Part shown: piece by piece, positions 1 to 35,728 of the stretch
Numbering within the stretch: position 1 is the stretch's first letter
Layout: each line of letters opens with the position of its first letter
Source of the DNA: a virus
IMG/VR virus record: IMGVR_UViG_3300045988_069534
Direction: 5' to 3' (one strand)
Length of the DNA stretch: 35,728 bases
The notes under the pieces: generated by a model
The model's database searches: none
What the model saw: only the letters and a program-made list of their open reading frames with translations
Told to the model about the DNA's origin: nothing
Made by a program: the position numbers and the translations under genes

Positions 1-55
1 TCCTTCGTCAGTCTTCCTGTCAAATCAACTTTGTTCATTCTTCCCTCTTACTTCT
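1..55. repeat. 55-bp exact terminal overlap, identical to 35674..35728 (circular-contig signature)
   Basis: The first 55 nt (tccttcgtcagtc...ctcttacttct) recur exactly as the last 55 nt. The ssb start codon at 35711 reappears at position 38. Confidence 0.9.
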
Positions 56-131
56 TCCGTCCGATCCATGCCATAAGCACCAGTGTTGCACAGATGATGG
101 CTGTCATAATTACCATAGTGTAGTTGATCAT
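48..131 (-). CDS. small hydrophobic peptide (27 aa, single TM)
   Basis: ATG at 131 lies 1 nt after the stop of the upstream gene, with GAAAGGAAG 4-5 nt upstream. Translation is MINYTMVIMTAIICATLVLMAWIGRKK. Too short for the ORF track. Confidence 0.35.
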   Translation of the reverse strand: MINYTMVIMTAIICATLVLMAWIGRKK

Positions 132-132
132 G

Positions 133-357
133 TTACTTCCTTTCTGCTGCCCTTGCAGCGAATAATATTGCAAACGTGACCGGGAATGCTACGCCAGCAA
201 TTATGCTGTATCTTGTCAGCTGCTTTCGTTCTTCCTTTGTCGCGTCCTGCTTCGTCTTCTTTCTGGTAATCAAATACATGTAGTACCCTGTCCCGATTGC
301 TGCTTCCACATACAGGATTGCTGCTGCCGCAATCGCTATCACTGCCGCCGCGTTCAT
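133..357 (-). CDS. small membrane protein (74 aa, two hydrophobic segments)
   Basis: Internal ATG at 357 forms an ATGA overlap with the stop of 354..680, with GAAAGG upstream. The longer 124-aa ORF version would overlap the upstream gene by about 150 nt. Confidence 0.6.
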   Translation of the reverse strand: MNAAAVIAIAAAAILYVEAAIGTGYYMYLITRKKTKQDATKEERKQLTRYSIIAGVAFPVTFAILFAARAAERK

Positions 358-680
358 CCTTCCTGCCTTTCCGTGTACTGGATCAGCTTTTCTGCCATGG
401 CTGCTGTCTGTATCGCTTCTGCTGCCATATCCCGTGCGCTTTCCCTTATTGCTTCCGCAATCTCTCTGATCTGCTTCGGTGACTGATTCATCCGCGTTGC
501 CTGCCACAGTGCATTCAGATTCATTCCCGTTTTCCGCATTTCGTCTTCCGTTTCCTGTGCTTCTTCCAGAATTACTGCATACCCTTCATGCGTACTGTTA
601 AATCCGGGGAACGCCTTATTTGCTGCTGATAATTCGTTTTCAATGGCTTCTGTCACTTCTTGGATCAATCCATGTCTCAT
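354..680 (-). CDS. hypothetical protein (108 aa, helical; HEGYAVILEE motif faintly MazG-like)
   Basis: ATG at 680 with GAGAGGGA about 8 nt upstream. Protein-like composition. Function not recognised with confidence. Confidence 0.75.
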   Translation of the reverse strand: MRHGLIQEVTEAIENELSAANKAFPGFNSTHEGYAVILEEAQETEDEMRKTGMNLNALWQATRMNQSPKQIREIAEAIRESARDMAAEAIQTAAMAEKLIQYTERQEG

Positions 681-810
681 TCTTCTTGTCCCTCTCTTTC
701 ATATAGTCCCGTAATGCTTTTACTGCTGCCACGGCTGCTGTTGTTGCCGTGACCATCACGCCTGCTGCCATAACCGCTACAATGACAATCGCTGCTGTAT
801 GCTGCGTCAT
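640..810 (-). CDS. small membrane protein (56 aa)
   Basis: ATG at 810 forms an ATGA overlap with the stop at 807. Translation is MTQHTAAIVIVAVMAAGVMVTATTAAVAAVKALRDYMKERDKK... The 3' end overlaps the next gene by 41 nt. Below the ORF-track cutoff. Confidence 0.35.
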   Translation of the reverse strand: MTQHTAAIVIVAVMAAGVMVTATTAAVAAVKALRDYMKERDKKNETWIDPRSDRSH

Positions 811-1073
811 TTTCCGTCCCCTTTCTCTGCTCTGTCCTTCCTTGCCTGTGCCTTGTTCACGATCAGACGTATTTTAATTACTTCTGAATCTTCCAGATAT
901 TCGCACACGTTCGCAAGATCTGACGCTACGGCGAAGCGCTGTTCTTCTTCCTGTGTTACCTCGCGCCCCGCGTCTCCGGGCGGCAGCGTTTCTGCTGCCT
1001 GCTCCCCGGTTGTAATTCCTGCCACCTTCTCGCCATTCAGATTGATGTTGACTGTCACTTCAATTCCATTCAC
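807..1073 (-). CDS. hypothetical protein (88 aa from GTG)
   Basis: The ORF-track start at 1166 is TTG inside parB. GTG at 1073 follows the parB stop and GACGAAGGGAG (RBS, 9-nt spacer), so the shorter form is preferred. Confidence 0.55.
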   Translation of the reverse strand: MNGIEVTVNINLNGEKVAGITTGEQAAETLPPGDAGREVTQEEEQRFAVASDLANVCEYLEDSEVIKIRLIVNKAQARKDRAEKGDGK

Positions 1074-1092
1074 CTTGTTTCGTCTCCCTTCG

Positions 1093-2112
1093 TCAAATTG
1101 TAGATCCGCAGTCCAGCGCCCCGTATTCCATTTTGCGTCGCTTGCAATCTTGCAGCATTGCTTCAAGGCAGCGCAGATCGTCTTCGTTCAAGTAGATGTA
1201 GTATTTTTCAAGCATTTTCAGTGCATGCAGACGCCGTGCATTCTCTTTTTCTTCTTCTGTTGTGTCGGTATCCGACGCCGACGGCTGCATCTGTGCCAGT
1301 GTGGCTTTTGTGTGTTCCTCTTCTGCCTTTTCTTCCTGCTCTCCGGTTGCTTCTTCCGGCTCTGTGTCTTCTTCCGGCTCTGCTGCCGCTGCCTTCTTCC
1401 GTTCGATCATTTCCTTGATCTCGGTTCCCTTTATGTCTTCGCCTGCTGCCGCACGCTCTGCAATGTCGTTCTGTTCCTCTTCTGACAGACTGCTTGCAGC
1501 TGCTGCCGCCGTCACTCCGATTGTTCCGGCTTCAAATTGTTCTTTCAGTGCATCTGTTCCGTTGTTGTTGATCCTGTTCCAGTCTCCCACGACTGCTGCC
1601 GACGTCTTCATGATCTTTGCTATGTAGTCCCGGACGCGGACGCCTTTTCCCGGCAGGAAAGATCCTTCTTCCTTCGCCTGCGTCAAAACTTCTTTCCACT
1701 CTTCCGCTTCAATCATCTTGTCATAATCGGTGTAGTGCCTGTTGAATGTGTTCCCGATCAGCATGTACAGTCTGAATTCTGTTTCCGTCATGTCCTTGTA
1801 TTTGCAAGGTACTTCCCGGTATTCTTCTTTCCCGTCCTTCACAAGCAGATCTACTGCTGCGTATCTTCTGTGACCGCCAGCAAGTTTGTATTCTCCGTTG
1901 ACGCGTCCCAAGATCAACGGATCCAGCAGCCCGCCCGCCATTTCAATTCCTGCTGCCAGATCTTCAATGTCGTTCATGCTGTACTTGTTTTTCCCTGTGA
2001 TCACAATTTTTCCGTAGTCCAGCTTGATTTCCTCAAAATCTTCTGTGACTGCGTTTTCGGTCTGTGCGGTTGTCTGTTTGTTCAGTATCTTTGTGATGTC
2101 AAAGCCTGCCAT
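1093..2112 (-). CDS. parB: ParB/Spo0J-like partition or ParB-nuclease-domain protein
   Basis: ParB N-terminal domain motif (LILGRVNGEYKLAGGHRRYAA). ATG at 2112 is preceded by GGGAAAGGAA and lies 17 nt after the parA stop. The upstream 69 codons of the ORF overlap parA. Confidence 0.85.
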   Translation of the reverse strand: MAGFDITKILNKQTTAQTENAVTEDFEEIKLDYGKIVITGKNKYSMNDIEDLAAGIEMAGGLLDPLILGRVNGEYKLAGGHRRYAAVDLLVKDGKEEYREVPCKYKDMTETEFRLYMLIGNTFNRHYTDYDKMIEAEEWKEVLTQAKEEGSFLPGKGVRVRDYIAKIMKTSAAVVGDWNRINNNGTDALKEQFEAGTIGVTAAAAASSLSEEEQNDIAERAAAGEDIKGTEIKEMIERKKAAAAEPEEDTEPEEATGEQEEKAEEEHTKATLAQMQPSASDTDTTEEEKENARRLHALKMLEKYYIYLNEDDLRCLEAMLQDCKRRKMEYGALDCGSTI

Positions 2113-2128
2113 TTCCTTTCCCTGCCTT

Positions 2129-2884
2129 TCACGCTTTCTTTGTGCCTGTGTACTCTTCCATGAATTTTCTGTAATCTGTCGCCGCTGCGGATCTTGGCGA
2201 ATATGTTTCAAGCGGCTGTTTGTAATATGTTGCTGACACTGCCTTGTCGCTGTGTCTGATCCTTCTGCTGAATACGTTGTATTTGCAGTTCTTCCGCAGC
2301 CATTCTTCCGCAGCTTCATTTTCGATTGACTTTTTGTAGTCCGTCAGCAAGATTCCTGCTATTTTCAAATTACTGTTCAGCGCTTTCAGCGTTTCGATCT
2401 GCTCCGTTATCACTTCCACGCCGTCAATCGACCAGTTATCAAGCCGCACTGGGATAATTACTTCATCCGCAGCGCACAGCGCGTTGATTGTACACATCAG
2501 AATTGCTGGCGGGTTGTCAATGATGCAGTAGTCATATATTGACGCCGCCTTTTCCATGTACTCTGCAAAACGGTTGTCTTGCCTGTCTTCGCTGGTTCGC
2601 AGTTCGTTGTCTGCTTCTAGCAGCGTCATATTTGCATTGATCAGATCCACGCCTGCTGCCACGTCAGCAAATATCCCCGGTCTTTCTCTGTCAAGTATCT
2701 TTGCTGCTCCGCATTTTTCATCTTTTCTGTAACAGTCAAAGAACTGGCTTGCGTTTCCCTGTGGATCATTGTCTATCAGTAATACATTTTTCTTGTACTT
2801 CGTCCCCAGTAGCGTTGCCATGTTCGCTGCCGTCGTTGTCTTCGCTACTCCACCTTTTAAGTTGATCACCGCTATTGTTTTCAT
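2129..2884 (-). CDS. parA: ParA/Soj-family partition ATPase
   Basis: Deviant Walker A at the N-terminus (MKTIAVINLKGGVAKTTTAANMA) and LLIDNDPQGN. RBS GAAGGAAAG upstream. Confidence 0.92.
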   Translation of the reverse strand: MKTIAVINLKGGVAKTTTAANMATLLGTKYKKNVLLIDNDPQGNASQFFDCYRKDEKCGAAKILDRERPGIFADVAAGVDLINANMTLLEADNELRTSEDRQDNRFAEYMEKAASIYDYCIIDNPPAILMCTINALCAADEVIIPVRLDNWSIDGVEVITEQIETLKALNSNLKIAGILLTDYKKSIENEAAEEWLRKNCKYNVFSRRIRHSDKAVSATYYKQPLETYSPRSAAATDYRKFMEEYTGTKKA

Positions 2885-3065
2885 GGTCTTTCCTTCTTTC
2901 CTTCGCCTTTTTGTTTTGATATGCTGCTTTTTGGCTCGTTCCGTTCATGTCAGCCCATTCACATGTCTTCGCCTGCTTCTTGTCGCCGTATTTCTTCCCG
3001 CAGACTTCGCACATGTACGGAAAACGCCGTCTTTTTGAATTCCAGTCAATTATTGCTTTCGGCAT
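2766..3065 (-). CDS. small zinc-ribbon-like basic protein (99 aa)
   Basis: ATG at 3065 with GAAGGTGG upstream. Contains CEVCGKKYGDKKQAKTCEW. The 3' 119 nt (2766..2884) overlap parA out of frame. Confidence 0.5.
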   Translation of the reverse strand: MPKAIIDWNSKRRRFPYMCEVCGKKYGDKKQAKTCEWADMNGTSQKAAYQNKKAKERRKDHENNSGDQLKRWSSEDNDGSEHGNATGDEVQEKCITDRQ

Positions 3066-3075
3066 CCTGCCACCT

Positions 3076-3687
3076 TCAATCGTATTCCGCAAAGGCGACA
3101 TTTTGTAGGACACATGCACAGCAGTCTTCGTGTGTCTCCGCTTTTGGACTGTCTATGCAGCACTTCGGTACAAAATCGCTACCGAATACGCAGGGTCCTT
3201 TCGCTGCTGCCATGCACAGCGCTGATCTTATGTTTTCCGTGTCCTCGCTGCTGCAATATATTTCAATGCGCTTCTGTGGCTTGCAGTTTTCATTCATTGG
3301 ATCTGTCAGAATTGTTCTGCTGCCCTGCAAGTACGCTTCCAGTTCTGCTGTTGCTTCTGTGCCGCCATAGCATACCGTCACTTTGTAGCCGTATTCCTTT
3401 AGGTTCTTGATCCATTCTTTCTGCGCTGCCGTCGGTTTATTGTTGCTGTACTTCATTTCGATATACAGCCCTGCATACCCGTTCATGGGTACTGGCAGAC
3501 ACAGATCCGGGACGCCTGCTTTCACTCCCATTGCCTTGAAGCGTGCCGCTTCTGCCGGGTTTCTCTTTCCACCGTTCGGCACATGATAAAGCATTTTCAA
3601 TTCTGGGAACCTCTGCAAATTCCAGTTCGCCCAGTCAATAACGCCCATCTGCTCCGTGTCTTCTCCGCGTTTCAGATTTCCGTACAT
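3076..3687 (-). CDS. VRR-NUC domain nuclease with Cys-rich C-terminal extension
   Basis: PD-(D/E)xK pattern of VRR-NUC proteins (GVPDLCLPV ... GLYIEMKYSNNKPTAAQKEWI). RBS AGGAAGGAG upstream of ATG 3687. Confidence 0.85.
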   Translation of the reverse strand: MYGNLKRGEDTEQMGVIDWANWNLQRFPELKMLYHVPNGGKRNPAEAARFKAMGVKAGVPDLCLPVPMNGYAGLYIEMKYSNNKPTAAQKEWIKNLKEYGYKVTVCYGGTEATAELEAYLQGSRTILTDPMNENCKPQKRIEIYCSSEDTENIRSALCMAAAKGPCVFGSDFVPKCCIDSPKAETHEDCCACVLQNVAFAEYD

Positions 3688-3708
3688 TCTTTTTGCTCCT
3701 TCCTGCTT

Positions 3709-4065
3709 TTATGCTCCGTACATCAAGCCTTTGTCGCGCATTTTCTTTGCAATTTGCCGCGATAACGCCTGCTGTATGCTCTCGCTGTCCACGAATGCAG
3801 TTTTGATTGCTACTTCCAGCTGTTCCGGTGTTGCCAGCGCGGCTGCTCCCAGTGCTGCGTCTGCTGCTCCCATTTTTAGCGGCAGCGCTGATTCTGCGTA
3901 CATTGTGAAAAGTTCCACGCTGTACCAGCATTTCTGCTGTTTGTCGTTCTTCAAGTATACTTCCGACGCTTCAAACCCTTTCTTGCATCTAACGTCTTCA
4001 ACGTCATACTTCTTCCCGACTGTCAGATTGTCTTCTGGTCTTCCTGCTTTGTACTTTGCTTTCAT
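3709..4065 (-). CDS. hypothetical protein (118 aa)
   Basis: ATG 4065 forms an ATGA overlap with the upstream stop. RBS GAAGGTGAAAAAGGA. Confidence 0.7.
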   Translation of the reverse strand: MKAKYKAGRPEDNLTVGKKYDVEDVRCKKGFEASEVYLKNDKQQKCWYSVELFTMYAESALPLKMGAADAALGAAALATPEQLEVAIKTAFVDSESIQQALSRQIAKKMRDKGLMYGA

Positions 4066-4250
4066 TGTCCTTTTTCACCTTCTTTCATGCTTTCGATCAG
4101 CTGTTCAAGATCTTGTATGTTCCCATGTGTGCCGCATCCTTCGCACCTGTCCGCTGGTGCGTTTCTGTCCGGGCAGCTTTCGCAAGTTTCTTCTTCCTGT
4201 TCCAGCTGCTCCAGTAGTTCTTCAAAGTCTTTCTGCTGTGGTTCTGTCAT
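4062..4250 (-). CDS. small acidic Cys-rich protein (62 aa; CESC...CEGC)
   Basis: Internal ATG at 4250 with AAAGGAGAAA 7 nt upstream and an ATGA overlap with the stop of 4247..4387. The longer ORF-track form lacks an RBS. Confidence 0.6.
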   Translation of the reverse strand: MTEPQQKDFEELLEQLEQEEETCESCPDRNAPADRCEGCGTHGNIQDLEQLIESMKEGEKGQ

Positions 4251-4387
4251 TGTGTTTTTCTCCTTTTCTTGTTTTTCCGCTTCTTTTTTCCGTCGTTGTT
4301 GTTTCTTTGGCTTAAAATGCAGCCTGCACATATTGATAAACCTGTGAACACTGCGGCTTCTATTGCAATTATTCCGCATGCAGCCAT
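4247..4387 (-). CDS. small membrane protein with poly-basic tail (46 aa)
   Basis: Translation MAACGIIAIEAAVFTGLSICAGCILSQRNNNDGKKKRKNKKRRKTQ. GAAGGAA lies 11 nt upstream. Its stop is coupled (ATGA) to the next gene. The longer 88-aa form overlaps 4404..4598 and has no RBS. Confidence 0.4.
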   Translation of the reverse strand: MAACGIIAIEAAVFTGLSICAGCILSQRNNNDGKKKRKNKKRRKTQ

Positions 4388-4403
4388 AATTGCCGTTATT
4401 CCT

Positions 4404-4598
4404 TCAAGTTGCACTTTTGAATGCCCCCTGTATTTCCATGATCTGAATTGACAAGTTGTGGATTGTGTCGCGCACGCTGCAATTTTCACAATGTTCTTTT
4501 GATCTGAATACATGATAAGGACAACGCTTGCATTCAGTTTCTTTCTGTCGCATTCCAGCTTTTAGCTGTTTCAGTTTTCCTTCTTCCTTTTCCGTCAT
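4404..4598 (-). CDS. small Cys-rich protein (64 aa; CKRC...CENC zinc-ribbon-like)
   Basis: ATG 4598 forms an ATGA overlap with the upstream stop. RBS AAAGGGAAG. Confidence 0.6.
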   Translation of the reverse strand: MTEKEEGKLKQLKAGMRQKETECKRCPYHVFRSKEHCENCSVRDTIHNLSIQIMEIQGAFKSAT

Positions 4599-4975
4599 TG
4601 GTTTTCTTCCCTTTCTGTGCTTTCTAATTCCTCGATCATTCTGTTTGTTTTACACAATTCACAGCGTTTCATGCAAAGTGGGTATTTTTCGCACTCTCGC
4701 TTCAAGACTTCTAAAAGCATCTTGTCATTTGCTTCTTGTATTCCTGTTTTTGTTGGAATACTCGACAATCCCAGCAGATAGTCGCATGTGCATTGCAAAG
4801 CTTTTGAAAGTATAGGGTAATCGGTCGCAAACGGTGTCCTGCTTCCGTTTACCCACCTGCTGATCGTCGTTTCTGTTTTTCCTGTCTTTTCCGCAAGTTC
4901 TCTTTGCGTCATATGTAATGTTGCAAACCGTTGTTGTATTCGCTCGGCTGTGATATTTTTGTTTTGTTTATTCAT
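4595..4975 (-). CDS. XRE-family HTH DNA-binding protein with C-terminal Cys cluster
   Basis: HTH_3-like segment (LHMTQRELAEKTGKTETTISRWVNGSRTP). RBS AAAGGAAG upstream of ATG 4975. Confidence 0.85.
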   Translation of the reverse strand: MNKQNKNITAERIQQRFATLHMTQRELAEKTGKTETTISRWVNGSRTPFATDYPILSKALQCTCDYLLGLSSIPTKTGIQEANDKMLLEVLKRECEKYPLCMKRCELCKTNRMIEELESTEREENQ

Positions 4976-5525
4976 TTATGCTTCCTTTAGTGGTTTTCTG
5001 TATTCTCTTAATTCTTCCAGAATCAGATCGCGTGGTAATATGTCTCGGCAGAAGTACGCCGTTGCAAAGCTGCTGCCTTTCTTGTATTCTTCCATGCTCT
5101 CTGCGTTATGGAACCCGATCCGCTTGTCGAATGTCAGAATCTGGATCCCGTTTTTGAAATACCTGTATCTACCAACGCCCTGCAAGCTATTAAGCGGCAG
5201 CAATACCGCAAACGGCTTTTCCAGTTCGTACAGCCTTTCGATCACTCTGTCTTTCTGCGTGTATGGCGGGTTGCTCACAATCACGTCGAAGTCTTCCGGC
5301 TGATATGTGAAGAAGTCCTGCCCGTCGTCTATGCTGCTACGCTCGACTTGCCACCCCCCGCTTGAATGTCTGGAAGTACGCTGACCATTCACAATCGAAC
5401 GGACACCAGATTTTTTTCGTTTTCGGTATGTATTTTGTGATCGGATCGACCGCATAGAACGGCGTGTACTGTTCGTTTCCCTCTTCCGTCCTTGCCGCTT
5501 TCAAATATCCTGTATTCAGTCCCAT
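4976..5525 (-). pseudogene. N6-adenine DNA methyltransferase (SNPPY motif), reading frame broken at a G6 tract
   Basis: The N-terminal frame (5337..5525, ...YTPFYAVDPITKYIPKTKKIWCPFD...) stops 6 codons after the G6 run. The second frame continues GGWQVERSSIDDGQDFF...DVIVSNPPYTQKD to 4976. Removing one G gives one continuous ORF. Confidence 0.8.
5354..5359 (-). repeat. G6 (plus-strand C6) homopolymer at the methyltransferase frame break
   Basis: Plus strand reads ccaCCCCCCgc. Frame A reads TTC AAG CGG GGG GTG; frame B reads GGG GGG TGG CAA GTC. Confidence 0.9.
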
Positions 5526-5527
5526 GT

Positions 5528-6352
5528 TTATTTCCTTCCTGCTGCCTTTTGCAGCTTTTCTGTGATTTCTACTTCCCCAGTCTCCAGATTCAGCAAATAA
5601 CTTTCTGATTCATCCTGCTTCCGGTATCTTCCGTCATAGATTAGCGTGTATGTGAAGTACATAAAGCCTGTTACTTCGTGCCATGCTTCCCGTATGCTGT
5701 CTTTGTCCAGATACCAGCCCGAAGGAACCTTGACAATGTGGTTAAATGCGTTTCTGGAAGAAACTGTCTTTTTCTGTGGCTCCGGGATCACAAGATTCTT
5801 GCTGCTGTTGTATCTTCTGCCCGTGAACCCTTCACATGTTTTCATGGTTTTTTCAGAGTATTTCACAAAGTATTCTGCAAGTCGCCTGTATTGCCCGTTG
5901 TCGTCCATGGGCTTTATTGTGATCCAGCCCTTGTCCCAGCACTTTTTCAATAGCTGTGTGTCTATGGCGTTCAGCGTCATGTGGATATGTACTGCCCCGC
6001 GTTCCCCTACTTCTGGAACCCAGACGATCTTTGCTTCCTTCCCAGCTTTCTTGTATATCCGGCGAATGTTCCGCAGCAGCTTGTCAACGTCTGTCCGCAG
6101 TGCTTCTTTTGTGGCTGGTCGGTTCTCCTTCATGTATTCCCATGTGATGTACAGTGATGTTCCGTCGTAGTTCGCATTGAGGATCCACGTCAGCTTCTTC
6201 ACTGCCTGTCTGCTGTTTACCTTCTTCTGTGCTTCACAGGTCTTGTTTTCCTTCTGTCTTCTGCTCCCTTCCTTTGTGTCGGTTCTGACTGCATAATAAA
6301 ACGTGTGCTGCTTTGTCTTTCCTGCTCTGCATATTTCATGTTTGTACGGCAT
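5528..6352 (-). CDS. HUH-type rolling-circle replication initiator (Rep_1 / phiX174 gpA-like motifs)
   Basis: Motif order is SLYITWEY (motif 1-like), AVHIHMTL (HUH), then AEYFVKYSEK (YxxKY tyrosine motif). ATG 6352 is preceded by AGGGGGGA. The ORF-track TTG start at 6394 is less likely. Confidence 0.6.
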   Translation of the reverse strand: MPYKHEICRAGKTKQHTFYYAVRTDTKEGSRRQKENKTCEAQKKVNSRQAVKKLTWILNANYDGTSLYITWEYMKENRPATKEALRTDVDKLLRNIRRIYKKAGKEAKIVWVPEVGERGAVHIHMTLNAIDTQLLKKCWDKGWITIKPMDDNGQYRRLAEYFVKYSEKTMKTCEGFTGRRYNSSKNLVIPEPQKKTVSSRNAFNHIVKVPSGWYLDKDSIREAWHEVTGFMYFTYTLIYDGRYRKQDESESYLLNLETGEVEITEKLQKAAGRK

Positions 6353-6396
6353 TACTGATCCCCCTGTTTGTCGTTGGAATAATAAACTTATCAAGT

Positions 6397-6420
6397 GTGA
6401 AAAGCGGCTGTAATGCCGCT
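6397..6420 (-). terminator. stem-loop plus short U-run just upstream of the rep RBS (possible attenuator)
   Basis: AGCGGC (6403..6408), 6-nt loop, GCCGCT (6415..6420). On the minus strand it is followed by TTTTCAC. Lies about 50 nt upstream of ATG 6352. Confidence 0.4.
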
Positions 6421-6426
6421 ATTTTC

Positions 6427-6455
6427 TTGACTTTTTCGCCGTACAATGCTATACT
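6427..6455 (+). promoter_or_regulatory. near-consensus sigma70-type promoter on the plus strand (antisense to the rep leader)
   Basis: TTGACT (6427..6432), 17-bp spacer, TGc-TATACT (6447..6455). Confidence 0.55.
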
Positions 6456-6461
6456 TTTATT

Positions 6462-6534
6462 AACGTTTTATTTTTATATTGTTTGTACGGTTCGCCGCTC
6501 GGAATTGCAGTTCCGGGCGGCGTTCTTCTTTTCC
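6462..6534 (+). ncRNA. predicted ~70-nt antisense small RNA (countertranscript candidate)
   Basis: Starts about 7 nt after the -10 element. Ends in a 12-bp hairpin, CGCCGCUCGGAA (6493..6504) / UUCCGGGCGGCG (6511..6522). The hairpin is perfect only in the plus-sense RNA (one G-U pair) and is followed by UUCUUCUUUUCC. No protein-like ORF. Confidence 0.4.
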
Positions 6535-6602
6535 AATCTTCATTTTGTGTCGGTTGTGGATCGTGTCTGCTGTGATATGCCGTCAGATTCCGGCTGTATG
6601 GT

Positions 6603-6998
6603 TTACTGTGTGAACTCGTCTGTGTTGGACGTCTCGCGAACTATCTTGATCTTATCCTTTGCCATCTGCATGATTCTTGCGCGCAGGCTCGTTTTGATAG
6701 TAATAATGATCTGCTTTGCTTTTTTGTCGCATACTTGGTCAATTCCTGCCAGAATGTATGCCAGCGTATCATCCGGCTGTGCATACTCTCCAGCGTCTTT
6801 TCCGAACAGTTCTTCTGCTCTCTGTTTTGCCACGGTTCTTCTGTTCGCCGTTTCTTGGTATGCCATAGCCTTTTCGCATGTGCATTGCATTGTTGCCGCT
6901 TCTTCCAGCTGCGGCGCTGTCATGTCTGCGCCACCTTCTATGATCGAACTCTGACCACAGAAGCGGCAGTTTCCCGTCTTGCTTTCTCCTTTTGCCAT
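6603..6998 (-). CDS. hypothetical protein (131 aa, N-terminal CRFC / CTC cysteines)
   Basis: ATG 6998 with GAGGAAGGAGA upstream. The longer ORF-track form overlaps the upstream gene. Confidence 0.7.
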   Translation of the reverse strand: MAKGESKTGNCRFCGQSSIIEGGADMTAPQLEEAATMQCTCEKAMAYQETANRRTVAKQRAEELFGKDAGEYAQPDDTLAYILAGIDQVCDKKAKQIIITIKTSLRARIMQMAKDKIKIVRETSNTDEFTQ

Positions 6999-7015
6999 GT
7001 TTCTTGTCTCCTTCC

Positions 7016-7462
7016 TCAAAATAAAAGATTTAATGCTGCAATCACTCCGTATGCAGCGAATATTGATACAACCGCAATCGCAGCCGGGATCAGCTTTTCT
7101 GCTTTTGCTTTCCGCAGCCGCCGGATCCACGCACGTTCCTTGACCGGGTTTGTGGCTTTGTCGTCTATGTACTCATGTGCAAAGATCTTTCGGCTGTCAT
7201 TGCCCCACTTTTCCACATTCTCTGGCACGTTCTCGTTGATATAGTCAAATTCAAGCCCATGTTCCTTGCACCATTCGACCGCGGCTGTCAGATCTTCCCC
7301 GCAGCGGCATGTCCACAGAATCAAAATGCAGCCTTGCTTTTTCAGTGCCTTGCAAATTGCAATTTCATTCCACTTCGGTTCAATGATCGTCGGAAACTGT
7401 GTGACTGCCAGCGTGCCGTCGAAGTCTACTGCAATGATCTTGCGGTATTCTGCGGCGCTCAT
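7016..7462 (-). CDS. HAD-superfamily hydrolase-like protein with C-terminal TM helix
   Basis: N-terminal DxDGT motif (IAVDFDGTLA). C-terminal hydrophobic segment LIPAAIAVVSIFAAYGVIAALNLLF. Confidence 0.7.
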   Translation of the reverse strand: MSAAEYRKIIAVDFDGTLAVTQFPTIIEPKWNEIAICKALKKQGCILILWTCRCGEDLTAAVEWCKEHGLEFDYINENVPENVEKWGNDSRKIFAHEYIDDKATNPVKERAWIRRLRKAKAEKLIPAAIAVVSIFAAYGVIAALNLLF

Positions 7463-7854
7463 AAGACAGCCCCTTTGAAAATGCGGTGAAATACAGACTT
7501 TCTCTTTGCGTCCAGTTCTGCCAGTCTGTCGCTTCCTGCTTTGTTCAGCATGTCCACCAGTTGTGCCAGTTCGTCTTTTGTGATCAGCCCGGCGCGCAGG
7601 ATCCCGTTTGCGAAGCCTGCTGCCAGTCCGGTTTTTGCAAATACGCTTTCCCGGTCTTCTGCGTGTCTTGCTTCCTGTGCCAGCTTTGCGAACTGCTGCA
7701 TTGCTTCTTCCTGTTCTTTGATTCTTCCGCGCGCCGCATGAATGAAGATAGAATCCTTCTTCACGGACATTCCGCTGATAAAGCGCATAAATTCTTCCGT
7801 CTGGCGTCTGCTCATTTCATCCAGTACAATTCCTATCGTCGGTCTTTTTAACAT
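7459..7854 (-). CDS. hypothetical protein (131 aa)
   Basis: ATG 7854 with GAAGGGAG 9 nt upstream. Overlaps the upstream stop (ATGTTAA). The 239-aa ORF-track form lies inside 7848..8525 in another frame. Confidence 0.7.
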   Translation of the reverse strand: MLKRPTIGIVLDEMSRRQTEEFMRFISGMSVKKDSIFIHAARGRIKEQEEAMQQFAKLAQEARHAEDRESVFAKTGLAAGFANGILRAGLITKDELAQLVDMLNKAGSDRLAELDAKRKSVFHRIFKGAVL

Positions 7855-8525
7855 GTTTTTTCGCTCCCTTCTGTTTTCTGTTCGTCTGTATCTTCTGCAA
7901 AGCCCAGCTGTGTGACTGATACTTCGTGCGTTGTGGCAAGGTATGGCGGCTTTCCGTCCGGCATTTTCTTTTTGTACTCTCTGGACTGCATGCGTCCGGT
8001 AATTTCCACATACGCCCCTACTTTCAGCTTTGCCGCAGCTTCCGCAACGTTTCGCCAACATACGCAAGGGATATAATCTGCGCCGTGGTGGCTGTTTACC
8101 GCCACAATAAAGCTTGTGACTGCTATTTTTCCGAAGCGTGCCGTTGCTATCCGTGGATCCTTGCAAATATGCCCGCACAGCTTGACTTCGTTCTGTGGAT
8201 CAGCTGGTGGATCATTTACTGCGATCACCTTTGCATAGATGCAGATTTTCACCCGTGGTTCGTGCGGCTCTGGGTTGTCCATGTTTTGTGTTCTTACTTC
8301 GCCGCCGATCAGCACTTCTTTTCCTTTTTTGATGTTCAAAAGTGCTTTTTTCGTCCCTGCTGCCTGCCCCGGAAACTGAACGAAAAATTTGTCTTTCGTT
8401 CCGCTTGGGCGTCTATACTCCAGTACCGCTTCATATACTTTCTGCGCCCATGTCGGCGCGTCCATAACTACGCGCGGCTTCGTCGTGATGATCCCGACAA
8501 TTCCTGCTGCATTGTTTTTGCTCAT
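7848..8525 (-). CDS. tandem OB-fold SSB-like ssDNA-binding protein, no acidic tail
   Basis: The C-terminal half matches the SSB pattern (KLCGHICKDPRIATARFGKIAVTSFIVAVN...DYIPCVCWRNVAEAAAKLKVGAYVEITGRMQSREY). The N-terminal half has a second OB-like pattern. ATG 8525 with AAAGGGGAAA upstream. Confidence 0.65.
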   Translation of the reverse strand: MSKNNAAGIVGIITTKPRVVMDAPTWAQKVYEAVLEYRRPSGTKDKFFVQFPGQAAGTKKALLNIKKGKEVLIGGEVRTQNMDNPEPHEPRVKICIYAKVIAVNDPPADPQNEVKLCGHICKDPRIATARFGKIAVTSFIVAVNSHHGADYIPCVCWRNVAEAAAKLKVGAYVEITGRMQSREYKKKMPDGKPPYLATTHEVSVTQLGFAEDTDEQKTEGSEKTC

Positions 8526-8544
8526 TTCTTTGTTTCCCCTTTCT

Positions 8545-9069
8545 TCAAATATCGCCATTCTTTGAAAGAATGTCGTAGATCTCCGCTTTCAGTCTTACGA
8601 TCTCCAGCTTTGATTCTTCCAGCTGCTCCGTGGCGGTTCTGACCTGTTCTTGCAGGCTTTCTTCTGTCTCCCGCCAGATCACAGTTTCTTTGCTGTATTC
8701 TTCTTCCTGCTCCAGCATTGTTTCTCTCTGTTGTTGCAGATCATTTGCAAGGTTTCTGTTTTGCTGCTCCAGCTTTTCGATCCGCTGCCGCAGTTCGCGT
8801 GCGTTTTCTGTGTTTCCCGGTTCCTGCATGAATACGTTGTAAACGTCCAGCAGCTTGTCAACTCCCAGCACGTCTGCGATCATCTGTGCTGTGGTTGTCC
8901 TGCTATGCTCGAACATGACTTTGAAAGCTGGCGGCGTAAGTCTCCGCAAGTAGCTTTCAAGCGCATTCACTGAATGTCTGTCGGTTGTTCCTTGTGTTTT
9001 GTAGTTATCAACGACCATCTGCAAGCAGTCGTTCGTTGTTCCCCATCCTTCTTTTTCCCATACAGCCAT
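8545..9069 (-). CDS. hypothetical coiled-coil protein (174 aa)
   Basis: ATG 9069 with AAAGGAAGGAAAG upstream. The C-terminal half has heptad-like, Q/E/L-rich sequence. Confidence 0.7.
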   Translation of the reverse strand: MAVWEKEGWGTTNDCLQMVVDNYKTQGTTDRHSVNALESYLRRLTPPAFKVMFEHSRTTTAQMIADVLGVDKLLDVYNVFMQEPGNTENARELRQRIEKLEQQNRNLANDLQQQRETMLEQEEEYSKETVIWRETEESLQEQVRTATEQLEESKLEIVRLKAEIYDILSKNGDI

Positions 9070-9091
9070 TTGCTTTCCTTCCTTTCTGTGC

Positions 9092-9385
9092 TTAGATGTG
9101 GATTGTATAATAAAGCGTTGATTGCAGATCCGCGAAGTAATAGTCCGGCGTTTCATCCGGTTTCAGCGGTGATGCAAGCCCGCGTTTCTTCCGGTCCTTG
9201 TGCCGCAGTTCCGGCACTGCTCTGAATTTCTTTACTTCGCAGCTTCCGAAGGTATCTTGCAGCTGCTTTTCTGAATCCAGCTTGTATGCTCCGACATAGC
9301 CGACAAAAAGGTCTTTTCCGTCCTTTACGATCCGCAGCCTGTCGGACGGCTCAATCAGCTGCAATATATCGTCTACTGTTGTCAT
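9092..9385 (-). CDS. hypothetical protein (97 aa)
   Basis: ATG 9385 forms an ATGA overlap with the upstream stop at 9382. Confidence 0.7.
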   Translation of the reverse strand: MTTVDDILQLIEPSDRLRIVKDGKDLFVGYVGAYKLDSEKQLQDTFGSCEVKKFRAVPELRHKDRKKRGLASPLKPDETPDYYFADLQSTLYYTIHI

Positions 9386-9792
9386 GCGTTTTCTTCTTTC
9401 GCAAGTTCTTTCAGTACTTCAACGTTCTGCTTTTCCAGAAGTGTTTCAGCCTTCACAAACGCTTTGAATGCTTTTATTGTCAGCTTGTACGATTTTTTCT
9501 TTTCTTTTTCTTTTAATCTCTCAATGATGCCTTTTTCTATTGCGCGCTTCGCCACATACTTTATACATTCAATTTCTTTTTCTTCTCGCAGTATCTCGTC
9601 GTCGCAAATCAAAGCAGTGTCGCAACTCATTATTGCGATCCCGTTTCTCGGATCAATTATGTATACAGTCTGGTCTGCGCTCACATAACTATAAAATTTT
9701 CTTGTTGCAATTTCCAGTTCGTACCCGCATTCCTTCCGTACACCTTTTACGCCTTTTTGTTGCTGTAGTGTGTAAAATATTTTCTTTTCCAT
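9382..9792 (-). CDS. hypothetical protein (136 aa)
   Basis: ATG 9792 with AGGGGGG upstream, 10 nt after the previous stop. The longer ORF-track form overlaps 9803..10018. Confidence 0.7.
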   Translation of the reverse strand: MEKKIFYTLQQQKGVKGVRKECGYELEIATRKFYSYVSADQTVYIIDPRNGIAIMSCDTALICDDEILREEKEIECIKYVAKRAIEKGIIERLKEKEKKKSYKLTIKAFKAFVKAETLLEKQNVEVLKELAKEENA

Positions 9793-9802
9793 TTTTGCCC
9801 CC

Positions 9803-10018
9803 CTATATCCCGGATCTGATCTGCTCCAGTTCTGCTGCCACATCAGCGCCGCTGTACTCTGCCAGCAGCTTTTCGCTGATCTGATACGTCCATTTTGTTG
9901 ACATTTTCAGCGCCGTTCCTATCGGCAGGATCCCGCGCTGCATCCCGATTCTGACGAACTGATCCGAAACGTGAAGCAGTGCTGCTGCTTCTGTTACCTT
10001 GATTTTTCCTGCTGTCAT
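9803..10018 (-). CDS. small HTH DNA-binding protein (excisionase/AlpA-like pattern)
   Basis: VTEAAALLHVSDQFVRIGMQRGILPIG resembles Xis/MerR-type HTH. Preceded by the conserved early-gene box. Confidence 0.55.
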   Translation of the reverse strand: MTAGKIKVTEAAALLHVSDQFVRIGMQRGILPIGTALKMSTKWTYQISEKLLAEYSGADVAAELEQIRSGI

Positions 10019-10027
10019 GTGTCTTCG

Positions 10028-10045
10028 CTCCTTTCGTCGGTGTGT
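10028..10045 (-). repeat. early-gene box copy 5 (ACACACCGACGAAAGGAG, minus sense)
   Basis: The minus strand reads TTAAACACACCGACGAAAGGAGCGAAGACAC-ATG(10018). Confidence 0.8.
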
Positions 10046-10870
10046 TTAATCTTCCCAGATCTCATTCGCTTCTTTTTCGCAATTCCTATCTATGAAATAC
10101 TGGTACAAAAATTCCTTCTGTGCTTTTGTATACCTCTTTCCCGGTGAAGTTGTCGGGATCGCGATTCCCTGCGACGGGTTATGCAGCAGCACCCAGCCGC
10201 GATCTGTCAGAAAATCGCCGTATGAAATGTATTTTCGTGCTTCCTGCTGCTTTTCTTCGTGTTCGTCGCCGTAAAACTCCGCGACGTGATCTGCCGCCCA
10301 TTCTCCGTGCATCCCGAATTCTACCGGGTGAAAAGTTCCGTTCGGCTCCAGCCACCCGTAATCGTCGTCGGTTCCTGTCTCCATGCGTTTTATGAAAGAA
10401 TCAAGAAGGGCGCTTCCGGTGCTTTCGCTTTCTTCTTCCATGTTGGCAAATAACTTTTCGCCCGTTTCTTCCCTGTACTGCTTCTGGGCTTCTCTCCTTT
10501 CCCAGCTTGACATGTAACCGCTTGCAACAAATCCCAGCTTTTCTTCTACTTGGTGCAGTTCCTTTTCTGCCTGTTCCGCTCTTTCGTGCAGCTTTTCAAG
10601 TGTTTTTGCAACGTTCCACCGTTCGTCCCTCTGATCAAGATAATGGAATCTGTAATCGTCGCCCGGATATGTCCCCGTTATCTCTGCGCGTCCGTCCAGT
10701 ATTGCAAAAGCCAGCCCCTTTCTTTCGTTGTCCGTGATCTCGTCGGATTCAAGGCAGCTTTCCAGAAGGTTTATTGCATATTCCATCTTCCCTTCATAGT
10801 GGCACTTCTCCCGCGCCAGCCGTGTGATAAAATCACCGTTTATGCTGAATGTCATTGTTCTTTCTTCCAT
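10046..10870 (-). CDS. hypothetical protein (274 aa, acidic)
   Basis: ATG 10870 is preceded by the conserved box, which includes GAAGGGAG. Protein-like composition. Confidence 0.75.
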   Translation of the reverse strand: MEERTMTFSINGDFITRLAREKCHYEGKMEYAINLLESCLESDEITDNERKGLAFAILDGRAEITGTYPGDDYRFHYLDQRDERWNVAKTLEKLHERAEQAEKELHQVEEKLGFVASGYMSSWERREAQKQYREETGEKLFANMEEESESTGSALLDSFIKRMETGTDDDYGWLEPNGTFHPVEFGMHGEWAADHVAEFYGDEHEEKQQEARKYISYGDFLTDRGWVLLHNPSQGIAIPTTSPGKRYTKAQKEFLYQYFIDRNCEKEANEIWED

Positions 10871-11166
10871 GTGTCTTCGCTCCCTTCGTCGGTGTGTGCG
10901 TTTCTCTCTGCTATGGTCAAATACTTGTCGTCGATCAGCTGATCTATGTCGATCAGATTCTGTCTGAACTGTTCTTCCTTTATATGTCGCCAGATCGTGT
11001 GCCTGCTGCCTATGTACATCAGCGATTGAAAAACATCTGTCAGCGTGTATTTTTCAAAAGGTCTGCTGCCGTCCTTAGCTATGTACTGCTGATAATTCGG
11101 CAATAACTCCCGCAGGGCTGCTTCTTCTTTCTCTGTCAAGTCATATTTGACCGTGTACTGTGTCAT
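10852..11166 (-). CDS. hypothetical protein (104 aa)
   Basis: ATG 11166 is preceded by a variant of the box. The 3' end overlaps the next gene by 19 nt. Confidence 0.7.
   Translation of the reverse strand: MTQYTVKYDLTEKEEAALRELLPNYQQYIAKDGSRPFEKYTLTDVFQSLMYIGSRHTIWRHIKEEQFRQNLIDIDQLIDDKYLTIAERNAHTDEGSEDTWKKEQ
10880..10898 (-). repeat. early-gene box copy 4 (CACACACCGACGAAGGGAG)
   Basis: The minus strand reads GCACACACCGACGAAGGGAGCGAAGACAC-ATG(10870). It lies inside the 3' coding end of 10852..11166. Confidence 0.8.
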
Positions 11167-11173
11167 GTCGTGT

Positions 11174-11193
11174 CTCCTTTCTTCGGTGTGTGG
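11174..11193 (-). repeat. early-gene box copy 3, variant (CCACACACCGAAGAAAGGAG)
   Basis: The minus strand reads AACCACACACCGAAGAAAGGAGACACGAC-ATG(11166). Confidence 0.7.
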
Positions 11194-11212
11194 TTATTTT
11201 CTCTTTATTTTC

Positions 11213-11241
11213 TTTATTTTTTTATTTGTTTCTGATATAAT
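11213..11241 (+). promoter_or_regulatory. extended -10 promoter candidate for the plus-strand unit
   Basis: TGaTATAAT at 11233..11241, with a weak -35 (TTTATT) 17 bp upstream in an AT-rich tract. Confidence 0.4.
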
Positions 11242-11275
11242 ATGTTTGTCGCCTTACGAAAGGATGTGATCGCGT

Positions 11276-11458
11276 ATGGTAATAGACAATATTGTATTTT
11301 CGGAAGAAATGAGCGCCGCAACCTTGACGGTTGCTATGCTCCCTTATCTTTCCTTTGAATATGAAAAAGCCTACAATACCGCCGATCTGCTGGAAATCGC
11401 TGTCAGAATATACAATGATATTCTTGATCGCTTTTCCGGCGTGAATTCTCAAAAATAG
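11276..11458 (+). CDS. small hypothetical protein (60 aa), the only plus-strand ORF inside the early region
   Basis: ATG with GAAAGGA 11 nt upstream. Balanced composition (MVIDNIVFSEEMSAATLTVAMLPYLSFEYEKAYNTADLLEIAVRIYNDILDRF...). Flanked by a promoter and a terminator on the same strand. Confidence 0.4.
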   Translation: MVIDNIVFSEEMSAATLTVAMLPYLSFEYEKAYNTADLLEIAVRIYNDILDRFSGVNSQK

Positions 11459-11481
11459 CCGCAAACTATTTTTTTTGATCC

Positions 11482-11530
11482 ACAAACCGACGAAGTATAC
11501 AACCGACGAAAATACACATCCCGACGAAAC
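11482..11530 (+). repeat. three tandem plus-sense copies of the box core (ACA..CCGACGAA)
   Basis: CCGACGAA occurs at 11487..11494, 11503..11510 and 11521..11528 (offsets 16 and 18 nt). Copy 1, CACAAACCGACGAAG, differs from the box by 1 nt. Confidence 0.75.
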
Positions 11531-11576
11531 TTTGCTGCTTATGCAGCACCACTAAATACAGGCGACATTCTATGGC

Positions 11577-11610
11577 AAGCGTTGTGTGTCCAGCACAGCG
11601 CTTGTTTTTA
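11577..11610 (+). terminator. plus-strand intrinsic terminator closing the small plus unit
   Basis: 10-bp stem AAGCGUUGUG (11577..11586) / CACAGCGCUU (11594..11603), including one G-U pair, followed by GUUUUUA. Confidence 0.5.
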
Positions 11611-11844
11611 TGTAAGTTCTACGAAGTAGTTGTCTTCTGTCTCTCTTCCTAAATCCTTGAAAAATGCGTAGCGGTTGCCGTTGTATTCTTCCAGAATCCC
11701 GTAAAATTCGATCTTTGCTCTGAATGCTCCGCGCTGCTGCACTGCTTCGTCGATATTTTCCAGCGTTGTGATTGTTCCCCATACGCTGCCGCACGTCACA
11801 TCATTTATACAATCAAGGCTGTATCTTCCTTTACTCTGCAACAT
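11608..11844 (-). CDS. hypothetical protein (78 aa)
   Basis: ATG 11844 is preceded by the conserved box. Overlaps the upstream gene by 14 nt. Confidence 0.7.
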   Translation of the reverse strand: MLQSKGRYSLDCINDVTCGSVWGTITTLENIDEAVQQRGAFRAKIEFYGILEEYNGNRYAFFKDLGRETEDNYFVELT

Positions 11845-12397
11845 TTTTTCTTTCTCCCTTCGTCGGTGTGTAGTCTTTCATCTCTACTGGTTCTTCGCTT
11901 GCGTCTTCCCCGGTTGCGTAGTTCTTGTCTGACGGGAAAGTGGTATATTGTCCCGTGTATATGCCGTACATCCCGGAACCACCCGAACTAAATCTGAACC
12001 ATGCCGGGCGCTTGCACAGTACGCGTTTTATTCCTATGCGTGCAAGTCCTTTTTCAGTGGTTGCCTGTGTCCATTTTACTGTACCGTCCGGCATTTCTAC
12101 GCGAAGTTTGCTTGTCTTTCCATATCCCGTGAAGGATCTGCACTGACACCACTTTGCATTCACTAGCACGCCGTCAAGCGTTGCGTATTCTACAAACCAG
12201 TCAAAGCCGCCGTTCTGGATCAGCTTTATTTTGTCCCTTGCAAGATCTCTTCCGCGTTCTTCCACTCTCATTGATACGAAGCAATCTTCTTGATCTGTTT
12301 CGCCATTGTTTATCCTGTCCCAACGGCGCGACATTTGATTTTCGTATCTTTCGATCTCTGCTTCAAGTTCCCGGATCAATTCTTCCCCATACTTCAT
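11831..12397 (-). CDS. hypothetical protein (188 aa)
   Basis: ATG 12397 is preceded by the conserved box. First gene after the cro-like gene. Confidence 0.75.
   Translation of the reverse strand: MKYGEELIRELEAEIERYENQMSRRWDRINNGETDQEDCFVSMRVEERGRDLARDKIKLIQNGGFDWFVEYATLDGVLVNAKWCQCRSFTGYGKTSKLRVEMPDGTVKWTQATTEKGLARIGIKRVLCKRPAWFRFSSGGSGMYGIYTGQYTTFPSDKNYATGEDASEEPVEMKDYTPTKGERKNVAE
11854..11872 (-). repeat. early-gene box copy 2 (TACACACCGACGAAGGGAG)
   Basis: The minus strand reads GACTACACACCGACGAAGGGAGAAAGAAAAA-ATG(11844). It lies in the coding 3' end of 11831..12397, in a different frame from copy 4. Confidence 0.8.
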
Positions 12398-12406
12398 GTT
12401 TTCTTT

Positions 12407-12428
12407 CTCTCCTTCGTCGGTGTGTGTG
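12407..12428 (-). repeat. early-gene box copy 1 (CACACACACCGACGAAGGAGAG)
   Basis: The minus strand reads ATCACACACACCGACGAAGGAGAGAAAGAAAAC-ATG(12397). Confidence 0.8.
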
Positions 12429-12436
12429 ATGTTGGT

Positions 12437-12679
12437 TTATACCAGCTGTGCTGCCTTGTCCTGCTCCCAGATTCCCGCTTCTGCTGCTATTGCATCCGGG
12501 TTCGCTCCCATGGCTTTGCAGATTTCGTAGTATTCTGTAACTTCTATTTTTCTTTTTTCATTGAGCATAGCCCCCAGAATCTGCGGTCTGATTCCTGCTT
12601 TATCGGACACGAACTGCTGCTTGATTCCGTGGCGCTTCATGTATGTTTTCAATGTGTTTCCCATGGTTTTGTTTGCCAT
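12437..12679 (-). CDS. Cro-like XRE-family HTH regulator (80 aa)
   Basis: HTH_3 pattern (LKTYMKRHGIKQQFVSDKAGIRPQILGAMLNEKRKI). Divergent from the repressor gene. RBS AAAGGAGAAA. Confidence 0.85.
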   Translation of the reverse strand: MANKTMGNTLKTYMKRHGIKQQFVSDKAGIRPQILGAMLNEKRKIEVTEYYEICKAMGANPDAIAAEAGIWEQDKAAQLV

Positions 12680-12699
12680 TCCGTTTTTCTCCTTTCATG

Positions 12700-12773
12700 T
12701 ACTGCATTTCTGTATATTTGCATGATAATACTGCAATACAGTTTTGTCAATACTTTTTTACTGTTTTTCTGTA
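12700..12773. promoter_or_regulatory. three operator-like sites in the divergent switch region
   Basis: TACTGCATTTCTGTA (12700..12714), TACTGCAATACAGT (12729..12742) and TACTGTTTTTCTGTA (12759..12773). The half-sites TACTG/CAGTA-like are inverted. Site starts are 29-30 bp apart. Confidence 0.55.
12722..12750 (-). promoter_or_regulatory. early lytic (PR-like) promoter
   Basis: Minus strand has TTGACA (12750..12745), a 17-bp spacer, then TATCAT (12727..12722). Operator site 2 lies in the spacer. Confidence 0.6.
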
Positions 12774-12781
12774 CTTTTTTA

Positions 12782-12810
12782 TTGAAAGTCTTGTTTTGCT
12801 GTGGTAATAT
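12782..12810 (+). promoter_or_regulatory. repressor-gene promoter
   Basis: TTGAAA (12782..12787), 17-bp spacer, TGg-TAATAT (12802..12810). Lies 28 nt upstream of ATG 12839. Confidence 0.6.
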
Positions 12811-12838
12811 ACATTTAAAGAAAGGCGGTAACACATAA

Positions 12839-13213
12839 ATGACAATACAAACAGAGAAGAAAATAAAAGAGAATATCCAGAAAAACCTTGTATTCTATAG
12901 AAAAAAATTGAAGATAACCCAGCGGCAACTTGCTGATTATTTAGAAACTGGCGTTTCTACTGTTTCCGGCTGGGAACGTGGCGCATACACTCCAGACATT
13001 GACACGTTATTTGCAATTTGCAAACTGTTTCATATAGGTTTGAATGATATGTGTGGAATATCTGCTGATAACTCCCCACTTACCGACGACGAAAACGACC
13101 TTCTGAATACATACAAGATTCTGAATGACGCAGGACGTCAAAAGCTGTTAGAACGTGCTGTAGAACTCCGGGATCTGGGGTATGTAAAAGGGGCCGCAGA
13201 AAAAATGGCATAA
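12839..13213 (+). CDS. CI-like XRE-family repressor (124 aa, no S24 peptidase domain)
   Basis: HTH_3 pattern (LVFYRKKLKITQRQLADYLETGVSTVSGWERGAYTPDIDTLFAICKLF). Divergent from the cro-like gene. Confidence 0.88.
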   Translation: MTIQTEKKIKENIQKNLVFYRKKLKITQRQLADYLETGVSTVSGWERGAYTPDIDTLFAICKLFHIGLNDMCGISADNSPLTDDENDLLNTYKILNDAGRQKLLERAVELRDLGYVKGAAEKMA

Positions 13214-13275
13214 AGTACCAGAAAAATGGAAAAGTTATACATATTGATTTTCATACATAGAAAGGAAGATGCGAC

Positions 13276-13821
13276 TTGAAAAAATTTTTACTTTATTTCT
13301 TTGGTATCTGTTGCGTAATTTCAAGTGTTGTCGGTTTTATACAATATGGAATTCTAAATGGTGTCACTTGTTTGATCATAGGCGTTGTGCTTATCTCATT
13401 AGCCCGCCAGCCCAGTGATCCTGCTGCTGTAGATTCTCCCGAAGCTGTGCAGCCACAATCGCAGCCGCAGCGAACAAAGACCATCACTTTTGATGTTGCT
13501 GGTGTCACTTTCAACAACGAAAGTGGGCGGCTTCGCTCCAGACAAACGATATTGAAAAAAATTTCCTTTTGTGATCCACCGTTTGATTCTGGATATGCCG
13601 CACGTCTTGAAAGGTATTTATATAATGATGAACCCGCCTATTATGTATATGTGAATGATTATATAGTCGGCAACGTTCCGAAAGGTTTTATTCCTTACTT
13701 GGAGAAAAACGCCGGGCGTCCTTATATCGTGGAATATTTCAAAGTACACGGCGGCGGCAAGAAAAAATATTATGGTGCTGAAATGAGAATAAAATATACA
13801 GATATAGAAGGTGAAGAATAA
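13276..13821 (+). CDS. membrane-anchored HIRAN-like domain protein (181 aa)
   Basis: TTG start with AGAAAGGAAG 7 nt upstream. N-terminal TM region (LLYFFGICCVISSVVGFIQYGILNGVTCLIIGVVLISL). The C-terminal region fits the HIRAN pattern (FDVAGVTF...RQTIL...LERYLYNDEPAYYVYVNDYIVGNVPKGFIPYLEKN...). Confidence 0.65.
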   Translation: MKKFLLYFFGICCVISSVVGFIQYGILNGVTCLIIGVVLISLARQPSDPAAVDSPEAVQPQSQPQRTKTITFDVAGVTFNNESGRLRSRQTILKKISFCDPPFDSGYAARLERYLYNDEPAYYVYVNDYIVGNVPKGFIPYLEKNAGRPYIVEYFKVHGGGKKKYYGAEMRIKYTDIEGEE

Positions 13822-13976
13822 TGAAGAAGAAAAAATCATTGATCAAAGGACTTTCGTTCAGTCCCAGCCGGGCGCTTGGTATCTCGCAGGCAAAAGTGAA
13901 AGTTGCAAAGGCAACCGGGATCCCGACTAATAAAGCCGGGCGTCAACGGAAAGCTGGCAAAATGCTTGGTCTGTAA
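13821..13976 (+). CDS. small basic protein (51 aa)
   Basis: ATG overlaps the upstream stop (TAATG). Translation MKKKKSLIKGLSFSPSRALGISQAKVKVAKATGIPTNKAGRQRKAGKMLGL. Below the ORF-track cutoff. Confidence 0.35.
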   Translation: MKKKKSLIKGLSFSPSRALGISQAKVKVAKATGIPTNKAGRQRKAGKMLGL

Positions 13977-14074
13977 CTACATAAGAAAACCGCCCCGGTG
14001 CTGGTAACACTTGGGCGGCTGCAATCTCCGATTGATCGGGCTTGCTATTTAATTCTCGCAAAATTATTATAGCA

Positions 14075-14118
14075 AAAGCCCTTCAATAAAGCAACGGAAA
14101 AGGGGCTTTTATTTTTTG
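14075..14118 (+). terminator. possible terminator between the moron genes and int
   Basis: AAAGCCC (14075..14081) pairs with GGGCTTT (14103..14109) across a 21-nt loop, followed by TATTTTTT. Confidence 0.35.
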
Positions 14119-14158
14119 CGCCTTTTTTCCGGTAATATACAGAAAGAAGGTGCTTTTT

Positions 14159-15253
14159 ATGGCAATGAAAAGAGCAAACGGCGACGGATCCGTCTTCAAA
14201 CTCACCGGGAAACGTCGCAAACCATGGGCTGCACGAATTACAATCGGCTGGCGTCTCGATCCTGCGTCCGGGAAGCTGACGCAGGAATACCAGCTGATCG
14301 GAACCTTTGCAACCCGGATCGAAGCTGAAACGGCTTTGAACGATTTCTTGCAGAATCCCTATGACATCAACGCACACAAGCTGACGTTTTCCGAAGTGTA
14401 CGACCTCTGGTCAAAGGAATACTACGCCACCTTGAAGAACGATTCCAGCGCCCGCAGCTACCGGGCGGCATACAAATACTGCGAACCGATCTTCAATGTC
14501 CGAATGCGTGATCTTCGCGTCTCCCACATGCAGGGCGTGATCAGTGACGCTGTTGTCGGTGATGCAACAAAAAGCCGCATGAAGTCGCTTTTCAATCTCA
14601 TGTACAAATACTGCATGATCCATGAAATTGTTGACAAGGACTACAGCGCACTATTTGTTCAAAAAGCAGGCAAACGTGACAAGGCTAAGCGTGTACCGTT
14701 CAAAAATAGCGAAGTGCAGCGCCTGTGGAAGATCCGCAGCTTTGGTGTTACGGACATGATTCTATTTTCCATGTACACGGGCTTTCGCCCTTCGGAAGTG
14801 TTGCTGATCGAAACTGTAAACGTGGATCTTGTGCGCTGGAGAATCAAAGGCGGCATCAAAACGGACGCCGGGATCGACCGGAGCGTCCCGGTGCATCCAT
14901 TGATCCGTCAGCTGGTACAGGATCACTATAACCCAGATAGCAAATACCTGTTCCCGAATGAGACTGGCGGCTTTATGACATACGATCAATACCGTGGGCG
15001 CTTCAAAAAGGTTATGCGCTATCTTGGGATCTCCCACACGCCGCATGAGCCGCGGCATACATTTATTTCATGTGCAAAGCATTTCAAGGTGAATGAAAAC
15101 TTGCTGAAAGCTATTGTCGGACATAAGATCAGAGACATAACAGAAGCCGTCTACACTCACAGGGCGTACAGCGATTATGAAGAAGCTGTGGCAATGATCA
15201 GCTATGATGGTGAAGACATAGAATTTGAATCAATCGACGCTGAATGGGATTGA
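14159..15253 (+). CDS. int: tyrosine recombinase / phage integrase
   Basis: C-terminal catalytic pattern (HEPRHTFIS...IVGHKIRDITEAVYTHR). N-terminal arm-binding-like NGDGSVFKL...RKPWAARI. ATG 14159 lies 6 nt after AGAAGGTG; the ORF-track GTG start at 14150 is inside the RBS. Confidence 0.93.
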   Translation: MAMKRANGDGSVFKLTGKRRKPWAARITIGWRLDPASGKLTQEYQLIGTFATRIEAETALNDFLQNPYDINAHKLTFSEVYDLWSKEYYATLKNDSSARSYRAAYKYCEPIFNVRMRDLRVSHMQGVISDAVVGDATKSRMKSLFNLMYKYCMIHEIVDKDYSALFVQKAGKRDKAKRVPFKNSEVQRLWKIRSFGVTDMILFSMYTGFRPSEVLLIETVNVDLVRWRIKGGIKTDAGIDRSVPVHPLIRQLVQDHYNPDSKYLFPNETGGFMTYDQYRGRFKKVMRYLGISHTPHEPRHTFISCAKHFKVNENLLKAIVGHKIRDITEAVYTHRAYSDYEEAVAMISYDGEDIEFESIDAEWD

Positions 15254-15276
15254 CGCCCGATCAGCTGCATACAGAA

Positions 15277-15310
15277 AGCCCCCAGATCAATTTCTGGGGG
15301 CTTAATTGTT
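15277..15310 (+). terminator. intrinsic terminator after int
   Basis: 10-bp stem AGCCCCCAGA (15277..15286) / TCTGGGGGCT (15293..15302), followed by TAATTGTTT. Confidence 0.7.
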
Positions 15311-15537
15311 TGTGTATTACCGCTGTTTATTACCTGTGTATTTCCCGTGTACTATGTGTACGTTTTCATGGGTTTTCATAGGTTTTGCCGCGGCGCAGAA
15401 CCCGCATAAATACTGGATTCTTTAGAATTTCCCTGCTTCGGCTGCTTCCTCAACGGAAGCTGTCGCATGCTGTTTTTCTGGGTTTTTCGCGCCTTTTGTG
15501 TATTGCGCGTTGTTTATGTTCCGGTGTTACCCGGTTT
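15303..15537. other. probable attP region (non-coding, between int and the endolysin stop)
   Basis: 235 bp with no credible ORF. Short direct repeats: TGTGTATT three times, TATTACC twice, GTTTTCAT twice at 10-bp phasing. Small hairpin GCTTCC-TCAAC-GGAAGC at about 15444..15460. The core cannot be defined without a host site. Confidence 0.35.
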
Positions 15538-16476
15538 TCAAAGGGCTTTCACAGCCGCGATCAGAGCCGCACGCGTCTTCTTTCCGCATTTCTTGTCCGG
15601 TTCCTTGGTGCTGTACGTTTCCTTGTGTGCTGTCTGGAATGCCACCAGTGCTGCTTCTGTTCTCTTGCCGAAGGATCCGTCAAGATTGCTTTTTCCTTCT
15701 GCGGTGTGCGATTTCAGAACGCCTACTTTGATCAAGTGCCACTGTAACCATTTTACATATTCCACCTTCTGTGCCAGTCTTCCCCGGTACAGTGTATATG
15801 TCGGTTCTGCATACGGCGTGCTGTAGTCCTTCGGGGCTTCGTTCTGCTCCAGATCTTCGTAGATCAGATCGAGGTCAACGCTTGTGCTGATTCCGTCCAC
15901 GCGTCCTGTTGAAGAATACTGCCATCCGAAAAGTTCCTGTGTGATCTGCGGCTTGTATTTATCGTTCGGCGTGTCTTCCAGCTGCATTTCCTTTTTTGAC
16001 GGATAGCGTGCCACCCAGAATCTACAGGAAAACGCTGTCGGATCCAGTACGTTTTTGTACCAGTCCACATTGCAGTAAATACCGAATTCATACCCGGCGG
16101 CTTCTATGATCACTTTAGCAACTTTTATAAGTGCTGTCAACTTCTCTTTTCCCAGCTGGCGCAGCGTCTTGTCTTCCATGTCCCACCAGACTGTGCAGTC
16201 CTCGACGCCGCATGATTTCAGCAGATCAACGACCTGCTGTGCTTCCGTCTTCTGTTTTTCCGGTGTGGTTCCGTAGCTGTACTTGTAGACGTCAAACGGA
16301 ATCCCCTGCGCCCTAACTCCAGCCAGATTGTTGTGAAACTGATAGTCTGTTTTCCCGGATCCTCTGACCGAACGCAGTACAGCGAAGGCGACGCCCGCCG
16401 CCTTCACCTTCCCCCAGTCGATCACTTTCTGATTGTCCGAAACGTCAATCCCTCTTCTGGTTCTCTGTACTGTCAT
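15538..16476 (-). CDS. endolysin: GH25 muramidase plus C-terminal PG_binding_1 domain
   Basis: GIDVSDNQKVIDWGKVKAAGVAFAVLRS matches the GH25 N-terminus. C-terminal YVKWLQWHLIKVGVL...DGSFGKRTEAALVAFQ matches PG_binding_1. ATG 16476 with GGAAGGAGAA 8 nt upstream is preferred over ATG 16503. Confidence 0.92.
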   Translation of the reverse strand: MTVQRTRRGIDVSDNQKVIDWGKVKAAGVAFAVLRSVRGSGKTDYQFHNNLAGVRAQGIPFDVYKYSYGTTPEKQKTEAQQVVDLLKSCGVEDCTVWWDMEDKTLRQLGKEKLTALIKVAKVIIEAAGYEFGIYCNVDWYKNVLDPTAFSCRFWVARYPSKKEMQLEDTPNDKYKPQITQELFGWQYSSTGRVDGISTSVDLDLIYEDLEQNEAPKDYSTPYAEPTYTLYRGRLAQKVEYVKWLQWHLIKVGVLKSHTAEGKSNLDGSFGKRTEAALVAFQTAHKETYSTKEPDKKCGKKTRAALIAAVKAL

Positions 16477-16945
16477 TTCCGAATTCTCCTTCCTGTTTTG
16501 CATTCATGATCTTTTCTGTCACTGCAAGTCCTTTTACAAGAACATGCGGTACATTGTAACCGCATTCTACAAGGTTCTCCAGAATGCTTCGTGCTTCATT
16601 CACGATCAGCATTGCAACCACCCACCATCCGATCATTGTCAAGAATGCCAGATTGATTCCCAGCACGTCGTTTCCTAAGTGTACGAACACGCCGGAAATA
16701 ATGAAAGCCACAAGAATGATCGCCCAGTAGCCCAGCTTCTTTACAATGCCGATCAGTCCTGTTTTGCTGCTTTCTTCCTTCTTCTTGTGCGATTTATACC
16801 AGCCAGTAAGCCAGTCAATCACATTCAGCAGCAAAAAGGCTGCGAATACATACCAGTAAATACCGAATACAGCTGTCAGAATCGCTACGGCTGCGCCTGC
16901 GATCGCGTTGTACTTGTCCATGAATCCCTGTGCATAATTAGTCAT
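16445..16945 (-). CDS. holin (phage_holin_4_1 / toxin secretion-phage lysis holin family pattern)
   Basis: Multiple TM segments and the family-typical LLLNVIDWLTGWYKS...GIVKKLGYW...VNEARSILENL. Lies immediately upstream of the lysin. RBS GAGGGGGA. Confidence 0.88.
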   Translation of the reverse strand: MTNYAQGFMDKYNAIAGAAVAILTAVFGIYWYVFAAFLLLNVIDWLTGWYKSHKKKEESSKTGLIGIVKKLGYWAIILVAFIISGVFVHLGNDVLGINLAFLTMIGWWVVAMLIVNEARSILENLVECGYNVPHVLVKGLAVTEKIMNAKQEGEFGNDSTENQKRD

Positions 16946-16960
16946 TTTTCTTGTCCCCCT

Positions 16961-17179
16961 CTACATGCTTTCGCCGTTTTCGTCGTAGCCGTCCGCTTTC
17001 AACGCTTCGATTACAGCTTCTTTGTGTTTCTCCGGTACGTCGTCGATCGTGATATATGTTTCTCCGTCCTCTGCGCCCTTCTCGATCACACGCTTTGCAA
17101 CTTCTACAATATGTTTTGTAGGAACGCTGCTGATCTCTCTGGATCCAACAATCACCAATTTTACATATACGCTTGTCAT
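16961..17179 (-). CDS. small hypothetical protein (72 aa; VYVKLVIVGSREISSVP resembles CD1375/XkdX-like tail-lysis junction proteins)
   Basis: ATG 17179 forms an ATGA overlap with the upstream stop. RBS AGGGGGAAA. Confidence 0.6.
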   Translation of the reverse strand: MTSVYVKLVIVGSREISSVPTKHIVEVAKRVIEKGAEDGETYITIDDVPEKHKEAVIEALKADGYDENGESM

Positions 17180-17541
17180 ACTTTGTTTTCCCCCTGTTCG
17201 TAAATTTCCGCGATCCCTTCCATGATCGCCCGCTGGTTGTCTGCTGTCTTCATTACCTCTTCGTACAGCGCCGCTACAGCTTCCAGCTGTGCTGTTGCGT
17301 TGTCCTGCATCTGTCGTGCCAGCGGCGTGTCAAGCTGTGCCACTTCCGCTGCGTATTCTTCGTACTGTGCCAGCGTCATGTCTGCATATTCATATACCCA
17401 GACTTTCTGCTTTCCTGTTTCGGTTGTGCGTGTTTCTCTTGTGATGTTCCGGCGTACTTTGATACGACCTGTTCCCATGATAATTTCTTCCGGGCGTGCC
17501 GTTTCGGTAGTTTCACCGGGTTTCCAGTTAGGCTGCTGCAT
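17176..17541 (-). CDS. hypothetical protein (121 aa)
   Basis: ATG 17541 with AAAGGAAG upstream. Overlaps the RT stop by 14 nt. The ORF-track start at 17565 is less likely. Confidence 0.6.
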   Translation of the reverse strand: MQQPNWKPGETTETARPEEIIMGTGRIKVRRNITRETRTTETGKQKVWVYEYADMTLAQYEEYAAEVAQLDTPLARQMQDNATAQLEAVAALYEEVMKTADNQRAIMEGIAEIYEQGENKV

Positions 17542-18790
17542 AGTTCGCACTTCCTTTCTTTCCATGTTTGGAAACTTTCTTTTTCAGCTGCTTTATATTT
17601 ATAAATGGACTGATCCAGCATGCAAAGACGTTGTACGAATTTGTATGCTTAAAATAGCCCATGCGGCTGATCATGCTGCTGGCGTCCAGCCAGTTGATCT
17701 TCTGCTTTTTACTTATTTTCCTTGCTTTTCGTGTGATCCTGTACAGAATCGCTTTTCTGATCGTCGTTCGTGTCCTTCTGAACAGAAAGCCCATGAAGTC
17801 CAGTGCGCGTCCGATCTCCCTTGTTACTATTTTCTTTTTCCCGTGTCTGTCGATTGTCTCCACTTCGTATTCCTTCGATAATGGGAATATCTGTTTTGTG
17901 TCTTTTATGATTAGACCCAGCTTTTCTTCGCAAAATGCTTCGATCCTCTCCAGCGCGACTTTCAGATCTCTTTTGTTTGCTCCGAAACACACTATATCGT
18001 CAACATACCGGACGCCATATTTTACGCCGCAAGCATATTTCGGCACTTTCCCGGCTGTTTTCCCTTTTCTCTTTGTTCTGGCGATATATTGCGCTGTCTT
18101 CTTTTCCTTTTCCGGTTTCCAGATCTCCTGTTTTATGTAATGATCTAAGTCTTGCAAATAAAAATTCGCCAGCCATTGACTTGTATAATAGCCCAGCGGC
18201 AAACCTTCCGGCACAGCGTCAATAATAATGTCCAGCAGGCGCAGTGTTTTTTCATCTGCAATCACTCTACGCAGTTTTGCTTTTAATCTGTCGTGTGGTA
18301 TGCTCTCGAAGAAATGGCGAACGTCAATTTTCAAAACATACTTCGTGTTTTTCCGGTCATTTCTGATCCAGCGTTCAATGTATTTCTTCCCATAATGCGC
18401 GCCGCGTCCTTTTATGGGTCCGCAAGAAAATTCATACGCGCCACGGTTTAGAACCTTTTTCAAAGTCGGATCTTTTGCAAGTTCTTCTGGTTTTGGTGCT
18501 AAGATCTGTATAATTGCATGGTGTACCACCTGTTCATATTTGTAGTACGGCTTTATGATCCTGCGCTTTTTCTGCTTGAATCCGTCGTTGATCTCTTGCG
18601 GTATGTGGTGCGCTGGTCTGAATTCTTCTTTTTTCAGTATTTCATGCAATATGCAGACATGTTCGTCTATATTATTCAGAATCTGGCGCACATCCCGTCT
18701 GTTTTTCTTTCCTTTTGCTGCTGCATAGAATGCCTTTTTCAGATTTTCTTCTGAAATAATCTTTTCGTATAGATTTTTGTAGGTTTTCAT
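17528..18790 (-). CDS. reverse transcriptase, diversity-generating retroelement (DGR) type
   Basis: NLYEKIISEENLKKAFYAAAKGKK, VVHHAI, YVLKIDVRHFFESIPHDRL, GLPLGYYTSQWLANFYLQDLDHYIK (SQ..AN signature), RYVDDIV and C-terminal SSMISRMGYFKHTNS. RBS GAAAGGAAG. Confidence 0.9.
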   Translation of the reverse strand: MKTYKNLYEKIISEENLKKAFYAAAKGKKNRRDVRQILNNIDEHVCILHEILKKEEFRPAHHIPQEINDGFKQKKRRIIKPYYKYEQVVHHAIIQILAPKPEELAKDPTLKKVLNRGAYEFSCGPIKGRGAHYGKKYIERWIRNDRKNTKYVLKIDVRHFFESIPHDRLKAKLRRVIADEKTLRLLDIIIDAVPEGLPLGYYTSQWLANFYLQDLDHYIKQEIWKPEKEKKTAQYIARTKRKGKTAGKVPKYACGVKYGVRYVDDIVCFGANKRDLKVALERIEAFCEEKLGLIIKDTKQIFPLSKEYEVETIDRHGKKKIVTREIGRALDFMGFLFRRTRTTIRKAILYRITRKARKISKKQKINWLDASSMISRMGYFKHTNSYNVFACWISPFINIKQLKKKVSKHGKKGSANYAAA

Positions 18791-18911
18791 GGATCTTCCT
18801 TTCTATTCCCTCTAGGGCTTTCCACTCTGGTACTTGCCCCGCCTACTTCGGGGTATCATTTCAAGCCGTTGGCTTCCGAATAATGTGTGCATTATGTTAT
18901 TGATCCATTTT
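18791..18911 (-). other. 121-nt structured spacer between the tail-fibre stop and the RT start (possible DGR Sp-like RNA element)
   Basis: Minus strand contains ATAATG-CACA-CATTAT (plus 18880..18895), AAGCC-AAC-GGCTT, CCCCG-AAGTAGG-CGGGG and CCCT-AG-AGGG. No ORF. Confidence 0.3.
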
Positions 18912-19090
18912 TTACAGAAATGAGCGCGCGGAAATGTTCCAGTTCGTATTCGACACAAGATTGTTGACATTCACAGCGCCGCCGCAAAGCAAGGAATTGT
19001 TGCAGCTGCCGTCCACAATCGCGTGATCTACCTGTCCGGCGTTGTACCAGCCACCGCAGCAATAATATGTGTCACTGCTGCCCCCTAACT
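18912..19090 (-). other. candidate DGR variable-repeat-like segment (single copy in window)
   Basis: Encodes ...YYCCGGWYNAGQVDHAIVDGSCNNSLLCGGAVNVNNLVSNTNWNISARSFL, an Mtd/CLec-like pattern ending N.S.N.N.NI(G/S)AR. All 9 Asn codons are AAC/AAT. GC-rich CCGCGCGC lies near the 3' end. Confidence 0.5.
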
Positions 19091-20438
19091 CCGTAGGGAA
19101 ACAACCTTGCTTCGTCATTACCTGTTTTTTGATGTAACCGCCAGACGTGCCGGACATTGAAAGCCCGGTGTTTATATATCCGTCTCCAGTCTCGTTGTAC
19201 GGTTCCGATTCTTTCACGTAATACTTACCGCCCACGTAAAGCAGCCCGTTGATTCTTTCCCATGCTCCCGCCTGCTGCTCGCAGTGCATAAACTTTCGCG
19301 GCTTGTTTACTTTTGATCCGTAACCGTAAAATCTGCCACCAGTCAGCAGTGTTCCTGTTCTTGACAGGTTGTTTGCCTGTGTGCCGCCCGTATAATTACC
19401 ATATCCGCACGCATCCTGCTTGTTTGTGGATCTTGTGAACAATGTTTCCAGTTCCCAACGCAGCTGCACGATTGAAAAATACCCAGTATTCCACAATGCA
19501 CCGTTGTTCTTTGCGAATGTGATTTCGTTTGTGCCCGTCTGGCTGGTCATTTGACCTTGACCAGCGATCGACCGCAGCTTGTTTAAAATTAAGCTGCCCG
19601 TAAACATAGGGTAAAAGGTGTACGGCTCGATTGATCCGTCCGCGCGTGTGAACGCTCCAGCTGTGAAGTCGTCGTCCAGCTGTGTGTCGCAGAATAAATG
19701 GTACTGTTTGTTGTCTTCTGTGTATCTCTTTACCCAGATCAGCGGTATGGTAGCCATGGCGTTTCCTGCATAAGTCGCATTTGATACGTCGGAAGCTGTC
19801 ACGCCGTCGATTTTCTTTGAATAGTCCGTGTGACACAATTCATAGTCAATCGTGCCGTCATTTTTCACCATGTACGGACGGTTCCCGCGCAGGATCCAGC
19901 AGTTTTCTTCGCTCCATGTTCCTTCTGTCCAGCCGCCCGTATTGTCAGCCACAACGCGCATGGGTTCAAAGCCTGCATTCATTTCAATGTAGTGGATCTT
20001 TGTTTCCGGGTTGCTGTCTGTCAGATCGTCATAATATCCAAAAAGCGTGTATGCCTGCGGCACAACCTTTGCTACGTTTGCGGCGTTCCGATTGAATAAC
20101 CCGTAATCATTGAATGGAAATGCTGCCACATAGTAAGTCGTGCCATTCACAAGCCCAGAATGCAGCAGCGCGTTTGCTTTGTACTTGTCAAGCTGCGTCA
20201 CTTCTTCGATCAGCGTTCCGTCGTCCTCTGTTTCCGGTGCTGTTCCCTCTTTGATCAAAAGTCTGTAGCCTTTTACGGTACAGATCAGCTGATTGTCAAT
20301 CACTGTGTCTTTTGGCGGTCTTACTCTGATCTTTGCCCCGCCGTCCATTGCCATGACGTTGATCGCTTCTACATTGTCCGGCGCAATTCCATTTTTCATG
20401 TTATCCAGAATATACTTTGCTGCTACAAAATCACTCAT
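18912..20438 (-). CDS. tail fibre / receptor-binding protein, putative DGR target (508 aa)
   Basis: Last large tail gene. FN3-like segment (TVKGYRLLIKEGTAPETEDDGTLIEE...TTYYVAAFPFNDYG). C-type-lectin/Mtd-like C-terminus. Start overlaps the upstream stop. Confidence 0.8.
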   Translation of the reverse strand: MSDFVAAKYILDNMKNGIAPDNVEAINVMAMDGGAKIRVRPPKDTVIDNQLICTVKGYRLLIKEGTAPETEDDGTLIEEVTQLDKYKANALLHSGLVNGTTYYVAAFPFNDYGLFNRNAANVAKVVPQAYTLFGYYDDLTDSNPETKIHYIEMNAGFEPMRVVADNTGGWTEGTWSEENCWILRGNRPYMVKNDGTIDYELCHTDYSKKIDGVTASDVSNATYAGNAMATIPLIWVKRYTEDNKQYHLFCDTQLDDDFTAGAFTRADGSIEPYTFYPMFTGSLILNKLRSIAGQGQMTSQTGTNEITFAKNNGALWNTGYFSIVQLRWELETLFTRSTNKQDACGYGNYTGGTQANNLSRTGTLLTGGRFYGYGSKVNKPRKFMHCEQQAGAWERINGLLYVGGKYYVKESEPYNETGDGYINTGLSMSGTSGGYIKKQVMTKQGCFPTELGGSSDTYYCCGGWYNAGQVDHAIVDGSCNNSLLCGGAVNVNNLVSNTNWNISARSFL

Positions 20439-21459
20439 TTTTCACAATCCTTTCTGTTATGCCGTTTGATCCGAATGTCGTTGTTTTTGTGTATCTGTCG
20501 CCGGACGCCAGCACATATTCTTCGTTTATCTTCTGTTTTGAAACAAAAGTCGTGGTCTTTACATTCCCGATCTTGTCTGTCTGTGTGATTGTTCCGTCTG
20601 TATTGAATGTCGTGTCGCATGCAGTGAACCCGGCAAGTGCTAAGTTCAAGCCGTCTTCGATCTCCAGATATGCGACGCCGCCTGCTGCCCCGACGGTCGC
20701 TTTCTGCATTTTCTCGTTGATCAGTAAAAGCAGATTTCCGGCTGCGTTTCCGTCCAGAATATTTTTGATTGATTCCACCCACGCTTCAAACGCCGCCTTT
20801 TGCTGCTGTTCGTATGCCGTGAATTCTTCGTCCATGCTGTCATATCGCGTCTGCGCCTGTGTCTCCAGCGAAGCGATATTCTGCAAATATGCTGCGTATT
20901 CTGCCGTCACATCCGCTTTGTATGCTGCAAAAAACGCGTCAAACTGTGCTGTGATCTGCGCGAAGCTGATCTGCTGCACTGCTCCACATACCCAGCCGCA
21001 CAATTCATCATTCATTCTGGTGTCTTCGATCATGTCCTGTGTGATCGCTGTCGTTCCTGCTTCCACATTCACGCGGGCAATAATCAGATCGTGAATTGTC
21101 GCTGTGATCTCCGGTTCCTTCGCTGTGGCTGCTCCCGAATAATAGTTTCCAGTGACTGTCAGTGCTTTGATCCATCTGTTTGACAGATCCAGCTGTACGA
21201 CGATATTGTCTATTCTGTTCATGTTTCCGCTTGCCGTCTCCAGATCCACTGTCAACGGCTCTGTCAAGTGGTATGCGTACCCGTCGATCCATGCGTAGCC
21301 CGGCGCGATTGTCGCTGTCATATTATCATTTGCAGTTACTGCAAGCCCGCCATTAAACACACCGCTTTTGAATAACGGGTAGAAATAATCAGCCCAGTGC
21401 CGCGCATTGTATACGCGGTCATGGTCTTTTGAATTAAAAAAACTATATTGTTCTGCCAT
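20431..21459 (-). CDS. tail fibre / baseplate-associated structural protein (342 aa)
   Basis: Lies between the Tal-like gene and the distal fibre. The N-terminal pattern YSFFNSKDHDRVYNARHWADYFYPLFKSGVFNGGLAV...GYAWIDGYAY is common in Firmicutes phage fibre proteins. RBS AAGGAAGGGG. Confidence 0.7.
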   Translation of the reverse strand: MAEQYSFFNSKDHDRVYNARHWADYFYPLFKSGVFNGGLAVTANDNMTATIAPGYAWIDGYAYHLTEPLTVDLETASGNMNRIDNIVVQLDLSNRWIKALTVTGNYYSGAATAKEPEITATIHDLIIARVNVEAGTTAITQDMIEDTRMNDELCGWVCGAVQQISFAQITAQFDAFFAAYKADVTAEYAAYLQNIASLETQAQTRYDSMDEEFTAYEQQQKAAFEAWVESIKNILDGNAAGNLLLLINEKMQKATVGAAGGVAYLEIEDGLNLALAGFTACDTTFNTDGTITQTDKIGNVKTTTFVSKQKINEEYVLASGDRYTKTTTFGSNGITERIVKNE

Positions 21460-21474
21460 GCTTGCCCCTTCCTT

Positions 21475-22596
21475 TTAGTTGTCCGATAGATCTACACTAT
21501 CCGGCAGAGGATCCCCGAACGTCGGGACAATGGAAAAGCCGCCGTTTTCGTAGATCTCCTGTATTTCCGTGATCCTTTTGTCCATTTCGATTCCCCATGC
21601 TTTCTTTCTGACCGTGACTATATCGCCCAGATCATAGTCTTTCTTGTATGAGAAATTCACAAACGGCAGCGTGGCTGCTTCTAAGCATTCCACGATCCCG
21701 CATTCTGCCAGCTTTTCTGTTCCTCTCTGGATCAGTGCCGCTGTATATTGCTGTGTCGTCATGTCTGTTCTTGATATGTCGCGGGCGTCTACCATCAGTT
21801 CGCGCCTGTTCCATCCTGTCGCCTGTTCGTCGATTGTCGCTTCCGCAACCGTTCGCGCCGTTCCTTCGCCGTCCCCGCATACGATCGCATGTGTTTTGTA
21901 TAGCTGATCGTTTGTGGTGAATGTGGCTTTGTTAATATTTTTGTACACTTCCGAAAAAGTCACGCGCTTGTTTCCTGTCTGGTTCTCCGTGTGGTCTTTC
22001 CCTTCGTAGACTTCAAAATAATAGACTTTGTTTTTGAAATCTGCCCGGACGCGAAAGCCTAAGTTGCTACACGCTGAAAGTTTTGTCAGATATGTGTACA
22101 AGTCTTTGTATGACACTTGGAAGGTCACAGCTTCGCCGATCCCCTTCTTTTCTCCCAGCTGTAGCAGCGGAAGTGGTGACGTGACGCTGATCGCTGCCTT
22201 GTCCACCAGAAGCCGCATGGCGTCTTCGTATGTGCCAGACGTGAACGCGATCACTGTTTTTATACCTCGCCTTGATAACCCGGAAGAAAGCATGCGTCCC
22301 GTCGCCGTGATCTCGTTGCTGTAATCGTCCACCGCCATTCCTTCTACAAAAGCGCTTTCGACGGATCCTGTCATGGTTAGTATGTTTCCTTTTTGTAAAA
22401 GTTCCAGATTTTTTTCTGTCAGTGCTGCGTGCAGTTCTACCGTTCCGGCTTCTTTGTATTTCCGCGTCCAGATCAATGATCTGTATACGTCGATTACTCC
22501 CTTTCTTTGTAGGGCTTGATCGTATATTTTTACCTGTTTTTCCTGTCGCATCAATACTGCTGCGCTTGCCTGTGCTGTTGCCTTTGTCTGTTCCAT
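21475..22596 (-). CDS. Tal-like tail-tip protein (ReqiPepy6 Gp37-like pattern)
   Basis: Follows Dit. IYDQALQRKGVIDVYRSLIWTRKYKEAGTVELH fits the Gp37-like N-terminus. ATG 22596 with AAGGGGGTG upstream. Confidence 0.65.
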   Translation of the reverse strand: MEQTKATAQASAAVLMRQEKQVKIYDQALQRKGVIDVYRSLIWTRKYKEAGTVELHAALTEKNLELLQKGNILTMTGSVESAFVEGMAVDDYSNEITATGRMLSSGLSRRGIKTVIAFTSGTYEDAMRLLVDKAAISVTSPLPLLQLGEKKGIGEAVTFQVSYKDLYTYLTKLSACSNLGFRVRADFKNKVYYFEVYEGKDHTENQTGNKRVTFSEVYKNINKATFTTNDQLYKTHAIVCGDGEGTARTVAEATIDEQATGWNRRELMVDARDISRTDMTTQQYTAALIQRGTEKLAECGIVECLEAATLPFVNFSYKKDYDLGDIVTVRKKAWGIEMDKRITEIQEIYENGGFSIVPTFGDPLPDSVDLSDN

Positions 22597-22608
22597 AATC
22601 ACACCCCC

Positions 22609-23469
22609 TTACGGCATAACATAGCGATTTTCAAAGTCAAAATTGACGTTCATGTAATCGCCGCCGCTGTCTGCTGTATAGTTGATGTAGTTTCTTCCTG
22701 TCTCCAGCTGTACATATCCTTCGTTGTCTTCGTCCACTGTGTAGTTATAGTCGTATTCTTTGCCGTTCCTTCTCAATACCACGTCAATGTTTCCCTGTTC
22801 CGTCGTGATCACGATTTCATCATCTGGAAGCATTGTGCAAAGCAGTTTCAGTGTTTCGCCTGTCGTTACATTCATAATGGACGGATTGACCACTGTGTCT
22901 TCTGCTATTATTGTCATTTGAATACCGATTGACGTTGTGCTGTCGTTGTCCACGACCTTGATTGTCTCTTTTGATCTACTACCGAATTCCATTCCTGTTT
23001 CCGGTATCTCTACTGCAAATTCAAAGCCGCTTTCCCAGCTTGCCATTTCAATGTGTGTCGCTGTGTTGTCTTTGAAGTACGGATCTGGACAGATCAGCGA
23101 TATTGTGGCTGCTCTTATGATCCCCGTTTCCTCAATTTCCAGCGATTCCACATAGTATTCTATTTTCCGTGTTTCTCCGTCCTCTGTGTGGTAGAAAACG
23201 CCTTGCGAATGTACCTTGAAAACCCGCGACAAAAAGTCGCGGTTTTCTCGGTAGTTTCTGCGAATATTTGCAGTTATCACAATATTTCGCTGTTGCAAGG
23301 CTTCCCCAGAATAGCTTGATCCGTCTGTGGTGGCGTTCTGGCTTGTGTTTACCGTGTTTTTGATGCTGTATACGCCGTCAAGGCTGACCAGAAAATATTC
23401 TGTTGAATCGTGATCGTATGTGAATACGGCTGAAAGTCCGTTTTCATTTACGCATTTTACTGATTTCAT
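22609..23469 (-). CDS. distal tail protein (Dit, siphovirus tail component)
   Basis: Lies immediately after the tape measure gene. 286 aa, beta-rich, Sipho_tail-like. RBS AAGGGGG. Confidence 0.8.
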   Translation of the reverse strand: MKSVKCVNENGLSAVFTYDHDSTEYFLVSLDGVYSIKNTVNTSQNATTDGSSYSGEALQQRNIVITANIRRNYRENRDFLSRVFKVHSQGVFYHTEDGETRKIEYYVESLEIEETGIIRAATISLICPDPYFKDNTATHIEMASWESGFEFAVEIPETGMEFGSRSKETIKVVDNDSTTSIGIQMTIIAEDTVVNPSIMNVTTGETLKLLCTMLPDDEIVITTEQGNIDVVLRRNGKEYDYNYTVDEDNEGYVQLETGRNYINYTADSGGDYMNVNFDFENRYVMP

Positions 23470-23483
23470 GCCTTGCCCCCTTT

Positions 23484-26288
23484 TTATGTGGGTTTTAATT
23501 TCAATACCATTTGTCGTGTCGCGTTCCGCGTCTGTCTGGCTGTTTCTGACGGTGAAAGTTCGCGTGGGCTGTATATGTTTACATTCTGTGTGAAGCCGCC
23601 CTGCTGCCCCTGCTGCGCTGTCTGGCGGTTGCTTCCGCTGCCTGCGGCAATATATCCGTCAATCGTTGTCGGTACGCTCTTTCTGGAAGCCTTGGCGAAC
23701 GCGTCCGCGTTGTCTTCCATACCTTCTTCATAACCGATCAGCTGACCAGCCGCCATCTGCTTTCCGACTTGATCCCGGAATACCCGTGACGGGCTGTGGA
23801 TCCCCAGCGCTTCTTTTGCTGCATCCAACGCGCTTTTTGCTGCATCTGCCACTGCACTTGCAAGGTTTTTCGCCGCATTCACTACACCGTCTTTGATGCC
23901 GGAAATGATATTTGATCCCAGTTCGCCCCAGTTTACATTCTTGAAGGTTGTAAATATTGCCGTCACAATCTGCGGTATTGCAGCGACAAGCACCGGGATT
24001 GCCTGTATCAGTCCGCTAATGAGCGCGCCGATCAGCTGTATTCCTGCTGATATAATCTGCGGCAGATTCTGGATCAGCACATTTATGATCGTTGTGATGA
24101 TCGTCGGCAGCATTGCGATCAGCTGCGGGATTGCCTGTATCAGACCATTAACAAGCGCCGTCAGTATCTGGACGCCAGCATCTAAGATCTGCGGCAGTGA
24201 CTGTATGATCACTGTAATAATTGTCGTGATGATCGTCGGTAGCATGTCCACCAGCTGCGGGATTGCCTGCACAATGCCTGTGATCAAAGAAACAAGCAGA
24301 TTCAGTCCTGCTTCTACGATCTGCGGCAGATTTTCTGCAATCGCCTGTACAATTACAGGGATCAGATCGACTATGGATTGTATAAGTGTTGGGATTGCTT
24401 GCGTGATACCATTTATCAGATTTACAAGGATCATTGCACCTTCACTGATAATGGATGGTAGATTTTGTGTGATTGTTGATGTTATCGTCGTGATCAGCTG
24501 CGGAAGAATTGCCGCAAGCTGTGGTATTGTCTGGTTTAGTCCTTGCAGTATGCCTGTGAATAGCGTTACTGCTGCGTTTAATACTTCCGGCAGTAGCTGT
24601 GGAAGCATTTCTATTGCCGTCTGGATCAATGTAAAAAAGCTGTTCGTCAACGGTTCGATCAGTGATTGTCCCAGCCCTTTTGCTTCGCCTGCAAGTTCCT
24701 TCGCTGCTCCAGATAACCCGGTGATCAGCTGTGGTACTGCTTGCAGGATCCGCGGTACTGCTGCCATGACGCGTGGCGCTATGTTGTCGATTACCGTTAC
24801 CACGGAATCAACCAATTCCCCCACCAACGCGTCAAGATCTGCGTTTTCGTCCGCAAGTCCTGTCTGTAGGTTCGTCCACGCCGCTTTCGCAGAAGCGATT
24901 GACCCTTGAATGGTTGTGGCTGCTTCTTTTGCTGTCGTTCCGGTGATTCCCATTTCCGTCTGTACGACGTGGATTGCGTCTACTATGTCGCCATACTGCG
25001 ATATATCGTATTTTACGCCGGAAATTTTCGTTGCATCATCCAGAAGACGCTGCATTTCTTCTTTTGTGCCGCCATACCCCAGCTTCAAATTGTCAAGCAT
25101 TGTGTAATTTGCTTTCGCAAAGCCAGAATATGCGTTTTTGATGGATTCAATGTCTGAACCCATCTTATTTGCGTTGTCTGACATGTCAGTGATTGCCATG
25201 TCTGCTTTTTCGGCGGCTGCTACGGTGTCGCCGTCAAGGCTCTGGATCAACGCTGCGGACATGCTCGTCACGGTTTCCATGTAGTCGTTCGCTGACATTC
25301 CCGCCGTCTTGTATGCCCCGTTTGCTTTTTCGATCACGGCTTCTTGTGCCTTGATCAAGTTGTTGTACTCGTCTTTTGCTTCTGTTGTTGTCTTTCCTAC
25401 GCCCTTTGCGTATTCTGATAGGCTTTGCCCGCCTGCTCCGAATAGTGTTTCCACACCGCCTACCAGCTGTTCATAGTCGCCGTAGTTTTCCACGGCTCCT
25501 TTTGTAATTGCCACCATGGCGGTTGCCGCTGCTGCTGAAAATGTCGTAAAAGCCTTGATCGTGCCGCCGACTGTTGTTGTCAGCACTGACCAGCCGCCCT
25601 TCGCTGCGGTAGTAGCTGCGCTTCCTGCTGCCTGCACTACCTGTGTTACGCTTGGCATTTTCCCTGCCAGATCGCCTGCTGCCGCTTTTGCTTTCCCGAA
25701 TGCGTCCGCAACTTTCTGCACTGCCGGGTGTGCGTTTTTGAAGGCTTCCACCTTCTGCCTTGCCCCGTCAACCGCAGTTCCGATTGTTTTTACAGTCTTG
25801 CTTTCCTTCACCGTCTCGGTGATCTTCTGCTTTGCATTTCCAAAAGCTGTCGTTAGCTTATTCACTCCGGGGATCTTCTGCGCTATGTTAGCAAGCGATT
25901 TCCCGAAGTTCTGCGCCCCGGTCTTCATTTTATCGAATGTACTGATCTGACTTTTTAGTGAATCCAGTTTCTGCGCTGTGGCTGCGATCTCTCGCTGCAA
26001 GTCTCTGTATGCGTCGTCGTTTACATCTTTTCCTGCTGCTGCCATCTGCTTTTCGGCTTCTGTCAGCAGTTTCATTTTTTCTTCCGTTTGCTGTACTGCC
26101 TGTTTCAAAAGCACTTGTTTTTGTTCCAGCAGTTCCGTGTTTTTGGGATCCAGCTTCAAAAGCGAATTGACGCCTTTTAGTTCTTTTTGCAGGCTGGCTG
26201 CTTCGGCGTTCGGCTTTTCAAGCGCTTTCACAAGGTTTTCAGTGCTTCCGTTTATCTCGACTGTGATCCCTTTCAGTGCCTTTCCCAT
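23484..26288 (-). CDS. tail tape measure protein
   Basis: About 934 aa, helical and Ala/Gln/Ile-rich with internal repeats. C-terminal SPSRVFRDQVGKQM pattern. ATG 26288 with GAGG 5 nt upstream is preferred over the ORF-track start at 26315. Confidence 0.92.
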   Translation of the reverse strand: MGKALKGITVEINGSTENLVKALEKPNAEAASLQKELKGVNSLLKLDPKNTELLEQKQVLLKQAVQQTEEKMKLLTEAEKQMAAAGKDVNDDAYRDLQREIAATAQKLDSLKSQISTFDKMKTGAQNFGKSLANIAQKIPGVNKLTTAFGNAKQKITETVKESKTVKTIGTAVDGARQKVEAFKNAHPAVQKVADAFGKAKAAAGDLAGKMPSVTQVVQAAGSAATTAAKGGWSVLTTTVGGTIKAFTTFSAAAATAMVAITKGAVENYGDYEQLVGGVETLFGAGGQSLSEYAKGVGKTTTEAKDEYNNLIKAQEAVIEKANGAYKTAGMSANDYMETVTSMSAALIQSLDGDTVAAAEKADMAITDMSDNANKMGSDIESIKNAYSGFAKANYTMLDNLKLGYGGTKEEMQRLLDDATKISGVKYDISQYGDIVDAIHVVQTEMGITGTTAKEAATTIQGSIASAKAAWTNLQTGLADENADLDALVGELVDSVVTVIDNIAPRVMAAVPRILQAVPQLITGLSGAAKELAGEAKGLGQSLIEPLTNSFFTLIQTAIEMLPQLLPEVLNAAVTLFTGILQGLNQTIPQLAAILPQLITTITSTITQNLPSIISEGAMILVNLINGITQAIPTLIQSIVDLIPVIVQAIAENLPQIVEAGLNLLVSLITGIVQAIPQLVDMLPTIITTIITVIIQSLPQILDAGVQILTALVNGLIQAIPQLIAMLPTIITTIINVLIQNLPQIISAGIQLIGALISGLIQAIPVLVAAIPQIVTAIFTTFKNVNWGELGSNIISGIKDGVVNAAKNLASAVADAAKSALDAAKEALGIHSPSRVFRDQVGKQMAAGQLIGYEEGMEDNADAFAKASRKSVPTTIDGYIAAGSGSNRQTAQQGQQGGFTQNVNIYSPRELSPSETARQTRNATRQMVLKLKPT
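23946..24623 (-). repeat. about five tandem 132-bp (44-aa) repeats inside the tape measure gene
   Basis: AIP(Q/T/V)L recurs at residues 597, 641, 685, 729 and 773 of the ORF-track protein, exactly 44 aa apart. cagctgcggg recurs at 24120 and 24252. Confidence 0.85.
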
Positions 26289-26289
26289 T

Positions 26290-26930
26290 TTACCTCGGCT
26301 TTCCGAAAAGATCACGCAGCCGCTTTCTGTCTGGCTCTGTCTGCATCAGTGTTCTTGCGTTCTCCAGATACTCGCGCCCCTCTTCCGAATGATTGCACGA
26401 ATGTATAAAAGCGTCCCGCCTGTACTGCAAATAGTCGATATACTCCAGTTCTTCAATTTCATTCATATTCAGTCCTGTGTACTCATGTACTAAATGTTCC
26501 CAGTACGTCGGGATTTCAAAGAAGTCTTCTTCATCCGTCGGATAGAAGGGCGGGTTTAGTTTGGGTCTGTGTCCGGGATCTTTACGAAACGCACATACTG
26601 TGCGAAGAATGCTTTCATGTCCTCAATGTCCATGTTTTCTTCTACCCAGTCTTTGCTGATCGCTTCGCCATTCAGATTGTTGGAAAGAATCTTTGCAGTC
26701 AGTGTGTACAATTCTTCTATTGTACGCCTGTTTGCTCCGCTTCTTTCCTTTGCGTTCTGCGCTTCTTCTCTTTCTGTGATCGTGTCCTGCATGTCCATAA
26801 GTGCGTCAAAAACCTTCTTTTTCGGCATTCCGACGACAATTACCTTGACGCCCTTTTCGCTTTTGGGATCATCAAAGGTCAATGTCATGTAGTTACGCTT
26901 TACTTTTTGAAAATTTACTGATAAATCCAT
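26290..26930 (-). CDS. tail assembly chaperone G-T fusion via -1 programmed frameshift
   Basis: The -1 frame stays open for 89 codons, from the slippery site to TAA at 26290..26292, just before the tape measure ATG. It encodes LNPPFYPTDEEDFFEIPTYWEHLVHEYTGL... Confidence 0.7.
26556..26930 (-). CDS. tail assembly chaperone (gpG-like, 124 aa)
   Basis: Lies between the major tail and tape measure genes. Acidic. RBS AAAGGAAGGAAAG. Confidence 0.8.
   Translation of the reverse strand: MDLSVNFQKVKRNYMTLTFDDPKSEKGVKVIVVGMPKKKVFDALMDMQDTITEREEAQNAKERSGANRRTIEELYTLTAKILSNNLNGEAISKDWVEENMDIEDMKAFFAQYVRFVKIPDTDPN
26559..26565 (-). promoter_or_regulatory. -1 slippery heptamer C CCA AAC immediately before the gpG stop
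   Basis: The minus strand reads ACA GAC CCA AAC TAA, matching X XXY YYZ = C CCA AAC. Confidence 0.75.
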
Positions 26931-26953
26931 TCTGCTTTCCTTCCTTTCGATTC

Positions 26954-26981
26954 TGCGGGGCTATGTATCACATGCCCCGCA
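26954..26981 (-). promoter_or_regulatory. stem-loop after the major tail gene (partial terminator or mRNA stabiliser candidate)
   Basis: 8-bp GC-rich stem TGCGGGGC / GCCCCGCA with a 12-nt loop. No U-run on the minus strand. Confidence 0.4.
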
Positions 26982-26993
26982 TTTCCTTGATTG

Positions 26994-27716
26994 TTAGCCT
27001 TTTGCTGCTGTCTGTGCTGCCAGAAATTCTGTGATGATTTCGGCTTTTGTTGTCTTTGTGATCGTGTAGCCTTTCGCTGCTGCAATGGTCTTGATCTGAT
27101 CTACGGTCAGCGCGTTCAATTCCTCGCTTGTGTATTCGTTCTGGTACTCTTCTTCGTACTCTTCGACAAATTCAATCAGCGTTCCGCGGCTGTCGTGCGG
27201 CTTGCAGTTGAATTCTGCGTCAATTACTGTCGCTGAATCCGCAGCAAAAGTGATGGTGAATCCTGCTGTATTTCTTCCGACGATCAGCAAATAGCAGTTT
27301 CCTTCCACCGGATCTTCATGTACAAACAAGATCACATACTGCTTGCCGTCGTCGTTGGCTGTGCCGCCGACCTTCAAGCGTCTGTACTTCTTGCCGTTTT
27401 CTCCATCCTCTGTGGTTACGACTGCCGTTGCGGACAGCTTCGCCAGTGAATTTGCATTCCATGTGAAAAGACCTGTCTTGAAGGTTGCTTCTTCGTCCGT
27501 CAAGATCTCTTTTACGACCATCCCCAGATCGTCTTTTTCTGTTGTCATTGTGGGCTTATACTCCACGCTTGCGCCGTTCTTGATCCATCCGGTGTGGTTT
27601 TCTTCTGTCATTACTTTTTTCAGAATCTCTGTGAATGTCTCCGGCAATGTTCCTGTGTATAACATTGTGTACACTTTGCCGGATCCCAGCACAACTTTTT
27701 CCTTTGATCCTTTCAT
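26994..27716 (-). CDS. major tail protein with C-terminal HeH/Rho_N-like helical domain
   Basis: Position, size (240 aa) and beta-rich body fit a major tail protein. The last ~45 aa (SEELNALTVDQIKTIAAAKGYTITKTTKAEIITEFLAAQTAAKG) are homologous to the capsid protein C-terminus. Confidence 0.8.
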   Translation of the reverse strand: MKGSKEKVVLGSGKVYTMLYTGTLPETFTEILKKVMTEENHTGWIKNGASVEYKPTMTTEKDDLGMVVKEILTDEEATFKTGLFTWNANSLAKLSATAVVTTEDGENGKKYRRLKVGGTANDDGKQYVILFVHEDPVEGNCYLLIVGRNTAGFTITFAADSATVIDAEFNCKPHDSRGTLIEFVEEYEEEYQNEYTSEELNALTVDQIKTIAAAKGYTITKTTKAEIITEFLAAQTAAKG

Positions 27717-27721
27717 GCCTT

Positions 27722-28039
27722 TTACCTCTTTTCTATAAAATTCATAGTGAAAATTGTTTCAAACATTTTTTCATCTGGAAGCCACTGTCTTTCCTTCTCA
27801 AATTTCCAGTTCATCTTTTCAAAGGCTTTTTCCAGCTTCCCTTCGTTTTCGTTGTCCAGTCTTTCTGCGTAAAATTCTACTGTCAGATTGTGTTCGACGG
27901 TCCGGGCGTGGAAGTCGTCGCCGTCCTGTGCCGTCTTGTCTATGAACGCCACAAAAGGTAGCTTCTGTGGTCTATCAAACGCCGTGTCTGCTACTGGCAG
28001 TTCTGTTTCTGTCTCCAGATATGTTTTGATGTCTGTCAT
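27722..28039 (-). CDS. tail terminator / tail completion-like protein (105 aa)
   Basis: Last gene before the major tail protein. ATG 28039 forms an ATGA overlap with the upstream stop. RBS AAAGGA. Confidence 0.55.
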   Translation of the reverse strand: MTDIKTYLETETELPVADTAFDRPQKLPFVAFIDKTAQDGDDFHARTVEHNLTVEFYAERLDNENEGKLEKAFEKMNWKFEKERQWLPDEKMFETIFTMNFIEKR

Positions 28040-28443
28040 TCCCACAGTCCTTTCATTTTTTCGTCAAGCACCTGTTCTGCGATCTGTCTCCCGTATTTGA
28101 TATGCTTTACGGCTTTTGTTCGCTTTGTTCCGTCGCGTGTCAAGTGTCCATTTTCCAGCAAATGTGTCAGCCTGTAGTGTGGCGCTTCCACATGCCATGT
28201 GGCACTGTAGCTGTGTCGCCCTGTCAGCTGCCGTTCTATTGCAAAATGTCGCTTGTACTCGCCTGTTTTGTAACCATGCCCCGGTGTCAGATATTGTCCC
28301 GCCGTTTCGTTGCATGCGTCGGCTGCGTCGTCAATCGCCCGGAAGAATCTTTCTTCGTTCTCCCGCTCCCATTCCAGCAGACTTTCTGCAAGCGTTCCGG
28401 TCAGCTGATCTGGTCTGATTTTCTTTGTCGCGCCTACGTTCAT
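28036..28443 (-). CDS. HK97 gp10-family head-tail joining protein
   Basis: Position and the pattern (TGEYKRHFAIERQ...ATWHVEAPHYRLTHLLENGH) fit HK97 gp10-like proteins. Confidence 0.7.
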   Translation of the reverse strand: MNVGATKKIRPDQLTGTLAESLLEWERENEERFFRAIDDAADACNETAGQYLTPGHGYKTGEYKRHFAIERQLTGRHSYSATWHVEAPHYRLTHLLENGHLTRDGTKRTKAVKHIKYGRQIAEQVLDEKMKGLWE

Positions 28444-28775
28444 GCAAAATCCTTTCGTCTGTGTTTTTCATACTCTATCAAGGACAATTTTGTGATCGGT
28501 GGCATGGCATCGTTGATCTGATCGACTTTTTCTATGTCGAATTGATCTTCACCGATCACAGCGACTTCATGCGCTTTCAGATCCTTTCGCTGCTGAACAT
28601 GGATCACTTTGTCAACCCGTGTGTCTGCTGCCTGTGCTGCATAATGCCGTTTCATACTGACGTTTTCTTCTCCGAATCGCAGTGGCTTTTCGTATTTATC
28701 CACCAGAAGTCCGTCATTGTTCACAGTGCATATTCTGGCGGTTCCGTCGTTGAATTCCTCAAACTTTGCTTTCAT
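28440..28775 (-). CDS. head closure / head-tail adaptor protein
   Basis: Position and a pattern typical of head-closure proteins. ATG 28775 with a GGGG-containing RBS. ATGA coupling to the next gene. Confidence 0.7.
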   Translation of the reverse strand: MKAKFEEFNDGTARICTVNNDGLLVDKYEKPLRFGEENVSMKRHYAAQAADTRVDKVIHVQQRKDLKAHEVAVIGEDQFDIEKVDQINDAMPPITKLSLIEYEKHRRKDFA

Positions 28776-29091
28776 TTTCTGCCCCGCTTTCCAGCGTTGC
28801 CAGTGCTTCGTCAAGTGCAAAGCCTGTCAGCTGTGACGAAAAATCATGTTCAAACTGTTCTATGGCGTTGCTGCGTCCATATCTACAATACGAAAAAAGC
28901 AATTCACGCGCCTGCTGATTCTCTGCAAAATCAAGCTGTTTGCCACCGATCTTCTCGATCCGGGCTTTTCCGCGCTGCATGATGTCTTTTATCTTTTTCT
29001 GCATGCTTTCGTCAGCCAGCGTCATGTCCAGTTCATTCAGAATATCTTCAAGCAGCTGTTCGTCTGGCGTTTTTGTTGTTTCTTCTGCCAT
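28759..29091 (-). CDS. gp6-like head-tail connector protein
   Basis: First gene after the capsid gene. ARELLFSYCRYGRSNAIEQFE matches the Phage_connect_1-like pattern. ATG 29091 with GAAAGGCGGTG upstream. Confidence 0.7.
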   Translation of the reverse strand: MAEETTKTPDEQLLEDILNELDMTLADESMQKKIKDIMQRGKARIEKIGGKQLDFAENQQARELLFSYCRYGRSNAIEQFEHDFSSQLTGFALDEALATLESGAENESKV

Positions 29092-29113
29092 GCTGCACCG
29101 CCTTTCAATTACA

Positions 29114-29140
29114 GGCAGCAAGGTTTTTCACCCTGCTGCC
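29114..29140 (-). promoter_or_regulatory. stem-loop after the major capsid gene
   Basis: 7-bp stem GGCAGCA / TGCTGCC with a 13-nt loop, between the capsid stop (29153) and the connector start. Confidence 0.35.
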
Positions 29141-29152
29141 TTTGCTTATCCC

Positions 29153-30493
29153 TTACGCCGTAGCTGCGGTCTGTGCTGCTAAGAATTCCGCGATCACTTC
29201 TGACTTTGTAGTCTTTGTGATTGCGTAGCCCTTATATGCTGCCAGTCCCTTGATCTTCTCCACGGTCATTGCGTTCAGTTCTTCTTCCGTCCATGTGGTC
29301 TTTTCTACTTCCACGGTGTCGGTTCCCGTCACCACGGTGTATGCCGCAGGCTGTAACTCGTTAATGTCAAGCAGCAAGAATGAGCTGTTGTCCTTCGGGC
29401 GACCATTGCCGTACAGGAACGCTGCGTATACTCTTTCACGTTTCAAAAACCGCACGCTGTCGTCGTACTCGATAGTACCTTCTTTTCCAGTTCCGATTCC
29501 TGCAAAATACTGTTCTGCAATTCCCAGAATTGCTTCACCCTTTGTCAGCGCTTCTGTCTGAATGATTTCTGTCGGGTACGGCAGGACATTGTTTGCGAAT
29601 GTTCCGTCCGGGCGCTGCACCGTTGTTGCGGGCATTACTTTTTTCCAGTAATCTTCCGGGCTTACCAGCATGATCAGTGATGCAACCGTTCTGGGGCGAC
29701 CGTTTCTTGTCACTGCTAATTTGCCAACCAGCCCGCCGTATGCTTCCGGTGTAAACTTTTTGACTTTGATCGCAGTCTTTTTCACGTAGCTTTCGCCGTC
29801 TCCGTGTGCCGCTTCAATGTCTCTGTTCATTCCGATAGGCATTTTCACGCCTGTTCCGCAGACGATACCTTCTTCCAGACCGACGTAGATCGCATCTTTC
29901 AGCACTTCGCGCACGTAGCTGTCTAACCATGTTGCGCCCAGATCCAGCATGGACTTTGCAACCGGAAGAAATGCGGTCAAGCTGTACATTAACATGTCCA
30001 GCTTCTCGAAGGATCCTTCCAGTTCCTTTGTAATCTCCGCTGTAATGTCGCCCCAGATCGCTTTCTGCTTTCCGTTTTTGTTCATGATCCATTCTGTGAT
30101 GTAGGATGTGTTCTCGAAGTCGATTTTCGCAAGAAGCGGGTGTTCCAGCTTCAAGCTGTCGTATACGTCTTCAAAAACTGTCTTCGGCATTGTCACGTCA
30201 AGGGACGCAAGCGCCTGTTTCGGGTTCTCGGACTTCATGGCGCCGATCACCGCTTCATAATACTTCTTTTCCTCGCTGGTCAGCTGGCGAAGTCCGCGCG
30301 CTGCCATTGCCTGTGCGTCCAGCTGCTCGACTGCTGCCACATCTTTTGCACGCTGTAAGATCTCTTCCTCGATTCCTGCTGCCATTTCTGCCATTGCCTG
30401 TGCCACCTGTTCGGTGTCTTCGGTTTTCAATGCTTCATTGAATTTCTGCGCCAGCTGCTCGCGTGACAGCTGTTCAATGTCTTTGTTTTTCAT
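29153..30493 (-). CDS. HK97-family major capsid protein with N-terminal delta-like coiled coil and C-terminal HeH/Rho_N-like domain
   Basis: Follows the ClpP-type protease. 446 aa. The last ~47 aa (TEEELNAMTVEKIKGLAAYKGYAITKTTKSEVIAEFLAAQTAATA) are homologous to the major tail protein C-terminus. Confidence 0.9.
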   Translation of the reverse strand: MKNKDIEQLSREQLAQKFNEALKTEDTEQVAQAMAEMAAGIEEEILQRAKDVAAVEQLDAQAMAARGLRQLTSEEKKYYEAVIGAMKSENPKQALASLDVTMPKTVFEDVYDSLKLEHPLLAKIDFENTSYITEWIMNKNGKQKAIWGDITAEITKELEGSFEKLDMLMYSLTAFLPVAKSMLDLGATWLDSYVREVLKDAIYVGLEEGIVCGTGVKMPIGMNRDIEAAHGDGESYVKKTAIKVKKFTPEAYGGLVGKLAVTRNGRPRTVASLIMLVSPEDYWKKVMPATTVQRPDGTFANNVLPYPTEIIQTEALTKGEAILGIAEQYFAGIGTGKEGTIEYDDSVRFLKRERVYAAFLYGNGRPKDNSSFLLLDINELQPAAYTVVTGTDTVEVEKTTWTEEELNAMTVEKIKGLAAYKGYAITKTTKSEVIAEFLAAQTAATA

Positions 30494-30498
30494 GCCTT

Positions 30499-31410
30499 TT
30501 ACCTCTTTTCCAGATTTTTTGCGGCTGCTTTTGCTAATAAAGCCGCCATTTTATTTGTAGACTGCTTCGGATCAGAATTGTTTTTCTGATTCTTTTTATC
30601 GTCGTTGTTGTCTTCGTCGTCGTTGTCCTCGCTGTTATCCTCGTCGGATCCGTCGCTTGCTTCGTCGTCTTCGTCCTCGTCCTCTGTGCTGTCCTCGTTT
30701 TTCTTGCTTGCCTGCTTGCAAAATTCAAGCATCTGTGTATTGATTGCTTTCTGGTTCAGCATTTCAGTTCGCAGCTGCAAAAGCTGTGTCTGTAGCTGCT
30801 GCATGACCGTTCCGGCTTCTTCTCCGGCTTTGCTTGATACTTCGTCTGCGAAGCCCTGTTCTACCGCCTGTTCTGCTGTCAGATACGTTTCAACATCCAT
30901 CATGCTTTCCAGTTCTTCTTCTGTGATGTTCACGCGCTCCATGTAAATTTTTCTGTTTCCTTCCATGAGCGTGTCCAGATCGTCTGCTGCTTTCCGCAGC
31001 TGATCTGCATTCCCGGAAACCGTCGTCCACATGTTGTGGATCAAAAGGCTGGTTCCCAGCCCCATGACGCGTCGATCTGCTGCCTGCAAAATCACAGAAG
31101 CGACCGACCATGCGAACCCGTCAACGTATGCTACAAGTTCTTTGCATTTCTTCTGTTTCAGAAGGTTGTAAATTGTCACTCCTTCGCCTACGTCGCCGCC
31201 ATTTGAATTGATGTGTACTTCTATGACGTCCGTTTCCGGTATCTCTTCCAGAACCTTTCTGAAATGCTGTGCGCTTGTTTCGCTTTCGCTGTAGTTCCAC
31301 GTCCACCAGTCAAAGTCGCCGTACTTTGTCACATCATCATAAATGTACAGCTTATGTACATTGCTTCCTGCTTCCTGTCGCAAGCTATAATGTGCTTTCT
31401 GATTCTTCAA
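30499..31410 (-). CDS. ClpP-family prohead protease with C-terminal coiled-coil and poly-acidic extension
   Basis: INSNGGDVGEG...YVDGFAWSVASV...LLIHNMW gives a ClpP-like Ser/His arrangement. TTG start 8 nt after GGGGGTG. Acidic tract at residues 238-271 (30598..30699). Confidence 0.88.
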   Translation of the reverse strand: MKNQKAHYSLRQEAGSNVHKLYIYDDVTKYGDFDWWTWNYSESETSAQHFRKVLEEIPETDVIEVHINSNGGDVGEGVTIYNLLKQKKCKELVAYVDGFAWSVASVILQAADRRVMGLGTSLLIHNMWTTVSGNADQLRKAADDLDTLMEGNRKIYMERVNITEEELESMMDVETYLTAEQAVEQGFADEVSSKAGEEAGTVMQQLQTQLLQLRTEMLNQKAINTQMLEFCKQASKKNEDSTEDEDEDDEASDGSDEDNSEDNDDEDNNDDKKNQKNNSDPKQSTNKMAALLAKAAAKNLEKR

Positions 31411-31413
31411 ACC

Positions 31414-32565
31414 TTATTCACCCCCTTTCACGTCTCCTAAGTGTTCCATTTTTTCTGCTTCTGCATAGTTCTTGGTTATGTAATGCTTTTGTGACCAGTC
31501 AGTCTTCAAAGCTGTATCACCCAGTTTCACACGCAATTCGTCGATACAGTACAGCCCGGACGATAGCAGCTTGTCTGAATTCGTCGCCTGCTCGAAAATA
31601 TCAATATGCTGTATGCAGTTCGTGTTTACGTCCATGTAGTTTCCCTTTGCGAACTGCTTTTCCCCATATTTTTTGCGTGTCACTTCGCTTCCGATCCGCT
31701 GGCATATCGGATCAATAGCGAACGTCAAAAAATTCTTCGTGATCTTCTCGACGTCCGATACATCCCCCAGCATAAGTGCTTTCGGGATCTTGTACGCCCT
31801 GCCAGCCATCTCGAATTCATAGTTTATGCGTTCGTTCAGATCTGCTGGCGTCGGCGCTGTTGTCTGCTTCGTTACGTCCGTGTATGTGTACCCCGTCTGT
31901 AATGGTAGCACCGCTGAATCTGTATCATAAAAAGGCTTGAATCTGTCTGTGATCAGTGTTTGCAGCTTTGTTGTGAAATCCGGCTGCGCCGCTGTCTGTG
32001 CATCAATATTCAATATTCCTTTTTGCGCCCCAGCACGAAGCACGCTTCTGATTGCTTTTGCTACCGTCTGCCCGTATGCTGTGTACGATCCTTCCAGCCG
32101 CCGTCTGGCGTTTATGTTGTCCAGTTCCAGATATATGACCTCATGCGACAACATGGATCTTTGCATGGTCAGATCTCCGATCGTGATGTTGTTGAAAACG
32201 TCTTCGCGGAAGCTGTAATGCGTCCGTGTGAAACTGTCAGCAACGTACAATTTCCCGCCGACTTCTACGATCAGCGCTGCGTTATCATATAACAGATTTG
32301 TGACAAACTGCTGCCAGAAGTCCCCGGCGTTCTGGTTCTGGTTTGGTTCGTAGTTCCACAGGTAATATTCGCCCTTTTTCTCCGGGATCCCTTTTATAAA
32401 TGTTCTGAACTCGCATTTGCTGATCAGACTTGCGATCATATTGATGGCGCATGCTGTCGCAAGTTCCTTGAAAAACACTTCTGTCAGTTCTTCTTCGATC
32501 TGTGTTGTAACGTTGATCGTTGATTCTCTCCCGAATGCCCGCAGAAAATAATCATTCATGTTCAT
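31414..32565 (-). CDS. portal protein (HK97-family type)
   Basis: Lies between terL and the protease at the expected size. ATG 32565 lies 9 nt after AAAGGGGGTG; the ORF-track GTG at 32577 abuts the RBS. Confidence 0.85.
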   Translation of the reverse strand: MNMNDYFLRAFGRESTINVTTQIEEELTEVFFKELATACAINMIASLISKCEFRTFIKGIPEKKGEYYLWNYEPNQNQNAGDFWQQFVTNLLYDNAALIVEVGGKLYVADSFTRTHYSFREDVFNNITIGDLTMQRSMLSHEVIYLELDNINARRRLEGSYTAYGQTVAKAIRSVLRAGAQKGILNIDAQTAAQPDFTTKLQTLITDRFKPFYDTDSAVLPLQTGYTYTDVTKQTTAPTPADLNERINYEFEMAGRAYKIPKALMLGDVSDVEKITKNFLTFAIDPICQRIGSEVTRKKYGEKQFAKGNYMDVNTNCIQHIDIFEQATNSDKLLSSGLYCIDELRVKLGDTALKTDWSQKHYITKNYAEAEKMEHLGDVKGGE

Positions 32566-32584
32566 TCTTCCTTGCACCCCCTTT

Positions 32585-34258
32585 CTACATTGTGAAGAGT
32601 GGCAGCACGTCCGCTGATCCCTGCTGCTCCGGGATCAATTCATGCTGCGTCATGGCTGCTACGAATGCGAAAAAGCCGTCTGTCTTTCTGCTTTTCGCTT
32701 CTATCTTCTGGTATTCGTAATTCCCGTATTTTTTTGACTTCACTTTTTTTGTGTTGTTCGTATACCACCGCATGATCGACGAATCGCCGTATACTATGTT
32801 GTGATTTCTGAATCCGCTGTCTATGATCGGCTCTACTTTTATTTTGTCCGAAGGTCTGACCAGCTTTATATTTTTGTTTTCGTAAGTGAAGCCGTAACGT
32901 GCAAGCGCCTGTTTCATCAAAGCGAATCTGTAGTCGTCCAGTGCAAGCATGGGGATTGAATAAAAGCCCATCTGCTCGCCTATCCACTCCGCGATCAGTT
33001 CCGGCGCAATCTCCGGGGCGTCTACGAATTCCAGTTCCCCGGCTTCTTCTGCTTCATGCAGCGGGTATTTTATCCGCGGCAGATCTGCGCTTTTTAGACA
33101 CACCCACGTTTTTTGCTTCCAGACTACCTTTTCACCGCGTTTTGTAAGCACTCCAGCTGACGCAAAGTCATTGATCTTCGTGTAGTCAATGCCAGCCACA
33201 GCAATTTCACGCGCTTTCGGCGGTTCTACTTCCTGCTTTGTTGCCATAATATTGTCCCAGCTTGTCAGTTCCACTTCTCCGTTTCCCTGTCTCCAGTTCA
33301 TACGCTTTGTCATAAAGTCGCTGGAAGACGATCTGTTTTCCAGCCATTCTTTGTATTCTTTTCGCGTCTCTTCAAGTAGGTTCGGCAGATACTGCAAGGA
33401 CGGGTTCGGCTTGTGCCAATTTTCTTCGACGTGTACTTCTTCTGGATCGTCCAGCATACAGATAAACGGCAGGAAGCCGTTGTCTTCAATTTCTCCGTCC
33501 AGAATCTTTTTTGCTTTCTCGATCAGATCATCCAGTACACCGTCGTTGACGTCTCCGTTTGTTGTGATATAGGTTCGCCGCGGGTGTGGTTTTTTACCCA
33601 GCGCTGTTGTAAATACTTTGATATTGTCGTAACTTTCATACGCGTGTACCTCGTCAAAATCTACCTTCCCGGATCGCAAGCCGTCTTTTGACTTTGCATT
33701 GTTTGTCCGGTATTTTATTTTCGATCTTGTCTTTCTGCACTGTATTTCAGATTTTGTCCAGCGAAAAAACTTGATCAGCTTTTTTCTGTGTTTCTCCAGC
33801 ACGTTGTAAATGTCGTCAAAGGACGTCCGCGCCTGTTCTTCTGCTGTGGCGCATATATCGACGTCGTACTGCTGCAAATTGCTGTACGGACTGATCATGG
33901 CGAAGTCTTCAAACGCCAGATAGCCGTTTTTTCCTGCTCCCCTCGCTACGAATATTAACAGATCCGGGAAACGCGGCAGCCCATCTTCACGGAACACGCA
34001 GCAATGCAGTGTGAATACAAATTGTTCCCACTCGAACAGTTCAAAATCGAAGTATTTTTGCAAACCCATGTACTTTTTCAGCTGTTCTGTATCTATGGTC
34101 AAATTTTCGTTTTCAAAGCACTTTTTAACGAATTTTATTAGTTTTTTTTGCCATTTGCAGCACTTTTTTACACCGTTTTTGCCCTCATTTTCGACCAGAT
34201 CTATGTACTTTTGAAGTTCTGGGACGTCTCTATAATTCGTCGTCAAAATCTCCACCAC
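32585..34258 (-). CDS. terL: terminase large subunit
   Basis: Walker A-like VARGAGKNGY, 557 aa, follows terS. Start uncertain: tandem GTGs at 34258/34255 overlap the terS end. Confidence 0.92.
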   Translation of the reverse strand: MVEILTTNYRDVPELQKYIDLVENEGKNGVKKCCKWQKKLIKFVKKCFENENLTIDTEQLKKYMGLQKYFDFELFEWEQFVFTLHCCVFREDGLPRFPDLLIFVARGAGKNGYLAFEDFAMISPYSNLQQYDVDICATAEEQARTSFDDIYNVLEKHRKKLIKFFRWTKSEIQCRKTRSKIKYRTNNAKSKDGLRSGKVDFDEVHAYESYDNIKVFTTALGKKPHPRRTYITTNGDVNDGVLDDLIEKAKKILDGEIEDNGFLPFICMLDDPEEVHVEENWHKPNPSLQYLPNLLEETRKEYKEWLENRSSSSDFMTKRMNWRQGNGEVELTSWDNIMATKQEVEPPKAREIAVAGIDYTKINDFASAGVLTKRGEKVVWKQKTWVCLKSADLPRIKYPLHEAEEAGELEFVDAPEIAPELIAEWIGEQMGFYSIPMLALDDYRFALMKQALARYGFTYENKNIKLVRPSDKIKVEPIIDSGFRNHNIVYGDSSIMRWYTNNTKKVKSKKYGNYEYQKIEAKSRKTDGFFAFVAAMTQHELIPEQQGSADVLPLFTM

Positions 34259-34586
34259 CTATCGTGGCGTTTGCTTTCAGCCCCAGTTCAGAAAGTAGTT
34301 TCAGCATTTGCGCGTTTGTCTTATTAAACATGTCCACTGCTTCATTTTTCTTATAACCGGACTGACCGCCGCCGTTGTTGTATTCCACGATAATTCCGCG
34401 CTTTTGTATGTCTGCGATCAATAATGTTTTCGTGACATACATAGCCATGTAATCGGCGATCATATCTTCAAAAAATTTGCCGTATGTGCCGTTTGCTTCC
34501 AGCTGATCCCGCAGGTCTTTTTCGATCTCTTTGTACGGTTTTGATCGCGTGATTTTTTTAACTTCCGGCTTTCTTTCATCTGCCAT
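34230..34586 (-). CDS. terS: terminase small subunit (P27/Terminase_4-like)
   Basis: KKNEAVDMFNKTNAQMLKLLSELGL fits the P27-family C-terminus. ATG 34586 with GGGGGTGG upstream. Confidence 0.82.
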   Translation of the reverse strand: MADERKPEVKKITRSKPYKEIEKDLRDQLEANGTYGKFFEDMIADYMAMYVTKTLLIADIQKRGIIVEYNNGGGQSGYKKNEAVDMFNKTNAQMLKLLSELGLKANATIGGGDFDDEL

Positions 34587-34690
34587 ATATACCACCCCCA
34601 TTACATGTGCGCGCGAATCTGTTTTGTCTACCCCTTGCCCCGTTTCCCTTCCGGCAGCAAAAATCTGTTTCTTTTTGACCGGGGGGATCG

Positions 34691-35047
34691 TCACCAGCGT
34701 TCTTCGTTTGTGAAATGTTTCTTTTCACTGGTGATACGTTTGTCTGGGTGCTGTTCGTTGTGGCATGCTTCACACAATGGGATCAAGTTCTGATACACTA
34801 CGCCGTTGTAGGTGTACGTCCTCGACATAGCAAGTCGCGGGTGTTTCCTTACCCACTGCACATGATGGACGCTGCGCGCTCTGGTGTGGATGCCTTTCTT
34901 TTTACAGAACTGACATTCATAATTGTTTTCTTTCATCACCTGTGCGGACAGTTCCCGCCACTCATGCCACTTGTAAAACTTATATAATTTATTTTCTTTT
35001 ATCAGCTGTTTGATCCATGCTTCCAGCTGGTCTTCTGTTATCGTCAT
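34691..35047 (-). CDS. HNH endonuclease (terminase-associated)
   Basis: CQFCKKKG...HHVQWVRKHP...NLIPLCEACHNEQH. ATG 35047 with AAAGGA 8 nt upstream. Lies directly upstream of terS, as in HK97-like cos phages. Confidence 0.88.
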   Translation of the reverse strand: MTITEDQLEAWIKQLIKENKLYKFYKWHEWRELSAQVMKENNYECQFCKKKGIHTRARSVHHVQWVRKHPRLAMSRTYTYNGVVYQNLIPLCEACHNEQHPDKRITSEKKHFTNEERW

Positions 35048-35114
35048 GTCGAATGTCCTTTCGTGATACGGTGCAAGCGGCGACGCCTGCACCGATCGAA
35101 GGAAAGCTGCAAAC

Positions 35115-35160
35115 AAAAAAGACACACTGCACAAACCTTTTCGTTGTCTGTGCGTGTGTC
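35115..35160 (-). terminator. strong intrinsic terminator between ssb and the late operon
   Basis: Minus-sense RNA GACACACGCACAGAC...GUUUGUGCAGUGUGUC forms about 15 bp with one bulge (35121..35160), followed by UUUUUUGUUU (35120..35111). Confidence 0.7.
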
Positions 35161-35180
35161 TTTGTCTTGTTTACTGGCTT

Positions 35181-35209
35181 ATTATACCACTCTGTACGTT
35201 TTATTGCAA
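35181..35209 (-). promoter_or_regulatory. near-consensus extended -10 promoter firing into the terminator
   Basis: Minus strand has TTGCAA (35209..35204), a 17-bp spacer, then TGgTATAAT (35189..35181). Confidence 0.6.
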
Positions 35210-35282
35210 TTTCTTTTTCCTGCCGCCTGTGCGGCTCTGTGGCGTCTCCAGCGTTGCTTTATTGTGCGCCTGCTCCCACCTT

Positions 35283-35711
35283 TTACGAAAACGGTAGTTC
35301 TTCGTCTATTCCTTCCGGTATGTTCATAAAACCGTTTGCGTCTGTCTCCGGCTGTGCTGGCGCTTGCTGGTTTCCCTGCTGCCCTGCTGCCGCTTTGCTT
35401 TCTGCAAACTCCCATTCCTCGACAATGACGTCTGTTGTGTATACTTTGCCGCCGTCTTTGTTGGTATAGCTGCCCGTCTGTATTCGACCGGAAATTTCCA
35501 GCTTTGTTCCTTTCTTGCAATACTTTTCCAGACTTTCCGCACTCTTCCCGAATGCTACGCATGATATGAAGTCTGCGCCTGCATCCTTCTTCCGTCTGTT
35601 CACCGCCAGTGTGAAGCGTACAATGCAGATCTGTTCCTGTGATTCCTGCCCGTTCGTCCAGCGTGATTGTGGGTCCTTCGTCAGTCTTCCTGTCAAATCA
35701 ACTTTGTTCAT
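35283..35711 (-). CDS. ssb: single-stranded DNA-binding protein with acidic C-terminal tip
   Basis: MNKVDLTGRLTKDP...FTLAVNRRKKDAGADFISCVAFGKSAESLEKYCKKGTKLEISGRIQTGSYTNKDG... and C-terminal IDEELPFS. RBS GAGGGAAG. Its 5' end lies in the terminal overlap. Confidence 0.93.
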   Translation of the reverse strand: MNKVDLTGRLTKDPQSRWTNGQESQEQICIVRFTLAVNRRKKDAGADFISCVAFGKSAESLEKYCKKGTKLEISGRIQTGSYTNKDGGKVYTTDVIVEEWEFAESKAAAGQQGNQQAPAQPETDANGFMNIPEGIDEELPFS

Positions 35712-35728
35712 TCTTCCCTCTTACTTCT
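35674..35728. repeat. second copy of the 55-bp terminal overlap
   Basis: Identical to 1..55. Confidence 0.9.

What the first reader, a model, noticed from the sequence alone, without database searches (positions are those of the whole stretch)
5528..6602. HUH rolling-circle Rep gene preceded by a plasmid-like antisense-RNA and attenuator arrangement
The 274-aa ORF shows the three RCR initiator motifs in order: LYITWEY, HIHM (HUH) and YFVKYSEK (compare the phiX174 gpA / pC194 Rep tyrosine motif). The 250-bp leader upstream of it contains three elements:
- A near-consensus plus-strand promoter, TTGACT-17-TGcTATACT.
- About 40 nt downstream on the plus strand, a 12-bp hairpin that is perfect only in the plus-sense RNA (G-U versus C-A), followed by a U-rich run. 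This predicts an antisense RNA of about 70 nt.
- On the minus strand, a small hairpin plus UUUU about 50 nt before the rep start.

This resembles countertranscript-driven attenuation of rep in RCR plasmids such as pT181. Inside a tailed temperate phage it would be an unusual replication-control module. The large hairpin could alternatively be the double-strand origin.
Basis: partly seen in the sequence, partly recalled or inferred. Interest (0 to 1): 0.65.

Follow-up and report, generated by a model that had tools for sequence, protein, structure and literature searches.

The report
Phage Rep gene with antisense RNA
A temperate gut-bacterial phage carries a rolling-circle replication gene whose upstream leader encodes a conserved, previously uncatalogued ~70-nt antisense RNA plus a fold-back element matching the gene's start codon, suggesting plasmid-style RNA control of phage replication.

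Summary
ORF 5528-6352 (minus strand) is an HUH rolling-circle initiator (Pfam PF23343, E 8e-16; phrog_3584, E 1e-52) in an integrase-bearing siphophage of Lachnospiraceae.

The plus strand of its leader carries TTGACT-17-TGcTATACT (6427-6455) and a hairpin plus T-run (6493-6532), predicting a ~70-nt RNA antisense to the rep leader. About 30 diverged relatives, some with Rep only ~30% identical, keep:
- the -35 box, the 17-nt spacing and a TAnnnT -10;
- the terminator, with compensatory changes in 14 of 15 pairs and G·U pairs on the antisense strand.

A covariance model finds the element in 20 of 301 Lachnospiraceae genomes. Where a Rep ORF is present, the element lies upstream of it and antisense. 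Rfam has no match.

- An invariant CTTGATAA motif (6388-6395, minus strand), 4 nt after the small hairpin (2-8 nt in most relatives), resembles the pC194/phiX174 nick site. This, not the large hairpin, is the likely origin.
- The mRNA segment under the antisense promoter spacer pairs either with the sRNA target or with the rep start codon. It co-varies with the start codon across lineages (0 of 20,000 permutations).

Best reading: the antisense RNA represses Rep translation through a fold-back switch, closer to pMV158 RNAII than to pT181 attenuation. No expression data could be obtained. I rate it a new variant of a known kind.

The parts
5528..6352 (-). rep: 274-aa HUH rolling-circle replication initiator. 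Motif 1 is LYITWEY, the HUH motif is H122-I-H124-M, and the Tyr motif is Y161-FVK-Y165.
   Evidence: Pfam PF23343, E 8.3e-16. phrog_3584, E 1.3e-52. E114, H122, H124, Y161 and K164 are invariant in 8 relatives down to 30% identity.
6359..6364 (-). Shine-Dalgarno sequence GGGGGA of rep, 6 nt before the ATG.
   Evidence: Read from the sequence.
6339..6352 (-). rep start-codon region AUG CCG UAC AAA CA. It is the target of the fold-back element (9 bp with arm 2). It is also an 11-nt perfect match to the sRNA 5' tail.
   Evidence: Repeats D4 and I5. TTGTACGG occurs 3 times within 150 bp, against 0.35 expected in the whole window. Lineage-specific covariation.
6358..6376 (-). CCAACGACAAACAGGGGGA, a degenerate copy of the phage's 'early-gene box' (ACACACCGACGAAGGAG) embedding the rep RBS.
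   Evidence: Comparison with five early-gene starts. Conserved as TTTTAYCGACA..GG in relatives.
6378..6397 (-). Candidate double-strand-origin nick region CACTTGATAAGTTTATTATT. The predicted nick is CTTG|ATAA, between 6392 and 6391 on the minus strand.
   Evidence: ACTTG(A/T)TAA...TATTA is invariant in all relatives, including Arawn, phiCs5676-1 and L017 (PhiS63 has a looser GGCTTGTAATAGG form), at Rep identity about 30%. It shares CTTGATAA with the pC194 origin as printed in PMC7072734. Nicking was not tested.
6399..6420 (-). Small hairpin AGCGGC/GCCGCU (loop AUUACA) followed by UUUU. It is flanked by an A-tract and a T-tract and lies 4 nt 5' of the CTTG.
   Evidence: It covaries across lineages (ACGGGC/GCCCGU, AUGGGG/CCCCAU, CAAGGC/GCCUUG and others), with spacing to the nick motif of 2-8 nt in most. 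It is more stable on the rep-sense strand in 20 of 27 lineages.
6427..6455 (+). Promoter of the antisense RNA: -35 TTGACT, 17-nt spacer, TG-extended -10 TATACT.
   Evidence: The -35 box, the 17-nt spacing (16 in one copy, L009) and TAnnnT are kept in all 20 loci examined, 14 distinct lineages. The scan tool detected it independently in L003 and L043.
6438..6446 (-). 'Arm 2': UUGUACGGC in the rep mRNA, which is the complement of the antisense promoter spacer. It pairs either with arm 1 or with the rep start region.
   Evidence: Inverted repeats I5 and I10. Stem 2 is present in all 14 lineages, with compensatory changes in 10 of 10 pairs on A6. Arm 2 against the start region.
6462..6532 (+). Predicted ~70-nt cis-antisense RNA: an AU-rich 5' tail of about 30 nt, then a single terminator hairpin, then a U-tail.
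   Evidence: Covariance model R1 gives 73.5 bits, E 7e-12 at 6423-6538. No Rfam family matches. The ends are predicted, not mapped.
6480..6490 (-). 'Arm 1': CCGUACAAACA in the rep mRNA. It is the partner of arm 2 and lies wholly inside the sRNA-complementary stretch.
6493..6532 (+). Intrinsic terminator of the antisense RNA: a 13-15-bp stem, a UGCA loop, and UUCUUCUUUU.
   Evidence: On a plain MAFFT alignment, 12 of 15 pairs show compensatory changes, 87% of cells are paired against 25-50% when slid, and 0 of 500 shuffles reach this. On 33 sequences, 14 of 15 pairs are compensatory. G·U falls on the antisense strand in 25 cells, against 4 A·C cells.
6544..6558 (-). CACAACCGACACAAA, a box-like element marking the upstream edge of the conserved module. 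A 14/15 copy lies inside rep at 6273-6287.
   Evidence: Repeat D2. Conserved as CGACACAAA in relatives. Function unknown.

Best explanation
The locus is the replication module of a temperate Lachnospiraceae siphophage. It has three linked parts.

1. **rep** encodes an HUH rolling-circle initiator.
2. **Candidate origin.** About 30-70 nt upstream of the rep ATG lie a small covarying hairpin and, a few nt after it, the nick-type sequence CTTG|ATAA.
3. **Antisense RNA gene.** Just upstream of the origin a near-consensus sigma-70 promoter fires against the direction of rep. It would make a ~70-nt RNA (an AU-rich 5' tail plus one terminator hairpin) fully complementary to the rep leader from -111 to -180.

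**Proposed mechanism (inferred).**
- In the nascent rep mRNA, arm 1 (inside the sRNA target) pairs with arm 2 (the segment under the antisense promoter spacer). This leaves the start codon free, so Rep is made.
- When the antisense RNA pairs with the AU-rich loop and arm 1, arm 2 is released.
- Arm 2 then folds onto the start-codon region (9 bp, GCCGUACAA, in this phage) and blocks ribosome binding.
- The closed form is also the slightly more stable equilibrium fold, so translation would be limited to young transcripts.

**Likely biological role.** In a lysogen, a constitutive sRNA would silence leaky rep expression and so prevent nicking and in-situ replication of the integrated prophage. After induction it would limit Rep dosage.

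**Shown:** the Rep family assignment; conservation and covariation of the promoter, terminator and stem 2; covariation between arm 2 and the start codon; association of the RNA with Rep.

**Inferred:** transcription of the sRNA; the direction of regulation; the nick site.
For: **Rep.** PF23343 and phrog_3584; invariant E, HUH and Y..K residues.

**Phage context.** Integrase, large terminase, major head protein, tape measure and SSB. Relatives are integrated in Lachnospiraceae chromosomal contigs of 26-385 kb, most over 100 kb.

**sRNA gene.**
- The promoter scores 10/12 with a TG extension.
- The -35 box, the 17-nt spacing (16 in one copy) and TAnnnT are kept in all 20 loci examined, 14 distinct lineages. 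These include phiCs5676-1 and PhiS63, whose Rep is only 31-33% identical, although the spacer sequence changes freely.
- Every relative ends in a strong hairpin plus T5-T8 on the antisense strand, 65-75 nt from the predicted start.
- Terminator covariation: 12 of 15 pairs on a structure-blind alignment and 0 of 500 shuffles; 14 of 15 on 33 sequences.
- G·U cells on the antisense strand number 25, against 4 A·C cells.

**Association with Rep.**
- Model R1 hits 20 of 301 Lachnospiraceae species genomes.
- 18 of 24 hit loci have a Rep ORF immediately downstream, always on the opposite strand.
- 10 of 17 further Rep loci also score E < 0.01 at the expected place.

**Switch.**
- Stem 2 is present in all lineages, with compensatory changes in 10 of 10 pairs on the model-fitted alignment.
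- The best complement of arm 2 within about 400 nt falls on the start codon in 15 of 26 lineages. Chance is about 6% per lineage, nominal p about 4e-12. There are about 10 different sequence solutions, including Reps that do not begin with MPY.
- Native arm 2 against the start region scores 7.5, against 5.3 for permuted pairings; 0 of 20,000 permutations reach it.
- The open and closed conformers are near iso-energetic: -62.7 against -64.2, -53.5 against -54.3, and -52.8 against -58.6 kcal/mol.

**Architecture.** A 5' tail plus a single terminator hairpin matches pMV158 RNAII (PMC4485353).
Against:
- **Target position.** The sRNA's cis-target lies more than 110 nt from the start codon, so repression must be indirect.
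- **No strand bias.** Stem 2 and the arm 2/start pairing show no G·U over A·C bias (13 against 14, and 5 against 6). RNA-level selection on the sense strand is therefore not demonstrated, and a DNA-level role for the three repeats remains possible.
- **Weak folding effect.** Simulated sRNA binding lowered predicted start-site accessibility by more than 0.05 in only 9 of 26 lineages (mean 0.47 to 0.41). In the window it did not change, because equilibrium folding already closes the site.
- **Exceptions.**
  - L013 and L027 show no arm 2/start complementarity.
  - In L005-type relatives, arm 2 instead matches the box 5' of the SD.
  - In L053 and L054 it matches the small hairpin.
- **Statistics.** The p-values ignore phylogenetic relatedness. 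The covariation counts on A5 and A6 come from model-fitted alignments.
- **Model specificity.** R1 also hit two IS3 transposase genes at E about 1e-5.
Confidence: 0.55

Rival explanations
1. pT181-type countertranscript-driven attenuation. Binding of the antisense RNA to the nascent leader makes the small hairpin plus UUUU (6420-6399) form, terminating transcription just before rep.
For: The hairpin plus U4 exists 50 nt before the ATG. It covaries and is followed by U3-U4 in about half of the lineages. In L053 and L054, arm 2 is complementary to the 3' arm of this hairpin (12 bp in L054), which gives an sRNA-sensitive alternative pairing. pT181 and pIP501 work this way (PMC5703833).
Against: - In the window and most relatives the hairpin needs no partner and competes with nothing the sRNA touches, so it would form constitutively.
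- The U-run is at most 4 U. It is replaced by GUUAUGAC or GUGACGGA in many lineages.
- In L053 and L054 the logic would be reversed: freeing arm 2 would prevent the hairpin.
- The hairpin keeps a spacing of 2-8 nt to CTTGATAA in most relatives. It persists where the sRNA module is absent, in Arawn, L077, L084 and L086, the last three with a variant motif.
Confidence: 0.12
2. The plus-strand transcript is a replication primer or single-strand-origin function. Its template is the nicked, displaced strand. It lies just 5' of the nick site, as sso elements do in RCR plasmids and as the minus-strand origin does in filamentous phages.
For: - Position and polarity fit. The promoter is 30-40 bp from the nick motif, on the strand opposite to it, so the nick-bearing strand is its template.
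- RNAP-dependent priming at ssoA and ssoU is established for RCR plasmids (PMC5703833).
- Stem 2 shows no RNA-strand bias, which is compatible with a structure formed in ssDNA.
Against: - The promoter is a canonical duplex promoter. In folded ssDNA its -10 would sit in a loop without a non-template strand.
- The RNA ends in a strong intrinsic terminator with a U-tail and antisense-strand G·U pairs. That signal releases the RNA from its template, which is the opposite of what a primer needs.
- This model does not explain why arm 2 co-varies with the rep start codon.
Confidence: 0.08
3. The act of transcription matters, not the RNA. A strong promoter firing away from the origin supplies negative supercoiling that helps extrude the hairpin and melt the nick site. 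Alternatively it acts by transcriptional interference with read-through from the early operon into rep.
For: The promoter is near consensus and lies directly next to the candidate origin, firing away from it. No rep-sense promoter is detectable in the leader, so rep depends on read-through that must pass the convergent promoter.
Against: This does not require a conserved stem 2, nor the lineage-specific match between arm 2 and the start codon. Relatives that lack the promoter still keep the hairpin and nick motif, so the origin does not need it. It could be an additional effect rather than an alternative.
Confidence: 0.1
4. The three related 8-11-nt sequences (6339-6349, 6438-6446 inverted, 6480-6490) are DNA binding sites, such as iterons or operators, for Rep or another phage protein. 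They would not be RNA pairing partners.
For: Three copies lie within 150 bp. They co-vary between lineages without any G·U over A·C strand bias. RCR initiators such as RepB of pMV158 bind direct repeats near their origins (title and abstract of PMC1851628, listed).
Against: - The third copy sits on the start codon (-9 to +13) in about 10 independent sequence solutions, whatever the N-terminal codons are. A translational operator explains this; an iteron does not.
- Copy lengths and registers differ between lineages.
- Arm 1 lies exactly within the sRNA-complementary stretch.
Confidence: 0.08

Closest known systems
pMV158 antisense RNAII / repB control (RCR plasmid, pE194 family)
   Same: A small countertranscript from a promoter inside the rep leader. 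Its anatomy is a single-stranded 5' tail, one hairpin that is the intrinsic terminator, and a U-tail (PMC4485353). It controls an HUH Rep at the translational level.
   Different: - RNAII (about 48 nt) overlaps the repB translation initiation region and blocks it directly. Here the sRNA target lies 111-180 nt upstream, and the block would be relayed by a fold-back element (arm 2).
- The Rep belongs to a different Pfam family (PF23343, not Rep_2).
- The host replicon is a 36-kb integrating tailed phage, and no CopG-like partner was identified.
pT181 RNAI/RNAII countertranscript-driven attenuation of repC
   Same: Countertranscripts from the rep leader of an RCR replicon. The leader has alternative pairings, and a hairpin plus U-run lies just 5' of the rep start (PMC5703833).
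   Different: The hairpin here is not mutually exclusive with an sRNA-sensitive structure in most lineages. Its U-run is weak and not conserved. The covarying alternative partner of arm 2 is the start codon, not a terminator arm. RepC is a Rep_trans protein, not an HUH protein.
pC194/pUB110 and phiX174 origins (nick consensus CTTG|ATA)
   Same: The leader carries CTTGATAA. The pC194 origin reads TTCTTATCTTGATAATAAGGG (PMC7072734). The Rep has the HUH motif and YxxKY, a phiX174 gpA-like pair of tyrosines; that resemblance is from memory of the gpA motif. pC194 and pUB110 also have predicted countertranscripts at the rep start (PMC5703833).
   Different: There is no profile match to Rep_1 or Phage_GPA, even at E up to 10. 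Nicking was not tested. The origin here has a covarying hairpin 2-8 nt 5' of the motif.
Phage antisense RNAs next to lysis-lysogeny or replication genes (lambda OOP, P22 sar, P1/P7 c4, P4 CI RNA)
   Same: Short, terminator-ended antisense RNAs encoded by temperate phages. OOP (77 nt) lies directly upstream of the lambda replication gene O. This comparison rests on established knowledge and was not tested here.
   Different: None of these controls a rolling-circle HUH initiator. OOP targets the cII mRNA. There is no sequence or Rfam relationship.
Butyrivibrio phage Arawn / Clostridium phage phiCs5676-1 / Clostridium phage PhiS63 replication modules
   Same: They are the closest isolated-phage homologues of the Rep, at 39%, 33% and 33% identity. 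Arawn and phiCs5676-1 keep the hairpin and ACTTGATAA motif before rep; PhiS63 has only a looser GGCTTGTAATAGG. phiCs5676-1 and PhiS63 also keep the antisense promoter, stem 2 and terminator.
   Different: Their records annotate only 'replication initiation protein'. No RNA gene or origin is annotated. Arawn lacks the sRNA module.

Membership tests
HUH rolling-circle initiators, Pfam PF23343 REP_ORF2-G2P / phrog_3584 | Profile match above the curated cut-off | tested here: met
   58.5 bits against a cut-off of 27.8, E 8.3e-16. phrog_3584 E 1.3e-52 over residues 1-250.
HUH rolling-circle initiators, Pfam PF23343 REP_ORF2-G2P / phrog_3584 | HUH metal-binding motif and catalytic Tyr motif, in order and conserved | tested here: met
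   H122-I-H124 and Y161-x-x-K164 are invariant in 8 sequences down to 30% identity, as is E114.
HUH rolling-circle initiators, Pfam PF23343 REP_ORF2-G2P / phrog_3584 | Site-specific nicking and joining at a cognate origin | not testable with these tools
   Only a conserved CTTGATAA candidate site was found.
Rep_1 (pC194) / Rep_2 (pMV158) / Phage_GPA (phiX174, P2) Pfam families | Profile match | tested here: not met
   PF23343 is the only Pfam family reported, even at E up to 10.
Antisense-RNA control of rep in RCR plasmids (pMV158 RNAII type) | Promoter in the rep leader reading against rep | tested here: met
   TTGACT-17-TGcTATACT. Conserved in all 14 distinct lineages examined, with 17-nt spacing in all but one copy.
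Antisense-RNA control of rep in RCR plasmids (pMV158 RNAII type) | Short transcript ended by an intrinsic terminator; 5' tail plus hairpin anatomy | tested here: met
   Covariation. G·U strand bias.
Antisense-RNA control of rep in RCR plasmids (pMV158 RNAII type) | The RNA is actually made | not testable with these tools
Antisense-RNA control of rep in RCR plasmids (pMV158 RNAII type) | The complementary stretch overlaps the rep translation initiation region | tested here: not met
   The cis-target is 6462-6532, that is 111-180 nt upstream of the ATG at 6352. Only an 11-nt trans match to codons 2-5 exists in this phage, and this is weakly conserved.
Antisense-RNA control of rep in RCR plasmids (pMV158 RNAII type) | Lowers Rep synthesis or copy number | not testable with these tools
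   Inferred from arm 2/start-codon covariation.
pT181/pIP501-type countertranscript-driven transcription attenuation | Rho-independent terminator just 5' of rep | tested here: inconclusive
   A 6-bp hairpin plus U4 in the window. A run of U3-U4 follows it in about half of the lineages, and never more than 4 U.
pT181/pIP501-type countertranscript-driven transcription attenuation | A pre-emptor pairing that prevents the terminator and is disrupted by the countertranscript | tested here: not met
   By inspection, arm 2 in the window offers only about 4 bp against the hairpin, and its best complement is the start codon. L053 and L054 do show arm 2 matching the hairpin 3' arm, but with reversed logic.
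pC194/phiX174-type double-strand origin | CTTGATA nick heptamer near or in rep | tested here: met
   CACTTGATAAG at 6387-6397 on the minus strand. Conserved in relatives at about 30% Rep identity. pC194 sequence in PMC7072734.
Rfam RNA families | Covariance-model match | tested here: not met
   Only two matches, at E 1.8 and 4.8 and far below their gathering scores; neither lies on the plus-strand sRNA at 6462-6532.
ssoA-type single-strand origin | Conserved RSB and CS-6 (TAGCGT) elements in a long ssDNA hairpin | not tested
   By eye only: TAGCGG occurs in the small hairpin of the window but is not conserved in relatives.

The most novel reading that the evidence does not exclude
A widespread, uncatalogued family of phage-encoded cis-antisense RNAs works through a three-part riboswitch-like relay (sRNA target/arm 1, anti-start arm 2, start codon). 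The relay gates translation of a rolling-circle initiator. It would act as a safety catch that keeps integrated prophages of gut Lachnospiraceae and Clostridia from nicking and replicating in situ. The promoter spacer of the sRNA gene would double as the anti-start-codon element of the opposite-strand mRNA.
Probability: 0.4. Interest if true: 0.7.

Novelty: new variant of a known kind. Interest (0 to 1): 0.55.

Why it matters
Antisense-RNA control of rep is textbook for small rolling-circle plasmids. I found no description of it for tailed temperate phages and no Rfam family.

The module is common. The Rep family is in 53 of 301 sampled Lachnospiraceae species genomes, and most examined Rep loci carry the RNA. 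The finding would therefore:
- add an RNA gene, an origin and a regulatory logic to the annotation of many gut prophages;
- give a testable example of one DNA segment serving both as a promoter spacer on one strand and as a translational operator on the other;
- offer a compact, portable replication-control cassette for genetics in Clostridia.

It also shows where rolling-circle replication of these phages probably starts.

Tried and rejected
- **DNA similarity to deposited phages:** none.
- **Rfam:** nothing.
- **PDB sequence search with the Rep profile:** only a chance hit, cystatin at E 0.1.
- **Distant Rep alignment A1 for the genome-contig scan:** rejected as too divergent. A2 was used instead.
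- **Large hairpin as the origin:** rejected because its sequence is free to vary with compensation and it always has an antisense T-run.
- **Leader peptide across the hairpin** (ATG at 6543, 27 codons): rejected, because near-identical relatives L001, L002 and L016 lose that ATG and change frame.
- **Plus-strand 44-aa ORF 6479-6613:** ignored, because the region has indels and no conserved frame.
- **Rep-sense promoter in the leader:** none found.
- **Direct trans pairing of the sRNA with the start region as the main mechanism:**
  - With RNAduplex energies, native pairs were no better than permuted ones (p = 0.54).
  - With a strand-neutral score the effect was modest (p = 0.009).
  - It is much weaker than arm 2 against the start region.
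- **Equilibrium accessibility modelling of sRNA binding:** gave only a weak average effect.
- **Weak CM hits L055 and L056:** an sRNA-like promoter, stem and terminator lie before non-Rep genes. They were too weak to interpret.
- **L047 and L048:** false positives inside IS3 transposases.
Full report
**1. What is there**

The window is a temperate tailed phage. It encodes:
- a tyrosine integrase (14150-15253, phrog_1, E 1.6e-45);
- a large terminase, a major head protein and a tape-measure protein;
- an SSB and a VRR-NUC nuclease;
- a ParA/ParB-like pair.

Nearly all early genes read on the minus strand.

The ORF in the finding is 5528-6352 on the minus strand (274 aa from ATG 6352, with SD GGGGGA at 6364-6359). 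It matches Pfam PF23343 REP_ORF2-G2P (E 8.3e-16), phrog_3584 'replication initiation protein' (E 1.3e-52) and phrog_3419 'rolling circle DNA replication initiation'. No other Pfam family appears, even at E up to 10. It is therefore an HUH initiator but not a Rep_1, Rep_2 or Phage_GPA member. E114, H122, H124, Y161 and K164 are invariant in eight relatives down to 30% identity.

**2.

- The plus strand has TTGACT-17-TATACT preceded by TG at 6427-6455 (10 of 12 consensus positions).
- A 13-pair hairpin at 6493-6522 is followed by TTCTTCTTTT. It folds at -26.6 kcal/mol, z = -5.35.
- The small hairpin at 6403-6420 is followed on the minus strand by UUUU, 50 nt before the ATG.
- Counts of such sites in this region are not above shuffled expectation, so the case rests on comparative evidence.

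**3. Relatives**

- The protein finds 19 IMG/VR contigs at 72-100% identity, plus two at 33%.
- It finds 11 loci in genome assemblies. Most are labelled Lachnospiraceae (Acetatifactor, Parablautia intestinalis, Roseburia hominis, Faecalicatena faecalis). They lie on contigs of 26-385 kb, most over 100 kb, so they are integrated prophages.
- Isolated phages with the same Rep family are Butyrivibrio phages Arawn, Idris and Closwp03 (39%), [Clostridium] scindens phage phiCs5676-1 (33%) and C. perfringens PhiS63 (33%).
- Plasmids give only four weak partial hits.
- A profile search finds the Rep in 53 of 301 Lachnospiraceae species genomes.

**4. The antisense RNA gene is conserved**

*Promoter.* In all 20 loci examined (14 distinct leader lineages) the antisense strand keeps an invariant TTGACT, a 17-nt spacer (16 in one copy) and a TAnnnT -10. 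This holds although the spacer sequence itself changes. The scan tool finds the same promoter and terminator independently in L003 and L043, and the terminator in L037.

*Terminator.* Each lineage then has an AU-rich tract of about 30 nt and a strong hairpin followed by T5-T8. This gives a predicted RNA of 65-75 nt.

*Covariation.*
- On a plain MAFFT alignment of 12 lineages, 12 of the 15 terminator pairs show compensatory changes.
- In that alignment 87% of cells pair, against 25-50% when the 3' partner is slid, and 0 of 500 shuffles reach the observed values.
- G·U pairs lie on the antisense strand in 25 cells, against 4 A·C cells.

*Covariance model.*
- Model R1 recovers phiCs5676-1, which was not in the training set (E 1e-3). 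It also points to the right place in L017 and L018, where inspection shows the same parts.
- On 33 model-aligned sequences, 14 of 15 terminator pairs and all 10 pairs of the main stem-2 helix are compensatory. That alignment is fitted to the model.

*Association with Rep.*
- R1 hits 20 of 301 Lachnospiraceae species genomes.
- Of 24 hit loci, 18 have a Rep ORF starting 60-170 nt beyond the -35 side, always on the opposite strand.
- Two hits are false positives in IS3 transposases, and four lack a Rep.
- Of 17 Rep loci missed by the genome-wide run, 10 score E < 0.01 at the expected place.

Rfam 15 has no match. Two literature searches found no description.

**5. Where the origin probably is**

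All relatives share ACTTG(A/T)TAA(A/G)..TATTA about 35-45 nt before the ATG (PhiS63 has a looser GGCTTGTAATAGG). This includes Arawn, phiCs5676-1 and L017, whose Reps are only 30-40% identical. In the window it reads CACTTGATAAGTTTATTATT (6397-6378 on the minus strand). It shares the octamer CTTGATAA with the pC194 origin as printed in PMC7072734. From established knowledge, it resembles the phiX174 gpA site CAACTTG|ATATTAATAAC.

The small hairpin lies 2-8 nt 5' of this motif in most relatives. It covaries (AGCGGC/GCCGCU, ACGGGC/GCCCGU, AUGGGG/CCCCAU, CAAGGC/GCCUUG and others) and is flanked by an A-tract and a T-tract.

Hairpin and motif persist where the sRNA module is missing, in Arawn, L077, L084 and L086, the last three with a variant motif. 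I therefore read the hairpin plus CTTG|ATAA as the double-strand origin. The sRNA module would be an accessory placed directly upstream of it. The large hairpin is not the origin. Nicking itself is untested.

**6. A second conserved structure and a link to the start codon**

TTGTACGG occurs three times within 150 bp, against 0.35 expected in the whole window:
- arm 1 at 6480-6490;
- arm 2 at 6438-6446, inverted, inside the antisense promoter spacer;
- a copy on rep codons 2-5 at 6339-6349.

*Stem 2.* Arm 1 and arm 2 form a stem around an AU-rich loop of about 36 nt that holds the -10 and the sRNA start. This stem exists in all lineages with different sequences (-10 to -22 kcal/mol). Arm 2 lies upstream of the sRNA start, so the stem can form only in the rep-sense RNA or in DNA.

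*Arm 2 and the start codon.*
- A strand-neutral search for the best complement of arm 2, from the -35 to +330 of rep, lands on the start-codon zone in 15 of 26 lineages. Chance is about 6% per lineage, nominal p about 4e-12.
- There are about ten different sequence solutions. Examples are UUGUACGGC against +2..+10 here, a perfect 13-mer against +1..+13 in L043 (Rep starts MYRYK), AAUCAUGG against -2..+5 in L044, and CAUCUG against CAGAUG in phiCs5676-1.
- Native arm 2/start pairs score 7.5, against 5.3 for permuted pairings; 0 of 20,000 permutations reach that, with one sequence per group.
- With RNAduplex energies on the first 12 lineages, native pairs gave -13.0 kcal/mol against -10.0 for permuted ones, p = 0.0004.

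*sRNA tail and the start codon.* The sRNA 5' tail itself is less well matched to the start region (6.3 against 5.6, p = 0.009). In this phage, however, it has an 11-nt perfect match.

*Energetics.* The conformers with arm 1:arm 2 and with arm 2:start are near iso-energetic.

**7. Mechanism proposed**

- During transcription of the early operon into rep, arm 1 pairs with arm 2 first. The start codon stays free.
- The sRNA is complementary to the loop, arm 1 and the hairpin. It displaces arm 2, which then closes the start codon.
- Without the sRNA, the mRNA would drift to the closed state anyway.

This is negative control of an initiator that acts stoichiometrically. It would be especially useful to an integrated prophage. 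The architecture of the sRNA (5' tail plus one terminator hairpin) is that of pMV158 RNAII (PMC4485353). Unlike RNAII, and unlike the predicted pC194/pUB110 countertranscripts (PMC5703833), it does not overlap the start site.

**8. Caveats**

- Stem 2 and the arm 2/start pairing show no G·U over A·C asymmetry. Selection at the RNA level is therefore inferred from position, not from wobble statistics.
- Simulated sRNA binding reduces predicted start-site accessibility only modestly (0.47 to 0.41; it falls by more than 0.05 in 9 of 26 lineages and rises in 2).
- L013 and L027 lack the complementarity. L005-type relatives pair arm 2 with the box 5' of the SD, and L053 and L054 pair it with the small hairpin.
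- The statistics ignore shared ancestry.

**9. Rivals**

- *pT181-type attenuation.* It is weakened by the self-contained hairpin, the short and unconserved U-run, and the hairpin's origin-like behaviour.
- *Primer or single-strand-origin role.* It fits position and polarity. It does not fit a released, terminator-ended RNA, nor the start-codon covariation.
- *Origin activation or transcriptional interference.* These may coexist with the proposed control but do not explain stem 2.
- *Iterons.* They do not explain why the third copy always sits on the start codon.

**10. Verdict**

The locus is an HUH Rep with a candidate pC194/phiX-like origin and a conserved, uncatalogued cis-antisense RNA. 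That RNA most likely represses Rep translation through a fold-back relay. I rate it a new variant of a known kind of control, of moderate interest, and it needs expression data.

Noticed in passing
window 6358-6376, 6544-6558 and 6273-6287 (minus strand): The rep leader and the rep coding region contain copies of the phage's 'early-gene box' core, (A)CCGAC(A/G)AA. One embeds the rep RBS (CCAACGACAAACAGGGGGA). One marks the upstream edge of the conserved module. A 14/15 copy lies in codons 22-27 of rep. The canonical box ACACACCGACGAAGGAG precedes five early genes at 10018-12397.
   Followed up: partly
window 1093-2884 (minus strand) with 14150-15253 (plus strand): A ParA (NF041546-like, E 1.5e-23) and a ParB-like protein (phrog_4715) coexist with a tyrosine integrase and the rolling-circle Rep. 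Close relatives of the Rep module are chromosomally integrated. Whether an episomal state exists is open.
   Followed up: no
window 4976-5525 (minus strand): Directly downstream of rep lie two overlapping ORFs (62 aa and 159 aa). The second has a sub-threshold Eco57I-type methylase hit with NPPY (E 8e-5). This looks like one adenine methyltransferase split by a frameshift.
   Followed up: no
L055 1501-1640 and L056 1501-1600: Weak covariance-model hits (E about 1e-3) show an sRNA-like unit (TTGACT-17-TATAAT, a stem around the -10, and a terminator) directly upstream of non-Rep genes. There is no nick motif. The antisense unit may be a portable regulatory cassette, or these may be chance hits.
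   Followed up: partly
L077, L084, L086 (upstream of rep): A sub-clade of the Rep family has a variant nick-like motif, AACA(C/G)TAT(A/T)A..TATATTAAAG, after the small hairpin. It lacks CTTG and has no antisense module.
   Followed up: no
L003-L008 against the window, upstream of the module: The gene upstream of the conserved leader differs between relatives. Its C-terminus looks methylase-like in L003-L006, other ORFs occur in L007, L008 and L013, and a phrog_24368 protein occurs in the window and the L009 group. The sRNA-origin-rep unit therefore behaves as an exchangeable cassette, with its left border about 45 nt beyond the terminator.
   Followed up: no
L037 1614-1630 (minus strand of the locus): The small origin-proximal hairpin is also called as a terminator on the antisense strand, because of its 5' A-tract. 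It could therefore act bidirectionally and shield the sRNA promoter from antisense read-through out of rep.
   Followed up: no

What the first reader, a model, noticed from the sequence alone, without database searches (positions are those of the whole stretch)
10028..12428. Conserved 18-20 nt box embedding the RBS of five consecutive early genes
The start codons at 12397, 11844, 11166, 10870 and 10018 are each preceded by (C)ACACACCGACGAAGGGAG plus 7-11 nt. One copy is a variant, CCGAAGAAAGGAG. The conserved part extends about 10 nt 5' of the Shine-Dalgarno sequence.

The box is kept at the nucleotide level whether it is intergenic or inside the preceding gene's coding end. In the coding cases it sits in different reading frames: HTDEGSEDTW in one gene versus YTPTKGERK in another. 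Selection therefore appears to act on the nucleic acid, not the protein.

Partial copies (GACGAAGGGAG, GAAGGGAGCGAA) precede the starts at 1073 and 7854. By visual scan, the plus-strand 8-mer ttcgtcgg occurs only at these sites. Possible roles are a shared translational operator (RegA-like regulon), an RNA processing site, a stoperator-like DNA site, or a recombination junction.
Basis: seen in the sequence. Interest (0 to 1): 0.7.

Follow-up and report, generated by a model that had tools for sequence, protein, structure and literature searches.

The report
Shared ribosome-site box bracketing phage gene cassettes
Five unrelated early genes of a gut temperate phage start behind the same roughly 30-base ribosome-binding leader, and close relatives have gained or lost whole genes exactly at copies of it, so it behaves as a portable start signal and as a seam for gene shuffling.

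Summary
The box is real. ACACACCGACGAAGGGAG (0-3 mismatches) occurs 5 times against 0.09 expected, each copy 7-10 nt before a minus-strand start codon. The five proteins are unrelated.

They lie in the 3' part of a small convergent transcription unit with a conserved TATAAT promoter and an intrinsic terminator.

Eight related prophage lineages carry a shorter ancestral version, CACAnACGAA-GGGAG, before orthologous and non-orthologous early genes. The ACACACCG part is specific to this lineage. Copies within one genome have been made alike.

Near-identical relatives show cassette mosaicism at the box. gp274 is present or absent in two different left contexts, with the junction inside the 30-nt repeat. 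Other blocks start at the first base of a box. gp188 and gp274 are each flanked by 30-33-nt direct repeats of box plus spacer.

The box survives a swap of the immunity module and does not resemble the CI/Cro operators, so a stoperator is unlikely. No RegA-like protein was found.

Best reading: a start-associated leader comparable to the SAS of Cluster K mycobacteriophages, which also serves as recombination homology as PeSLs do in T4-type phages. The role of the inverted array is unresolved.

The parts
12395..12425 (-). Box 1 plus A-type spacer plus ATG of gp188 (ACACACCGACGAAGGAGAGAAAGAAAACATG). Intergenic, 11 nt after the cro stop.
11842..11871 (-). Box 2 plus A-type spacer plus ATG of gp78. 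Lies inside the 3' end of gp188. With box 1 it forms a 31-nt direct repeat (29 of 31) flanking gp188.
   Evidence: block homology in L103 starts exactly at 11871
11164..11191 (-). Box 3 (variant ACACACCGAAGAAAGGAG) plus spacer plus ATG of gp104. Intergenic. The C/A position is polymorphic among close relatives.
10868..10897 (-). Box 4 plus B-type spacer plus ATG of gp274. Lies inside the 3' end of gp104.
   Evidence: L105 homology resumes at 10897; the PAPS-reductase-like insertion in L102 and L105 ends here
10016..10045 (-). Box 5 plus B-type spacer plus ATG of gp71. Abuts the gp274 stop codon. With box 4 it forms a 30-nt direct repeat (29 of 30) flanking gp274.
   Evidence: L103 and L102 lack gp274, with the junction in this repeat
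11482..11528 (+). Three tandem SD-less inverted copies: ACAAACCGACGAA at 11482, ACAACCGACGAA at 11499 and ACACATCCCGACGAA at 11514. Predicted single-stranded in the plus-strand RNA.
   Evidence: an array at this position, CGACGA(A)-N11-13-ACAC-N2-4-CGACGA(A), is present in all 7 lineages aligned (8 loci: W, L052, L094, L109, L050, L088, L089, L092)
11236..11606 (+). Convergent opposite-strand unit. It comprises an invariant TATAAT at 11236-11241, a 60-aa ORF at 11276-11458, the array, a small hairpin at 11534-11547 and an intrinsic terminator at 11574-11606.
9803..12397 (-). The five box-preceded genes: gp188 (11831-12397), gp78 (11608-11844), gp104 (10852-11166), gp274 (10046-10870) and gp71 (9803-10018). 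All are of unknown function and mutually unrelated.
7860..7871 (-). Partial copy GAAGGGAGCGAA before the ATG at 7854 (the gene after SSB). In L088 and L094 the orthologous position has ACACA(A/G)CGACGAAAGGAAGG.
1084..1096 (-). Partial copy TTGACGAAGGGAG before a GTG at 1073.

Best explanation
The box is the lineage-specific, homogenised form of a start-associated leader. It consists of a C/A-rich tract, then (CCG)ACGAA, then a long Shine-Dalgarno sequence (SD) GA(A/G)GGAG, then a purine-rich spacer. It heads the accessory early genes downstream of cro in a family of temperate siphoviruses from the human gut.

In the mRNA it most likely acts as a self-contained, unstructured, strong ribosome-binding site. 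This lets any gene placed behind it be translated whatever lies upstream. This step is inferred.

In the DNA the 18-33-bp direct copies bracket individual genes. They are the homology at which those genes are deleted, inserted and exchanged between related phages. This is shown by natural variants. Repeated exchange and conversion at the copies is what keeps them alike within one genome. This step is inferred.

No dedicated binding factor is required by the data, and none is excluded. The three SD-less inverted copies belong to a conserved convergent transcription unit and their role is unresolved.
For: 1. The box is strongly over-represented and always in the same register with a start codon.

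2. Its 3' part, GAAAGGAG or GAAGGGAG, is an 8-nt match (one G-U pair) to the complement of the Firmicutes 16S 3' end, AGAAAGGAGG. This rests on established knowledge; the host rRNA was not available.

3. Across 8 lineages, CACAtACGAA|GGGAG is kept before gp104 orthologues and ACGAA|GGGAG|AAAAGAAAAATG before gp78 orthologues. This holds although the upstream contexts differ, and for gp104 the SD-ATG spacers differ too.

4. Each lineage has its own homogenised version. L092 has ATCACATACGAAGGGAGAA three times. L088 has a 33-nt identical repeat on both sides of the gp188 homologue. The window lineage has ACACACCGACGAA five times.

5. The gp78 leader of the window lineage equals the ancestral GACTACGAAGGGAG plus an 8-nt insertion that recreates the box. 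This indicates copying between leaders.

6. Cassette evidence among 90-99% identical genomes:
- window: gp104-[box]-gp274-[box]-gp71
- L103: gp104-[box]-gp71
- L105: gp104-PAPS-[box]-gp274-[box]-gp71 (PAPS = a pair of PAPS-reductase-like genes)
- L102: gp104-PAPS-[box]-gp71

7. Six of 15 distinct internal homology breakpoints between 12450 and 10000 fall within 6 nt of a box edge or inside a box. Boxes plus spacers make up about 8% of that stretch.

8. All other lineages have gp104 overlapping gp71 with no box. gp274 with its two boxes is therefore an insertion.

9. The five proteins are unrelated.
Against: - Breakpoints at gene boundaries are expected in mosaic phages anyway, and here the gene boundaries are the boxes. 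BLAST ends are also approximate.
- Some junctions are not at boxes. The left end of the PAPS insertion lies 6 nt upstream of box 4 without a box of its own. The L003 and L103 junction is at 11210. The L095 and L096 deletions use 6-7-nt microhomologies inside genes.
- Within the lineage the 5' part of the box varies at 5 of 65 positions, only slightly less than the flanks. Extra purifying selection on it is therefore not demonstrated.
- A plain ribosome-site role does not explain why the C/A-rich-ACGAA part 5' of the SD is conserved across lineages.
- It does not explain either why SD-less copies persist in inverted orientation in a conserved transcription unit.
- No expression or recombination data exist.
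Confidence: 0.5

Rival explanations
1. RNA-level regulon. The part of the box 5' of the SD is a shared operator bound by a phage or host RNA-binding protein or a small RNA, which co-regulates translation of the accessory early genes. The plus-strand RNA with three SD-less copies acts as a decoy. Alternatively, the complement of the array in the read-through early transcript acts as an anti-leader that pairs with the boxes.
For: - The C/A-rich-ACGAA part cannot pair with the anti-SD, yet it is conserved across lineages.
- All 8 copies have the same orientation relative to local transcription.
- The array copies are predicted single-stranded, between a small hairpin and a terminator, as in sponge RNAs.
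- In each lineage the array units resemble that lineage's own leaders. Own-array local scores are 8-12.5 for most box leaders (L052 only 6.5) against 4.5-7.5 (one 9) for other leaders. L052 and L094 differ as CACAG versus GACTA in the array and as CACAA versus GACTA in the gp78 leader.
- In the window lineage the early-strand fold pairs box 3 with an array complement, with mean probability 0.62. Duplex energies are -24 to -32 kcal/mol against -18 +/- 3.5 for other leaders.
Against: - The long-range pairing is predicted only in the window lineage and not in seven other loci. The duplex energies follow from the sequence identity by construction.
- L003 and L108 keep box leaders without any array.
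- No RNA-binding family was found among the early proteins, and there was no Rfam hit.
- In four lineages the array lies inside a 47-aa ORF.
- The correlated changes rest on about three independent states.
Confidence: 0.2
2. DNA-level sites, stoperator-like or roadblock. A phage DNA-binding protein recognises ACAnnCCGACGAA at the five gene starts and, cooperatively, at the three-site array. This silences or paces early transcription.
For: - The sites are asymmetric, in one orientation relative to transcription, and clustered at starts of early genes, as with L5 stoperators.
- A tandem array with 16-18-bp spacing looks like a cooperative binding site.
- Several HTH proteins are encoded: CI, Cro, gp71 with an excisionase-like N-terminus (my reading of its sequence; no Pfam hit), and the 126-aa HTH protein at 4595-4975.
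Against: - The CI/Cro operators are unlike the box.
- The boxes survive replacement of the CI DNA-binding half and of cro in L003.
- The sites are confined to 2.4 kb rather than spread over the genome.
- A DNA site need not sit in fixed register with the SD and start codon, nor share the spacer down to the ATG.
- The motif differs between leaders of one genome in other lineages.
Confidence: 0.08
3. No selected role beyond an ordinary ribosome-binding site. On this view the repeats are recent scars: each cassette arrived from a common donor region with its flanking leader, and the inverted units are decaying remnants.
For: - gp274 arrived as a block with a box at each end, at a place where other lineages have none.
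- The box varies within the lineage about as much as its flanks do.
- Distant homologues of gp274 and gp71 lack it.
Against: - The CACAnACGAAGGGAG core is kept before orthologues in 8 lineages that differ by 16-30% in protein sequence, while for gp104 the adjacent spacers diverge.
- Array units persist at the same place in all 7 lineages aligned, whose surrounding non-coding DNA no longer aligns.
- Homogenised, lineage-specific versions imply continuing exchange rather than decay.
Confidence: 0.17
4. RNA processing site. An endoribonuclease cuts the polycistronic early transcript at each box, by analogy with T4 RegB cutting at GGAG in early ribosome-binding sites.
For: The box sits at the boundary of every cistron and contains GGAG or GGGAG. 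This is an analogy only.
Against: - No RegB-like or other nuclease family was detected next to these genes. VRR-NUC and a ParB-like protein are encoded elsewhere.
- No structure or other cleavage signal is evident.
- The inverted copies lack GGAG.
Confidence: 0.05

Closest known systems
Start-Associated Sequences (SAS) of Cluster K mycobacteriophages (Pope et al. 2011, PMC3203893). Similar repeats were noted in the Felix O1-like phage Mordin (PMC4611695).
   Same: - A short asymmetric repeat that contains the SD core, with conserved bases that cannot pair with 16S rRNA.
- It lies a few nt upstream of start codons.
- It is restricted to non-structural early genes.
- It sits in front of genes of different families.
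- It occurs in one orientation, with rare reverse copies that are not at gene starts.
- It is specific to one phage group.
- Its function is still unknown (PMC12699233, PMC11373665).
   Different: - The sequence is unrelated (GGGATAGGAGCCC versus ACACACCGACGAAGGGAG), and so are the host phylum and phage group.
- There are 5 copies rather than 11-19.
- Two copies lie inside the preceding gene rather than in gaps of more than 50 bp.
- There is no ESAS-type 17-bp inverted repeat upstream.
- The similarity here extends through the spacer to the ATG.
- The copies demonstrably bracket cassettes that come and go.
- The reverse copies form a tandem array inside a conserved convergent transcription unit.
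PeSL regulatory cassettes of T4-type phages (Arbiol et al. 2010, PMC2839356; PMC4122927)
   Same: - A short conserved expression signal repeated between small non-essential ORFs of a hyperplastic early region.
- Insertions, deletions and replacements that distinguish close relatives are bounded by the repeat.
- The repeat serves as homology for modular shuffling.
   Different: - A PeSL is an early promoter plus a terminator stem-loop (a transcription signal, about 50-70 bp). This box is a translation-initiation leader without promoter or hairpin.
- Mini-circles have not been looked for here.
Stoperators of Cluster A mycobacteriophages (L5)
   Same: Asymmetric 13-14-bp sites oriented with transcription and often near gene starts.
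   Different: - Stoperators are copies of the repressor's operator and are spread over both genome arms.
- This box is unlike the CI/Cro operators, survives an immunity swap and is confined to 2.4 kb.
Translational operators of T4 RegA, and C/A-rich enhancer elements targeted by the small RNA GcvB
   Same: A shared sequence at or just 5' of the ribosome-binding site of several mRNAs could allow joint translational control. The C/A-rich tract resembles known translational enhancers. This comparison rests on my own knowledge.
   Different: No RegA homologue and no complementary small RNA was identified. The only complementary sequence is the antisense of the array, and its pairing is not conserved.

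Membership tests
Start-associated sequence (SAS-type repeat) | Short asymmetric repeat, many-fold over-represented, immediately upstream of start codons | tested here: met
   5 copies against 0.09 expected, each 7-10 nt before an ATG
Start-associated sequence (SAS-type repeat) | Contains the SD core plus conserved positions that cannot pair with 16S rRNA | tested here: inconclusive
   GA(A/G)GGAG fits the Firmicutes anti-SD (knowledge). ACACACCGAC does not. The host's own 16S 3' end could not be retrieved.
Start-associated sequence (SAS-type repeat) | Restricted to non-structural genes, in one orientation, in front of unrelated gene families | tested here: met
   All gene-associated copies lie in 10016-12425 on the early strand. 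The proteins are unrelated.
Start-associated sequence (SAS-type repeat) | Consensus GGGATAGGAGCCC, Cluster K actinobacteriophage (homology to the named family) | tested here: not met
   Different sequence and an unrelated Firmicutes-type phage. This is an analogue, not a member.
PeSL-type shuffling cassette | Differences between close relatives (indels, replacements) are bounded by the repeat | tested here: met
   gp274 is present or absent in two contexts. Blocks start at 11871, 10897 and 10045. 6 of 15 breakpoints fall at boxes.
PeSL-type shuffling cassette | The repeat is an early promoter plus a terminator stem-loop | tested here: not met
   No promoter-like or hairpin element lies in or next to the boxes.
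PeSL-type shuffling cassette | Circular excision products (mini-circles) formed by repeat-to-repeat recombination | not testable with these tools
   Needs outward-facing PCR or long reads on lysates.
Stoperator (Cluster A type) | Same sequence as the immunity repressor's operator, and dependent on that repressor | tested here: not met
   The operators at 12700-12790 are of the type TACAGAAAnnCAGTA. The boxes are retained in L003 with a different CI N-terminus and cro.
Stoperator (Cluster A type) | Tens of sites dispersed over the genome | tested here: not met
   Only 8 sites, all within 10016-12425.
RegA-type translational operator | Phage encodes a RegA-like RNA-binding repressor | tested here: not met
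   No such Pfam or PHROG family among the early proteins. ORFans remain, so the evidence is weak.
Replication origin iterons (for the rolling-circle-type Rep at 5528-6394) | The repeat array is indispensable and linked to the rep gene | tested here: not met
   The array is absent from L003 and from L107/L108. L003 still retains part of the rep region (homology to window 5868). The array lies 5 kb from rep.

The most novel reading that the evidence does not exclude
The boxes and the inverted SD-less array may form one RNA circuit. In this reading the conserved convergent RNA (11236-11606) carries mimics of the 5' halves of the early leaders. The read-through early transcript carries their complements. 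Leader, anti-leader and mimic would then compete, setting when the accessory early genes are translated, or shutting them off in the lysogen. The array units would co-evolve with the leaders of each lineage.
Probability: 0.12. Interest if true: 0.75.

Novelty: new variant of a known kind. Interest (0 to 1): 0.45.

Why it matters
Start-associated repeats have been known since 2011, but their function is still untested. They have been described mainly in actinobacteriophages.

This is an unrelated example in a family of human-gut prophages. For this family there are many near-identical natural variants, and they show genes entering and leaving exactly at the repeat.

That gives a concrete, testable role: a portable translation start that doubles as recombination homology. 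It is a translational counterpart of the promoter-terminator PeSL cassettes of T4-type phages.

The work also defines a small system in which a possible RNA decoy or anti-leader function could be tested by mutagenesis. The system consists of five leaders, one convergent RNA with three SD-less copies, and natural variants with and without the array.

Tried and rejected
- **Public phage records.** There are no near relatives in INPHARED by DNA. A protein search with gp274 found only a distant homologue at 32% identity.
- **Species-representative genomes.** A scan with the 18-mer gave 15 single-copy hits, mostly in high-GC actinobacteria. I estimate about 35 by chance, so this is chance level.
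- **Single copy in a 58% GC viral lineage (L004, L011, L012).** Treated as chance.
- **Repressor operator idea.** Rejected because the operators are dissimilar and the boxes survive the immunity swap.
- **Origin or iteron idea for the array.** Rejected because the array is missing in L003 and L108.
- **Conserved long-range RNA pairing.** Predicted only in the window lineage.
- **CGACGAA as a site-specific deletion hotspot.** The L095 and L096 junctions are plain 6-7-nt microhomologies, GCAGCAG and GGAGCA.
- **Rfam.** No family matched in 9500-13500.
- **AlphaFold model of gp78.** Mean pLDDT was 51.7, too poor for a fold search.
- **Extra purifying selection on the box within the lineage.** Not demonstrable; 5 of 65 positions are variable.
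- **Metagenome scan.** It returned mostly the same lineage.


Full report
**Context**

The window is a complete, circularly permuted genome of a temperate siphovirus (47% GC). Its main parts are:
- integrase, 14150-15253 (+)
- CI-like repressor, 12839-13213 (+)
- Cro-like protein, 12437-12679 (-)
- an early operon running leftward on the minus strand
- SSB, a rolling-circle-type Rep, VRR-NUC and ParA/ParB-like genes
- terminase, structural and lysis genes, also on the minus strand

Continuity across the window ends is shown.

Relatives come from human-gut metagenomes. They are prophages integrated next to a GGGtGRT-family gene. The host taxon was not determined.

**The observation**

They are far above chance: 5 hits against 0.09 expected for the 18-mer with up to 3 mismatches, and 7 against 1.2 for the core CCGACGAA.

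The similarity continues through the spacer to the ATG, in two subtypes. Boxes 1 and 2 share ...GGAGAGAAAGAAAAcATG (29 of 31). Boxes 4 and 5 share ...GGAGCGAAGACACATG (29 of 30).

Two boxes lie in the 3' ends of the preceding genes, in different frames. The five proteins are unrelated.

They read ACAAACCGACGAA, ACAACCGACGAA and ACACATCCCGACGAA, and they lack the Shine-Dalgarno part (SD).

**The opposite-strand unit**

These three copies lie between convergent genes. They fall in the 3' part of a plus-strand unit made of:
- a TATAAT at 11236-11241
- a 60-aa ORF at 11276-11458
- the array
- a small hairpin at 11534-11547
- a 14-bp intrinsic terminator at 11574-11606

The array is predicted to be unstructured in that RNA.

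In an alignment of seven lineages, the TATAAT and its A/T-rich upstream block are invariant. The terminator is present in all of them, and so is an array of the form CGACGA(A)-N11-13-ACAC-N2-4-CGACGA(A). The rest of the non-coding DNA no longer aligns.

The 60-aa ORF is intact in the window, L052, L094 and L109. In four lineages it is replaced by a 47-aa ORF that runs through the array.

**Distribution of the box**

The exact 18-mer occurs in ten IMG/VR contigs that are 90-98% identical to the window. Further variants turned up in other collections.

More distant lineages were reached through homologues of gp71 and gp78: L049, L050/51, L052, L088, L089-91, L092/93, L094/L109 and L107/108.

These lineages carry a shorter version, C/A-rich followed by ACGAA-GGGAG. 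It sits before gp78 and gp104 orthologues, before the gp188 homologue, and before non-orthologous genes.

Anchored on the SD, CACAtACGAA is conserved before gp104 in at least 75% of eight lineages, although the upstream context and the SD-ATG spacer differ. Before gp78, ACGAA-GGGAG-AAAAGAAAAATG is conserved.

The 5' ACACACCG is specific to the window lineage. There the gp78 leader looks like the ancestral GACTACGAAGGGAG with eight bases inserted.

Other lineages have their own homogenised versions. L092 has three identical copies of a 19-mer. L088 has a 33-nt identical repeat on both sides of the gp188 homologue.

Orthologues of gp71 outside the lineage overlap gp104 and have no box. Distant gp274 homologues (37-48% identity, 38% GC phages) have none.

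**Cassette mosaicism**

Comparing 24 loci of the window lineage with the window shows the following arrangements:

| Genome | Arrangement |
|---|---|
| window | gp104-[box4]-gp274-[box5]-gp71 |
| L103 | gp104-[box]-gp71; the junction lies inside the 30-nt repeat |
| L105 | gp104-PAPS-[box]-gp274-[box]-gp71 |
| L102 | gp104-PAPS-[box]-gp71 |

PAPS stands for a pair of PAPS-reductase-like genes. gp274 is thus present or absent in two different left contexts.

Homology blocks begin at exactly the first base of a box at 11871, 10897 and 10045, and 3 nt before one at 10048. Another block ends inside box 3.

Six of 15 distinct internal breakpoints between 12450 and 10000 lie at boxes. Boxes plus spacers occupy about 8% of that stretch.

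In L088 and L094 the PAPS pair sits before gp104 instead, again between two box-type leaders.

Not all junctions are at boxes:
- the left PAPS junction, at 10903
- the 11210 junction of L003 and L103
- two deletions at 6-7-nt microhomologies inside genes

Gene boundaries are favoured junctions in phages in any case, so this evidence is strong but not conclusive.

**What the box is not**

The CI/Cro operators are unlike the box. L003 has exchanged the CI DNA-binding half, cro, gp188, gp78, the array and the 60-aa gene, yet it keeps boxes 3-5 and a box-like leader on its first early gene.

L003 and L107/108 lack the array but keep box-type leaders. The array is therefore neither the origin nor required for the boxes.

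No RegA-like or other RNA-binding family and no Rfam family was found.

**Relation between the array and the leaders**

In each lineage the array units resemble that lineage's own leaders. Own-array local scores are 8-12.5 for most box leaders (L052 only 6.5) against 4.5-7.5 (one 9) for other leaders. One clear correlated difference separates L052 from L094, and the window lineage has CCG in both elements.

Because the elements are inverted, the early transcript would carry complements of the leaders. In the window lineage the predicted fold pairs box 3 with such a complement, with mean probability 0.62. No such pairing is predicted in seven other loci.

The favourable duplex energies follow from the sequence identity itself.

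I therefore treat an RNA circuit as a minority possibility. The role of the array stays open.

**Comparison with known systems**

The closest described feature is the start-associated sequence of Cluster K mycobacteriophages. It is a 13-bp asymmetric repeat that includes the SD core, lies 3-7 nt before starts of non-structural genes of different families, and occurs in one orientation with single reverse copies. Its function was still untested in 2024-2025 (PMC3203893, PMC11373665, PMC12699233). A similar 26-bp repeat was noted in a Felix O1-like phage (PMC4611695).

For the recombination role, the closest system is the PeSL cassette of T4-type phages (PMC2839356).

The present box shares the anatomy of the first and the evolutionary behaviour of the second. 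It is a sequence homologue of neither.

**Verdict**

The most likely reading, at about 0.5, is a portable translation-initiation leader whose direct copies are the seams of cassette shuffling.

I rate it a new variant of a known kind, of moderate interest.

Noticed in passing
window 11236-11606 (+): A convergent unit sits inside the early operon: an invariant TATAAT promoter, a 60-aa ORF (11276-11458), three SD-less box copies and a strong terminator. The promoter, array and terminator are conserved in seven lineages. The ORF is replaced by a 47-aa ORF in four of them.
   Followed up: yes
window 9382-9807 (-): A second variable slot lies directly after gp71. Its gene probably starts at 9791 (about 136 aa). 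Among close relatives it is absent (L002, L003, L008, L102) or accompanied or replaced by about 1 kb of other DNA (L010, L013). The junctions are at 9807 and 9388 and no box is involved.
   Followed up: partly
window 12700-12790: Candidate CI/Cro operators. Three or four repeats of the type (G)TACAGAAAnnCAGTA overlap divergent promoter-like sites (TTGACA-17-TATCAT on the minus strand, TTGAAA-17-TAATAT on the plus strand).
   Followed up: partly
window 1093-2884 (-) and 14150-15253 (+): The phage carries a ParA-type ATPase (2129-2884) and a ParB-like protein (1093-2319) as well as a tyrosine integrase. It also has a rolling-circle-type Rep (5528-6394). No parS-like site was looked for.
   Followed up: no
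L050 3104-3186; same ORF in L088 (about 6241-6330): A 27-aa hydrophobic peptide ORF (MKEFDRLEAIFWIGITAVILIAVYFNK) lies on the early strand. It ends at the hairpin shared with the convergent unit. The arrangement is reminiscent of type I toxin-antitoxin loci. It is absent from the window.
   Followed up: no
L095 (junction 11734/10260) and L096 (junction 11725/8713), window coordinates: Two independent prophage variants carry large deletions that start within 10 nt of each other inside gp78. The junctions are at 7-nt and 6-nt microhomologies (GCAGCAG and GGAGCA). They remove the array and several box genes.
   Followed up: yes
L088 5359-5391 and 5956-5988 (approx.): A 33-nt identical direct repeat, CCGAAGCATAGAAAACAAAATCGACTACGAAGG, flanks the gp188 homologue. 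It comprises the end of the upstream gene, the stop codon and the leader. Lineages L050, L092 and L094 have cro followed directly by gp78.
   Followed up: partly
window 13140-13283 versus L003 and L103: The immunity swap has its left junction inside the CI gene. The last roughly 24 codons are shared at 85-88% identity while the HTH half differs. This implies domain-level recombination of the repressor.
   Followed up: partly

Follow-up and report, generated by a model that had tools for sequence, protein, structure and literature searches.

A divergent unit in the early operon of a gut phage as a candidate structured antisense RNA gene with start-region repeats

A 35,728-nt stretch of viral DNA (IMG/VR record IMGVR_UViG_3300045988_069534; hereafter, the window) was analyzed with regard to a plus-strand unit that lies inside an otherwise minus-strand early operon. 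The results suggest that this unit is a gene for a structured regulatory RNA and not primarily a protein gene, and that its likeliest mode of action would be that of an antisense brake on the distal early operon; we assign this reading a probability of roughly 0.45. A preliminary description of the window had placed the same unit inside the early operon and read it as a possible decoy RNA, and all the elements that it named were found in place. The unit and its parts are as follows:

11213-11610, plus strand: whole unit, comprising promoter, 60-codon frame, three copies of CCGACGAA, small hairpin, and intrinsic terminator
11192-11232, plus strand: UP-like A/T-rich tract 5' of the -10 element, adjoining the opposite-strand start region of the 104-aa early gene
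11233-11241, plus strand: extended -10 promoter TGATATAAT, a direct reading of the sequence
11248-11275, plus strand: leader, homologous across types (MFE fold and alignment fold)
11248-11254, plus strand: predicted 5' arm of the closing helix, GUCGCC(U) (MFE and alignment fold)
11262-11267, plus strand: Shine-Dalgarno-like GGAUGU, with ACAUCC at 11516-11521 as its predicted pairing partner
11276-11458, plus strand: reading frame of 60 codons, with doubtful or weak coding constraint
11451-11473, plus strand: A/U hairpin AAAAAUAG-loop-CUAUUUUU, spanning the frame's stop codon
11480-11495, 11499-11512, and 11514-11529, plus strand: three tandem repeat units, with CCGACGAA cores at 11487, 11503, and 11521
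11533-11548, plus strand: small hairpin TGCTGC-TTAT-GCAGCA (in RNA, UGCUGC-UUAU-GCAGCA), from sequence and fold
11560-11566, plus strand: predicted 3' arm of the closing helix, AGGCGAC, pairing with the transcript 5' end (MFE and alignment fold)
11574-11606 with a T-run to 11609, plus strand: intrinsic terminator with a 13-14 bp stem and a 5-nt loop

The extended -10 promoter, the 60-aa frame, the three repeats, and the small hairpin were each re-found by coordinate. The terminator of the preliminary description also stood, with a stem of 13-14 pairs in place of the 10 bp given there. The AT-rich gap described as 440 bp long measured 441 bp, with 40.1% GC versus 47.1% for the whole window; it is the sole sizeable gap in the early operon and is filled by the unit. 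The promoter and the terminator, both predicted from sequence, support the proposal that the unit is transcribed independently from the plus strand. The GC content was 16% across 11192-11247, at the unit promoter, and the predicted transcript start was at ~11248. An A/T-rich tract equivalent to ATAAAGATTTTCTTTATTTTT... occupied the same position in all divergent unit homologues, and the -10 element of the other types was TGTATAAT at the corresponding position. Among the 10 close variants, the -10 element was unchanged and the flanking bases 11242 and 11245 were variable. No CI/Cro-type operator was found near the unit promoter, so the unit is probably active in the lysogen too. At the other end, the T-run of the terminator and the convergent 78-aa gene overlap at the stop codon of the latter, and the minus-strand reading of the hairpin is followed by no U-tract. 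A compensatory U-A to C-G change, together with a changed loop, was observed in the terminator of L221, and the terminator stem carried compensatory changes in the L222-type set as well.

The homologue set was small (10 close variants and 8 divergent sequences). Among related gut phages, the divergent homologues formed four sequence types. All of them ran opposite to the early genes, and each retained a promoter, an AUG-containing leader, two to three copies of CGACGA(A), and a terminator. The orientation was constant though the flanking gene pairs differed, and the unit always adjoined the start region of the next early gene. The homology of the leader across types was GAAAGGA..UGAUCGC..AUG. 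In the A/U hairpin, the seven-base loop was swapped as a block in 4 of the 10 variants while the stem was retained; an equivalent of the small hairpin, with a different loop, directly followed the last repeat in L228 and L250. The repeat-bearing 3' domain was the most constrained part of the unit, with 1 substitution in 142 nt versus 20 in the 183-nt ORF (Fisher p = 1e-4) and a single substitution in the repeat region among the 10 variants. The unit was missing in L006 and truncated in L251, and both relatives keep the boxes described below; the unit is therefore dispensable.

Outside this set, little was recovered. Distant relatives reached through a 274-aa protein (L009-L015) had neither box nor unit, and metagenome scans for further unit homologues gave no matches. 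In IMG/VR, the promoter pattern returned unrelated matches or L256/L257 only, and the three-repeat pattern returned mostly coding repeats of unrelated viruses. The GenBank phages contained no relative of the unit region or of the 78-aa protein. An Rfam cmscan at permissive E-values, covering window positions 9000-16000 and four divergent loci, gave no match in the unit, and no Pfam or PHROG family was found for any version of the ORF.

The fold of the predicted RNA was then compared with shuffled sequences. The sense strand of the window unit had a predicted energy of -112.7 kcal/mol (z = -6.9), with z = -5.1 for the antisense strand. Its energy excess was the largest among 194 windows of the phage (-33.9 versus a mean of -5.6, SD 6.9). 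The sense/antisense z values of the divergent types were -6.5/-4.1, -5.7/-3.9, -6.1/-3.3, and -5.3/-2.0, so that the sense-strand values ranged from -5.3 to -6.9 over all types, and the consensus MFE of the sense strand was below that of the antisense strand in both alignments. Under DNA folding parameters, the two strands were equal (z = -4.6 and -4.2). A 5'-3' closing helix, along with pairing of the ribosome-binding site, was predicted in all four types, the helix each time from unrelated sequences; pairing as strong as that observed was attained by 10, 2, 4, and 2 of 100 shuffles. In the L222 type, six compensatory pairs were present among just four sequences, including two hairpins inside the putative ORF. 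The window lineage showed one compensatory pair, which is not above the shuffle controls, and covariation is uninformative there.

The surroundings of the unit bear on how such an RNA might act, and the features needed here are the following:

12437-12679, minus strand: Cro-like gene, with its promoter at 12722-12750
12700-12773: CI/Cro operators TACTG-N5-CWGT, differing in sequence from the box
12408-12425, 11854-11871, 11174-11191, 10880-10897, and 10028-10045, minus strand: five start-associated boxes ACACACCGA(C/A)GAA(G/A)GGAG
5528-6394: HUH/rolling-circle initiator

A consensus scan detected no minus-strand promoter or terminator in the gap, so early transcripts must read through the unit, and this read-through is the only antisense RNA foreseeable over it. 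The unit RNA would consequently be fully complementary to ~360 nt of the early mRNA. In the structured antisense RNA reading, the sigma-70/sigmaA-type extended -10 promoter would start an RNA of ~360 nt, which would stop at its own intrinsic terminator. A helix between the 5' end and the segment just upstream of the terminator would close the RNA and sequester the leader, including the Shine-Dalgarno-like site, whereas the A/C-rich 3' domain would expose two to three CGACGA(A) repeats. The complementary stretch of early mRNA would separate the cro-proximal genes from the distal early genes, which include replication genes. The unit may thus restrain the distal early operon in cis, through antisense RNA and convergent transcription, by the logic of lambda OOP RNA, and the repeat domain may add a second function in trans. 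We infer the transcription of the unit, its pairing with early mRNA, and its effect on the early genes from this arrangement.

Apart from the stop codon of the 78-aa gene, the unit RNA overlaps no coding sequence. The repeats are conserved more strongly than the rest of the unit, which an antisense mechanism does not account for.

The repeats are related to sites elsewhere in the operon. The first five early genes carry the box ACACACCGACGAAGGGAG at their ribosome-binding sites, 9-13 nt upstream of the ATGs at 12397, 11844, 11166, 10870, and 10018, which belong to consecutive early genes. The pattern ACAC[AC]CCGA[AC]GAA had exactly five matches in the window, on the minus strand only, and no box was found in the CI/Cro intergenic region. 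The core CCGACGAA occurred seven times in the window versus 1.19 expected (0 of 100 shuffles reached seven), the four copies outside the repeats lying on the minus strand, each in a ribosome-binding region. Repeat 1 was identical to the box at 15 of 16 nt, and repeats 2 and 3 shared a core of 8-9 nt and an upstream ACA with it; GGAG was missing from all three repeats. As the preliminary description had noted, the repeats are sense copies of the box core: repeats on the plus strand and boxes on the minus strand are each sense to the local transcription. Among relatives, the common box core was ACGAA(G/A)GGAG (ACGAAGGGAG). The box pattern gave single chance matches only against 185,579 species genomes. 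Pairing of the box extension with 16S rRNA was considered and set aside, as by inspection only GAA(G/A)GGAG fits the standard anti-Shine-Dalgarno tail, which may not be that of the host. The upstream CCGAC of the box falls beyond the 16S rRNA 3' end.

These similarities lie at the root of the decoy reading, in which the repeats copy the 5' half of the box without GGAG, titrate a factor (protein or RNA) that recognizes the box on early mRNAs, and thereby adjust how well the box genes are translated or how stable their mRNAs are. The repeat region is A/C-rich (A24 C17 G7 T6) and mostly unpaired in the predicted window fold, as a decoy would require, and it is the part of the unit conserved best. 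The preliminary description had named loss of the repeats in relatives as evidence against its proposal; the CGACGA(A/C/U) core was instead present two to three times in every unit homologue, in different reading frames. In the window lineage, CCGACGAA was common to all eight copies (five boxes and three repeats), whereas orthologous start regions in other lineages had CACAUACGAA or CGACUACGAA. The window repeats also scored 12.3 against their own boxes, far above the 6.7-7.7 against foreign boxes, and homogenization by recombination is unlikely at such a length. Neighboring repeats were ~16-19 nt apart across types; in one lineage, the L222 type, a 20-nt hairpin with compensatory changes was inserted between repeats. 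The spacing is retained there only if this hairpin is folded out, a point in favor of recognition at the RNA level. However, no candidate factor was found: the neighboring proteins had no family matches, the AlphaFold2 model of the 78-aa neighbor was poor (pLDDT 57), and none of the phage proteins matched a CsrA/RsmA-type family. The identity of box and repeat was restricted to the window lineage, with only ACGAA(G) in common elsewhere, and the repeats of L228 and L252 scored higher against the boxes of the window than against their own. Furthermore, the predicted fold of the L222 type has its repeats paired among themselves and with the leader, the boxes survive without the unit in L006 and L251, and three sites are few for a sponge. 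Taken together, we regard a decoy as rather unlikely, and the fuller version, a dedicated start-region mimic in which a box regulon has a built-in titrator and box and repeat co-evolve by lineage, as doubtful.

Alternatively, the unit could be a small-protein moron, that is, an mRNA for a protein of 47-62 aa, possibly membrane-active or type I toxin-like in some lineages, with the heavy folding and the sequestered ribosome-binding site just keeping translation low. The AUG, the Shine-Dalgarno-like site, and ~20 N-terminal codons were homologous across types, and the 60-aa frame of the window was 35% identical to the 61-aa frame of L228; these two observations leave room for a small protein or a bifunctional RNA. 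The L252 frame encodes a hydrophobic stretch of 22-24 aa followed by RLRRNYHRQRKN, which is what is expected of a small hydrophobic toxin, and the L222-type frames are hydrophobic and then basic. The window product, in contrast, is acidic, with a longest hydrophobic run of ~14 residues and no membrane-spanning stretch. Omega was below 1 in the frame (0.26-0.54, versus 0.09-0.22 in the neighboring gene), but dS was 2-4 times lower than in that gene (0.12-0.54 versus 0.6-1.36). The variable columns were distributed 7/6/5 by codon position in the frame versus 48/33/129 in neighboring genes (binomial p = 0.004), so the codon-position bias was absent. The frame was disrupted in L018 and L220, its C-terminal half showed no relationship from one type to another, and amino acids were altered by the compensatory changes that fall within it. 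Across types, the repeats fall in three different frames; their translations were TTK, RR, and TTT in the L222-type frame and RRN, QRK, and DDG in the L252-type frame, indicating that the repeat motif is conserved as nucleotides and not as amino acids. A word search of 5.8 billion proteins returned only homologues of at least 90% identity to the 60-aa frame, which like its other versions lacks a Pfam or PHROG match, and the consensus scan detected no antitoxin promoter on the opposite strand. The reading frame is weakly constrained, and a protein as the primary product is unlikely, even with a fold-back and a sequestered ribosome-binding site like those of hok-/fst-type toxin mRNAs.

Readings at the level of DNA were less probable. 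The repeats and boxes could together form an array of asymmetric sites at which a protein of the phage binds DNA. The array could be stoperator-like, so that elongation is blocked depending on orientation, or operator-, iteron-, or centromere-like, the last group including the alternative raised in the preliminary description. In line with this, all eight copies have the orientation known for stoperators, sense to the local transcription (PMC9283540). The phage also carries genes for a second helix-turn-helix regulator and for ParA/ParB-like proteins, and repeat 2 of the L222 type is the near-palindrome AATTCGACGAATT. Yet the early promoter has no copy, the CI/Cro operators have a different sequence, the boxes are fused to ribosome-binding sites just before each ATG, and the repeat spacings of 16 and 18 bp are off helical phase. 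The compensating hairpin inserted between repeats in one lineage and the sense-strand preference, which appeared with RNA and not with DNA parameters, further lower the standing of an iteron or operator array, which we consider very unlikely. A single-strand origin, at which folded ssDNA would prime lagging-strand synthesis for a rolling-circle Rep, would suit the HUH initiator at 5528-6394 and the good folding as ssDNA. Such origins are strand-specific, however, and the unit showed no strand preference as DNA; its fold lies between a promoter of the canonical double-stranded kind and a terminator with a U-tract, and close relatives with an unchanged downstream region do without it. This origin is the least credible of the readings.

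Two further candidates were rejected. A cis anti-box model, in which anti-repeats of the early-sense RNA pair with start regions, was dismissed as a general mechanism because this pairing was predicted in the window only and not in the L222, L226, L228, and L256 types. A type III toxin-antitoxin system, a retron, and a DGR template were rejected owing to the wrong order of parts and the lack of an adjacent toxin or reverse-transcriptase gene.

The structured antisense RNA proposed here would come from an almost uncharted field, the phage-encoded regulatory RNAs of gut Bacillota phages; the phage terminase was closest to those of Clostridium and human-faecal phages. Annotation pipelines would label the unit a hypothetical 60-aa protein. 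The analysis instead defines a small family with a testable anatomy (promoter and leader, closing helix, repeat array, and terminator), located at a decision-relevant part of temperate phage genomes and tied, in at least one lineage, to start-associated boxes of the mycobacteriophage kind. If the RNA acts on the boxes, it would offer a simple genetic test of their role.

Among known systems, hok-/fst-type toxin mRNAs are typified by 5'-3' fold-back and by sequestration of the ribosome-binding site. The type I toxin mRNA class, of the hok/sok and fst/par kind (PMC3919570), resembles the unit in its short frame, very stable fold, and prophage location, in the predicted 5'/3' pairing that sequesters the ribosome-binding site, and in the hydrophobic and then basic frames of L252 and L222. 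It differs in that the window frame is acidic and encodes no membrane-spanning segment, a dedicated antitoxin promoter was not detected, and homology of the frames between types does not extend over their full length. In Cluster A mycobacteriophages, stoperators have the same sequence as the early-promoter operator and are bound by the immunity repressor (PMC9283540). The boxes are likewise many short asymmetric sites oriented with local transcription, but they are fused to ribosome-binding sites and unrelated to the CI/Cro operators of this phage. In the c4 and CI immunity RNAs of P1/P7 and P4, respectively, short repeated complementarities to start regions lie on the same early transcript. 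The early-sense RNA of the gap similarly contains three anti-box copies, one of which is predicted to pair with the box of the next gene; however, such pairing is predicted in the window lineage only, and the RNA framed by promoter and terminator is the sense-box strand. CsrB/RsmZ sponges have 7-22 copies of GGA or ANGGA in hairpin loops, versus three copies in the unit. With these sponges and the prophage anti-sRNA AgvB, the unit shares the logic of a motif present in several copies and likewise at the ribosome-binding sites of targets, and the CsrB/RsmZ comparison drawn in the preliminary description holds to this extent only: the unit has no GGA motifs, and its CCGACGAA sites are predicted to lie in an unpaired A/C-rich stretch and not in loops.

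The boxes themselves are close in kind to the Start-Associated Sequences (SAS) of Cluster K mycobacteriophages, with the consensus GGGATAGGAGCCC and up to two mismatches (PMC3203893; PMC12699233). Both are asymmetric, include the Shine-Dalgarno core just upstream of the ATG, and are found in one orientation at non-structural genes only, across unrelated gene families. In contrast, the consensus GGGATAGGAGCCC differs from the box ACACACCGACGAAGGGAG and from the core of its relatives, the host phylum is another, and the box has a conserved extension 5' of the Shine-Dalgarno core. The reverse copies here are three in tandem, without the Shine-Dalgarno core, in a dedicated transcription unit. Judged by sequence, the boxes are an analogue of SAS and not a member of that group. 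If the mimic is real, start-associated sequences, without a known function since 2011, would for the first time become open to functional study.

The 77-nt OOP RNA overlaps the 3' end of cII and leads to RNase III-dependent cleavage. Lambda OOP is a short antisense RNA within the rightward early operon (PMC5869508). Like OOP, the unit has a promoter and a terminator of its own, opposes the early operon, and lies one or two genes past cro, where it is placed for duplex formation with early mRNA and for collision with early transcription. The two RNAs have no sequence relationship. Unlike OOP, the unit RNA is predicted to be ~360 nt long and to be closed by a long-range helix; it further contains the repeat array and the conserved frame led by AUG. 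The unit is intergenic and covers no early regulator at its coding 3' end. If it were only an OOP-like antisense brake, the unit would represent a new and much larger variant of this classic device in a different phylum.

The sequence of the window is that of a temperate, siphophage-like virus. In its terminase it comes closest (52%) to phages from human faeces and to one of Clostridium scindens. The early genes lie on the minus strand downstream of a Cro-like gene, followed by SSB-like genes, a rolling-circle initiator, a methylase and ParA/ParB-like genes. Several related prophages lie beside a gene for a GGGtGRT-family protein (adjoining the integrase at L222:64-1074 and at L223:31-1041), which suggests a common attachment site in the host.

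Features of the plus-strand unit and of the immunity and integration genes
11233-11241, plus strand: extended -10 element TGATATAAT
11276-11458, plus strand: ORF, 60 aa
11487, 11503 and 11521, plus strand: repeat cores CCGACGAA
11533-11548, plus strand: small hairpin
11574-11606, plus strand: intrinsic terminator, then a T-run
12437-12679, minus strand: Cro-like gene, with a near-consensus promoter at 12722-12750
12839-13213, plus strand: CI-like repressor, opposing the Cro-like gene
14150-15253, plus strand: integrase

All elements assigned to the unit in the preliminary description were found in place, and the AT-rich gap, given there as 440 bp, measured 441 bp (40% GC). The promoter lies in a 16% GC tract, and no CI/Cro operator was found near it. 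The core CCGACGAA occurred 7 times in the window (1.19 expected; at least 7 in 0 of 100 shuffles). The convergent 78-aa gene (11608-11844, minus strand) shows strong conservation, with omega of 0.09-0.22 at a dS of about 1; its protein matched no Pfam or PHROG family, and AlphaFold2 gave a beta-rich model of low confidence (pLDDT 57).

The unit was present in 10 of 10 close variants (IMG/VR, ENA and Logan) at 93-99% identity. Variable columns numbered 20 in the 183-nt ORF versus 1 in the 142 nt at 11466-11607 (Fisher p = 1.2e-4). The loop of the A/U hairpin was exchanged as a block with its stem retained, and the terminator stem of the relative L221 carried a compensatory U-A to C-G change; within the window's lineage, there is too little covariation to count as evidence. 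The mosaic relative L006 has four ordinary genes where the window has its immunity region, the genes for the 188- and 78-aa proteins, and the unit; homology to the window resumes exactly at 11210. This phage still has boxes at four genes, indicating that the unit is accessory to the boxes.

Divergent units were reached via homologues of the convergent 78-aa gene (69-84% identity), giving a small set of four sequence types including the window's lineage.

Sequence types of the unit
Window type: window and nine close variants
L228 type: L228, L250
L222 type: L222, L223-225, L226-227, L256-257
L252 type: L252

In these other phages, the diverged unit again runs opposite in strand to the early genes. 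Its flanking gene pairs differ, and the next early gene's start region always adjoins. Common to all types are the A/T tract, the extended -10 (TGTATAAT), a homologous leader with AUG at its end, and an intrinsic terminator. The repeats, whose conservation bears on the role first proposed for them, kept their core in all divergent types: CGACGA(A/C/U) occurs in 2-3 copies in each, neighbours being about 16-19 nt apart. A truncated remnant was present in L251 (2573-2817), a deletion variant in which only the terminator and the tail of the last repeat survive, joined to an antisense fragment of a 58-aa gene that is intact in L223.

All structures of the unit are predictions. The plus strand, taken from its predicted start (11248) as far as the terminator, folded at -112.7 kcal/mol (z = -6.9; minus strand, z = -5.1). 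Among 194 windows of 365 nt tiling both phage strands, the unit's plus strand had the largest energy excess (-33.9 kcal/mol versus a mean of -5.6, sd 6.9). Other windows also folded far better than shuffles: 34973-35337 (minus, z = -8.1, the genome's strongest), 26578-26942 (plus, z = -6.1), 6138-6502 (minus, z = -5.9) and 15263-15627 (minus, z = -5.3). In the divergent homologues, sense/antisense z values were -6.5/-4.1, -5.7/-3.9, -6.1/-3.3 and -5.3/-2.0; consensus folding also favoured the sense strand, and the strand difference vanished under DNA parameters. In the fold predicted for the window's unit, GUCGCC at the 5′ end closes the structure by pairing with GGCGAC directly ahead of the terminator. 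The partner of the Shine-Dalgarno-like GGAUGU is ACAUCC, at the margin of repeat 3, and repeats 1 and 2 stay almost wholly unpaired. Closure of the 5′ end to the pre-terminator region was predicted in all four types through unrelated sequences, and pairing as observed was reached by 10, 2, 4 and 2 of 100 shuffles. Among four L222-type sequences, six pairs with compensatory changes fell in two internal hairpins, the terminator and a long-range helix.

These results bear on whether the unit encodes a protein. A small-protein moron, including a type I toxin-like product, would fit the 35% identity between the window (60 aa) and L228 (61 aa) frames and the N-terminal codons recognisable in the L222 type, so the frame may be translated. 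However, the C-terminal halves are unrelated across types, the repeats are read in different frames (TTK, RR and TTT in L222; RRN, QRK and DDG in L252), and compensatory RNA changes in the L222 type alter amino acids. Moreover, 'synonymous' divergence in the frame was 2-4 times below that of the neighbouring gene, and its omega was higher (0.26-0.54 versus 0.09-0.22), making this explanation unlikely. ORF changes fell 7/6/5 by codon position, compared with 48/33/129 in five neighbouring genes (p = 0.004), and the frame was disrupted in L018 (two insertions) and L220 (32-nt deletion), both relatives of the window. Every compared gene of L016 (ENA contig_4180, 96 kb) carried frame-breaking single-base indels; the assembly probably comes from error-prone long reads, which makes its frame breaks uninformative rather than biology. 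No ORF version matched Pfam or PHROGs, and the unit matched no Rfam model. We take the unit to be an RNA gene whose short frame is under weak constraint and possibly regulatory, and RNA is its probable main product (probability about 0.65).

All four minus-strand CCGACGAA copies lie in ribosome-binding regions; a fuller box, ACAC[AC]CCGA[AC]GAA, occurs exactly five times, ahead of five consecutive early genes after cro. Across lineages, the start regions share ACGAA(G/A)GGAG, preceded by CACA(U/C), CGACU or, in the window's lineage only, CACACCG; the repeat core CGACGA(A) is therefore more widely conserved than the window's box form. CCG precedes ACGAAGGGAG in 5/5 boxes of this lineage (10028-12425, minus), and orthologous start regions elsewhere have CAU, CAC or CGACU there (L222, L223, L226, L228, L252 and L256). 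Five separate ribosome-binding regions have changed in concert within this single lineage, in which 8/8 copies read CCGACGAA. The boxes may also double as junctions for module exchange: one is kept as a 30-nt island between non-homologous flanks (L006:2081-2111, window 12395-12425), and a second mosaic junction (L006:3663, window 11210) lies some 20 nt before a box. The preliminary description proposed that the repeats might act as a decoy for a factor binding the early-gene boxes. The window's repeats fit their own boxes far better than foreign boxes (12.3 versus 6.7-7.7); this preference was slight in the L222 group and reversed in L228 and L252. The pattern would suit a recognition factor shared by boxes and repeats in one lineage, but falls short of establishing mimicry as what the unit generally does, and a box decoy is unlikely, on a par with the small-protein moron. 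A stoperator-like DNA site array (PMC9283540) is improbable: one compensatory L222-type hairpin is inserted between repeats 1 and 2, and folding it out restores the usual repeat spacing, a result that favours recognition of RNA over that of duplex DNA. A single-strand origin is more improbable still. The full proposal, in which a structured RNA would brake the early operon as a cis-antisense transcript, stands at slightly below even odds. Since no minus-strand promoter or terminator was found in the gap, early transcripts must cross the unit. If its promoter is active, transcription would be convergent and the unit RNA could form a duplex of ~360 bp with early mRNA, which would set the cro-proximal genes apart from the distal early genes and those for replication. 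In the window, the RNA that crosses the gap in the early sense has a predicted pairing of one anti-repeat with the box of the next gene; this pairing was not predicted in most other types. A decoy overlaps both the RNA-product and brake readings and may coexist with them, so the likelihoods are not exclusive.

Among known systems, the unit lacks the defining features of stoperators and of CsrB/RsmZ sponges, the latter likeness having been suggested initially. It has some, not all, features of type I toxin mRNAs and OOP-type antisense RNAs. In L222 (~4245-4330, plus) and at the same place in L256, a 27-codon hydrophobic-peptide frame (MKEFDRLEAIFWIGITAVILIAAYFNK) on the early strand converges with the unit, its stop codon touching the unit's terminator, an arrangement that recalls the 3′-end overlap of type I toxin/antitoxin pairs. 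The window's boxes are analogous to the Start-Associated Sequences of Cluster K mycobacteriophages but do not belong to them; for those sequences, orphan reverse copies were noted and function was left open (PMC3203893), as it still is in PMC12699233. Lambda OOP (PMC5869508) follows the same logic of convergent/antisense transcription, whereas the unit RNA is larger and closed; we would class the unit as a new form of regulatory RNA encoded by a phage.

Follow-up and report, generated by a model that had tools for sequence, protein, structure and literature searches.

We find that the reverse transcriptase locus of IMG/VR record IMGVR_UViG_3300045988_069534 (the window, the whole stretch of 35,728 nt analyzed here) is a canonical DGR without accessory gene, located on a gut phage tail fiber. 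An earlier note on this DNA had recognized a DGR-type reverse transcriptase (RT) beside a tail-fiber gene, an identification that is borne out, and had listed the element as lacking a template repeat (TR). The TR appears to be missing because the contig holds one of two repeats and is 254 bp shorter than a contig that matches it everywhere else; the element itself is ordinary, since its apparent lack of a TR comes from a one-repeat contig. Judged from alignment, the normal order is a target gene with a C-terminal variable region (VR), a 141-nt spacer with a VR-type IMH and hairpins, a 114-nt TR, a 119-nt structured spacer, and the RT gene, and the window lacks exactly one 254-bp repeat unit comprising VR body, IMH, and 141-nt spacer. 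We favor, with moderate confidence, a collapse of the repeats during assembly over a recombinational deletion between VR and TR. The features of the window are as follows.

18912..20438, minus strand: tail-fiber/DGR target gene as assembled, 508 aa (P0121), from its ORF
19024..19063, minus strand: target sequence that in relatives directly precedes the VR, matching the L001 VR flank
18910..19023, minus strand: only repeat copy, read as the TR, 114 nt with 26 adenines, from blastn and a three-way alignment
18910..18933, minus strand: IMH*-type 3' end of the TR, TTCCGCGCGCTCATTTCTGTAAAA, from alignments
18791..18909, minus strand: TR-to-RT spacer, Sp-like part of the DGR RNA, 119 nt, identical to the L001 spacer
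17528..18790, minus strand: DGR reverse transcriptase, 420 aa, with LGYYTSQ motif and YVDD
1..55, with its partner at 35674-35728: exact terminal direct repeat of 55 bp, from repeat searches

Reverse Transcriptase and Target Gene

The RT ORF lies at 18790..17528 (minus strand), encodes 420 aa, and contains every motif previously quoted for it. Its motif 4 reads LPLGYYTSQ and is accompanied by YVDD, in line with the DGR-type consensus ([LIV]GxxxSQ, YxDD). The protein matches Pfam RVT_1 (9e-14) and phrog_1423 (3e-96), and its best solved relative is the Bordetella phage bRT (8ub7, 5.9e-15), with group II and retron RTs at ∼1e-5. It falls under the NCBIfam cut-offs for the group II intron, retron, Drt, and AbiA models (at best it reaches 69 bits for group II, 54 for Drt3a, and 42 for retrons, against cut-offs of 300, 200, and 235, respectively). 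An acidic 121-aa ORF that overlaps the RT 3' end was considered as an accessory-gene candidate and set aside, as it lacks a family assignment and is kept only in close relatives (RT identity at least 72%).

The 508-aa tail-fiber ORF was located at 20438..18912 (minus strand), 121 nt before the RT start, as described earlier. It matches phrog_5302 “tail protein” (3e-66), and viral matches of its product are phage tail (collar) fiber proteins and an FGE-sulfatase-like domain protein. The earlier proposal to check for a CLec fold was followed with an AlphaFold2 model (pLDDT is 92.8), for which Foldseek returned the DGR variable protein TaqVP (5vf4) as top PDB match (E = 3.4e-8, probability 1.00); the VR sits C-terminally, and the predicted fold is of the CLec (or Ig) kind carried by DGR targets. 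The asparagine richness of this C terminus is a real signal, with 9 Asn in the last 49 residues, whereas the remark that all of them are AAY is tautological, Asn having no other codons.

As assembled, the 508-aa protein is a chimera, which follows the true target protein to residue ∼472, takes its last ∼36 codons and stop from the TR, and ends 13 aa short of the real 521-aa protein. Among the listed members of the target-protein cluster, 14 of 15 have 521 aa and end in ...SARPYCKTPTTATASDIEA; all 14 have the 13-aa C-terminal extension that the chimera lacks, and the family consensus likewise has a longer C-terminal tail. The 90% cluster comprises 2,173 distinct members. The phage probably never makes P0121 (508 aa) with its TR-encoded end.

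A Single, Template-type Repeat in the Window

The repeat segment of the window aligns by blastn to both the VR and the TR of the relative L001. In a three-way alignment it equals the L001 TR at every adenine site, and it is 100% identical to the TRs of L001, L051, and L052. It is the template repeat itself: the C-terminal codons that had been called template-repeat-like correspond to the TR base for base. The other suggestion made for them, a barely diversified VR, is not supported, as the 3' end is IMH*-type and runs on into the flank that normally lies downstream of the TR. The upstream flank is that of the L001 VR and not of the L001 TR (...TTTTCCGTCGCCTGC), with the junction between VR flank and TR body at 19024|19023. 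In our alignments, the window contains no VR-type IMH (TTCCGCGCGCCCTTACTGTAAAA), and the 141-nt spacer downstream of the VR, with its inverted repeats GGCTTC..GAAGCC and GGGGGC..GCCCCC, has no match there. Of the two 3' ends, IMH and IMH*, the window has only the IMH*-type one, whereas L001 and L051 have both. In the TR-to-RT spacer we predict a hairpin (∼18875..18863) and a helix (∼18840..18836 with 18818..18814) around a conserved AGTA, and 9 of the 10 predicted spacer pairs show compensatory changes among 19 relatives, so that the structure is conserved in this clade.

The repeat had been reported as lone from a visual scan, and an adenine-tolerant ungapped scan, a seed-8 repeat search, and a word-7 blastn self-comparison find no second copy in the window; there is one copy and not two repeats differing almost only at TR adenines. 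Each of the two A-free strings singled out earlier is unique in the window across both strands, one at 18972 and the other at 19046. Rfam and tRNA scans of the window found nothing.

The reported absence of avd is also confirmed: no Avd family (PF05635) is among the 25 of 37 Pfam families listed for the 48 window ORFs, and families outside these 25 appear weaker than E = 2.6e-4. An Avd gene adjoining TR or RT, as in avd-containing (BPP-1-like, “Architecture B”) DGRs, is not found here. The absence is true of the lineage, but it is already known for DGRs, 29% of which have no accessory gene (“architecture A”; Wu et al. 2018, PMC5758913).

Two Repeats in the Same Strain and in Relatives

The comparison with related phages that the earlier note had proposed revealed canonical VR/TR pairs in the same strain and in relatives. 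L051 (Logan ERR321633_4605) belongs to the same strain, with 0 mismatches to the window over 9,513 and 11,496 nt outside the repeat, and has the order VR, 141-nt spacer, TR, 119-nt spacer, and RT. The canonical layout is found in at least nine other close contigs, among them all seven metagenome loci with upstream sequence and L001 and L003, and two repeats are present in L051, L001, L003, L040-L046, and L052. Because L051 and the relatives have both repeats, the failure to find two belongs to the contig and not to the element, and the normal VR/TR pair in the same strain leaves the non-canonical and TR-independent readings that had been offered without support. Annotated phage records gave no megablast match to the region, and a TR-flank pattern had no match in GTDB genomes.

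Among 38 more distant viral relatives, 32 show TR/VR pairs with A-biased mismatches, as do those isolate or MAG prophages that were examined. All eight close VRs that align cleanly differ, almost only at TR adenines, and the TR is identical in most; VR variation at A sites with a constant TR in close relatives is the pattern of ongoing diversification. By established DGR biology, reverse transcription of the TR-spacer RNA would misincorporate nucleotides at adenines, and the VR would be replaced by the resulting cDNA, recoding ∼12 residues on the CLec tip of the receptor-binding protein.

Origin of the One-repeat Contig

The contig represents a complete, circular genome of ∼35.67 kb assembled with a de Bruijn graph, and the 55-bp terminal overlap pointed out earlier is an exact direct repeat. 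VR and TR are direct repeats with 87% identity and share exact runs of 25–29 nt in every canonical contig, at least as long as k = 21 and shorter than the k = 55 implied by the terminal overlap. Such runs tangle the graph at small k, the source reads are probably shorter than the 114-nt repeat, the VR is heterogeneous, and the 254-bp loop is short enough for an assembler to skip or clip; from these four points we infer that the unit was lost in the assembler. Assembly trouble is visible at this locus: L053, 100% identical to the window, begins 7 nt inside the TR, and the L003 and L030 contigs begin inside the VR. An identical collapsed structure occurs in L048 and L049 (ERZ28577755 and ERZ28578209), which have 3 private SNPs relative to the window (3 per 2.5 kb), and a fused layout also in two distant relatives, L009 and L011. 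A collapse is apparent at 3 of the ∼40 loci examined in the RT clade, and several further contigs are interrupted at the repeats. Recurrence in the L048/L049 background and in L009 and L011 fits a systematic artifact. The earlier note had itself considered a collapse of VR onto TR, and the anatomy it described is exact, with one copy left and the VR 3' flank lost; the loss of avd in a piece of 0.4–0.7 kb, which it had included, is not supported, as the missing piece is 254 bp and the relatives carry 141 nt of non-coding sequence between VR and TR, with avd in none of them.

It counts against an artifact that a simple merge at k = 55 would require an unobserved VR with a TR-like 5' half, because every known VR of the strain group stays below 55 nt in what it shares with the TR; in 2 of the 14 listed cluster proteins, the first 18 codons are TR-like, a stretch of ∼52 nt provided that the codons agree. 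The distances from the ends of L048 and L049 to their private SNPs are inconsistent as a basis for k. A collapsed-junction pattern had no match in IMG/VR, and a term search of Roux et al. 2021 for assembly problems at DGRs had no result.

It is possible, but in our view rather doubtful, that VR/TR recombination (homologous or by single-strand annealing) removed one 254-bp unit in vivo. Deletion between repeats is commonplace in prophage decay, and single-strand annealing followed by replication can yield a purely TR-type body such as this one. A deletion would also agree with the finding of the same structure in at least three contigs from different samples. The names of L048 and L049 look SPIRE-like and suggest MEGAHIT, the assembler used by SPIRE; MEGAHIT outputs unitigs and is expected to break at a repeat, not to traverse it, so that the crossing of the collapsed structure as a single contig in these apparent MEGAHIT assemblies speaks for a deletion and against an artifact. 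The window, however, matches the canonical contig L051 at 100% identity over 21 kb, whereas the other collapsed contigs, L048/L049, differ from it by 3 SNPs/2.5 kb. This excludes a single origin of the collapse, and the deletion would have to have arisen at least twice, independently and very recently, and to have become dominant each time. The deletion would furthermore take the conserved C terminus from the product, no collapse is seen in the isolate or MAG prophages examined (L054-L063, L065, L067, and L078), and the L051 VR departs from the TR already at repeat position 5, so that a crossover giving an all-TR body would have 4 nt of homology on its left side. If the deletion were real, the DGR would be dead (no IMH, no separate VR), the tail-fiber tip would be TR-encoded and 13 aa short, and the contig would document one route of DGR decay.

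We consider it very unlikely that the fusion is both real and functional, with the lineage repeatedly collapsing VR onto TR and the single repeat, its link to spacer and RT retained, serving as its own template and target; in such a self-templating DGR, adenines would be lost gradually. The same low probability covers its milder version, in which VR-TR recombination is a frequent natural route of DGR death. Scarcely credible is a non-canonical single-repeat DGR, in which target 3' end and spacer act as template and the cDNA homes to the same copy: TR, spacer, and RT are indeed intact and co-transcribable with the target gene, but all 26 adenines are intact and TR-identical in the window, L048, and L049, thus leaving no trace of self-mutagenesis, the VR-type IMH and downstream hairpin region are absent, and the same strain has the normal two-repeat layout. 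That the RT works with a TR or VR elsewhere (e.g. in the host chromosome), for which the remote targets of some DGRs give a precedent (PMC5758913), or is not a DGR RT at all, has next to no probability: the complete circular genome has no other copy, the adjoining repeat is the TR of the element itself, and the RT is closest to bRT and under the cut-offs of other RT families. L051 and L001 effectively refute this reading.

With assembly collapse as the preferred reading, the value of the locus is mainly cautionary: a DGR can look “TR-less” through repeat merging in short-read assembly, and pipelines that require a TR/VR pair will miss collapsed DGRs. Artifact or deletion, the known working of DGRs is unchanged.

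Comparison with Known Systems

The element shares with accessory-less DGRs (Wu et al. 2018, PMC5758913) the order target (VR), TR, and RT on one strand, the lack of avd, HRDC, MSL, or any other gene between the components, adenine-specific mismatches, and a CLec-type target fold; it differs in that VR and TR are merged in the window contig. “Architecture A” denotes a core TR-RT arrangement, and Lineage 3 has no avd (Wu et al. 2018, PMC5758913); our element would be a candidate for Lineage 3.

As in the BPP-1 DGR (mtd-avd-TR-brt), a phage receptor-binding protein is diversified at its C-terminal CLec tip, the VR and TR 3' ends differ as IMH and IMH*, and a spacer separates TR and RT. The closest solved RT is the BPP-1 bRT (8ub7), with which our RT has the motif ...G(I/L)P(I/L)G..TSQ..AN.Y in common. 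In contrast to BPP-1, there is no Avd here, the VR-TR gap is only 141 nt, and the RT has 420 aa compared with 328 aa in bRT. Structurally, the model of the target protein matches TaqVP from Thermus aquaticus (PDB ID 5vf4) best, at a sequence identity of only 13–15% and a TM of 0.36–0.47; unlike TaqVP, the phage target is a member of a phage tail-fiber family and carries an additional FN3-like domain at its N terminus.

Results

The cassette lies on the minus strand of the window and comprises the following features:

20438..18912, minus strand, 508-aa tail-fibre ORF (phage tail protein, phrog_5302, 3e-66)
19023..18910, minus strand, single repeat
18909..18791, minus strand, spacer between template repeat (TR) and reverse transcriptase (RT), with two predicted helices
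18790..17528, minus strand, 420-aa RT ORF, starting 121 nt after the tail-fibre ORF end
17176..17541, minus strand, acidic 121-aa ORF (pI 4.7), overlapping the RT 3' end by 14 nt

The 121-nt gap agrees with the earlier note, and all motifs quoted there for an RT of a diversity-generating retroelement (DGR) are found in the 420-aa ORF, which contains LPLGYYTSQ and YVDD. The ORF matches Pfam RVT_1 (9e-14) and phrog_1423 (3e-96), and scores far under the curated cut-offs of group II, retron, Drt and AbiA models. Its nearest solved structure is the Bordetella phage DGR enzyme bRT (8ub7, 5.9e-15), in which GIPIGSLTSQ corresponds to LPLGYYTSQ; group II and retron RTs reach only ~1e-5 in the structure-database comparison.

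We find one repeat copy in the window, as had been concluded by eye. An adenine-tolerant ungapped scan returned only chance A-rich matches outside the region itself, and neither a repeat search (seed 8) nor the proposed word-7 blastn self-comparison located a second copy. The two A-free strings singled out previously occur once each. The Asn richness of the tail-fibre C terminus ("9 Asn, all AAY") is a real signal, the "all AAY" part being tautological.

Searching IMG/VR with the window RT returned 38 loci. In 32 of these our own detector found a ~110-nt repeat pair with mismatches nearly all at adenines of the RT-proximal copy. The TR ends ~120 nt before the RT. The variable repeat (VR) is at the tail-fibre gene's 3' end, and its start lies 180–290 nt upstream of the TR (up to ~550 nt for the two loci that are most distant). 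In none of the relatives does a gene lie between VR and TR. The related locus L001, whose RT is 100% identical to that of the window (DNA 98–99%), reads VR (5514-5626), 141-nt spacer, TR (5768-5881), 119-nt spacer and RT. A TR-flank pattern search yielded eight metagenome loci and three IMG/VR loci; of the metagenome loci, the seven that extend far enough upstream are all colinear with L001 across the whole 803-nt region. In these loci the VRs vary, relative to the TR and among themselves, nearly only at TR adenines and the TR is nearly invariant, so the element is active across strains.

The comparison with related phage genomes, called for previously, extends to the same strain. Outside the repeat, L051, a 35,940-nt contig from the Logan assembly of ERR321633, matches the window without a single mismatch, along 9,513 nt on the upstream side and 11,496 nt on the downstream side, and it contains VR, spacer and TR. 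Also canonical are L052, a contig with a SPIRE-style name, and all isolate or MAG prophage relatives examined (Acetatifactor, Lachnospiraceae, Butyrivibrio hungatei and Clostridium sp.).

In two relatives the repeat at the TR position has non-A bases at many former adenine sites, and the TR thus looks eroded or VR-like: L045 and L005 (5768-5885; 3' half GTGTTTGTGGTCGACC...GCGACTTGGCGCGC). The L005 prophage is that of the isolate 'Bacterium 1XD8-76' (L058), so that one of these cases is in an isolate genome. Mutagenic homing into the TR, VR-to-TR conversion or a chimeric VR/TR assembly are possible causes.

The window repeat aligns to both L001 repeats. In the three-way alignment it equals the TR at every adenine site, the first included, and its 3' end is TR-type (...GCGCTCATTTCTGTAAAA) rather than VR-type (...GCGCCCTTACTGTAAAA). 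Its 5' flank is the VR flank, that is, tail-fibre coding sequence; its 3' flank is the TR flank, and nothing in the window matches the 141-nt spacer. The window is therefore short by exactly one 254-bp repeat unit, the VR body plus the 141-nt spacer.

Near its 3' end, the VR has a 1-nt deletion compared with the TR, and the true protein therefore continues for 13 more residues. Among the matches listed, 14 of 15 members of the 90% cluster (2,173 in all) have 521 aa, ending ...SARPYCKTPTTATASDIEA, with diversified residues at the Asn positions; the window protein, ending ...NISARSFL, is the sole short one. Its AlphaFold2 model (pLDDT 92.8) best matches TaqVP in the PDB (E = 3.4e-8), a DGR variable protein with the CLec fold that the earlier note had proposed to look for. 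Viral structural matches are phage tail (collar) fibre proteins.

Structure is conserved in the TR-RT spacer: across 19 relatives, compensatory changes are seen at 9 of the 10 predicted pairs around an AGTA that is invariant, in keeping with a DGR RNA element. A SNP private to L048 and L049 (18816, C>T) would change a G-C to a G-U pair.

The window has an exact 55-bp terminal repeat and is a complete circular assembly of a ~35.67-kb genome. It belongs to an uncultivated temperate siphovirus, probably infecting Lachnospiraceae, with integrase, HTH regulators, SSB, terminase, portal, capsid, tail proteins, holin and a GH25 lysin. The phage is very common in human gut metagenomes (2,173 distinct sequences in the tail-fibre cluster). 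One cluster member sits on a 949-kb contig of Gallintestinimicrobium sp., which suggests this genus, or another Lachnospiraceae, as the likely host. No tRNA or Rfam matches were found in the window. It contains a tandem 132-nt direct repeat (70% identity, 23983-24246) within a 943-aa tape-measure-like gene, and a 147-nt direct repeat pair (71% identity) 2.2 kb apart (26979-27125 and 29138-29284).

Discussion

The apparent lack of a template repeat is a trait of the window contig, not of the element. We favor an assembly collapse of VR onto TR as its probable origin. The 55-bp overlap would correspond to a final k of 55 with short reads, in which case no single read should cover the 114-nt repeat and both flanks. 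All canonical contigs have exact runs of 25–29 nt shared between VR and TR, long enough to tangle an assembly graph built with a first-stage k of 21. Several independent contigs start within a repeat: L053, which matches the window at 100% identity, opens 7 nt into the TR, immediately after its first variable adenine, and L003 and L030 begin inside the VR. The repeats are thus regular assembly breakpoints in this phage group.

A real recombinational deletion of one repeat unit is the less probable reading, at perhaps half the weight. In its favour, unitig assemblers usually break at repeats and do not cross them, whereas two further collapsed contigs, L048 and L049, run across the junction and were probably assembled with MEGAHIT, their names pointing to SPIRE, which uses this assembler (PMC10767986). 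Also in its favour, the shared runs are all <55 nt among observed VRs. Against a deletion, a contig of the same strain has the canonical layout, breaks at the repeats are seen in other assemblies of this phage, and the chimeric window protein lacks the conserved 13-residue C terminus. L048 and L049, with three private SNPs, show the collapse again in a second strain background. The window is nearer to L051 than to these contigs, so a deletion of single origin is excluded. A fused layout is also present in the distant L009 and L011.

In these two loci (L009:1261-3485 and L011:4045-6001; RTs 37–38% identical), an Asn-rich, TR-like target ORF end runs up to the RT. Compared with L029, 259 nt are absent from L011, the length of one VR-TR unit.

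A self-templating element, or another non-canonical one of the kind that the earlier note had considered, is very improbable, since the three collapsed contigs retain all 26 TR adenines, and L051 carries the complete pair. Where VR and TR have collapsed into one copy, detectors that rely on repeats miss the DGR, and chimeric tail-fibre proteins enter the databases.

The previously reported lack of avd holds, with no Avd family among the Pfam matches listed for the 48 window ORFs. This state is already known: 29% of DGRs (75/372) are without an accessory gene, and one RT lineage is without avd (Wu et al. 2018, PMC5758913). In this avd-less clade, the TR-RT spacer may be the segment of the DGR RNA that serves in priming or binds the RT. 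The acidic 121-aa ORF, kept only in close relatives (L001-L006), has no family assignment; acidic 'CH1' accessory proteins have been described for avd-less DGRs, but these are longer (160–169 aa; Wu et al., PMC5758913). The element is an ordinary DGR whose avd-less architecture is already known, the core TR-RT "Architecture A" of Wu et al. 2018 (PMC5758913).
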